This document shows, piece after piece, positions 1 through 36,235 of a DNA stretch of 36,235 nt. The notes beneath the pieces were generated by a model. It worked only from the letters and a program-made list of their open reading frames with translations. It made no database searches and was not told the DNA's origin. The position numbers and the translations under genes were made by a program. This DNA comes from Acidobacteriota bacterium (lineage in GTDB: Bacteria > Acidobacteriota > Thermoanaerobaculia > Multivoradales > UBA5704). The stretch lies in assembly GCA_040005235.1 (NCBI GenBank), contig JBDTZG010000055.1, positions 1 to 36,235 on the forward strand. Direction: 5' to 3'. How positions within the stretch are numbered: the stretch's first letter is position 1; every line of letters begins with the position of its first letter.

Positions 1-69
1 GGCCCCAGGCCGTTTCGTGGACGGCGATCTGGTGTTGTCGATCGACATCGACCAACTGGAGCTTTCGAG
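1..69. repeat. Partial copy 1 of a structured direct repeat (copy 2 at ~6118-6211)
   Basis: 1-63 matches 6143-6205 at 62/63 nt (C56 vs T6198). After one further mismatch, TCGAG also matches (67/69). Confidence 0.95.
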
Positions 70-247
70 CGCCGATCGGCAGGGTGAGCAGAAGATTGCC
101 GTTGAACGCGTTGACCGAATCGACCTCGCCGACCGCGAAGATCTTGTCGGGCGCAAAGCCCTTGGCGACGTTCGGGTGCTCTTGGGCGCTCGCGGCGGCG
201 GAAGAAGCCGCGAGCAAGGCTGAGAGAAGGAGCCCGCGAAATTTCAT
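1..247 (-). pseudogene. Inverted 5' portion (start codon + Sec signal peptide + first motif) of an Rhs/YD-repeat protein; frame runs off the window edge
   Basis: Manual translation from ATG at 247, preceded by GGGGGT: MKFRGLLLSALLAASSAAASA-QEHPNVAKGFAPDKIFAVGEVDSVNAFNGNLLLTLPIGAR. This is a classic signal peptide (ASA site) followed by a DxVNxFNGNLxLxxP motif typical of Rhs N-termini. Below ~64 it runs into the repeat shared with 6143-6205. Absent from the ORF track because it has no stop in the window. Confidence 0.8.
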
Positions 248-3200
248 CGCTGCACCCCCGCCCCGATCGCCGCGATTCCGGGTTGGGGTGGTGGCGAGTG
301 GACCACCAGGCACCACGCAGGCAAGGATCAACCGCAGGTCAAATGTGGGCGCGGGATGGCGGCTCTCCCTCGGCCAGCTCTATTCGCCCGACGTCAAGAC
401 GGACCTTCCTTTCAACGACACGAGATATTGGGTCTACGTCGGTCCGGATGCCTCAGAACACAAGTTCTTCCCGACCCTGCACGATGGCGATCCGGAGGAT
501 CCGGGCGACACGCTTAGTACTCAGAAGATCCTGTACAGCCGGGACGGCTCGTACCTGCGCCTGACGATCAATCTGGACGGCACGCACACCCTGGAGTTTC
601 CCGACGGCCAGATTCACACCTTCAATTCGAGCCGGCAACTGATCACGATCCGGGATCGTTTCGCGCCCGGGGGGATTCCCTCGAACTTCCTGGCCGTCGC
701 TTATACCCCGACGACCTGGACGCTCTCCGACTCTCGGGGGCGTACGCAGACACTCACGTTTTCGGAGCTGACCCAAGACACCCTGAAGATTCAGCGGCTC
801 GAGAAGGTGGAGATGACGGCGTTTCCGATCCCGGGCCAACCGCAGCCGCCGACCGCGACATGGACGTTTCAATACTCCATGGCGGTGATCCCCCGCGCCT
901 GCCCGGACTGCAACGACCTGCAATCGGACGACCCGCTGACGCCCCCAACTCTCACGGTCTACTTCCTGACCGGCATCACGCAGCCGGACGGCGGAGTTTG
1001 GTCGATGCCGTTGTCGGACTACGTGACGGTCAATCCTTCCGGCTTCAATGATCTGGTGGGGCGGATCAAAGGGCTGACGTTGCCGACCCTCGGCCGCCTG
1101 GAGTGGGACTACGGGTACTACAGATTCCCCAGCTCCTCGACCGAACGTCGCCCCTGGGCGCAGTCTTCGCGCGGCGTCGTGGTCCGGCGCAAGAAGACCG
1201 CTTCGGGCAACGTCGAAGGAGCCTGGACCTACTCACCCCATTTGATGAACGAAGGCACCCCTTCGGAATCGCTCTCGCAGGAGCTTGTGGTCACCGTGAC
1301 GACACCGCTGGGCGACAAGACGGAGAACTACTTTTCGGTCTTCGTTTCCGGGGGCATACCGGGTGTCTTCCCGAGCATTCTCGATTACGGCCGGCCGTTC
1401 ACGCCCAAAACACCCGACGGCCAGGGGAGATTTCTCTCGTCCCGGGTGTTTGACTGCCAACCCAACGGTACCGGCTGCGTGCCGGTCCGCTCCACCTGGG
1501 TACGGTACGAGCAGGATGCCTCGCCGGCCGTCGGCCTCGACGCCACCGGAGCAGGGGATTTGCTCGATCCTCGCGTCGCGCAGACCCGCACCGCGTTCGA
1601 GGACGACTGCCCGCCGGGATCTACCGGCTGCGACGTGATCACTCCCGTTCCACCGCCCACCTCCTTCTACTACTCGGACGAGGATTTCTCCAGCTTCGAC
1701 GGCCTGGGGCACTACCGGACGCGCAATCTACGCGGCAATTTTCCCGACATCACCTCGATCACCGAGACCACGAGCTACAACATGGCGCGCGGCATCTACG
1801 GCACCGCGGGTTTTTCGATGCTGCCGTCGAGCGACCCATGGCTGCTCGGCTTGTACCAGGACGTCACCCGTTCCAACAACTCGGGGGAGAACTCGACGGT
1901 TGAGAGCTGCTTCAACCCCTCGACCGGATTTCTCCGGCGCAAGAGGGTGAGGAAATTCGGCCGCACGACCGACGACGTTCTGGTGGTGTACACACCGACC
2001 GGAGTCGGTACGGGGGACGGCACGGTAGCGCGCGAAGATTGGTCGGGAGGCGACGGTGGGCACATCCCCATCGCCGAACTCTGCGGTCTGACGCCGCCGG
2101 GAGCCACCTACTCGCTCCAACACACTTACCAGCAGCGCCTGCTGGCTAAGTCGGAATATCTGAAGTCTGACAATCCACTGACTCTGTTCGAATTCGCGGC
2201 GGTCGATCGGGCCATCGATCCGCGAACCGGCCTGGTTGCCTCGGAGAGTGACATCGCGCAGTTACCGGCGACCTACGAGTACGACACCCTCGGGCGCCTG
2301 ACCTGGGTGCAGCCGGCCCAGGGGCATGGTGCCTGGACGGAGTATTCGTACGCCCGGGCGACCAGCCCAAGCTCACTCGCCAAGGTGACGATCAACCAGC
2401 ATGCCAATGGGGCGAAGGGCAACACGGTTCTCACCACCAGCAGCCTTTTCTTCGACTCGTTCGGACGCCTGATCAAAGAGCAGCGAAAGATGCCGGGAGC
2501 CGGCAATTTTTCGAACCGCGAGACCACCTACGACGCGATCGGCAATCGAGCCACCGTCTCGGAGTGGGAAGCGGGCGTCCCCTCGAACCGAACGCAATAC
2601 CTCGACTACGACCCGTTCGGCCGGCCGCGGACGATTCAACCGTCGGACGGAGCGGTGCATGCGGTGACGGTCACCCGCCGGGGCGTACGAGTGGTCACGA
2701 AACGATCGAAAGCGTGGGGCCCCTGCGGCACCGGCGGCGCCCTGCAGGAATGCTCGAGCGAGACCGTGGAATCCTACGACCAGATCGGGCGGCTGTTCCG
2801 GATCGACCAGCCGGTCGCCTGGCCCACCACCACGAATCCCGACCCGGCGCCGCTGCGGACCAGCTACGCCTACGACATCGGCGATCGCCTGAAAACAGTG
2901 AAGCAGTTTGACGCGGCGACCCAGGCGATCATTCAGCAGCGCGATTTCTCGTACGACAACCGGGGCTTCCTCACCTCGGAGAAGCACCCGGAGCTGGGTG
3001 GCGCGGGCAACGGCCTGGTGACCTATTCCGGCTACGACGCCCGGGGGCATGCCCACCAGAAGTTCGACGGAGTGTCGAACCTGACTTTCGAATACGACCG
3101 CGCCGAGCGGATGACCCGGGTGCGGGAGACCGGGACGTTCATCGGCTGCGGCACCACCACGCAGCCCCGCTGCTTGAAGGAGTACACTTTCGGCACGGCC

Positions 3201-5132
3201 AACTCCGGAAGCGACCTCCGACTAGGAAAAGTCCAAGTGGCGAAGCGCTACAATTATCCGAAGCTCGGCACGACCACCCACACGGTGGCGGTGGCGGAAA
3301 CCTACGTCTACGCCGGGAAAGACGGTCGCGCATCGAAGCGCGACACGCAGACCTTTTTCAACACCGCGCCCACCGAGGCGTTCACCCAGGGTTTCACCTA
3401 CGACGACTTGGGCAACACCGCGAGTCTCGCCTACCCGCAGTGCACCCACGCCGGCTGCGCTCCAGGAGCGGCCAATCCCAAAACCGTAGCGTTTGCCTAC
3501 ACCGAAGGCTTACTGACGGCCGTCCCGGGCTACGCCAGCTCGATCACCTACAACTCGAACCAGACGATCTCCCAAGTGGTACACGTCAACGGCATCACGG
3601 ACGTTATCGGCCTCGACCCGAACGCACAGCAACGGCCTGCCTCAATCCTCGCGAAAGTCACGACGACCTCGGCAAATCTCTGGAACGCGGGGACCTACCT
3701 CTACGACGGCGCCGGCAACGTCAAGTCGATCGGCGGCTCAGGCTTCGCCTACGACCCGGCGAGTCGCCTGACCACCGCCAACCTTTGGGACGGCACGGGC
3801 TCCACCGGCACGCCGCTCAAGACGCAAACTTACAGCTACGATCTGTTCGGCAATCTCCAAGCGATCGGTGGCCTCGGCGGGCGTAACACGCCGACCAGCT
3901 CGGCCACCAATCGGCTGAACGGCGCGGGCATGGCCTACGATGCCGCAGGCAACCAGACCGCCAACATTGGAGCGGTTCATGAGTACGACCCGTTCCACCT
4001 GATGTGGCACTTCCAGTCCGGGGCAGAAGACTGGCGCTACGTCTACACCGCGGAGGACGAGCGGATCTGGTCGTTCAAGACCGGAGGGACCTCCCGCTGG
4101 ACGCTCCGCGACCTCGGCAACAACGTGCTACGGGAATACACAAACAACGGTGGCGCCTGGAGCGTCACCGAAGATTTCATCCACCGCGGCGGCCAGCTAC
4201 TCGCGGCCGACACCACGGCCGGAGTGAGCCATTTCCACCTTGATCATCTGGGAACGCCGCGGTTGGTGACGAACCAGTCCGGCGTGAAGACGGCGTACCA
4301 CGTGTACTGGCCTTACGGCGAAGAGCTGACCTCGGCGACTCAGGACGCCGAGCGGATGAAGTTTACCGGGCATGAGCGGGATCTGAACGGATCGGCGGGG
4401 ACTGGAGATGACCTGGACTACATGCATGCGCGGTTTTGCTCGCCGGTTACAGGGCGGTTTTCGACCACAGATCCGTCACCAAGAAGTATCCGAATGAGTA
4501 TGCCTCAGAGCTGGAATCGATATAGCTACGTGATGGGGAATCCTTACAAGTATGTCGATCCGGGCGGGGACCAGTGGTTCAAGATCGAGGGGAAGTGGAC
4601 GTTTATCCCCGACACCAGCGTGATCGAGTCCGTAACGGCAAAGTCTAAGGGAAAGGAAGAGAGCAAATCTGAGGTTGTTCAGGGACGGGAGCAGTTGGTG
4701 GGTTTTGATGGCGGCCAACTAACCTTCTATCGTAAGGATGGTAGTCAGCAATCCTTCGACGCAGTCTCAGGACGAGGTGGTCGTACCAATCCCAAATTGC
4801 AGTCTGTTAGCGGCGTGGGCCCGATTCCTGAAGGTCGTTATTCCTTCAATACCGCAAATGTCCAAAGCTTCTCGGGCCTCAGCGCATTCCAGAAGGCGGC
4901 CGCCTACCTTAAACGTGGGACTTGGCCCGGCGGTACAATCGCCTGGGGCGATCAGCGAGTTGAACTGAACGCCGATTCTTCGACCAACACTTACGGGCGC
5001 GGCGGATTCTTCATCCATGGCGGCTTTACTCCAGGTTCTGCCGGATGTATTGATCTCTGTGACCGCGATCGGGACTTCTTCAGCGCAGTTGGGGGTTCCG
5101 GAGAGGTAACTGTGGAGGTGGACTACCCATGA
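84..5132 (+). CDS. Rhs/YD-repeat polymorphic toxin with C-terminal Tlde1/DUF2778 (L,D-transpeptidase-like) domain; 5' end disrupted, genuine Rhs sequence begins ~297
   Basis: Many YD repeats (YDTLGRL, YDAIGNR, YDQIGRL, YDNRGFL, YDAAGNQ). Rhs core DHLGTPRLVT...FTGHERD...DYMHAR...GRFSTTDP...NRYSYVMGNPYKYVDPGG, with the cleavage motif at ~4545-4568. C-terminal GPIPEGRY and RGGFFIHGGFTPGSAGCIDL. The first ~70 codons are only the antisense of the inverted N-terminus. Confidence 0.9.
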   Translation: MSRRLPLNALTESTSPTAKILSGAKPLATFGCSWALAAAEEAASKAERRSPRNFIAAPPPRSPRFRVGVVASGPPGTTQARINRRSNVGAGWRLSLGQLYSPDVKTDLPFNDTRYWVYVGPDASEHKFFPTLHDGDPEDPGDTLSTQKILYSRDGSYLRLTINLDGTHTLEFPDGQIHTFNSSRQLITIRDRFAPGGIPSNFLAVAYTPTTWTLSDSRGRTQTLTFSELTQDTLKIQRLEKVEMTAFPIPGQPQPPTATWTFQYSMAVIPRACPDCNDLQSDDPLTPPTLTVYFLTGITQPDGGVWSMPLSDYVTVNPSGFNDLVGRIKGLTLPTLGRLEWDYGYYRFPSSSTERRPWAQSSRGVVVRRKKTASGNVEGAWTYSPHLMNEGTPSESLSQELVVTVTTPLGDKTENYFSVFVSGGIPGVFPSILDYGRPFTPKTPDGQGRFLSSRVFDCQPNGTGCVPVRSTWVRYEQDASPAVGLDATGAGDLLDPRVAQTRTAFEDDCPPGSTGCDVITPVPPPTSFYYSDEDFSSFDGLGHYRTRNLRGNFPDITSITETTSYNMARGIYGTAGFSMLPSSDPWLLGLYQDVTRSNNSGENSTVESCFNPSTGFLRRKRVRKFGRTTDDVLVVYTPTGVGTGDGTVAREDWSGGDGGHIPIAELCGLTPPGATYSLQHTYQQRLLAKSEYLKSDNPLTLFEFAAVDRAIDPRTGLVASESDIAQLPATYEYDTLGRLTWVQPAQGHGAWTEYSYARATSPSSLAKVTINQHANGAKGNTVLTTSSLFFDSFGRLIKEQRKMPGAGNFSNRETTYDAIGNRATVSEWEAGVPSNRTQYLDYDPFGRPRTIQPSDGAVHAVTVTRRGVRVVTKRSKAWGPCGTGGALQECSSETVESYDQIGRLFRIDQPVAWPTTTNPDPAPLRTSYAYDIGDRLKTVKQFDAATQAIIQQRDFSYDNRGFLTSEKHPELGGAGNGLVTYSGYDARGHAHQKFDGVSNLTFEYDRAERMTRVRETGTFIGCGTTTQPRCLKEYTFGTANSGSDLRLGKVQVAKRYNYPKLGTTTHTVAVAETYVYAGKDGRASKRDTQTFFNTAPTEAFTQGFTYDDLGNTASLAYPQCTHAGCAPGAANPKTVAFAYTEGLLTAVPGYASSITYNSNQTISQVVHVNGITDVIGLDPNAQQRPASILAKVTTTSANLWNAGTYLYDGAGNVKSIGGSGFAYDPASRLTTANLWDGTGSTGTPLKTQTYSYDLFGNLQAIGGLGGRNTPTSSATNRLNGAGMAYDAAGNQTANIGAVHEYDPFHLMWHFQSGAEDWRYVYTAEDERIWSFKTGGTSRWTLRDLGNNVLREYTNNGGAWSVTEDFIHRGGQLLAADTTAGVSHFHLDHLGTPRLVTNQSGVKTAYHVYWPYGEELTSATQDAERMKFTGHERDLNGSAGTGDDLDYMHARFCSPVTGRFSTTDPSPRSIRMSMPQSWNRYSYVMGNPYKYVDPGGDQWFKIEGKWTFIPDTSVIESVTAKSKGKEESKSEVVQGREQLVGFDGGQLTFYRKDGSQQSFDAVSGRGGRTNPKLQSVSGVGPIPEGRYSFNTANVQSFSGLSAFQKAAAYLKRGTWPGGTIAWGDQRVELNADSSTNTYGRGGFFIHGGFTPGSAGCIDLCDRDRDFFSAVGGSGEVTVEVDYP

Positions 5133-5530
5133 AACCAGTCAGCAAAAGGCGGGTTCTCATTTCGGCTGGCGTCTTCGCTACAGGTGCCTTGGCCTACCTG
5201 TCGTTGTCAGGCGCCCCCTTGAAGGTTCACGTAGTCACGCTACTGGTGCAGGCGGTCTTTCTTTCCTCGGTTTCACTCGTCGCATGGGTACTCGAGGCTA
5301 GCCGTAAGAAACAGCTCCTCGCTTTCTTCCTGGTCGCGGCCTTCGTGGCGCCATTTGCGACATACGCGAGTTGCCTGGTCATTCGGAAGATCGAGTTTCA
5401 ACCGATCTACGTGCTGATGGATTTTCTCGGTCTTCTTATTGCAGCCACAGCTTTTCTGAGCGCCACATGGTTTGTCGACCGGTGCTATTTGCTTTGGAGT
5501 AGGCGGTTTGGCACGGAAGTCAGCTCATAG
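5129..5530 (+). CDS. Four-TM membrane protein, candidate immunity protein of the Rhs toxin
   Basis: ATGA overlap with the toxin stop. 133 aa with four hydrophobic segments and the same lower-GC composition as the toxin tip. Confidence 0.75.
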   Translation: MKPVSKRRVLISAGVFATGALAYLSLSGAPLKVHVVTLLVQAVFLSSVSLVAWVLEASRKKQLLAFFLVAAFVAPFATYASCLVIRKIEFQPIYVLMDFLGLLIAATAFLSATWFVDRCYLLWSRRFGTEVSS

Positions 5531-5544
5531 CGCCCATCTGGTCC

Positions 5545-5760
5545 GTGCATTTCGACCGCTCTCGGTCTGGGTTGGAGACACTTGCTTCTTCGCAAAGGAG
5601 CCGAGTGTCGATGGTTCGCCGCGCTCAGGACTTTCCAACGCATGAGACCGCTGAAGCAGCTCAGTTCGGCGACAAAGTATCGGCGGAGAAGTCTGACCTG
5701 ACACCGGAGCAAGCAGAATCGGTTCTCGACGAACTCTTGAAGCCGAGGCCTCGGCAATGA
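5545..5760 (+). pseudogene. Probable remnant 3' end of an orphan toxin tip
   Basis: Short open frame (…THETAEAAQFGDKV…LLKPRPRQ*) with no good start. Its stop overlaps the next ATG (ATGA), the same coupling as the toxin-immunity pair upstream. Confidence 0.4.
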
Positions 5761-5867
5761 CGCGTCTAGCCTTTCCTCTCTTAATATTCGCTATCGTCGC
5801 AGCGCAAAGCTGTGTTTCTCCTTACGCTGTGACAACCGATGGTCGGCCGGCTGCGCCATCGGTGCAA

Positions 5868-6117
5868 GAGCCCGGTGGACCTGACGCATCGATAGGTCGG
5901 TCCGACCTCGCCACTGCCCGTACAGCTCGCAGTAGCGGCTGTAGCGGTAGCCCCGAGGCTCCCGCTGCCGGTACTCCTCCCACAGCAGGCTCAGCGTCAC
6001 CCCTTTGCGTTTGAACTCGGTATGCACCTGTGCCCAGTCCACCCACGGCCGCTCCGACGCCGGCACTCCCTCTCTCGGCGGGTACAGTCGGCGCTCGAGC
6101 TCCTCGTCGCTCAGACA
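5868..6117 (-). mobile_element. istA: Internal fragment of an IS21-family transposase
   Basis: LSDEELERRLYPP…DWAQVHTEFKRKGVTLSLLWEEYR…GYRYSRYCELY…LSMRQVHRA is the conserved IstA N-terminal region. No start, DDE domain, istB or terminal IRs are present. Confidence 0.88.
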
Positions 6118-6211
6118 TGACCCCAGTTGGAAGGGCCCCGTCGGCCCCAGGCCGTTTCGTGGACGGCGATCTGGTGTTGTCGATCGACATCGACCAATTG
6201 GAGCTGTCGAG
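6118..6211. repeat. Copy 2 of structured repeat: terminal IR enclosing three hairpins
   Basis: CCAGTTGG (6123-6130) pairs with CCAAYTGG (6194-6201). Internal GGGCC-ccgtc-GGCCC, GCCGT-ttcgtgg-ACGGC and the palindrome TGTCGATCGACA. Confidence 0.8.
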
Positions 6212-6548
6212 TATCCTCCCCTAGCAAGGAATATCGGTCTTTCTGGCACGGTCGAGCTGGAGGTCAAAGTCTCAAACGGATTGGTGCTCGGGACTCGGCT
6301 GCTCTACAAGCTTGAACATCGATCCTATGACTCCAGCAAGCGTCCAACATTCGTTCTGGACCTTGCCGCTCATGTGACCGTTCGTGCGCCTTTGAATCGT
6401 TGGTGACGGCCTGGTTCCGGAGTGGGAAGTGGTCGAAGGCTCGGATCGCTCATGCGCTCGCCATTACCCTACATAACGCGGCCGGCGCGCGAGAGTTCCC
6501 TCGCCTTGCTTTGACTCCCCGCGGCCGGCGACAGGGACGCGTTGGACC

Positions 6549-7052
6549 TTACCCCTCCGTGGCGCGGCGCAGGAGGCGGCCGGCATCGCGCAGGGCGGTG
6601 CTGCCTGCGGCTTCGAGGACCAGCGCAAGGCTCGCGGGCGATCGGGTGAGATAGGCCGCCACATGGAGCGCCTCTTCGAGCGGCTGGTCGAAATGCCGGA
6701 GATACCCCTCAATTTCGCCGTTCGGGCCGCGGAGCGCGAAGCCGGCGGACGAGTCGTCGGGATCGAGGCGGAGGAGAGAGTCGCGGCCGGTCGCCGGCAG
6801 GACCGCCGCGGCGAGCAATGCGAGCTCGCGACGCTCGAACCGCGCGACCGGGTGGCCGCCTCGTTCCGCGCCGAGAGCGGCGTGGAAGACTCCCCAGCTT
6901 TCGATGCCTTGGTGGTTCAGCCCCTCGACGCGCCAAGGGCCGGACACCTCGGCTTCGGCGGAGCTTACCGGTTCGTCCAGTCGGTCCAGCTCGGAGAGGA
7001 AGGATTCGTCGAAGGCGTTTGCCGGTTGGACTTGGTGGATTTGGCGGCTCAT
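6549..7052 (-). CDS. Hypothetical protein, 167 aa
   Basis: ATG preceded by GGAG, host-like codon usage, globular composition, and a near-consensus promoter upstream. Confidence 0.8.
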   Translation of the reverse strand: MSRQIHQVQPANAFDESFLSELDRLDEPVSSAEAEVSGPWRVEGLNHQGIESWGVFHAALGAERGGHPVARFERRELALLAAAVLPATGRDSLLRLDPDDSSAGFALRGPNGEIEGYLRHFDQPLEEALHVAAYLTRSPASLALVLEAAGSTALRDAGRLLRRATEG

Positions 7053-7088
7053 ACGCGGTTCTCCGGGGGGGTTGGCTTGTCGTGGTTG

Positions 7089-7117
7089 AGACTAGGCGCT
7101 AATTGGGCGTAAGTCAA
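7089..7117 (-). promoter_or_regulatory. Sigma70-type promoter for the 167-aa gene
   Basis: TTGACT (7117-7112), 17-bp spacer, TAGTCT (7094-7089) on the minus strand. Confidence 0.7.
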
Positions 7118-7228
7118 GCGTTATTTCATCTGGAGAGATCCGCTCTCGCCGCCGCTTCCGCTTCCTGCAAAAATAGCTACTGCGCGCGGTGCGCACGCCG
7201 TAGGTCCCATGACTTCGAAGGAGTGTCG

Positions 7229-9565
7229 ATGAGTGCAGCGGCCGTGTTGGAGGATCGTTTCGTCTCGGTAATCGCCCAGGAGATCGGCTGCCGGACGCAG
7301 CAGGTGATCGCCGCCGCCGAGCTGTTCGCCGAGGGGGCGACGGTCCCTTTCGTCGCCCGTTACCGAAAAGAGGCGACCGGCGGTCTCGACGACCAACAAT
7401 TGGAGGATCTGCACAAGCGGCGCGCCTATTTTCTCGAGCTGGCGGCGCGGCGGGATGCGATCCTTGCGAGCATCGCGGAGCAGGGCAAGCTCTCGCCCGA
7501 GCTGGAAGCCGCGATCCGCTCGTCGCTTGCCAAGCAGGAGCTCGAAGATCTCTATCTGCCCTATCGGCCGAAACGCCGCACCCGCGCCCAGATCGCCCGC
7601 GAGCGCGGGCTTGAGCCGCTCGCCGATGCGCTCCTCGCCGCAGCTGCCGGGTCGACTCTACCCTCCGAGGTGGCCGCAGCCTTCGTCGATGCGGAAAAGG
7701 AGGTACCGGACGCGGCGGCGGCGCTCGCCGGAGCGCGCGACATCCTGGCCGAACGTCTCGCCGAGACGGCCGAGCTTCGCGCCGGGTTGAGGCGCTCACT
7801 GGCGCGCGACGGCGTGCTCCACGTTCAGGTTCTGCCGGGAAAAGAAAAGTCCGAGGAGGCGGCGGTCTATCGCGATTACTTCGCCCACACCGAATCTGCC
7901 AAGGACATCAAATCGCATCGGCTGCTCGCGATCCTCCGCGGCGAGCGGGAGGGTTTCCTGATCTCGGACCTGGCGATCGACGACCTGGTAGAGGTCGAAC
8001 GGCTCGGCCGCTCCTGGAACGTGGCGCTCGATACGCCGTGCGGCCGCGAAGTGGCCGCCGCCACGGCCGACGGCTACAAGCGCCTGCTTCGCCCTTCCCT
8101 GACCAACGAGGTCCGTTCCGAGCTGCGCGAGCGAGCCGAGGCCGAGGCGATCGCCGTCTTCCGCGCCAATCTGGAAGCCCTGCTTCTCCAGCCGCCGCTC
8201 GGGCAGGTGCCGGTGCTCGGTCTCGACCCGGGCCTGCGGACCGGCTGCAAGCTGGCGCTGGTCGACCGTACGGGACGCGTCGTCGCGACCGACGTCCTAC
8301 GCCCGCTGCCGCCCCAGGCCGATGTCGCGGGTTCCGCGCGGACGCTGGTCGGATTGATCGTGAAGCATGGCGTCAAAGCGGTCGCGGTCGGCAACGGCAC
8401 GGCGGGACGCGAGACAGAGCAGTTCGCTCGCGCGGCGATCACCGAGGCCGGTCTCGCCGGCGTGACCGTAGCGATCGTTCCGGAGACGGGCGCCTCGATC
8501 TATTCGGCGTCCGGGGTGGCGCGCGAGGAGCTTCCCGACCTCGACGTTTCGCTACGCGGAGCGGTGTCGATCGCCCGTCGCCTTCAGGATCCGCTGGCCG
8601 AGCTGGTCAAGATCGAGCCGCGCTCGCTGGGCGTCGGCCAATATCAGCACGACGTCGATCAAAAAGCTCTCGACCTGGAGCTCGACGCGGCGGTCGAGGT
8701 AGCGGTCCATCGCGTGGGGGTCGAGCTGAACACCGCATCGGCGCCGTTGCTGCGTCGTGTCTCGGGCCTGTCGGAACGACTGGCGCGATCGATCGTCGCC
8801 TACCGCGATGCGCAAGGGGCTTTTCCCTCCCGGCGAAAACTCCTCGAAGTCGGCGGTTTCGGCGCCAAGACCTTCGAGCTGGCCGCGGGCTTCCTGCGGG
8901 TACGGGAAGGCGCCCATCCGCTCGATCGCACCGGGGTTCATCCAGAGCGTTACGCGACAGTCGAGAAAATGGCGACCGAGCTCGGCGTGCCGCTCGCCGA
9001 GCTGGTCGGTAGTCCCCAGCTGGTGGCGAAGGTCAATTTCGCCCGTTTTGTCGACGCCGAGCGTGGCCTCGGCACCTTTACCCTCGCCGACATTCAGGCC
9101 GAGCTGGCCCGCCCGGGCCGTGACCCGCGCCCGGATTTCGTGGTTCCGGAATGGCGCTCCGACGTGACCTCGATCGACGATCTGATCGCCGGCATGGTGC
9201 TCGAAGGCCGGGTCAGCAACGTCACGAACTTCGGCGCATTCGTCGACGTCGGCATCAAGCGCGATGGCTTGGTTCACGTTTCCGAGCTGTGCCACCGTTT
9301 CGTGGCCGATCCGCGCGAAGCGGTCAAAGTGGGCGAAGTCGTCAAGGTCCAGGTGATGGAGGTGGACAAATCGCGCGGCCGGTTCGGCCTGTCGATCAAG
9401 GCGCTTCAGCCGCCGCCGGCCCGCGAGGCCCGGCACGCGACCGGCAGTCCGGCCCGGTCCAAGCCCCCAATGCCCCCGATGCCGACAATGCAGCCGAAAC
9501 CGCCAATCCCGCCGAAACCCGGACCGACTCTCGACGAGCTCAAGAGCAAGTTTCGGCGGGTGTAG
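7229..9565 (+). CDS. tex: Tex (YhgF) transcription accessory protein
   Basis: GATVPFVARYRKEATGGLD, LEDLYLPYRPKRRTRA, YqgF-like GLDPGLRTGCK, HhH region, and S1 domain NVTNFGAFVDVG. Start placed at ATG 7229 after AAGGAG. Confidence 0.97.
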   Translation: MSAAAVLEDRFVSVIAQEIGCRTQQVIAAAELFAEGATVPFVARYRKEATGGLDDQQLEDLHKRRAYFLELAARRDAILASIAEQGKLSPELEAAIRSSLAKQELEDLYLPYRPKRRTRAQIARERGLEPLADALLAAAAGSTLPSEVAAAFVDAEKEVPDAAAALAGARDILAERLAETAELRAGLRRSLARDGVLHVQVLPGKEKSEEAAVYRDYFAHTESAKDIKSHRLLAILRGEREGFLISDLAIDDLVEVERLGRSWNVALDTPCGREVAAATADGYKRLLRPSLTNEVRSELRERAEAEAIAVFRANLEALLLQPPLGQVPVLGLDPGLRTGCKLALVDRTGRVVATDVLRPLPPQADVAGSARTLVGLIVKHGVKAVAVGNGTAGRETEQFARAAITEAGLAGVTVAIVPETGASIYSASGVAREELPDLDVSLRGAVSIARRLQDPLAELVKIEPRSLGVGQYQHDVDQKALDLELDAAVEVAVHRVGVELNTASAPLLRRVSGLSERLARSIVAYRDAQGAFPSRRKLLEVGGFGAKTFELAAGFLRVREGAHPLDRTGVHPERYATVEKMATELGVPLAELVGSPQLVAKVNFARFVDAERGLGTFTLADIQAELARPGRDPRPDFVVPEWRSDVTSIDDLIAGMVLEGRVSNVTNFGAFVDVGIKRDGLVHVSELCHRFVADPREAVKVGEVVKVQVMEVDKSRGRFGLSIKALQPPPAREARHATGSPARSKPPMPPMPTMQPKPPIPPKPGPTLDELKSKFRRV

Positions 9566-9577
9566 GGACCGGGGTGC

Positions 9578-12097
9578 TCAGCGCACCAGGCGCTCGGTGG
9601 TGCCGACGCGCGTGAGCCGCACGGACGAGCGCGTCTCGTGTCCGGAGAGGTCGGTGGCCACGGCGACGACCTCGATCGCCTCGTTGCGGTGAATGCTGGG
9701 CGGGATCTCGACCTCGTAGCGTAGGCGACCGATCTTCTCCGCCTTCACGCGCCGATTGCCGGCAAAGATCTCGACGTTCGCGATCTGGAAATCGTCCTTG
9801 ACGGTAAAGGACAGCGTGGCCACCGTGCCGCGGAAAAAGCGGGTGTCGCCCGAAGCCTCGACCTCCGGCGGATTCGCATCGAGCCGCGCGAGCAAGTCGA
9901 TCAAAGATTTCTGGGCTTCGGCGAAGCGTTTGGCCAAATGGGGAGTGGGCTGGAATTTGCGGATCTCCACCAGGCCCTCGTCCGGCCGGCGCCGGCTCAA
10001 ATAGCGCGGCACGTTGGCGAGAAAAGTCGCCTGGCTCGCCTCCAGGCTCTGCGCCTTCTGGTACCCGGAGATCCGTTCCCGCAGGCCCGTGCGGTTCGGC
10101 CACTGGTTGAGCAGCGGGGAAAGGTCCGCCTGCGCCTGCGGGTATTCGCCATTCTCGGCGTGCTGTTCGGCCTGCCGCTCGATCGACTCCGCCGCCCTTT
10201 CGCGCAGGCCGAAGGCGGGGCTATCCTGGGGCAGCAGCACGGCGAGCGGCGCGAACCGCTCGAGCACCTCGCCGGGCCTGCCGGCCGTCGAAGCCGCTTC
10301 GACCTCGGAAAACATTCTGACGATCTCGCGCGCCCGGGCGAGGTCGGCGGCGAAGGCTGGACCGGCATCGGGGAGCGCCGCAGGGTCGGGCACCGCGGCG
10401 AGGATGCGCCGCAACAGCTCGATGCTTCCGGTTTCGAGACCGCTCGCCAAATCGGCCGGCAACTTTTCTGCGGCGATCTTCGGGATGGTCTCGGCGAGCA
10501 CCTGGAGCTTGATGCATCCCTTCGGTCCGAGGGCGGCCTGGTCCCCAGCGTCGAGCGAGGCCAACAGCTCGTTCGCCCGGCCGTAGTCGCCGTCCGCGAG
10601 CGCGCGTTGCGCCGCTTCCAACCGCACGGCGGCGGGTTCCTTGACAGGTTGGGGAGGGGCGGTCGGCGCTGTGGTCGCCGGCTGCGGCGCGGTTTGGGGT
10701 TTCGGCAGGAGACGCCAGGCGAACATCCCCACTGCGAGAAGAATCGCGGCGCCGCCGGTCACCCAGACCCACCGGGGAACCACGATCTTTTTTTTCTGCG
10801 CGACCGCGGCCGAGCGGAAAGGTCCACCGGTTTGCGGCGGTGCGCCGGGGGCGGCCGTCGCAGCGGTTGCGCCGGTTGCTTCTGCCACCGCCGCCGGGAT
10901 CGGTGCCGGCGTGGGGGTGTAGTTGCCCAACGCGGCCGGCGGTCCGAGCGCCTCGAAGTCAATTTCGGGCAGGAGGCTGCCCGTAGCGGCTTCACTCATC
11001 AACGGAGGCGGCGGGACGGGCGCCAGTCCAACGGTTGACGGTGAAGAGGGAGCGGGCATCGAGGCTGAAGTTCCCAGGGCCGCCAAGGGCTCCGGTCCGT
11101 ACGGGGGCGGCTCCGGCAGCGGTCGAGCCTGGACCGGCTGGGTTTTGTCGAGCAGCGACTCCTGGTCTTCCGCCTCGGCGTCGATCGCCGCCAACAGGGG
11201 AACCTGCGGTTCGGGCACCGGAACCGGTACAGCGGTCTCCACGGCCCCCGGCTTCGGGCGAGTTTGCATCCGCGGTTTGGGAGTCCAGGCCGGCTCGGGC
11301 TCGAAACCTTTGCCCAAGGCGGACCGGAGCGCGCGGCGAACCTCGTCCGGGGAGGCGGGACGCTCCGCCGGATTCGCCCGCAGGCAGGAGGCGAGAACGT
11401 TCTGCAACAGGTCGGTCCGTTCGATCTCGAAGCTGAACGGGAGCGTCACCCGCGGCGCCGTGCCTTGCGGGTCGGCGATCTCGGCGCCCAGCACTTCCGC
11501 GAGCGAGCGAGCCAGGCCGAACAGGTCGCCGCGCAGGGTCGGCGGTCCCCCTGAGACCTCTTCGGGGGCGCGAAAGCGCGCGCCCGGCGAGGTGTCGCGA
11601 ACGCCTTCGCGCCGGAAGCAGGCGGTGCCGAGACCCGCGAGACGAAGACGTTGACCGACCGCGCCCGGCGGAATTTCGACCAACAGGTTCTCGGGCGACA
11701 GGTTGCCGTGCGCCACGCCGCGCGCGGCGAGCGCCTCAAGGCCGCTTAGGGCCTGGGTCGCGAGGGAGGCGATGCGCCGGTGCGAAGTGCCGGCCAGCCC
11801 GGCGAAGCTGCGGCCGTCGATCAGCTCGAGGACCAGGAAGGCGAAACCGTCGGTGGTGAATCCCCAGTCGGAAACCGCGGGGATCGTCGCCGTTTCGATC
11901 TCCTCGATCGCGGCCGCGAACGTCGCGAAGCGGTCGATGCCCGCCGGTTCGGAGCCCGGATTGAGGAGTTTCACCACCACCGGGCGTCCGGCCTCGGTGT
12001 CGATCGCTCGGAGCAGCGTCGCCTGGGGACCCGACTTGAGGATTCTCTCCAGGCGGTAGCGGTCGGCGATCTCGCGCGGCGGACGGGGAAGGCTCAT
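9578..12097 (-). CDS. Membrane-anchored Hanks-type Ser/Thr kinase-like protein, probable pseudokinase
   Basis: RYRLERIL…VVVKLL…HGNLSPENLL…RAPE…DLFGL, then a long Pro/Ala linker, one TM (WVWVTGGAAILLAVGMFAW), a helical TPR-like region and a C-terminal beta-sandwich-like segment. Confidence 0.85.
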   Translation of the reverse strand: MSLPRPPREIADRYRLERILKSGPQATLLRAIDTEAGRPVVVKLLNPGSEPAGIDRFATFAAAIEEIETATIPAVSDWGFTTDGFAFLVLELIDGRSFAGLAGTSHRRIASLATQALSGLEALAARGVAHGNLSPENLLVEIPPGAVGQRLRLAGLGTACFRREGVRDTSPGARFRAPEEVSGGPPTLRGDLFGLARSLAEVLGAEIADPQGTAPRVTLPFSFEIERTDLLQNVLASCLRANPAERPASPDEVRRALRSALGKGFEPEPAWTPKPRMQTRPKPGAVETAVPVPVPEPQVPLLAAIDAEAEDQESLLDKTQPVQARPLPEPPPYGPEPLAALGTSASMPAPSSPSTVGLAPVPPPPLMSEAATGSLLPEIDFEALGPPAALGNYTPTPAPIPAAVAEATGATAATAAPGAPPQTGGPFRSAAVAQKKKIVVPRWVWVTGGAAILLAVGMFAWRLLPKPQTAPQPATTAPTAPPQPVKEPAAVRLEAAQRALADGDYGRANELLASLDAGDQAALGPKGCIKLQVLAETIPKIAAEKLPADLASGLETGSIELLRRILAAVPDPAALPDAGPAFAADLARAREIVRMFSEVEAASTAGRPGEVLERFAPLAVLLPQDSPAFGLRERAAESIERQAEQHAENGEYPQAQADLSPLLNQWPNRTGLRERISGYQKAQSLEASQATFLANVPRYLSRRRPDEGLVEIRKFQPTPHLAKRFAEAQKSLIDLLARLDANPPEVEASGDTRFFRGTVATLSFTVKDDFQIANVEIFAGNRRVKAEKIGRLRYEVEIPPSIHRNEAIEVVAVATDLSGHETRSSVRLTRVGTTERLVR

Positions 12098-12229
12098 AGT
12101 TGTTTCTCGATGAACGCAAGCGGAGTTTAGCCGAAGGGCGGCCGGAGGGGCGAGACCCTTGGTTCGGGCTCCTAATCCCTGTGTTACGCTGGCGAAAAGC
12201 TATGTAGGTCCTGTCCTAAGGAGGGTGAC

Positions 12230-12766
12230 ATGTTGGAGAGGTTTCCTCAGGAGGTCGTGCTGCGCAACGGCACCCGTCTGCTCTTACGCCTGTTCAAAGA
12301 GGGCGATGCCGAGGCGTTGTTCCAGTTCTTCCAGCGATTGCCGGTCGACGTCCGCCGATTTGCCTGGGATCGGATCGACAACCGGGCTCTGGTCGAACGT
12401 TGGGCGGCCGAGCTCGACTATTCCAAAGTCTTACCAATCCTCGCCTTCGACGGCCAGAAGTTGGTCGCCGACGCGACGCTCCACTTCCGCGACGGCGGAC
12501 CCCTGCGACTGGTCGGCCGAATCAAATGGTTGATCGACCCGGAATACCGCGGCCATGGCCTCGGCACCGTCCTGGTCAACGACTTCATCCGCATCGCCCG
12601 CGGCAACGGCTTGCGTCACCTCACCTGCATGCTGATCTCCGACCTCGAGACCGATGCGGTCGAGACCCTGGGCGGCCTCGGTTTCCAGAGCCACATCGTC
12701 TCCGACTACGGCACAGACCCGGACGGCAACCAGCATGACATGACCAAAATGGTCTTGAAGCTCTGA
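12230..12766 (+). CDS. GNAT family N-acetyltransferase
   Basis: Acetyl-CoA motif [12 protein letters not shown]; AAGGAGG SD. Confidence 0.9.
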
Positions 12767-12812
12767 TCCAGCCGGCGGATCGAAGACCGCCGCCTTCGAC
12801 AGCCGTGAGGGT

Positions 12813-12838
12813 GAGAGGGGTCGCGAGCGGCCCCTTTC
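12813..12838 (+). terminator. Stem-loop after the GNAT gene, possible intrinsic terminator
   Basis: GAGAGGGGTCG-cgag-CGGCCCCTTTC; the U-tail is weak. Confidence 0.4.
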
Positions 12839-12929
12839 GGCGTTTGGGCGGGCTGCTCGGTTAGAATCCCCGGCCCGCAAGCCGTATCCCGCGCTCGCGT
12901 CCGCACCCCCGAATCTCCGAAGGAGCACC

Positions 12930-14615
<1,686 letters not shown>

Positions 14616-14660
14616 GGTCGAGCGGGCTTTCGCCCACGCCCCGATCGAAAAATTCGGCAG

Positions 14661-14690
14661 AAACAAAAAGAGGCGCCCGCGGGCGCCTCT
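14661..14690 (-). terminator. Intrinsic terminator between convergent ettA and yceI
   Basis: Perfect 22-bp palindrome AGAGGCGCCCGCGGGCGCCTCT (14669-14690) with an adjacent A-run that gives a U-tail on the minus strand. Confidence 0.8.
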
Positions 14691-14714
14691 CGTCGTTTAC
14701 GGCTTAGTGGATGG

Positions 14715-15320
14715 CTACTTCTTTGCCGCGTCAGTCGGCTTCGCCTTGCCGACTTCCAGGTTGATCGAGATCTCGACGTCCTCGCCGAGCAACGTGCCGC
14801 CGCTATCGAGGGTCTTGTTCCAGACGATTCCGTAGTCCTTCCGGTTGATCACGGTCTCGCTAGAAAAGCCGGCCTTGACGTTGTCCCCCATTTTCGCTTC
14901 GCCGAGATACTCGACCGGCAGCGTGATGGTCTTGGTCACTCCGTGCAGGGTGAAGGCGCCGGTCACCTGGTAGCGATTTTTTGCCACCTCTTTGACCGCG
15001 GTGCTCTTGAAGGTGATCTCAGGGAACTTCTCGACGTCGAAGAAGTCGGCCGAGCGGAGGTGGTTGTCGCGGTCGCCGTTGGCGGTATCGATGCTGGTCG
15101 CCTTGATCGCGAACTCGACCGACGAGTTGGCGGGTTTGGCGGCGTCAAACTGGATCGTGCCCGAAAAATCGTCGAACCGCCCGGGGACTTTGCCGAGCAG
15201 GTGCTTGATCTTGAAACTGACCTCCGAGTGCGCCCTGTCGACGGTGTAGGTATCGGCGGCGAGGGCCGGAAGGCCCGCGGCGAGGAGGGAGAGTGTCGCG
15301 GCTGCAAGAAACTTCTTCAT
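14715..15320 (-). CDS. yceI: YceI family periplasmic lipid/polyisoprenoid-binding protein
   Basis: Signal peptide MKKFLAAATLSLLAAGLPALA, YTVDRAHSEVSF, SIDTANGDRDNHLRSADFFD, LHGVTK. AAGGAG SD before ATG 15320. Confidence 0.93.
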   Translation of the reverse strand: MKKFLAAATLSLLAAGLPALAADTYTVDRAHSEVSFKIKHLLGKVPGRFDDFSGTIQFDAAKPANSSVEFAIKATSIDTANGDRDNHLRSADFFDVEKFPEITFKSTAVKEVAKNRYQVTGAFTLHGVTKTITLPVEYLGEAKMGDNVKAGFSSETVINRKDYGIVWNKTLDSGGTLLGEDVEISINLEVGKAKPTDAAKK

Positions 15321-15369
15321 GTCCTTCTCCTTCGGTTGTAGAGGTTTGCGACTTAAAGGGTGCGTCAGT

Positions 15370-15843
15370 TCACCGGCTGCCGACGCGAATCGCATCGAGC
15401 AGCCGAATCAGGTGGCTCTTGTCTTCGGTCGAGAGCATGGAAAGAGCGCGATCGTCCGCATCGGCCATCGGCTCGTCGAGCGATTCGAGGACGCCCAGGC
15501 CCGCCGCGGTGATCCAACAAAGAACCTGCCGCCGGTCGCTTGGGCAACGCTCGCGGCTCACCCAACCCTTCGCCTCCAGGCGATCGATCAGACGCGTGAT
15601 GCCCGGGGATTCCTCGATCATCCGCGACCCGATTTCCAGGGTCGGCAACCCTGAATCCCCCGCGCCACGCAGGATCCGGAGTACGTTGTACTGCTGACGC
15701 GTGATTCCCCGCTCTTCCAGCACTCGGCCGAAAGAGCGGCGAACCACGTCGGTCGTGCGCATCAATCCGAGCATGGCTTCCTGGGCTAGGGAGCGAAACG
15801 GCCGGTTCTGGCGAATTTCCAGCTGGAGGACGCTCTCGTTCAC
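15370..15843 (-). CDS. MarR family transcriptional regulator (upstream of yceI)
   Basis: GITRQQYNVLRILRG…ITRLIDRLEAKGWVSR…DRR. Start placed at GTG 15843 because the upstream TTG coincides with a TTGACA -35. Confidence 0.9.
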   Translation of the reverse strand: MNESVLQLEIRQNRPFRSLAQEAMLGLMRTTDVVRRSFGRVLEERGITRQQYNVLRILRGAGDSGLPTLEIGSRMIEESPGITRLIDRLEAKGWVSRERCPSDRRQVLCWITAAGLGVLESLDEPMADADDRALSMLSTEDKSHLIRLLDAIRVGSR

Positions 15844-15849
15844 AGGCGG

Positions 15850-15883
15850 ATCATTGCAGATCAATGGTTGACGTGTCAAGTAT
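15850..15883 (-). promoter_or_regulatory. marR-yceI promoter with overlapping palindromic operator
   Basis: TTGACA (15879-15874), 18 bp, AATGAT, 6 nt, then GTG. Palindrome ATggTTGACgtGTCAAgtAT at 15864-15883. Confidence 0.65.
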
Positions 15884-15942
15884 AGACTTCGAGCAAGGAC
15901 GGAATCGATTCGATTCCTTCGGCCGCCCGGCAGTTGGGTTGC

Positions 15943-16163
15943 ACGTTGAACCGGATGTTGGTCACGTTGCCGTCCTTCATCTCGTACTCCTTGCCTTCCA
16001 ACCGGAGCAAGCCCGCTTCTTTACAGGCAACGAGGGTCTTCAAGCGGAGAAGGTCCTCCCAGCCGACCACCTCGGCCCGGATAAATCCGCGCTCCAGGTC
16101 GGAAAGGATGGTGCCCGCGGCCTCGCGGGCCCGGGTGTCGCGGCGGATCGTCCAGGCCCGGAC
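15943..16163 (-). pseudogene. ychF: Displaced duplicate of the ychF 3' end (direct repeat of 20660-20880)
   Basis: 221-bp ungapped alignment with 17 mismatches (~92%, hand count). Encodes VRAWTIRR…IRFNV, and the stop codon is lost. Confidence 0.95.
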
Positions 16164-16173
16164 GGCGGCGGGC

Positions 16174-17325
16174 TCAGCCGGGCAGGCCGAACTGAAAGAT
16201 GGCCCCTCGGTCCACTTCGGCGGTCGCCGAGATCCGGCCGCCATGGCGCAAGACGATGCGCCGCGCAAGAGACAGGCCGATACCGATGCCCTCGAATTCC
16301 TCGGCGCCATGCAGGCGCTGGAATACACCGAACAGCCTGTCCGCGGTCTGCGGGTCGAATCCGGTGCCGTTGTCGCGAACGACGTAGACCTGGTGGCCAG
16401 CTTCGGCGCCACCGCTCACTTCGACTACGCCGTGCTCCTTCTTGCGGGTGAACTTGAAGGCGTTCGAGAGCAGATTGGTGAACACCTGCTTGAGTAAGGC
16501 GCGATCTGCGTGAGCGTCCGGGAGCGCGCCCACGCGGATCTCGACGTCCCTCCCGGCATGCGCGCTCCTGAGCTCTGACAGGACTTCTTGGACCAGAGCC
16601 GCGACGTCGACTGTCCGTTTGGTAAGCGATTGCTCGCCGACCCGCGAGAAGCGGAGAAGGTCGTCGATCAGTCGGTCCATTTCTTTGGCCGCCAGGGTCA
16701 ATCGGGTCAGGTAATCCCGGCCCTTGGCGGGGAGCACCGTCGAGTAGGATTGAGCCACGAGCTGCGCAAAACCAAGGACGGCTGCGAGAGGATTCCGCAG
16801 TTCGTGGGACACCGAGCGCGTGAAGGAGTCGAGCTCCCGGTTCGCGGCTTCGAGCTCTTCGGCGTGCTCGTTCAGCCGCCGCTGTAGCTCCGCGTTCTCC
16901 CGTCGCAGGCTCCTGATCGAAAGGGCTCGCAGAAGCACCGGCCGGAGGGCACTCAGCCGGAAGGGCTTGAGGATGTAGTCGAGGGCGCCGACCTTCATCG
17001 CATCGATCGCGCTCGCAATGGTGCCCTCGCCGGTCATGATGATCCCGACCAGGTCCGGATCCAAACGCTGAGCCGCCGAAAGGAGGGCGATGCCGTCCAT
17101 CTCAGGCATCGCCAGATCGGTCAGCAGGAGGTCGAACGCACCGGGGCGCAGGGCATCGAGCGCCTCTTTGCCCGAGGCGAAACTCGCGGTTTCGTAACCC
17201 TCGAACCCAAGCGCCTCGCACAGGGCTTTCCGGTGCCCCTCCTGGTCGTCGACGACGAGGAGGCGTGCGGGCGGCGCTCCTGAAGGCGCTCCTGAAGGGG
17301 AAGCGGTGCTGTCGCCCGGCAGCAT
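16174..17325 (-). CDS. Receiver-HisKA-HATPase sensor histidine kinase/response regulator
   Basis: LLVVDD…LTDLAMPEMDG…YILKPF, H-box SVSHELRNPL, NLLSNAFKF, DNGTGF, GIGIGL. Confidence 0.95.
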   Translation of the reverse strand: MLPGDSTASPSGAPSGAPPARLLVVDDQEGHRKALCEALGFEGYETASFASGKEALDALRPGAFDLLLTDLAMPEMDGIALLSAAQRLDPDLVGIIMTGEGTIASAIDAMKVGALDYILKPFRLSALRPVLLRALSIRSLRRENAELQRRLNEHAEELEAANRELDSFTRSVSHELRNPLAAVLGFAQLVAQSYSTVLPAKGRDYLTRLTLAAKEMDRLIDDLLRFSRVGEQSLTKRTVDVAALVQEVLSELRSAHAGRDVEIRVGALPDAHADRALLKQVFTNLLSNAFKFTRKKEHGVVEVSGGAEAGHQVYVVRDNGTGFDPQTADRLFGVFQRLHGAEEFEGIGIGLSLARRIVLRHGGRISATAEVDRGAIFQFGLPG

Positions 17326-17326
17326 T

Positions 17327-20300
17327 TCAGAGCGCCTCCGGGCGACAAACTAGCGCGAGGGCTTCTCGCAGCTCGCGGAGCCTGGGCGGCTTGCCGAGGA
17401 CTCGATCGACATGCTCCGGAACGTCCCCCTCCGCCTGCATACGCTGCCCCCAGCCGGTCAGGAGGATGACCGGAGTCGCGGGTGATGCGACCTTGACGGC
17501 GCTCGCCACTTTGCGGCCGTCGACGTAGGGCATGCCAAGATCGGTGATCACCACCCCGAACGGTTCACCGTGCTCCTGAGCGGTCTTGAACTCATCGATC
17601 CCGGCCTGGCCCTGGTTGGCGGCGACCACGACGTGGCCGTCGTTTTCCAGGATGTCGCGGAGCGATTTGAGCAGTAGGGGGTCGTCGTCGACGATGAGGA
17701 TGCGCAGGCGGGGCAGCGGCGTCGAAGGCACAGGGGCACCGGGTCCGCCAAGGAGCGGCACGGCCTTGGCGACCTCGAAAGTCAGCCGGACCGTCGTTCC
17801 GACTCCGACCGTGCTCTCGATTCCGAGGTCTACGCCATGCCGCTTCGCAACGCCATAGACCATGGCGAGGCCCAATCCGGTGCCGCGCTCTCCCTTGGTG
17901 GTGAAGAACGGCTCCATGCATTTTCGCAGCGTCTCCTCCGCCATGCCGACGCCGGTATCCGCCACTTCCACGAACACCTGCTCTCCTTCCGAGCCGGTTC
18001 GCAGCGTCAGGGTCCCGCCTTCGGGCATCGAATCGACGGCGTTGAACACGAGGTTGATGAGGGCCTCACGGATCTCGCTTTCGACCCCCATGACCTCCGG
18101 AAGGTCTGCCTTAAGGTCGGTCGCGAGGTTGACGACGACCCCCCGCTGTAGCGGCATGTCGCTCCAGCGAGCGCGGGAGAGGTCGGTGACTTGCCGGACG
18201 AGACGGCTCAGGTTGAGCGGTTCCAAGTCGAGCTGAACCTCGCGCTGGCGGTAGAACTCACGCATCCGGCCGACGGTCTGACCGACGTCGTTGATGGCAT
18301 GTTGAATCGTCTCCAAGAAACCGCGTGCTCGCTCGCTCAGATTCGGCTCCCCTTCGAGGAGCAAATCCGTGTAGAGAACGATGGGCGAGATCGCGTTGTT
18401 GATGTCGTGGGCGATGCCGCTCGCCATCTGGCCGAGCGCCCGCAAGCGCTCTTGCTGCATCACCCCCTCTTGCGACTGCTGCAGGTCGGCGTAGGCCTGC
18501 TGGAGCGCGCCGTAGAGCTGCGCTTGATGGGCCGCCAACGCCACGTGCTGGCTGAGCTGCTTCAAGAACTCACACTCGCCGCTGTCGAAGGCGTGGGCGG
18601 CGAGCCGCGCCGCGACGAAGACGCCGAAGACCTGGCTCTCGGCGGCAAGCGGCGCGAACACCAGAGAGCGAAGCCCACCGGCCGCGAGCAGCTGCGAAAA
18701 CGGAAACGGCACCTCGGCGATGTCCGGCTCGTAGACGAGCTCGCCGGCAATGCAGCGCGACAGGCCGTTGGCGTCGATGGCGACGCGGGTCTTCTCGGGA
18801 AGAGCCAGGCTCCCGGCGAGCGTTTCGCTCCCGACGCCGACCGCAGCGACGGTGAGAGCTCGGTCCGCGGGGTCGTGAAGGAAAAGGCAGCAAAAGTCGA
18901 CCGGCAGGTTGTCCTCGACGCTTCGGATTACGACCTGGAAGATGCTCTGCAAGTCCAAGCGCTCCGAAATGGCGCGCGTGATGTGGTTCAGGAGGTTCAG
19001 CCGCTCAAGCTGGGAGCCGAGCTTCAACTGGGCTCGTTTCCTCTCGACCACTTCGATTTCCAATTCCTTCGTGGTCTCGACCAGCTCGGCCGTGCGTGTC
19101 GAGACGCGACGCTCGAGCTCGTCGCGCGCTTGCCTCAAGTCTCGGGACTGTGCCTCGATCCTCGCCGCCATGGCGTTGAAACTCGTGCCCAGGCGACCAA
19201 GCTCGTCCCCGTCACCGCCCGCGACCCGGGCACCGAGGTGGCCCTCGGCGATCACCTTCGTCGCCTCCGACAGCGAGCGGATCGGTCGCAGGATGAGAGC
19301 CCCAAGGCCGGATCCGGCGAGGAGGGCGATGAGGCCGATCACCGCGGCGAGGAGCACGTGCTCCCGCATCTGACGGTTGATCTCGGCTTGGATGGATTCC
19401 TCCGGCAACATGTAGAAGGCCGTCCAGGGAACGGTCTCGAACCGGCGGGCGACGCCGTAGTTCCACTTCTGATTGACGGGATCGAAGCCGCGAAAGACTC
19501 GGGTGTCGGGAGACGGCGAGCGGGAACGCGCGAACTGTTCGGGGAAGGCCCGGACATCCGTAAGGAGTTCCCGGGTCTTCGGTCCGAAGCGAGATTCCTC
19601 GACGAAAATCTTGGCGATCGCAGGCTCCACGGTGCCGCCCGGATGAAAAACGGAGTCGTCGCTGTACGTATGGGCGATTCGGATCCCGTGTTCGTCGAAC
19701 ATGACCGCGTAACTACCCGGCCCCGCCAGCTCGTTCGAGTTCTTCATCACATCCCACATCGCCGTGGCGCGAACCCAGATCGCCATGAGGCCTTTGACGT
19801 CCGTTCCTTCCCGAATCGGTTCCAGGTAGGCGATGGTCGGATCGCCGGCCGCACTCGCCTCGAGGTAGATTTCAGAGATGACGGCGCTACCCCTGAGGGC
19901 GTCTCGGACGAAGTAGTGGAAGGACAGGTCGCTGCCGACGAGCTCCTTCTCGGTTGCCGCGACGACCTTCCCCGAAAGGTCAAGGATCGCCAAGCCGCGA
20001 ACTCTGCTGTCGATGGCCGACCTCGCCGCGAGAGTGGCCTCAACCTCGGACACCAGTCGCTCCCGGTCGCGAGGTTCGGCTCGGCTGAGCGCCAAGACGG
20101 CGGGAAAGCGAGCGAAACTCTTCGCCGTCCGTTGGATTCCTTGGTGGAACGTATCCAGCTCGTGGACCAACTGGTCGGCCCGAGCGGCCAGGAGGTTTTC
20201 AGCGTTCGCCAGCATTCGCCGGCGAGTCTCTTGAATTTCGAGAAACGCCGAGACAGCGAGAGGAAGAAGCGACGTTATCGCCAGCAGCGCCGCGATTTTC

Positions 20301-20341
20301 GCCCGCAGCGGCCAGTTCGTGACTCTGAGAAAGTTCTTCAC
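17327..20341 (-). CDS. Hybrid sensor histidine kinase (TM-Cache-TM-HAMP-GAF-HisKA-HATPase-REC)
   Basis: Two TMs flanking a Cache-like domain, HAMP DELGRLGTSFNAM, GAF, IAHDINN, NAVDSM, FTTKGERGTGLGL, and receiver ILIVDDD…ITDLGMP. GTG start. Confidence 0.95.
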   Translation of the reverse strand: MKNFLRVTNWPLRAKIAALLAITSLLPLAVSAFLEIQETRRRMLANAENLLAARADQLVHELDTFHQGIQRTAKSFARFPAVLALSRAEPRDRERLVSEVEATLAARSAIDSRVRGLAILDLSGKVVAATEKELVGSDLSFHYFVRDALRGSAVISEIYLEASAAGDPTIAYLEPIREGTDVKGLMAIWVRATAMWDVMKNSNELAGPGSYAVMFDEHGIRIAHTYSDDSVFHPGGTVEPAIAKIFVEESRFGPKTRELLTDVRAFPEQFARSRSPSPDTRVFRGFDPVNQKWNYGVARRFETVPWTAFYMLPEESIQAEINRQMREHVLLAAVIGLIALLAGSGLGALILRPIRSLSEATKVIAEGHLGARVAGGDGDELGRLGTSFNAMAARIEAQSRDLRQARDELERRVSTRTAELVETTKELEIEVVERKRAQLKLGSQLERLNLLNHITRAISERLDLQSIFQVVIRSVEDNLPVDFCCLFLHDPADRALTVAAVGVGSETLAGSLALPEKTRVAIDANGLSRCIAGELVYEPDIAEVPFPFSQLLAAGGLRSLVFAPLAAESQVFGVFVAARLAAHAFDSGECEFLKQLSQHVALAAHQAQLYGALQQAYADLQQSQEGVMQQERLRALGQMASGIAHDINNAISPIVLYTDLLLEGEPNLSERARGFLETIQHAINDVGQTVGRMREFYRQREVQLDLEPLNLSRLVRQVTDLSRARWSDMPLQRGVVVNLATDLKADLPEVMGVESEIREALINLVFNAVDSMPEGGTLTLRTGSEGEQVFVEVADTGVGMAEETLRKCMEPFFTTKGERGTGLGLAMVYGVAKRHGVDLGIESTVGVGTTVRLTFEVAKAVPLLGGPGAPVPSTPLPRLRILIVDDDPLLLKSLRDILENDGHVVVAANQGQAGIDEFKTAQEHGEPFGVVITDLGMPYVDGRKVASAVKVASPATPVILLTGWGQRMQAEGDVPEHVDRVLGKPPRLRELREALALVCRPEAL

Positions 20342-20655
20342 TTGTCTCTCTTACACGAGCAAATCGGATGAACCAGGAGGCAACTGCCGAAGTGGGGATT
20401 TTCCGAATTGTGAACTCTCGACATTCCGTGTATAGCACGGGAATCATGATGACCGCCATCCCGACGTTCGAGATCAGGGCTCCCGTCAACCTTGGACTGA
20501 GCTGCGGACCTGTCGAGCTTGAACCGCCGCCGGGCACACTACCGCCCGAGGTGGAGCCTGACGGGGGACGGCTATACCGAAAAGGAACGGGCCTGAGGTG
20601 AGCCTGCTATGCGGAGTTCGGCGCCGAACCTTCCGTCGCGCCCCCGATTCGTCCT

Positions 20656-21726
20656 CTAGACGTTGAACCGGATGTTGGTCACGTCGCCGTCCTTCATCTC
20701 GTACTCCTTGCCTTCCAAGCGGAGCAGGCCGGCTTCTTTGCAAGCGACGAGGGTCTTCAAGCGGAGCAGGTCTTCCCAGCCGACGACCTCGGCTCGGATG
20801 AATCCGCGCTCCAGGTCGGAGTGGATGGTGCCCGCGGCCTCGCGTGCCCGGGTGCCGCGGCGGATCGTCCAGGCCCGCACCTCGTCTTCGCCGACGGTGA
20901 AGAAGGCGATCAGGCCGAGCAGGTCGAAGCTTGCGCGGGTCACCCGCGCGAGGCTCGGTTCGGAAAGATCGAGCGAGGCGAGAAAGTCCACCTGCTCCGC
21001 CGTCGGCAGGCGGGAAATCTCGTCCTCGATCGGCGCGGAGACGACCACGGCTCGCACCGCGGGGCGCAGGCGAATGCCGAGAGCGGCGGGGTCGGCGGTC
21101 GCGACGCGCGCCTCGTCGACGTTGATCACCAGGAGCATCGGCTTGGCCGACAGGAGCTGAAAGCCGCGCAAGCGCCGGTCGTCGTCCGCGTCGAGCTCGA
21201 TCTCGCGCAGCGGGATCTCTTTTTCGAGCGCGGGCATGACGATGTCGGCCAGCAGGGTTTTTTCCCGCTGCTCTTCCGGGTTCAGGCCGCGCTTGCTCGC
21301 CTTGTCGAGCCGATCGAGCCGCTTTTCGACCAGCGTGTGGTCGGCCAGGATCAGCTCCAGATCGACGATTTCGACGTCGCGGGCCGGGTCGACGCTCCCC
21401 TCGGCGTGGAGGATCTCGGCGTCCGCGAACGCGCGGACCACGTGGACCAGCGCATCCACGTTCTTGAGTTTCGCCAAGTCCAGGCTTTCCGCCGACTCGC
21501 CTTTCCGCATGCCCGGAATGTCCATGTACTGCACCGTCGCCGGCACGTAGCGCTTCGGCTTCCATAGGTCCCGCAGCTGTTCGAGCCGCCGGTCTGCCAC
21601 TTGGGCGACGCCGATGTTGGTCTCGGCCGAGGAGCTGAATTTGTCGGTCGACTGGTGCGACGCGGTGAGCGTGTTGAAAAGAGTCGTCTTACCGGCTTTG
21701 GGGAAGCCGAGGATTCCGAGTTGCAT
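20656..21726 (-). CDS. ychF: Redox-regulated Obg-family ATPase YchF
   Basis: P-loop GFPKAGKTT, DIPG, HVVRAF, and TGS C-terminus FFTVGEDEVRAWTI…GTIHSDLERGFIRAEV…RFNV. Confidence 0.96.
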   Translation of the reverse strand: MQLGILGFPKAGKTTLFNTLTASHQSTDKFSSSAETNIGVAQVADRRLEQLRDLWKPKRYVPATVQYMDIPGMRKGESAESLDLAKLKNVDALVHVVRAFADAEILHAEGSVDPARDVEIVDLELILADHTLVEKRLDRLDKASKRGLNPEEQREKTLLADIVMPALEKEIPLREIELDADDDRRLRGFQLLSAKPMLLVINVDEARVATADPAALGIRLRPAVRAVVVSAPIEDEISRLPTAEQVDFLASLDLSEPSLARVTRASFDLLGLIAFFTVGEDEVRAWTIRRGTRAREAAGTIHSDLERGFIRAEVVGWEDLLRLKTLVACKEAGLLRLEGKEYEMKDGDVTNIRFNV

Positions 21727-21807
21727 GGGTGATCTCCGGGGAGCGCGTCCAAGAGAGACGAGCAGAGCCTCAAGGAGGCCGAGGTTAGCGGGCGAAGGGG
21801 AAGCGAG

Positions 21808-22815
21808 TCAAAACGTGAGGCAGATTTTCCCGAAGTGGTCCCCGGTTGCCATCGTTTCGAGCGCGGCGCGCACTTCCGTCCAGGGGTAGGTGTCGTGGAT
21901 CACCGGGTGCAGGCCGTGCAGCTCGATCGCGCGGTTCATCCGCTCGAAGGTTTCGCGGGAGCCGACCAGAACGCCCTGGAGGCGGATCGCCTGCATGAAG
22001 ATCGAGGTGAGAGGGATCGCGGCGGCGTTACCGTCGAGAATGCCGATCAGAGCGACGGTGCCGCCGATCCGCACCGCCTTGAGCGACTGTTCGAGCGTGC
22101 CCGCGCCGCCGATCTCGACCACCAGATCGACTCCCTGGCCGTCCGCGGCGTCGCGCACCTTCGCCCCCCAGTCGGGATTCCGCCGCGAATCGACGACCTC
22201 CTCGGCCCCGAGCGCGAGCAGCCGTTCGGCCCGTTCCGCCCTGCGGGTGGTGGCGAGCACTCGTGCACCGCGCAGCTTCGCAAGCTGGAGCGCGAAGATC
22301 GCGACCCCGCCGGTTCCTTGGATCAGGACAGTATCGCCCGCACCGATTCGTCCCGAATCGAGCGCCGACCAGGCGGTGAGCGCGGCGCAGGGGAGGGTCG
22401 CGGCCTCGACATCCGAGAGGTGCGCGGGGACGCGGACTACTCCTTCCTCGGAAAACACCATCCGCTCCTGGAGGACCCCGTCGAGCGGCCCGCCCAGGGT
22501 CGACCGAACCAACTCGCGCGCGGGCTCCCCGGCGATCCAGCGCGGGTTGAGCGTGGTCGCCACCCGGTCTCCGATCGCCACCCGAGTCACCCCAGGACCC
22601 ACCGCCTCGACCATCCCCGCGCCGTCCGAGCAGGGAATCAACGGCAGCCGCTGCTTCGGGTTGTACGACCCCAGGATCATCATCAAATCCCGGTAGTTGA
22701 GCGACGCCGCGCGCATCGCGACCATCACCTGCCCGGGTCCGGCCACCGGCTCCGGTCGCTCTACGAGCGCGAGGTTGTCGAGGCCGAAGGCGCCGCGGAT
22801 CTCGATTGTCCTCAT
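21808..22815 (-). CDS. NAD(P)-dependent medium-chain dehydrogenase/reductase (Zn-ADH-like fold)
   Basis: AASLNYRD, IPCSDGAG, TLPCAALTAW, QGTGGV, HFGKI. Start MRTIEI overlaps the HIT stop (TGATG). Confidence 0.93.
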   Translation of the reverse strand: MRTIEIRGAFGLDNLALVERPEPVAGPGQVMVAMRAASLNYRDLMMILGSYNPKQRLPLIPCSDGAGMVEAVGPGVTRVAIGDRVATTLNPRWIAGEPARELVRSTLGGPLDGVLQERMVFSEEGVVRVPAHLSDVEAATLPCAALTAWSALDSGRIGAGDTVLIQGTGGVAIFALQLAKLRGARVLATTRRAERAERLLALGAEEVVDSRRNPDWGAKVRDAADGQGVDLVVEIGGAGTLEQSLKAVRIGGTVALIGILDGNAAAIPLTSIFMQAIRLQGVLVGSRETFERMNRAIELHGLHPVIHDTYPWTEVRAALETMATGDHFGKICLTF

Positions 22816-23240
22816 CAGCCCGCCAGCGCCTGCCGCATCCGCTCGGCCAGGTCGCGCCCGGCGGAGTCTCCGAGCTTGCCGGCATTCCAGTCGAGGCCGA
22901 GGCCTTGGGAGCCGAACTTCGGGATGATGTGGAAATGGACGTGCATCACCTCCTGATGGGCCTCTCGGCCGTTGTTCTGGAGGAGGTTGTAGGCGGTGGC
23001 GCCGGTCGCCCGCATCACGGCGCGGCAGATCCGCGGGAGGGCGCGGCCGAGGGCGGCGGCCGATTCGTCGGAGAGCTGGTCGAGCTGCGCCTTGCGCTCC
23101 TTTGGGATGACCAGCGTGTGCCCTTCGGAGAGTGGGCCGATATCGAGGAACGCGAAGACCTGGTCGTCCTCGTAGATCTTGTAGCTGGGGATATCGCCGG
23201 AGAGGATCTTGTCGAAGATGGTCGGTTGATGGTCGCTCAT
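22815..23240 (-). CDS. HIT (histidine triad) family protein
   Basis: TIFDKILSGDIP, AFLDIGPLSEGHTLVIPK, HVHFHIIP. Confidence 0.96.
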   Translation of the reverse strand: MSDHQPTIFDKILSGDIPSYKIYEDDQVFAFLDIGPLSEGHTLVIPKERKAQLDQLSDESAAALGRALPRICRAVMRATGATAYNLLQNNGREAHQEVMHVHFHIIPKFGSQGLGLDWNAGKLGDSAGRDLAERMRQALAG

Positions 23241-23290
23241 GGCCGAGGATTCTAGCTGCTCGCCCGGAGACAGGGGATGATGGCGCCTCC

Positions 23291-25864
23291 ATGCCCCGAT
23301 CTCTCTCGCCGTTGCCGATCGATTCCGTTCTGCCCGAGTTGATCGCGGCGCTAGGCGGTCATTCCAATGCGGTCCTGCGGGCGCCGACCGGAGCCGGCAA
23401 GACGACCCGCGTGCCCCCGGGCCTGCTCGCGGCGGGGATCACCGCATTGAGCGCCGGCCGGACGATCGTCATGACCGAGCCGCGGCGGGTGGCGGCCCGG
23501 GCGGCGGCGCGGCGGATCGCCGAGGAGCAGGGGTGGACGCTCGGACTCGAGGTGGGCTACCAGGTCCGGTTCGAGAGGAAGGCGACGCGCGAGACACGGA
23601 TTCTCGTGGTCACCGAGGGGATCCTGGTTCAGCGCCTCCAGGCCGATCCCTTTCTCGACGGCGTGGGCCTGGTGATCTTCGATGAGGTCCACGAGCGGAC
23701 GCTGGCGGCCGATCTCGCGCTTGCGATGGCCCGCCGGGTACAGCGGGAGGTGCGCCCGGATCTCGCCCTGGTCGCCATGTCGGCGACGTTCGATCCCGGT
23801 CCGCTCGCGGAGTTTCTGGGCGGCGCGCCGACGATCGACAGCCCCGGGCGCCTCCATCCGATCGAGATCCGGTATTTGGAAGGCACCGATTTACGGATCG
23901 AGCCGCGCGAGATCCCGCGCCGGGTGGCAGTCGCCGTGGGGCTGGCGCTCGCCGAAACGAGAGGCGGGGTGCTCGCGTTTCTCCCCGGCGTGGGCGAGAT
24001 CCAGCGCACAGCAGAGATCCTCGCGCCGCGTGCCGCGGAGGCGGGCTGCGCGCTCCTGCCGCTCTACGGCGATCTGCCGGCCGAGGCCCAAGATACCGCG
24101 ATCGCTCCCGGGACTCGGCGGAAAATCGTGCTCGCGACCAACGTCGCGGAAACCTCGGTGACCGTCTCGGGCGTCACCGCCGTGGTCGATTCCGGCCTCG
24201 CCCGCATTCTTCGCTACGACTTGGGCACCGGTCTCGATCGGCTGGAGCTGGCGCGCACGAGCCGCGAGTCCGCCGCCCAGCGCGCCGGCCGGGCCGGGCG
24301 CGAAGGCCCGGGAATCGCCTATCGCCTCTGGCCGGAACGCGAGCAGGCGACGCTTCCCGAGCGGGAGCGTCCCGAGATCTCTCGGGTCGATCTTGCCGGT
24401 ACCGCGCTCCAGTTGCTCGCCTGGGGCGAAACGGATCTCTCCGCCTTCGGCTGGTTCGAAGCGCCGGAACCCGCAGCTCTGGCGAGGGGTTTGGATCTGC
24501 TCGATCGGCTCGGTGCAATCGATGGCGGGAGGCTCTCCGCGCGGGGTCGGGCGATGGCGGAGCTGCCGATCCATCCCCGCCTCGCCCGACTGCTGATCGA
24601 AGGGCAAGCGCGCGGCGTCGGCCGGGAGGCGGCGCTCGTCGCGGCTCTTCTCGGCGAGCGCGATCCGTTTCGCCGCGCGGTATCTCCCGGCTCTCGGGGG
24701 CGCCGCCAGGCGGTCCACGTCTCGCGTTCCGACCTGCTCGATCGCCTCGATGCCCTGGAGGCGTTCGCGAGGAGCGGCGGGCGGGAGACCTCTTCAGCCG
24801 CCGGGGAGCTGGCCTCGGGTGCCGCGCGATTCGTGATTCAGGCGGGCGATCAGCTCGCCCGGTCGCTACCGAAGTCCAATGCCACGGCGGGCGATCGCGA
24901 CGGCGCGCTCCTGGCGGCGATCGCTTGCGCCTACCCGGATCGGATCGCCAAGCGCCGCGAGGCGGGGAGCCCGCGCGCGGTGATGGTCGGCGGGCGCGGC
25001 GTCCGCCTCGGCGAGGAAAGCTCGGTCTCGAACGCCGAGCTGTTCGCTTGCATCGATCTCGACGGCGCCGTCTCGGGTGAGGCGCGGGTCCGCATCGCCT
25101 CGGCGGTCGAGCTCGGCGATCTCCCGCGAGAACGTTTAAGCGATGAGGTCGAGGTCGCGTTCGATGCCGAGAAAGAACGGGTGATCGCTCATCGCCGCAC
25201 CCGCTTCGACAACCTGATCCTTGCCGAGCGCGAAGTCCCGCCCCCGGCCGAGGAGGCGGCCCGGGTGCTGGCCCAAGCGGCCGGCCGCGATCTGGCCCTC
25301 GCCCTGGCGCTCGACGAACCGGAGATCGCGGGTTTCCTCGCCCGCTGGCGCTGGCTGCGCGGGGTCGCCCCCGAGTTGGAACTTCCGCCGGTTGGCGAGG
25401 ATGAGATCCGCGCCCTGCTGCCCGAGATCGCCCGGGGCCGGCGTACGTTCGCCGACCTGCGAAAGGCGCCGCTGCGCGATCTGCTCTCCGGCGCCCTCAG
25501 CTACGCGCAGATTCAGGCGCTCGCCCGCGAGGCGCCCGAGCGGATCGAGGTGCCGAGCGGCAGCCTGATCCGGCTCGACTATCCGGTCGAGGGCGACGGG
25601 CCTCCCGTTCTCGCGGTGCGTATCCAGGAGCTGTTCGGGCTCGATCAAACGCCCCGCGTGGCGGCCGGCAGAGTGCCCGTCGTCCTCCACTTGCTCGCGC
25701 CGAACTATCGGCCGCAGCAGGTCACCCGCGATCTCGCGAGCTTCTGGGCCAACACCTACCCGCTGGTCAAAAAAGAGCTTCAAGGCCGCTACCCCAAGAA
25801 CGCTTGGCCGGACGATCCGCGCAAAGCGGCGCCCGAGCGGCGCCCACGACGAAAAACCGGCTAA
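23291..25864 (+). CDS. hrpB: ATP-dependent helicase HrpB
   Basis: APTGAGKTT, EPRRVAAR, DEVH, MSAT, QRAGRAGR, and HrpB C-terminus QVTRDLASFW…GRYPKNAWPDDP. Start at ATG 23291. Confidence 0.96.
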   Translation: MPRSLSPLPIDSVLPELIAALGGHSNAVLRAPTGAGKTTRVPPGLLAAGITALSAGRTIVMTEPRRVAARAAARRIAEEQGWTLGLEVGYQVRFERKATRETRILVVTEGILVQRLQADPFLDGVGLVIFDEVHERTLAADLALAMARRVQREVRPDLALVAMSATFDPGPLAEFLGGAPTIDSPGRLHPIEIRYLEGTDLRIEPREIPRRVAVAVGLALAETRGGVLAFLPGVGEIQRTAEILAPRAAEAGCALLPLYGDLPAEAQDTAIAPGTRRKIVLATNVAETSVTVSGVTAVVDSGLARILRYDLGTGLDRLELARTSRESAAQRAGRAGREGPGIAYRLWPEREQATLPERERPEISRVDLAGTALQLLAWGETDLSAFGWFEAPEPAALARGLDLLDRLGAIDGGRLSARGRAMAELPIHPRLARLLIEGQARGVGREAALVAALLGERDPFRRAVSPGSRGRRQAVHVSRSDLLDRLDALEAFARSGGRETSSAAGELASGAARFVIQAGDQLARSLPKSNATAGDRDGALLAAIACAYPDRIAKRREAGSPRAVMVGGRGVRLGEESSVSNAELFACIDLDGAVSGEARVRIASAVELGDLPRERLSDEVEVAFDAEKERVIAHRRTRFDNLILAEREVPPPAEEAARVLAQAAGRDLALALALDEPEIAGFLARWRWLRGVAPELELPPVGEDEIRALLPEIARGRRTFADLRKAPLRDLLSGALSYAQIQALAREAPERIEVPSGSLIRLDYPVEGDGPPVLAVRIQELFGLDQTPRVAAGRVPVVLHLLAPNYRPQQVTRDLASFWANTYPLVKKELQGRYPKNAWPDDPRKAAPERRPRRKTG

Positions 25865-25897
25865 CCTCTCCTCCCGAACTTCGAAGGAGGATTCTCG

Positions 25898-27223
25898 ATG
25901 CGCAGTGGTTTGTCTCTGGCGCTCGCCCTGGCGGCGGGCATGGTGTACCCCACGATCGCGATGGCGCAGACCGCCCCTCCACCTCCGCACGTGACCGTCC
26001 TCAAGGCGGCGCGGATGTTCGACGGTACGTCCGATCGCATGGTGAAGGACGGCATGGTGATCATCGAAGGATCGACGATCAAGGCGGTCGGCGCGGGCCT
26101 TGCGATGCCGGCGGGAGCCGAGGTGATCGACCTGGGCGATGCGACCCTGCTGCCCGGTTTGATCGACAGCCACACCCACCTCTCCTTCGAGTCGGGTGAC
26201 AACTGGGCGGAGGACACGATCTCAAATCTTCGCCGAACCGTGCCCGAGCAGGCGATCCGCGCGACGGCCAACGTGCGCAAGACGCTGCTCGCTGGTTTCA
26301 CCACCGTGCGCGACGTGGGCTCAGGCGAGTATGTGGACGTCGGTCTGCGCAACTCGATCGCGGCCGGCGTGATCCCGGGGCCGCGGATGCTGGTTGCCGT
26401 CCACGCGCTGGGCGCCCGCGGCGGCCACTGCGACGACGGAGGCTTTCCCTACCTGCGGTTCGGCCACGAGAGCGGCATCGAAGACGGCATCGCGGCCGGA
26501 GCGGATCAGTTTCGCGACGCGGTTCGCTTTCAGGTCAAATACGGCGCCGACGTGATCAAAGTCTGCGGCACCGGCGGCGTACTCTCCCTTACCGACGAGG
26601 TGGACACGTCCCAGGTAACCCAGGACGAGATGAACGCCATCGTCGACGAGGCGCACCGCCTGCACAAGAAGGTCGCCGTTCATGCCCATGGCGCCGACGG
26701 GGCCAAAGTCGCGATCCGCGCGGGCGCCGATTCGATCGAGCACGGTTCGTTCCTCGACGACGAGGGCCTGCGGATGATGGTGAGCCGCGGAACCTACCTC
26801 GTGCCCACGCTACTCGCGGGCGAGTACGTCGTGGGGAAAGCCGCCGAACGCCACTATCCGCCCGAGATCGAGGCGAAGGCGAAAGCGGCGGTCGCCGTCC
26901 GCGGGAAAATGTTCAAGAACGCCCTCGGCCTGGGGGTCAAGATCGCTTTCGGCACCGATTCCGCGGTTTCGCCGCATGGGGTGAATGCCCAGGAATTCAA
27001 GCTGATGGTCGATCTCGGGATGGCGCCGGCCGCGGCTCTCCGCGCGGCGACCCAAAGCGCCGCCGACCTGCTGGGACTCGGCAAGACGATCGGCACCCTC
27101 GAAGCGGGGAAGCTTGCGGACGTGATCGCCGTCTCCGGCGACCCGCTCGCCAACATCCGGACGATGGAGAAGGTTCGATTTGTGATGAAAGGCGGCCAGG
27201 TGGCGAAGAACGAGCAGCCTTGA
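25898..27223 (+). CDS. Secreted amidohydrolase family protein (metal-dependent dipeptidase-like)
   Basis: Signal peptide, PGLIDSHTH, GFTTVRDVG, HAHG, SIEHG, GTD; GGAGG SD. Confidence 0.93.
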   Translation: MRSGLSLALALAAGMVYPTIAMAQTAPPPPHVTVLKAARMFDGTSDRMVKDGMVIIEGSTIKAVGAGLAMPAGAEVIDLGDATLLPGLIDSHTHLSFESGDNWAEDTISNLRRTVPEQAIRATANVRKTLLAGFTTVRDVGSGEYVDVGLRNSIAAGVIPGPRMLVAVHALGARGGHCDDGGFPYLRFGHESGIEDGIAAGADQFRDAVRFQVKYGADVIKVCGTGGVLSLTDEVDTSQVTQDEMNAIVDEAHRLHKKVAVHAHGADGAKVAIRAGADSIEHGSFLDDEGLRMMVSRGTYLVPTLLAGEYVVGKAAERHYPPEIEAKAKAAVAVRGKMFKNALGLGVKIAFGTDSAVSPHGVNAQEFKLMVDLGMAPAAALRAATQSAADLLGLGKTIGTLEAGKLADVIAVSGDPLANIRTMEKVRFVMKGGQVAKNEQP

Positions 27224-27329
27224 CGGCGGATGCGAAGAAAGGCCGATTCGATTAGAATGCCGCTGCGCGGCAATTTTCGCCGCACCTCGACGAAGCACTC
27301 CGGGCCTCGCCCGGCGGGAGGCGGCTCGA

Positions 27330-28130
27330 ATGGCCCAAGAGACTGGAAAAGATGCCAAAGCGATCCTGATCACGGGAGCGGCCTCCGGCATCGGCCGCGA
27401 GACCGCCCGCCTGTTCGTCTCACGCGGCTGGCGAACGGGGTTGGTGGACGTGAACGACGAAGGGCTCGCGGCCCTGGCCGCGGAGTTGGGAGCCGAGCGC
27501 TGTTTCACCCGCAAGCTCGACGTCCGCGACGGCGCCGACTACCCGAAGGCGGTGGCCGAGTTCGGCGCCTGGAGCGGCGGCCGGATGGACGCGCTGTTCA
27601 ACTGCGCGGGCATCATGCGCATGGGGCCGTTCGCCGCGACCTCGCTCGAAGATCATCGCCGCACGGTCGAGATCAACGTCATCGGCGTGGTCAACGGGAT
27701 CTATTCGTCGCTTCCCCTGCTCAAGAAGACACCCGGCGCCCACGTCGTCTCGATGGGCTCGGCCTCCGGGATCTACGGCGTCCCCGACCTTGCGACCTAC
27801 TCGGCATCCAAGTTTTTCATCCGCGGCTTCACTGAGGCGCTCAACATCGAGCTCGCCAAGGACGACATTACGGTGACCGACTTGATGCCGCTCTACGTCG
27901 ACACGCCGATGGTCCGCACCCAGACCTACCGCGCCGGCTCGCTCGAAACCTTCGGCGCCAAGCTCACCCCGCAGCAGATCGCGGGCGTGGTCTGGAACGC
28001 CGTCCACGGAAAGAAAGTCCACTGGGTGCCCGGCGCGCTGCTCAAGGCGCTCAACTACATCGGCGGCGCGCTCCCGTTCGTCTCCAAGCCGACCATGAAA
28101 CTGGTCGACAGCCGGCGCAAGGCGAGCTGA
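27330..28130 (+). CDS. SDR family oxidoreductase
   Basis: TGAASGIG, NCAG, YSASK. Confidence 0.95.
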   Translation: MAQETGKDAKAILITGAASGIGRETARLFVSRGWRTGLVDVNDEGLAALAAELGAERCFTRKLDVRDGADYPKAVAEFGAWSGGRMDALFNCAGIMRMGPFAATSLEDHRRTVEINVIGVVNGIYSSLPLLKKTPGAHVVSMGSASGIYGVPDLATYSASKFFIRGFTEALNIELAKDDITVTDLMPLYVDTPMVRTQTYRAGSLETFGAKLTPQQIAGVVWNAVHGKKVHWVPGALLKALNYIGGALPFVSKPTMKLVDSRRKAS

Positions 28131-28145
28131 CGCCTCGGACCTCTC

Positions 28146-29108
28146 ATGCGCGCCGCGGTGATCGAAGCGTATGGCGGCACCGATCGGTTCGCGCTCCGGG
28201 ACGTGCCCGAACCGCGGGCGCCCGGAACCGGCGAGCTGCTGGTGCGGGTGCGCGCCGCAGGGGTAAACCCGATGGACGGCAAGCTCCGGAGCGGCAAGTT
28301 CCGGATCGCCGTACATGAGCGTTTCCCGCTGGTTCTCGGATCGGATTTCGCGGGCGAGGTCGAAGCGGTCGGGCCGGAGGTCGCGGATTTCGAGCCCGGC
28401 GACCGCGTGTTCGGTAGCGCGCTGCGGATCGGCCGCGGCAGCTACGCCGAGCGGACCCTCGCGAAAGCCGACCAGGTGGCGCCGATCCCCGCCCGCCTTT
28501 CCTTCGCCGAGGCCGCCGCCCTTCCCGGCTCGGGCTGTACAGCTCTTCAATCGCTCCGCGACGTCGGCGAAGTCCAGTCGGGCGAGCGGGTTTTGATCCA
28601 CGGCGCGGCTGGCGGAGTTGGGCATTTCGCGATCCAAATCGCGCGCCTGTTGGGCGCTCGGGTGACCGCCACCGCGAGCGCCGCGAACCTCGAATTCCTG
28701 CGGGATCTCGGAGCCGAGCGGGCGATCGATTACCGCGCGGTGGACTTCGCCTTGGAAGACGAGCAATACGCGATGGTGTTCGACGTCGTCGGCAACCGGT
28801 CTTTTCCTCAGTGCCGCGCGGTGCTCTCCGAGGACGGCGGCGCATACGTGACGACGCGGCCGGGTCCCGGAGTTTTCTTCTGGTGGGCGGTCACGGGGCT
28901 GCGCAGCCGGGTCGGGCCGAAGCAGCGCGCCCGGTGGATCATCGTCCGCACCCGCAACGCCGATCTCTTCGACCTGGCGAGCTGGGCGGACCGAGGGGTT
29001 TTGCACCCCTCGATCGAAGAGATCATCCCGCTCGCCGAAGTCTGGCGTGCCCACGAGCGGATCGACGACGGGCACGTCCGCGGCAAGCTCGTGCTCGAAG
29101 TCGGCTAA
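28146..29108 (+). CDS. NAD(P)-dependent MDR / quinone oxidoreductase-like protein
   Basis: AAGVNPMD, GSDFAGEV, HGAAGGVG, RGKLVL. Confidence 0.92.
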   Translation: MRAAVIEAYGGTDRFALRDVPEPRAPGTGELLVRVRAAGVNPMDGKLRSGKFRIAVHERFPLVLGSDFAGEVEAVGPEVADFEPGDRVFGSALRIGRGSYAERTLAKADQVAPIPARLSFAEAAALPGSGCTALQSLRDVGEVQSGERVLIHGAAGGVGHFAIQIARLLGARVTATASAANLEFLRDLGAERAIDYRAVDFALEDEQYAMVFDVVGNRSFPQCRAVLSEDGGAYVTTRPGPGVFFWWAVTGLRSRVGPKQRARWIIVRTRNADLFDLASWADRGVLHPSIEEIIPLAEVWRAHERIDDGHVRGKLVLEVG

Positions 29109-29127
29109 AAACCAGAAGTAGCGGTTC

Positions 29128-30228
29128 TCAGGCGGAAACGGTCGCCCCCAGCGCCGGATAGTCGGTGTACCCCTCGGCACCGCCGCCGTAAAACGTCGCT
29201 GGATTCGGTGCGTTGAGCGGCGCCGCTTCGGCGAAGCGTTCCGGCAAGTCGGGGTTAGCGAGAAACGAGGAACCGAACGAGACCAAATCGGCCCGGCCGG
29301 AGGCGACGACCTCCTCGGCCGCGTCGAAGGTGTAGCCGCCGTTCACCATCAACGGCCCGTGGAACCGCTCGCGCAGGTGCGCCGTGATGCGCGCTTCCTC
29401 GCTCTCGGGGTTGAAGCTGCCGGGAACCACCAGATGCAGATAGGCGAGGCCGAAGCCGTCGAGCGCGCTCGCCGCCGCGCCGAACGTGGCGAACGGATCG
29501 GAGTCGCTAATGTCGTTGAAAGCGCTGAGCGGCGACAGGCGGACCCCCACCCGTTCGGCCCCTCCCCAAACCTCCGCGACCGCGGTCACGATCTCGACGA
29601 GGAAGCGGACGCGGTTCTCCGCCGATCCCCCGTACTCATCGGTCCGCACGTTGGTGCCGTCGCGCAGAAATTGGTCGATCAGGTAGCCGTTCGCGGCGTG
29701 GATCTCGACCCCGTCGAATCCGGCGTGGAGGGCACTCCGCGCGCCGGTCGCGAACTCGGCGACGACCTCCGCAATCTCCGCCGATTCAAGCGCCCGGGGC
29801 TCCACATGCGGCTGCGTGCCGGTCATGGTGCGAGAGTGCCCGGCCGGGGTGATCGCGGACGGTGCGACCGGCAGCCCGCCGTTCGGCTGGAACGAGGGGT
29901 GCGAGACTCGCCCCACGTGCCAGAGCTGGGCGAAAATCTTGCCTCCCCGCTCGTGGACCGCCTCGGTGATTTTTCGCCAGCCGGCGGTCTGGGCTTCCGA
30001 ATAGATCCCCGGAGTGCCCAGGTAGCCGACGCCCCGCGGCGAAACTTGCGTCCCCTCGGTGACGATCAGGCCTGCGCCCGCGCGCTGGCTGTAGTACTCG
30101 ATGGCGAGGTCGGCCGCGACGTTACCGGCCGCCGCGCGGCTGCGGGTCATGGGAGCCATGACCATCCGGTTGGCGAGCTTCGTGGGGCCGAGCTGGAAAG
30201 GCGAGAGCAGCAGCGAAGTCTGGGTCAT
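29128..30228 (-). CDS. nemA: Alkene reductase, old yellow enzyme family (NemA-like)
   Basis: MAPMTRSRA, QLWHVGR, EIHAANGYLIDQF, RTDEYGGS, GYTDYP. Confidence 0.93.
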   Translation of the reverse strand: MTQTSLLLSPFQLGPTKLANRMVMAPMTRSRAAAGNVAADLAIEYYSQRAGAGLIVTEGTQVSPRGVGYLGTPGIYSEAQTAGWRKITEAVHERGGKIFAQLWHVGRVSHPSFQPNGGLPVAPSAITPAGHSRTMTGTQPHVEPRALESAEIAEVVAEFATGARSALHAGFDGVEIHAANGYLIDQFLRDGTNVRTDEYGGSAENRVRFLVEIVTAVAEVWGGAERVGVRLSPLSAFNDISDSDPFATFGAAASALDGFGLAYLHLVVPGSFNPESEEARITAHLRERFHGPLMVNGGYTFDAAEEVVASGRADLVSFGSSFLANPDLPERFAEAAPLNAPNPATFYGGGAEGYTDYPALGATVSA

Positions 30229-30273
30229 AAAGGCTCCATCCCGATAGGGCAGATGTGGACTGTTCGGCTCCGG

Positions 30274-30293
30274 AAAGTACAGGTCTGTAATAT
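30274..30293. promoter_or_regulatory. Candidate MarR operator upstream of nemA
   Basis: AAAGTACAGgtCTGTAATAT palindrome; 14/20 identical to 30731-30750 at the marR start. Confidence 0.55.
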
Positions 30294-30319
30294 GGGGTAA
30301 AAAAAGAGAACGCCCCGAT

Positions 30320-30739
30320 TTACCCTTCAGCGCGAACCAGCGTCGCGATCCGCGCGAGCGCCTGACGGTCGATCTCGGCGAAGCGGCCGAAGATCAGCTC
30401 TTCCGTCTCCGCCAGCACCTTCGCCCCCGCGGCATGTCGTTCCCGGCCGGTGGCGGTGAGAGCGGCGCGCACGGAGCGCCGGTCCTTCGGATCGCCCAAA
30501 CGCTCGACCAGCTTCTCCTCTTCGAGTCGGTCGATCAGCTGGGTCATGTTCGAGCGCACGCAGCTGCACTTCTCCGCCAAGGTTCCCAGTGGAACCGGAT
30601 CGCCCGCCTCGACCAGCCGCGAAAGCACGTTCAGCTTCGCCAGCGAAAGTCCGACCGCATCGAGAGCCGTCTCGATCCGGTTCTCCACTTCCCGGGCCGT
30701 CGAAAGCAGCAGGTGCGCAGCAGGGGGAGAATTGTTCAT
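30320..30739 (-). CDS. MarR family transcriptional regulator (upstream of nemA)
   Basis: GLSLAKLNVL…CSCVRSNMTQLIDRLEEEKLVER…DRR. ATG 30739 lies 6 nt after a TATACT -10. Confidence 0.9.
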   Translation of the reverse strand: MNNSPPAAHLLLSTAREVENRIETALDAVGLSLAKLNVLSRLVEAGDPVPLGTLAEKCSCVRSNMTQLIDRLEEEKLVERLGDPKDRRSVRAALTATGRERHAAGAKVLAETEELIFGRFAEIDRQALARIATLVRAEG

Positions 30740-30956
30740 GGCTGTAGTATACAGAATAAGAGGGGTTTGTACATGGTGGCCCCGGGGGCGCAGTACAACT
30801 AGGCACGGAGACACTTCGATTCCTAGCGGGTGGGACAAGCGACCAGCCTATGTGCCATCTCAAGGTGGTCTAAACCTACGCAAGGCGCTTTAGCGGCCCC
30901 ATTAGCTGCAATGAGCAGCCGACCAAAGCGAAAGGTCCTCACCTTGCCGGGGACAC

Positions 30957-31391
30957 TTACTCATGGCCTGCCTCAGGGTCAGAAGGCGGCGGGGTATACC
31001 TATATGACGATAGTTTAGGGCTAACAATGTCACAGCTGAAATCAGCCGCGATCTGCTTTCCCCCTTGAGCATAGCAAAGTTCTCTAAAGCTTCTTTCGGC
31101 CCAATCGCTTAATTCTTTTCGGTAGCGAGCCGTGCTTCGGCGAGACTCCTCTGTTCTTTGCTTGAAAAGCATAAATTCGACCCGCAAATCCTCTCGTTTA
31201 TCACGCTCCTTATCAAGGTCACTGCTGAGGTTTTGCAGGTACATTCCCAAGGCTCCGTACGACAGAGTTGCTAGTGCCACGAACATCGCTGCAAACTCAA
31301 GGTAGATCCTATAATCTCTTTTCGGAGTACCTGCACCTTCCGCCTTAGGAGGCTGAGCTGGCACCGGACTTTGGCTTTCTATTTCGGTCAA
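30957..31391 (-). CDS. Hypothetical single-TM coiled-coil protein (lower-GC cassette)
   Basis: TTG start with AGGGG SD, TM FAAMFVALATLSYGALGMYL, charged helical segment, two Cys. Confidence 0.7.
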   Translation of the reverse strand: MTEIESQSPVPAQPPKAEGAGTPKRDYRIYLEFAAMFVALATLSYGALGMYLQNLSSDLDKERDKREDLRVEFMLFKQRTEESRRSTARYRKELSDWAERSFRELCYAQGGKQIAADFSCDIVSPKLSSYRYTPPPSDPEAGHE

Positions 31392-31411
31392 TGCTCGGCC
31401 CCTATAGAAGG

Positions 31412-32539
31412 TTACCTCTGCGGGTTTCGCGAAAGTTCCCGCAAATTTCGGATGACGCTACTCTCGATTACGATCATGGAAGGGATATCCTGGCGACTTC
31501 CTTCCTGCACTTCTTTTCTCTCAATAAAGTACCAATTGTCAGGCGAAGTCACAACGCTAAGGAAATTCGCGGTCGTGGGTAACTGAATTGAGCCAATAAC
31601 ATTGCCGCGCCCGGACGGATCGATTTTGTGAAGCTTCCAAGCGGTCCCCTGGTTTGACTCTGGAGAGCGAGTCAAGAGATAAAGAAATCCATCCTGCGAG
31701 AATAAGCCAGCAGGAGTGTCGTACCCCTCAAGCTCTCGGAAAAGTTGAGCCACCGTGCCCGCGCCATCCATCGACGTCTGAACAGGCAACGTCTTGTTCA
31801 AGCTCACCCGAAGAGCATCCAAGGGAAAAGGCTCTTTCGATCCCGCATCAACCCTAAAGAGCGACGGCTTGTAATTGTACCTCATGGCAACATAAAAAAA
31901 TGAGTCGCCAACAGAGGTTATAAATGGAAACCCAATGACATAATAGTCTGCATCTTCGAACTCAGAGAAGAAAGTTACATTGCTGGGCTTTTCCAGAGGC
32001 GACCGAAAAAAGCCGATCGTGAAGTCGGAACTTCCATTGCGGAAGACTGGCCCATAGCCAAATACTGACTTTCCATTTGACGTCCACTGATACAGGGACG
32101 CTATGCCTCCGGTGGCCTCACTAGCGCTCAATGCGACCTCACCTTTGGGTAACAGCATTGAGTCGAGACGCTCCGTCCGGGCGCCGGGCAGTTTGAGAAA
32201 GAATTCGCCGCCAACCTTATTAACAGCGAGTGGCTGAAGGCGTTCTAGATTCCCGAATTTCTCTCCTGAAACCCTCTTGGTCATACCATCGGGAGCAATG
32301 AGGATTAGCTCTTTTTTAATTGGATCAACAAGCAGGATTGACTTAAATTTATCGGCCCATTCCGCTGAGCTTATCCACACCGGCGATTCTTTGAGGCGGA
32401 TCCTCTTCCATGGAGCACCAGTTCCCGAAGCGAAGATAGCTTGAGATCCTGTCGTGCAGGCGAAGATCATGGCGCAGGCCAGAAGGGCGACCACTCTCTG
32501 AATGCTACGCGGGGCCGAAGTACCGTTATCCATCGTCAT
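31412..32539 (-). CDS. Exported (possibly lipid-anchored) beta-propeller-like protein, 375 aa
   Basis: ATG 32539 with AAGGGG SD, signal VVALLACAMIFAC, and repeated beta-blade-like motifs (ILLVDPIKKELILIAPDG, GLFSQDGFLYLLTR, WKLHKIDP). Confidence 0.75.
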   Translation of the reverse strand: MTMDNGTSAPRSIQRVVALLACAMIFACTTGSQAIFASGTGAPWKRIRLKESPVWISSAEWADKFKSILLVDPIKKELILIAPDGMTKRVSGEKFGNLERLQPLAVNKVGGEFFLKLPGARTERLDSMLLPKGEVALSASEATGGIASLYQWTSNGKSVFGYGPVFRNGSSDFTIGFFRSPLEKPSNVTFFSEFEDADYYVIGFPFITSVGDSFFYVAMRYNYKPSLFRVDAGSKEPFPLDALRVSLNKTLPVQTSMDGAGTVAQLFRELEGYDTPAGLFSQDGFLYLLTRSPESNQGTAWKLHKIDPSGRGNVIGSIQLPTTANFLSVVTSPDNWYFIERKEVQEGSRQDIPSMIVIESSVIRNLRELSRNPQR

Positions 32540-32549
32540 ATGCCCCTTG

Positions 32550-32747
32550 TCAGATCGAGCCAGTACAAATGCCGCGGCCTCTAAGGCAGTCGTTGGTTGA
32601 AAAGTCGTGCTTTCCGAAGTCACTACCTCCACTTATGCATGACGAGGCGCTAATGGCTCGGCCAAGCTCGTTGGGACATCGGCCTGGAGACGCCGGTGCA
32701 ACGGTTAGAAAAGCACATGCTATGACTGCCGCTCCCAGCTTGACCAC
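32550..32747 (-). CDS. Small secreted Cys-rich peptide, 65 aa
   Basis: GGAGGT-6nt-GTG start: MVKLGAAVIACAFLTVAPASPG-RCPNELGRAISASSCISGGSDFGKHDFSTNDCLRGRGICTGSI. The stop is 10 nt before the next ATG. An in-frame alternative ATG exists at 32852. Confidence 0.65.
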   Translation of the reverse strand: MVKLGAAVIACAFLTVAPASPGRCPNELGRAISASSCISGGSDFGKHDFSTNDCLRGRGICTGSI

Positions 32748-33069
32748 AGAAGCACCTCCCGTGCCATAGGCACGAACTGCTAAGTTAGACGTTTGCACTA
32801 TCGTACCAGTTGCTTCAGCCGCGGTCAACCGAAGCGATGCAGAGATGCGCATGGAAGCACCTTTTGCACCTGAGCATAAATAAGAGTGCGCTAGAACCCG
32901 GGTACCGGGACAAAGCCTGGGAAGGGTTCTGGTAGAGACGCGACAATCAAGGCGAATTTGTGCCACTAGTTGGGTCTTGAGGCGAAGGATATGGTCAAGA
33001 GGTAGGGGGCGGCATGTGGATTTTGAGCGAGATCAAGGGCGGCTCATTATGAGATGCACCGTACTTCGC

Positions 33070-34677
33070 TCAGCCGACCCGTGGACCCGCCGCCTTCACC
33101 TCGGGGGAGACGCCGCTCGCGTACTTCTCGAAGTTGGTGACGAACATCTGCGCCAGCTCGGTCGCCTTGGCGTCGTAGCGGGCGACATCGGCCCAGGTCT
33201 CGCGCGGGCGGAGCACCTCGTCCGGCACGCCTTCGACCTGCTGGGGCACGCTCAGGCCGAAGACCGGATCGATGCGGAACGCCCCCGCGTCGAGCTCGCC
33301 GCTGAGCGCGGCCTGGAGCAGGCGACGGGTGAGCGAGAGCTTCATCCGCTTTCCGGAGCCGTAGGGGCCGCCGGTCCAGCCGGTGTTGACCAGCCAGACC
33401 TTGGCGCCTGCAGCAAGCCGGTCGCCGAGCATTTTGGCGTAGACCCCCGGGTGGAGCGGCAGGAACGGCGCCCCGAAGCAGGCCGAGAAGGTCGCTTTGG
33501 GCTCGGTGACCCCCCGTTCGGTCCCCGCGACCTTCGCGGTATAGCCGGAGAGGAAGTGGTACATCGCCTGGTCGTTCGTCAAGCGCGCGATCGGCGGCAG
33601 CACCCCGAACGCATCGCAGGTGAGGAACACGACGTTTCTCGGATGCCCCGCGGTGCCTTGCGGGTCGACGTTCGACAGGTGGGTGATCGGATAGCTGCCG
33701 CGGGTGTTTTCGGTCTTGCCGTCGTCGTCGAGATCGAGCGTTCGCAGCTCGCGGTCGTAGGTGACGTTTTCGAGGATCGTGCCGAACCGGCGGGTGGTCG
33801 AGTAGATCTCGGGCTCGCTCTCAGGCGAGAGGCGGATCATCTTGGCGTAGCAGCCCCCCTCGATGTTGAACACGCCGTCGGGTCCCCAGCCGTGCTCGTC
33901 GTCGCCGATCAGCGTCCGTTCCGGGTCGGCCGAGAGGGTCGTCTTGCCGGTGCCCGAGAGGCCGAAGAAGAGCGCCACGTCTTCCTTGGTGGCGCCGTAG
34001 TTGGCGCTGCAGTGCATCGACAGGACGTCGTTTTTCGGCAGCACGTAGTTCATCACGGAGAAGATGCTCTTCTTGATCTCGCCGGCGTAGGAGGTGCCGC
34101 CAATCAGAACGGTCTTCCGGTCGAGGTCGAGCAGGACGAAGGCGCCGGACCGGGTGCCGTCTCGCGCGGGCTCCGCTTCGAGGCCGCATACGTCGAGCAC
34201 CAGGAAATCGGGCTCGAACGCTTCGAGCGCCGCGCCGTCCTCTTCGCGCACGAACATGTTGCGCGCGAACAGGCTATGCCAAGCCTTCTCGGTGATCACC
34301 CGGACCTTGATCCGGTAGCGCGGATCGCAGCCGGCATAGCCGTCGAAGACGAACAGGTCCTTGCCCGCCACGTGCTCGCGCGCCCGCTCGTAGAGCGACT
34401 CGAACTTTTCCGGGTCAAACGGCTTGTTGACGTTGCCCCACCAGATGTCGGCTTCGCTCGCGGCGTTCCTGACCACGAACTTGTCCTCGGGCGAGCGGCC
34501 GGTGAACGAACCCGTGTCGCAAAGAAGCGGCCCGTCGGCGGCCAGAAACGCCTCGTCACGGCGCACCGCCTGCTCACAGAGAGCGGCGGGAGAGAGGTTC
34601 CAGTAAGCGGCTTTAGCTCGCTCCAGGCCGTGGCGGTCGAGACCGAAACGGCTGACGAAAGGTCCTTCGCTTAGCAT
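33070..34677 (-). CDS. pckA: Phosphoenolpyruvate carboxykinase (ATP)
   Basis: [51 protein letters not shown]. Confidence 0.98.
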
Positions 34678-34769
34678 GCGTTCCCCCGGTGCGAAATTGG
34701 GATGGACGTCAAAGCCCGATCGGCGCTGGATCTTAGAGCATCCCGGCGGAATTGGTAGAGTCCCGCGAA

Positions 34770-35522
34770 ATGGTCAATGCCAGAAATCCTCCCGCCGTCG
34801 TCCTGGTGCGCCCGCGGGAGGAGGGCAACGTCGGCGCTTCGGCCCGCGCGATGGCCAACACCGGCCACCATCAGATGCTTCTGGTCGAGCCGGCGGCGCC
34901 GTTCGGCGACACAGCCCGCCGGTTCGCCGTGGGCGCCCACCACGTGCTGGACTTTGCCGCCCGTCACGCCACCCTCGCGGAGGCTCTGGCCCCTTTCCGC
35001 CGGGTTGTGGCGACGACCTCGACCCGCGACCGCAAGCTGGAGGTGCCGCTGCTCACGCCGCGCGAGCTGCCGGCGCTCCTCGTCGAAGATCCGCCCGATC
35101 TGCCGACCGCGCTCGTGTTCGGCCCCGAGGTGGGGGGATTGACGGCGGACGAGCTGGCCCTGGCTCACGTGATCGTGCACATCCCCTGCGCGCCCGAGCA
35201 GCCAACGCTCAATCTGAGCCAGGCGGTGTTGATCCTGGGGTACGAGCTGTTCCAGGCCCGCCGCTTGGCGGGGGAGTCGCCGAGCGCTCCGCCGGGCGCC
35301 GCCGCGCCGTTCGAGCCGGCGACGGCCGCCGAGGTGGAGGGGCTATTCGGGCACGTGGCCGAAGTGCTCGGCGCGGTCGGCTTCGCTCGCGACGACAGTT
35401 TCGACGGGGTCATCCGCGACTTGCGGCAGCTGGCGGGCCGCACCGATCTCTCGGTGCGCGAGGTGAAGATCCTGCGAGGCATCTGCCGCCGTACGGCGAA
35501 CGCGCTCTCCGGGAAGCGGTGA
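34770..35522 (+). CDS. trmJ: TrmJ/LasT family SPOUT RNA methyltransferase
   Basis: [47 protein letters not shown]. Confidence 0.88.
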
Positions 35523-35544
35523 TTTTGGGGAGCGCCGGAGGCGT

Positions 35545-36165
35545 CTAGTCCGAATCGGCGGGATCGAAGGGCTCGGCATCGACCGGCCGCTTCGTATAGC
35601 CGCGCAGGAACATCCGTTCGGTGAGCGCGGCCATGCAGCGCCGGGCCACTTTCCGCACGCTGGACGGGTGGTACCCCATCTGCACCGCGACCTCGCCGGA
35701 ATCGAGCCCCAGGCGATAGCGCAGGCGCAACAAGCGGCGGCAGCGCGGGGGAAGGCCCTCGATCAGGTTGTCGAGGTCCCAGCGGACCTCGGCCTTCTCT
35801 TGGGGCGCCGCTTCGGGCTCCGAAAGCAGCTCCAGAATGACCGCATCGACCGAGTTGTAGAGGTTCGTGTGCTTCTTGCGCCAATATACGACGCAGCGAT
35901 TGCGCAAAGTGACCAGCAGCCAAGCCTCGGGATCCTGGATCTCGCTCCATTTCTGGAGCGTCGAGACCAGCGCTTCCTGCACCAAGTCCTCCGCGTCGTG
36001 CGCGGGCACGCGATAGCGCGCAAGGATCTGCTTCAGCCGCGGCCGGAGCCGTTGCAGGAGATCCTCGATGGACTCCCGGACCACGCCGAGGTCGGCGGCG
36101 GGAGGATCGGAAGCGGCTGGGTCGGATGCAGGTCGATCGCCAGCGGGTTGATTGGAGGCTGCCAT
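35545..36165 (-). CDS. ECF-type sigma-70 family RNA polymerase sigma factor
   Basis: Region 2 DAEDLVQEAL…AWL…RNRC and region 4 LPPRCRRLLRLRY…EVAVQMG…SVRK. Confidence 0.9.
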   Translation of the reverse strand: MAASNQPAGDRPASDPAASDPPAADLGVVRESIEDLLQRLRPRLKQILARYRVPAHDAEDLVQEALVSTLQKWSEIQDPEAWLLVTLRNRCVVYWRKKHTNLYNSVDAVILELLSEPEAAPQEKAEVRWDLDNLIEGLPPRCRRLLRLRYRLGLDSGEVAVQMGYHPSSVRKVARRCMAALTERMFLRGYTKRPVDAEPFDPADSD

Positions 36166-36235
36166 TCGAACGCCCTGAGCTCAACTCCGCGAACGGTGGT
36201 TTCCGCCGCGAGCCATTGATGATACCGCTTCACAC

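Follow-up and report, generated by a model that had tools for sequence, protein, structure and literature searches.

A candidate three-gene peptide-and-partner module inserted between marR and pckA in an Acidobacteriota genome

The stretch of DNA analysed here (the window, 36,235 nucleotides) holds three genes of lower GC between marR and pckA, encoding a small secreted cysteine peptide, a propeller-like protein and a membrane protein. What do these three genes do together, and do they belong to a known system? The first-pass annotation, made from the sequence alone, had proposed a horizontally acquired extracytoplasmic peptide-partner module that could not be assigned to a described system. 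Our searches agree with the second part, since none of the three proteins matched Pfam, NCBIfam or PADLOC (0 PADLOC families for P0001, P0002 and P0003), and the full text reached by our literature searches contained no paper on the module. As the three genes travel together within a group of soil bacteria and belong to no described system, we regard the cassette as a new candidate peptide-and-partner module. At about even confidence, we suggest that it encodes a cognate periplasmic peptide-propeller binding pair that would be tethered by a stalk protein and may serve in sensing. The micropeptide gene is of the kind that long-ORF calls can hide, and it is tied to a dedicated partner protein.

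Insertion between marR and pckA

The AT-richness of this segment, noted before, is evident in the GC profile: GC is about 0.50 in the cassette of ~2.3 kb (0.48-0.57 across 30800-33050) and 0.64-0.72 in both flanks. By blastn against same-genus loci, homology ends at ~30754 and starts again at ~33070. The marR-pckA spacing is 60, 150 and 359 bp in three same-genus genomes versus 2.3 kb in the window. The closest homologue of the 375-aa propeller protein is only 38% identical, while for pckA the identity within the genus is 89-96%, and the GC of the module is below that of its flanks in 22/22 copies. The near-empty site in congeners, the divergence of the 375-aa protein relative to pckA and the consistently low GC support horizontal acquisition of the cassette, as was proposed at first. 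The borders of the insertion show neither flanking direct repeats nor a target duplication. Genes for mobility, transport or known modifying enzymes are absent from the cassette, in agreement with the first reading, and tblastn of the propeller protein (P0002) against plasmid and phage libraries gave no match.

The three genes were read from the sequence as co-oriented on the minus strand, with gaps of 10 and 20 nt and a Shine-Dalgarno (SD) sequence each, as described earlier (Table 1).

Table 1. Features of the inserted cassette, with positions in the window
Feature	Position	Strand	Evidence
Inserted low-GC cassette, marR start to pckA stop	30755..33069	.	blastn vs same-genus loci, GC profile
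144-aa bitopic membrane protein gene	30957-31391	-	TTG start, AGGGG SD, profile matches
375-aa secreted six-bladed beta-propeller gene	31412-32539	-	AF2 model, VIA-align, profile match
65-aa precursor gene	32550-32747	-	GTG start, SD, profile match, synonymous-change pattern
Conserved C-terminal disulfide-loop codons (C54-x6-C61)	32565..32588	-	two invariant alignment columns, 19 fused proteins
Promoter-like site TTGACC-17-TACGAT with TG	32800..32828	-	~50 nt upstream of peptide start

The promoter consensus scan gave 3 sites versus 1.6 expected in shuffles, and the sequence of the listed site is weak evidence at most for a promoter of the peptide gene.

Products of the three genes

Translation confirmed the signal-peptide precursor that had been described as hidden in a longer ORF call: the peptide gene is nested in a 138-aa ORF (32550-32966) and has the SD sequence GGGAGG at 32755-32760, 7 nt upstream of its start. 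The product begins with a hydrophobic stretch (signal peptide, roughly residues 1-19), and its mature part of 46 aa carries four cysteines, spaced C24-x12-C37-x16-C54-x6-C61. The mature peptide is near-neutral (5 K/R vs 4 D/E, hand count on the translation) and contains no Trp. It matches a profile of 17 homologous peptides with E 8.4e-10. In the peptide alignment (A2), C54 and C61 are the two invariant columns, and conservation in the family is limited to the C-terminal C-x6/7-C loop, the rest of the sequence being variable. The number of mature cysteines is odd (3) in 6/17 peptides, which the binding-pair reading leaves unexplained. The last 13 codons, compared with a same-genus copy, keep 12 residues with 8 synonymous changes and 1 replacement; judged from this codon pattern, the peptide C-terminus is under selection.

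The 375-aa gene starts at ATG, with the motif AAGGGG 3 nt ahead of the first ATG and 9 nt ahead of the second one. The protein contains a signal peptide at about 1-30 and a propeller at 41-371, and the earlier description as beta-propeller-like holds. The AF2 model (pLDDT 85.6, pTM 0.83) has 24 strands in six four-stranded blades, with blade 6 closed by the N-terminal strand 44-48, and an extra helix inserted between blades 4 and 5. According to VIA-align, the nearest solved structure is 3s9j, the DUF4221 propeller BVU_1028 of Bacteroides vulgatus (Z 17.4, 286 residues aligned), with NHL domains at Z 16.5-16.8 and six-bladed propellers in general at Z 14-17. PAL (3fw0, Z 14.2) and virginiamycin B lyase are among these neighbours, and identity to the structural neighbours is 4-13%. 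Thus the six blades of the NHL-type superfamily are present in the model, and no sequence match reaches a curated threshold. P0002 itself had 0 Pfam families at E<=1, and matches among 22 family members were few and mostly weak: DUF5128 in 1/22 (2.6e-5), SGL in 2/22 (0.0026) and NHL in 1/22 (0.13). The family profile searched against PDB detected the TRIM3 NHL domain (E 1.6e-6). From these matches, the family appears to be a distant relative of NHL/DUF5128/SGL at best. Atlas look-alikes of the window propeller are Bacteroidota DUF5128 and TolB_like propellers.

The conserved residues W55, S58, D72, R291, W301, E340 and Q350 map to D-A/B-C loops, or to the ends of strands, in blades 5, 6 and 1, which by the topology of the model would place them on the top face. 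No invariant His triad or other metal site was detected in the propeller family, and the window protein has Phe at a conserved His position and Lys for Gly of the E-K-G motif. Family members contain either no Cys or one N-terminal and one C-terminal Cys, a pattern that fits a closed propeller.

The third gene has its SD sequence 7 nt upstream of the start and encodes a protein with a 33-aa N-tail, a TM segment at 34-52, a charged helical stalk and an end with C106-x13-C120. The stalk segment is 53% charged and without Pro or Gly. Of the proposed TM coiled-coil protein, the TM segment and the charged stalk stand, and the coiled coil is less clear: the heptad signal is weak in the window (reached by 33% of shuffles) and strong in five homologues. 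By profile, a stalk gene was detected beside 9/22 sources scanned, with two further look-alikes recognized by eye (L030 and L018), so its presence is optional. A signalling role of the stalk protein is disfavoured by its cytoplasmic tail, which is short and shows no conservation. The third protein has an i-spanin-like layout, with no phage context and an empty P0002 tblastn against phages. Lipoprotein and spanin readings were dropped because most peptides are without a lipobox Cys (for instance L023, L024, L015).

Pairing and distribution across relatives

The first-pass annotation expected small signal-peptide Cys-rich ORFs upstream of propeller homologues, with the Cys spacing conserved and the sequence variable. 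We examined 25 propeller copies and detected a small signal-peptide Cys ORF directly upstream in 19, with the Cys loop conserved and the sequence otherwise variable. The other six copies comprise two with a larger upstream secreted protein ending in a C-x6-C loop, one fusion, two contig ends and one tandem second copy. The peptide-propeller gap (17 measured) is -26 to +199 nt, mostly 9-45 nt. A profile search of five genomes placed 9/9 peptide matches (8 of them rows that the profile was trained on) and 4/4 stalk matches beside propeller genes, with no orphans.

Natural fusions, with the order signal peptide, loop, linker and propeller, were found in 19 of the best 150 representatives of the 1632 clusters (50% identity) that make up the propeller family in public data. 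The loop motif is in the first 130 residues in these 19/150 and elsewhere in 0/150. In the AF2 model of one fused protein (P0069), a 17-residue hairpin (strands 29-33 and 38-45, block pLDDT 93 and 80) is followed by a linker at ~50 pLDDT and a propeller above 90. These fusions are a Rosetta stone for the link between micropeptide and partner and, together with the upstream Cys ORFs, support the peptide-partner idea. Complex prediction of the mature peptide with the propeller from separate alignments scored 0.00, 0.59 and 0.01 in runs made without controls. Cys counts gave an inconsistent pattern with respect to an intermolecular peptide-propeller or peptide-stalk disulfide.

Since the arrangement recurs in relatives and the codon pattern is kept, it is more than chance. 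That the small ORF is spurious, leaving only the propeller and the membrane protein as real, is very improbable. The ORF is indeed short, has a GTG start and lies inside a longer ORF call, but it has a well-placed SD sequence, equivalent signal-peptide ORFs in most propeller copies, two invariant cysteines in its family and a mostly synonymous set of changes at its C-terminus, and its loop motif also occurs inside the fused proteins.

The distribution of the module is lineage-restricted and patchy. The propeller family was found in 13/401 sampled genomes of the phylum, and 18/41 relatives carry the module, with up to 4 copies in one genome (G011). A word-indexed homologue search gave two relatives for P0002 and two for a 100-row profile. 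A search for related loci returned none with P0002 and one with P0004. A Pfam scan covering 21 loci, with 64 ORFs in their flanks, detected no recurrent partner beyond the module. LRR/FNIP proteins adjoin three loci and TIR adjoins one; transposase, group II intron, TIR and STAND/LRR genes are neighbours of some loci, and a DsbA-like gene is present in L027. TIR links comprise two observed cases, neither of them in the window: P0142 is a TIR-TM-propeller protein, and in locus L012 a TIR-TM protein takes the place of the third gene. The PADLOC matches are confined to TIR-type models, and these cover the TIR parts of P0142 and the L012 neighbour.

This distribution bears on another explanation, a toxin-immunity-release cassette in which the peptide is a bacteriocin-like toxin stabilised by disulfides, the propeller its immunity protein and the membrane protein an aid to release; if so, it would be a new bacteriocin type. 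The horizontal insertion at low GC, the patchy spread with several paralogous cognate pairs per genome, the hypervariable peptides and the mobile, TIR and STAND/LRR genes near some loci are compatible with it, and the three-gene layout resembles colicin operons. However, the fusions would join the supposed toxin to the supposed immunity protein, the cassette offers no way across the outer membrane, the window mature peptide is near-neutral, no known toxin or immunity family was matched, and P0002 was found on no plasmid or phage. We consider this explanation unlikely.

Proposed working and comparison with known systems

According to the binding-pair reading, the cassette would be a self-contained, horizontally moving, extracytoplasmic module with all three products exported or membrane-inserted through the Sec route. 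The peptide would shed its signal peptide, leaving a C-terminal hairpin held by the C-x6-C disulfide, and this hairpin would bind its own cognate six-bladed NHL-like propeller, probably docking on the conserved top face of blades 5, 6 and 1. The stalk protein would be anchored in the inner membrane, its helical stalk and the small end closed by a disulfide reaching into the periplasm, and may hold or position the complex at the membrane. From hairpin binding and stalk tethering it would follow that the pair is a dedicated ligand (or small subunit) with its receptor (or large subunit), not an enzyme pathway. A cytoplasmic TIR domain, present on the propeller or on the third gene's product in some variants, suggests that the complex reports a periplasmic event across the membrane, and the rare TIR fusions hint at a sensing function. 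Were the pair a ligand with its receptor, diderm soil bacteria would have a new means of sensing or marking their periplasm.

No enzyme signature was detected in Pfam, NCBIfam or PADLOC, which we count in favour of the binding pair, while the conserved Asp/Glu/His/Arg set could be a catalytic site and counts against it. A catalytic site would fit RiPP-like maturation, in which the propeller is a periplasmic enzyme that cross-links, cleaves or cyclises the hairpin of a Sec-exported precursor; enzyme and substrate would then define a new Sec-dependent class of peptide natural products. D72, E340, R291 and the mostly conserved His could form its active site, peptide-acting six-bladed propellers (PAL and virginiamycin B lyase) are among the structural neighbours, and the peptide body is hypervariable around one short conserved motif. 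Fused and split architectures both exist, of which the fused proteins would be self-processing forms, and plant BURP-domain cyclases likewise occur either joined to their core peptides or separate from them. A precursor-like peptide is present, and the propeller could be an enzyme of unrecognised type, but no known modifying-enzyme family was matched, there is no invariant metal site (with the Phe and Lys replacements of the window protein), no recognised protease or exporter was found in or near the module, and the precursor has a signal peptide instead of a leader. Overall, RiPP-like maturation is rather doubtful, and we return to the binding pair.

Among known systems, the closest to the propeller are six-bladed propellers of the NHL/DUF4221/DUF5128 type, including the NHL domains of Brat and TRIM proteins, which share six four-stranded blades closed by an N-terminal strand. 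Unlike them, the window protein has no Pfam model, is 4-13% identical, has the helix insert between blades 4 and 5 and is accompanied by a dedicated upstream peptide gene.

The first-pass annotation also noted a likeness to pairs of a small peptide gene and a six-bladed propeller gene in Bacteroidota, which we take, going by annotation, to be the NVEALA (PF14055) pairs. In both, a gene for a small peptide accompanies one for a secreted six-bladed propeller, the propellers being of the same broad fold class, and the resemblance holds at the fold level because the solved structure closest to the window protein is a DUF4221 propeller from Bacteroides. It does not extend to the peptide: the ORF that contains it gave no NVEALA Pfam match, its conserved element is a C-x6-C loop at the C-terminus, preceded by a Sec signal peptide, and the module here adds a third stalk gene and natural fusions. 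The whole genome gave no PF14055 match, a weak negative because control genomes were equally empty. We know of no function for the NVEALA pairs, and the literature within reach of our full-text search held no paper on them.

Methylamine dehydrogenase and quinohemoprotein amine dehydrogenase are likewise periplasmic and consist of a large propeller subunit and a small one rich in disulfides, with adjacent genes, and accessory membrane or thioredoxin-like genes occur in some loci (compare the DsbA-like gene). In contrast, the propeller here has six blades and not seven, there were no Pfam matches to heavy or light chains and no radical SAM or mau-type accessory genes, and the absence of Trp from the window peptide makes a tryptophan-derived quinone cofactor impossible.

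The layout of the module is analogous to TolA-TolB with a bound peptide epitope. In TolA-TolB, a bitopic inner-membrane protein, whose periplasmic part is a long helical region ending in a small C-terminal domain, works with a periplasmic six-bladed propeller capturing a short peptide. There is no sequence relation, and the module is accessory, inserted and multi-copy, while TolA-TolB is a core envelope system.

A further analogy is to Toll with Spaetzle, a TIR-domain receptor with an endogenous disulfide-rich ligand. P0142 likewise joins a binding domain outside the cytoplasm, through a single TM helix, to a TIR domain inside it, and the candidate ligand is an endogenous secreted disulfide peptide; the ectodomain, though, is a propeller and not LRR, and TIR was seen in the two cases outside the window. 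We think it quite unlikely, below the toxin and RiPP-like explanations, that the module is a bacterial counterpart of such signalling. The disulfide-looped peptide would then be a dedicated ligand or guarded bait of the propeller receptor, its loss, cleavage or displacement in the periplasm (for instance by a protein of a competitor or phage) would be reported across the inner membrane via the stalk, and a cytoplasmic TIR effector would carry the report in some variants. The many paralogous, fast-evolving pairs would in that case constitute a repertoire for periplasmic surveillance or kin recognition.

Insertion of the cassette between marR and pckA

The first-pass annotation had described a low-GC cassette of three genes with SD sequences and gaps of 10 and 20 nt, and this description was found accurate in GC profile, coordinates and Cys spacing. 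The GC fraction is 0.48-0.57 across ~30800-33050 of the window, vs 0.64-0.72 outside. Pfam, NCBIfam and PADLOC gave no match for any of the three cassette proteins. Five same-genus genomes carry the adjoining pckA at 89-96% identity. In three of them homology stops just beyond the marR start codon and restarts at the pckA stop codon, with marR-side to pckA-side spacings of 359 bp (G002), 150 bp (G006) and 60 bp (G001) vs 2.3 kb in the window; the fourth genome reaches a contig end and the marR side of the fifth did not align. The 375-aa protein shares 38% identity with its closest relative anywhere, and its gene is present as a single copy in the window's genome. No mobility genes, as already noted in that annotation, and no flanking repeats were found at the cassette. 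Judged from these alignments and the GC contrast, the cassette is an insertion, horizontally acquired as had been proposed.

The longest ORF call for marR is probably too long: homology with the three congeners runs out shortly beyond an ATG near 30739, and a start there would yield a MarR of ~139 aa beginning right at the insertion border. An ORF at the end of the window, outside the insertion and in a segment aligning with the congeners, resembles by eye an ECF-type sigma factor.

The flanks of 21 other loci carry unrelated housekeeping genes, with few exceptions (LRR/FNIP-repeat proteins at three loci, a group II intron reverse transcriptase, an IS4-type transposase and a truncated AAA_21 ATPase gene). 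Module GC is below that of the flanks in 22/22 copies, by 0.003-0.156. Because the flanks are unrelated and richer in GC, the module acts like a small accessory unit inserted at varied sites.

Coordinates of the cassette genes, their neighbours and features of related loci
Feature	Sequence	Position	Strand	Remarks
marR, longest ORF call	window	30320-30838	minus	172 aa, TTG start; MarR, E 1.3e-10; cassette genes lie upstream of it
Stalk gene	window	30957-31391	minus	144 residues; TTG start 20 nt after propeller gene, AGGGG 7 nt upstream
Propeller gene	window	31412-32539	minus	375 residues, N-terminal signal sequence; 10 nt past peptide stop
Peptide gene	window	32550-32747	minus	65 residues; GTG start, GGGAGG 7 nt upstream
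pckA	window	33070-34677		PEPCK_ATP, E 3e-218; minus-strand cassette genes lie downstream of it
ECF-like ORF	window	35545-36165	minus
LRR/FNIP-repeat protein	L011	5045-6586		adjoins module
LRR/FNIP-repeat protein	L027	717-2234		adjoins module
LRR/FNIP-repeat protein	L016	4208-7009		adjoins module; weak STAND-type NTPase model matches, N-terminal TM segments
IS4-type DDE transposase	L030 (Thermoanaerobaculaceae MAG)	3645-5057		just upstream of module
Truncated AAA_21 (AbiEii-like) ATPase ORF	L030	7608-7997		just downstream of module
Group II intron reverse transcriptase	L019	5414-7315		between two modules
Split propeller gene	L025 (G019:C2)	2908-4082		two frames; profile matches 2908-3459 and 3174-4082
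TIR-TM-ectodomain gene	L012 (G011:C6)	5606-6700	minus	between two propeller genes
Third gene	L020	2334-2888	minus	single Cys
Third gene	L028	2495-2989	minus	single Cys

The micropeptide and its pairing with the propeller

The peptide gene is nested inside a 138-aa ORF call, and its product has a hydrophobic signal-like N-terminus followed by C24-x12-C37-x16-C54-x6-C61. We examined the DNA around 24 further propeller copies (25 with the window's, starts picked by rule), following the earlier suggestion that homologues should be preceded by small signal-peptide Cys ORFs with conserved Cys spacing amid variable sequence. In 19 of the 25 copies the propeller is preceded by a small signal-peptide ORF of 65-93 aa that has three or more mature Cys. 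Two copies have a larger secreted protein (296 or 313 aa) with the same C-x6-C loop at its end, one (L018) carries peptide and propeller in a single frame, two lie at a contig end and were not assessable, and one, the second gene of a tandem pair, is without its own peptide. Where the peptide-propeller gap was measured (17 small ORFs), it ranges from -26 to +199 nt, mostly 9-45 nt. Alignment of 17 peptides leaves just two invariant columns, the Cys pair of a C-x6/7-C loop, and all else is variable. The loop, usually C-x-G-x-[P/G]-x-x-C, is preceded by a hydrophobic/aromatic residue plus Asp/Asn and lies 0-14 residues from the C-terminus (0-10 in 16/17 peptides).

Of the last 13 residues, 12 are common to the window peptide and that of the same-genus locus L022, while the remainder of the gene is unalignable. 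These 13 codons hold eight synonymous changes and one replacement, the mark of selection on a translated product. The peptide profile gave nine matches in five whole genomes (eight training rows and one new), all directly upstream of propeller genes, and no orphan peptide genes were found there. The peptide gene is real and a constant companion of the propeller; the alternative of a spurious small ORF is very unlikely, close to negligible.

Natural fusions join the two partners. Among the 150 best family representatives, the loop motif lies within the first 130 residues in 19 and elsewhere in none, these being 19 of the 29 proteins of at least 410 aa. Their order is signal peptide, hairpin motif, a linker of ~50-70 residues, often with one more Cys, and propeller, the motif lying ~10 residues or less from the predicted cleavage site. 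In the AF2 model of one such fusion, P0069 (100-row alignment, pLDDT 85.8), the two hairpin strands reach ~93 (29-33) and ~80 (38-45), against ~50 for the linker and >90 for the propeller; a confident short hairpin beside a disordered linker suggests that the hairpin is packed on the propeller. A toxin-immunity-release cassette would fit the mobility, patchiness and hypervariability, but fusions in 13% of representatives suit it poorly and an export route is lacking, so we regard it as rather improbable.

In six of the 17 peptides (L012, L022, L023, L014, L016, L015) the mature part contains three Cys, and the odd one is ~16-23 residues ahead of the loop; in the fused proteins a third Cys lies ~17-24 residues beyond it. 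This odd Cys may represent a free thiol or take part in an intermolecular bond.

The propeller family and its membrane partners

The AF2 model of the 375-aa protein (22 homologues, pLDDT 85.6, pTM 0.83) has six four-stranded blades, with blade 6 closed by the N-terminal strand and a helical insert between blades 4 and 5. Foldseek returned generic six- and seven-bladed propellers only (TM 0.4-0.5). VIA-align against 48,161 chains placed first the Bacteroides DUF4221 protein 3s9j (Z 17.4, 286 residues, 10% identity), followed by NHL domains (Z 16.5-16.8); the family profile matches the TRIM3 NHL domain (E 1.6e-6), and DUF5128 is touched by 1/22 family members. The protein, earlier called beta-propeller-like, is by its modelled fold a six-bladed propeller, and the family it belongs to is large and unannotated. 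Its members either lack Cys, as the window protein does, or have exactly one N-terminal and one C-terminal, which fits a disulfide across the propeller closure.

The profile search of 1.84 billion representatives detected 1632 proteins at E<=1e-3 and 748 at E<=1e-30. In the phylum survey, 13 of 401 evenly drawn genomes had a match at E<=1e-10, all from the window's order or one further family of its class, and the propeller family is lineage-restricted. Close relatives, the window's own genome included, have matches at E<=1e-3 in 18/41 genomes, up to four per genome. One homologue sits in a MAG labelled Thermoanaerobaculaceae, and the commonest phylum of the nearest Atlas cluster is Acidobacteriota. 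Either a frameshift or misassembly could account for the split propeller gene at L025, where the peptide and stalk genes seem intact.

The third product, the stalk protein, has a 33-residue tail, one TM helix (34-52), a 51-residue segment (53% charged, without Pro or Gly) and C106-x13-C120. Heptad periodicity, expected of the coiled coil claimed for it, is not significant in the window protein (reached by 33% of shuffles) but is so in five homologues (at most 4%). The stalk profile detected the gene directly downstream of the propeller in 9/22 sources scanned, and its matches adjoin propeller genes in 4/4 cases in five genomes. The sole conserved part is C-x13-C followed by an aromatic or Thr-rich turn. 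Look-alikes with TM helix, helical segment and C-x13-C occur at L030 and, upstream of the propeller, at L018.

Other proteins take the stalk's place: a TIR-TM-ectodomain protein at L012 (TIR_2, E 1e-28), TM-anchored proteins of 165-185 aa without family at L020 and L028, and at L027 a DsbA-like protein ~300 nt downstream. P0142 (525 aa) is a single protein with a cytoplasmic TIR domain, one TM helix and a propeller, a receptor-like layout not seen in others among the 150 listed representatives. The second L012 propeller has 855 aa with an N-terminal TPR region, preceded by the 296-aa secreted Cys-rich protein with the C-x6-C loop at its end. The L020 and L028 third-gene proteins, from the two most distant loci, are mutually alike by eye and may be a different membrane partner.

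Proposed mechanism and relation to known systems

All three products face the periplasm. We propose, with middling confidence, that peptide and propeller form a cognate binding pair, given their strict one-to-one pairing, the short hairpin conserved in a free-running peptide and the repeated hairpin-propeller fusion. The conserved polar/aromatic propeller residues (W55, S58, D72, R291, W301, E340, Q350) map to the D-A and B-C loops, or to the strand ends next to them, in blades 5, 6 and 1, and by propeller topology would form one patch on the top face, the usual ligand site of propellers. Most family members have His where the window propeller has Phe. A RiPP-like enzyme-substrate pair would likewise account for the variable core and for the occurrence of both fused and split forms, but an enzyme signature and an invariant metal site are both absent and the conserved His is missing in the window copy, making it unlikely. 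In the binding-pair mechanism the stalk protein would be a membrane tether, and the two TIR cases (L012, P0142) suggest that the propeller can be the outer part of a transmembrane reporter.

Taken together, the initial observation is confirmed and its interpretation supported: the module is a real, horizontally inserted three-gene extracytoplasmic unit centred on a micropeptide with its partner propeller; it is widespread within a single acidobacterial lineage and matches no described system. No description of it was found in the portions of the literature consulted. By fold the propeller is distantly NHL/DUF4221-like and six-bladed, yet it falls short of the threshold of every curated family. 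In Bacteroidota annotations NVEALA peptides are paired with six-bladed propellers, and we take this to be the nearest parallel, but the window peptide is not an NVEALA protein (Pfam; genome search), and no paper on the name was found in the full-text literature. Methylamine-dehydrogenase-type enzymes likewise combine a propeller with a Cys-rich small subunit; this identity fails on domains, blade number and cofactor residues. The likenesses to Tol, spanin and Toll/Spaetzle systems are architectural only.
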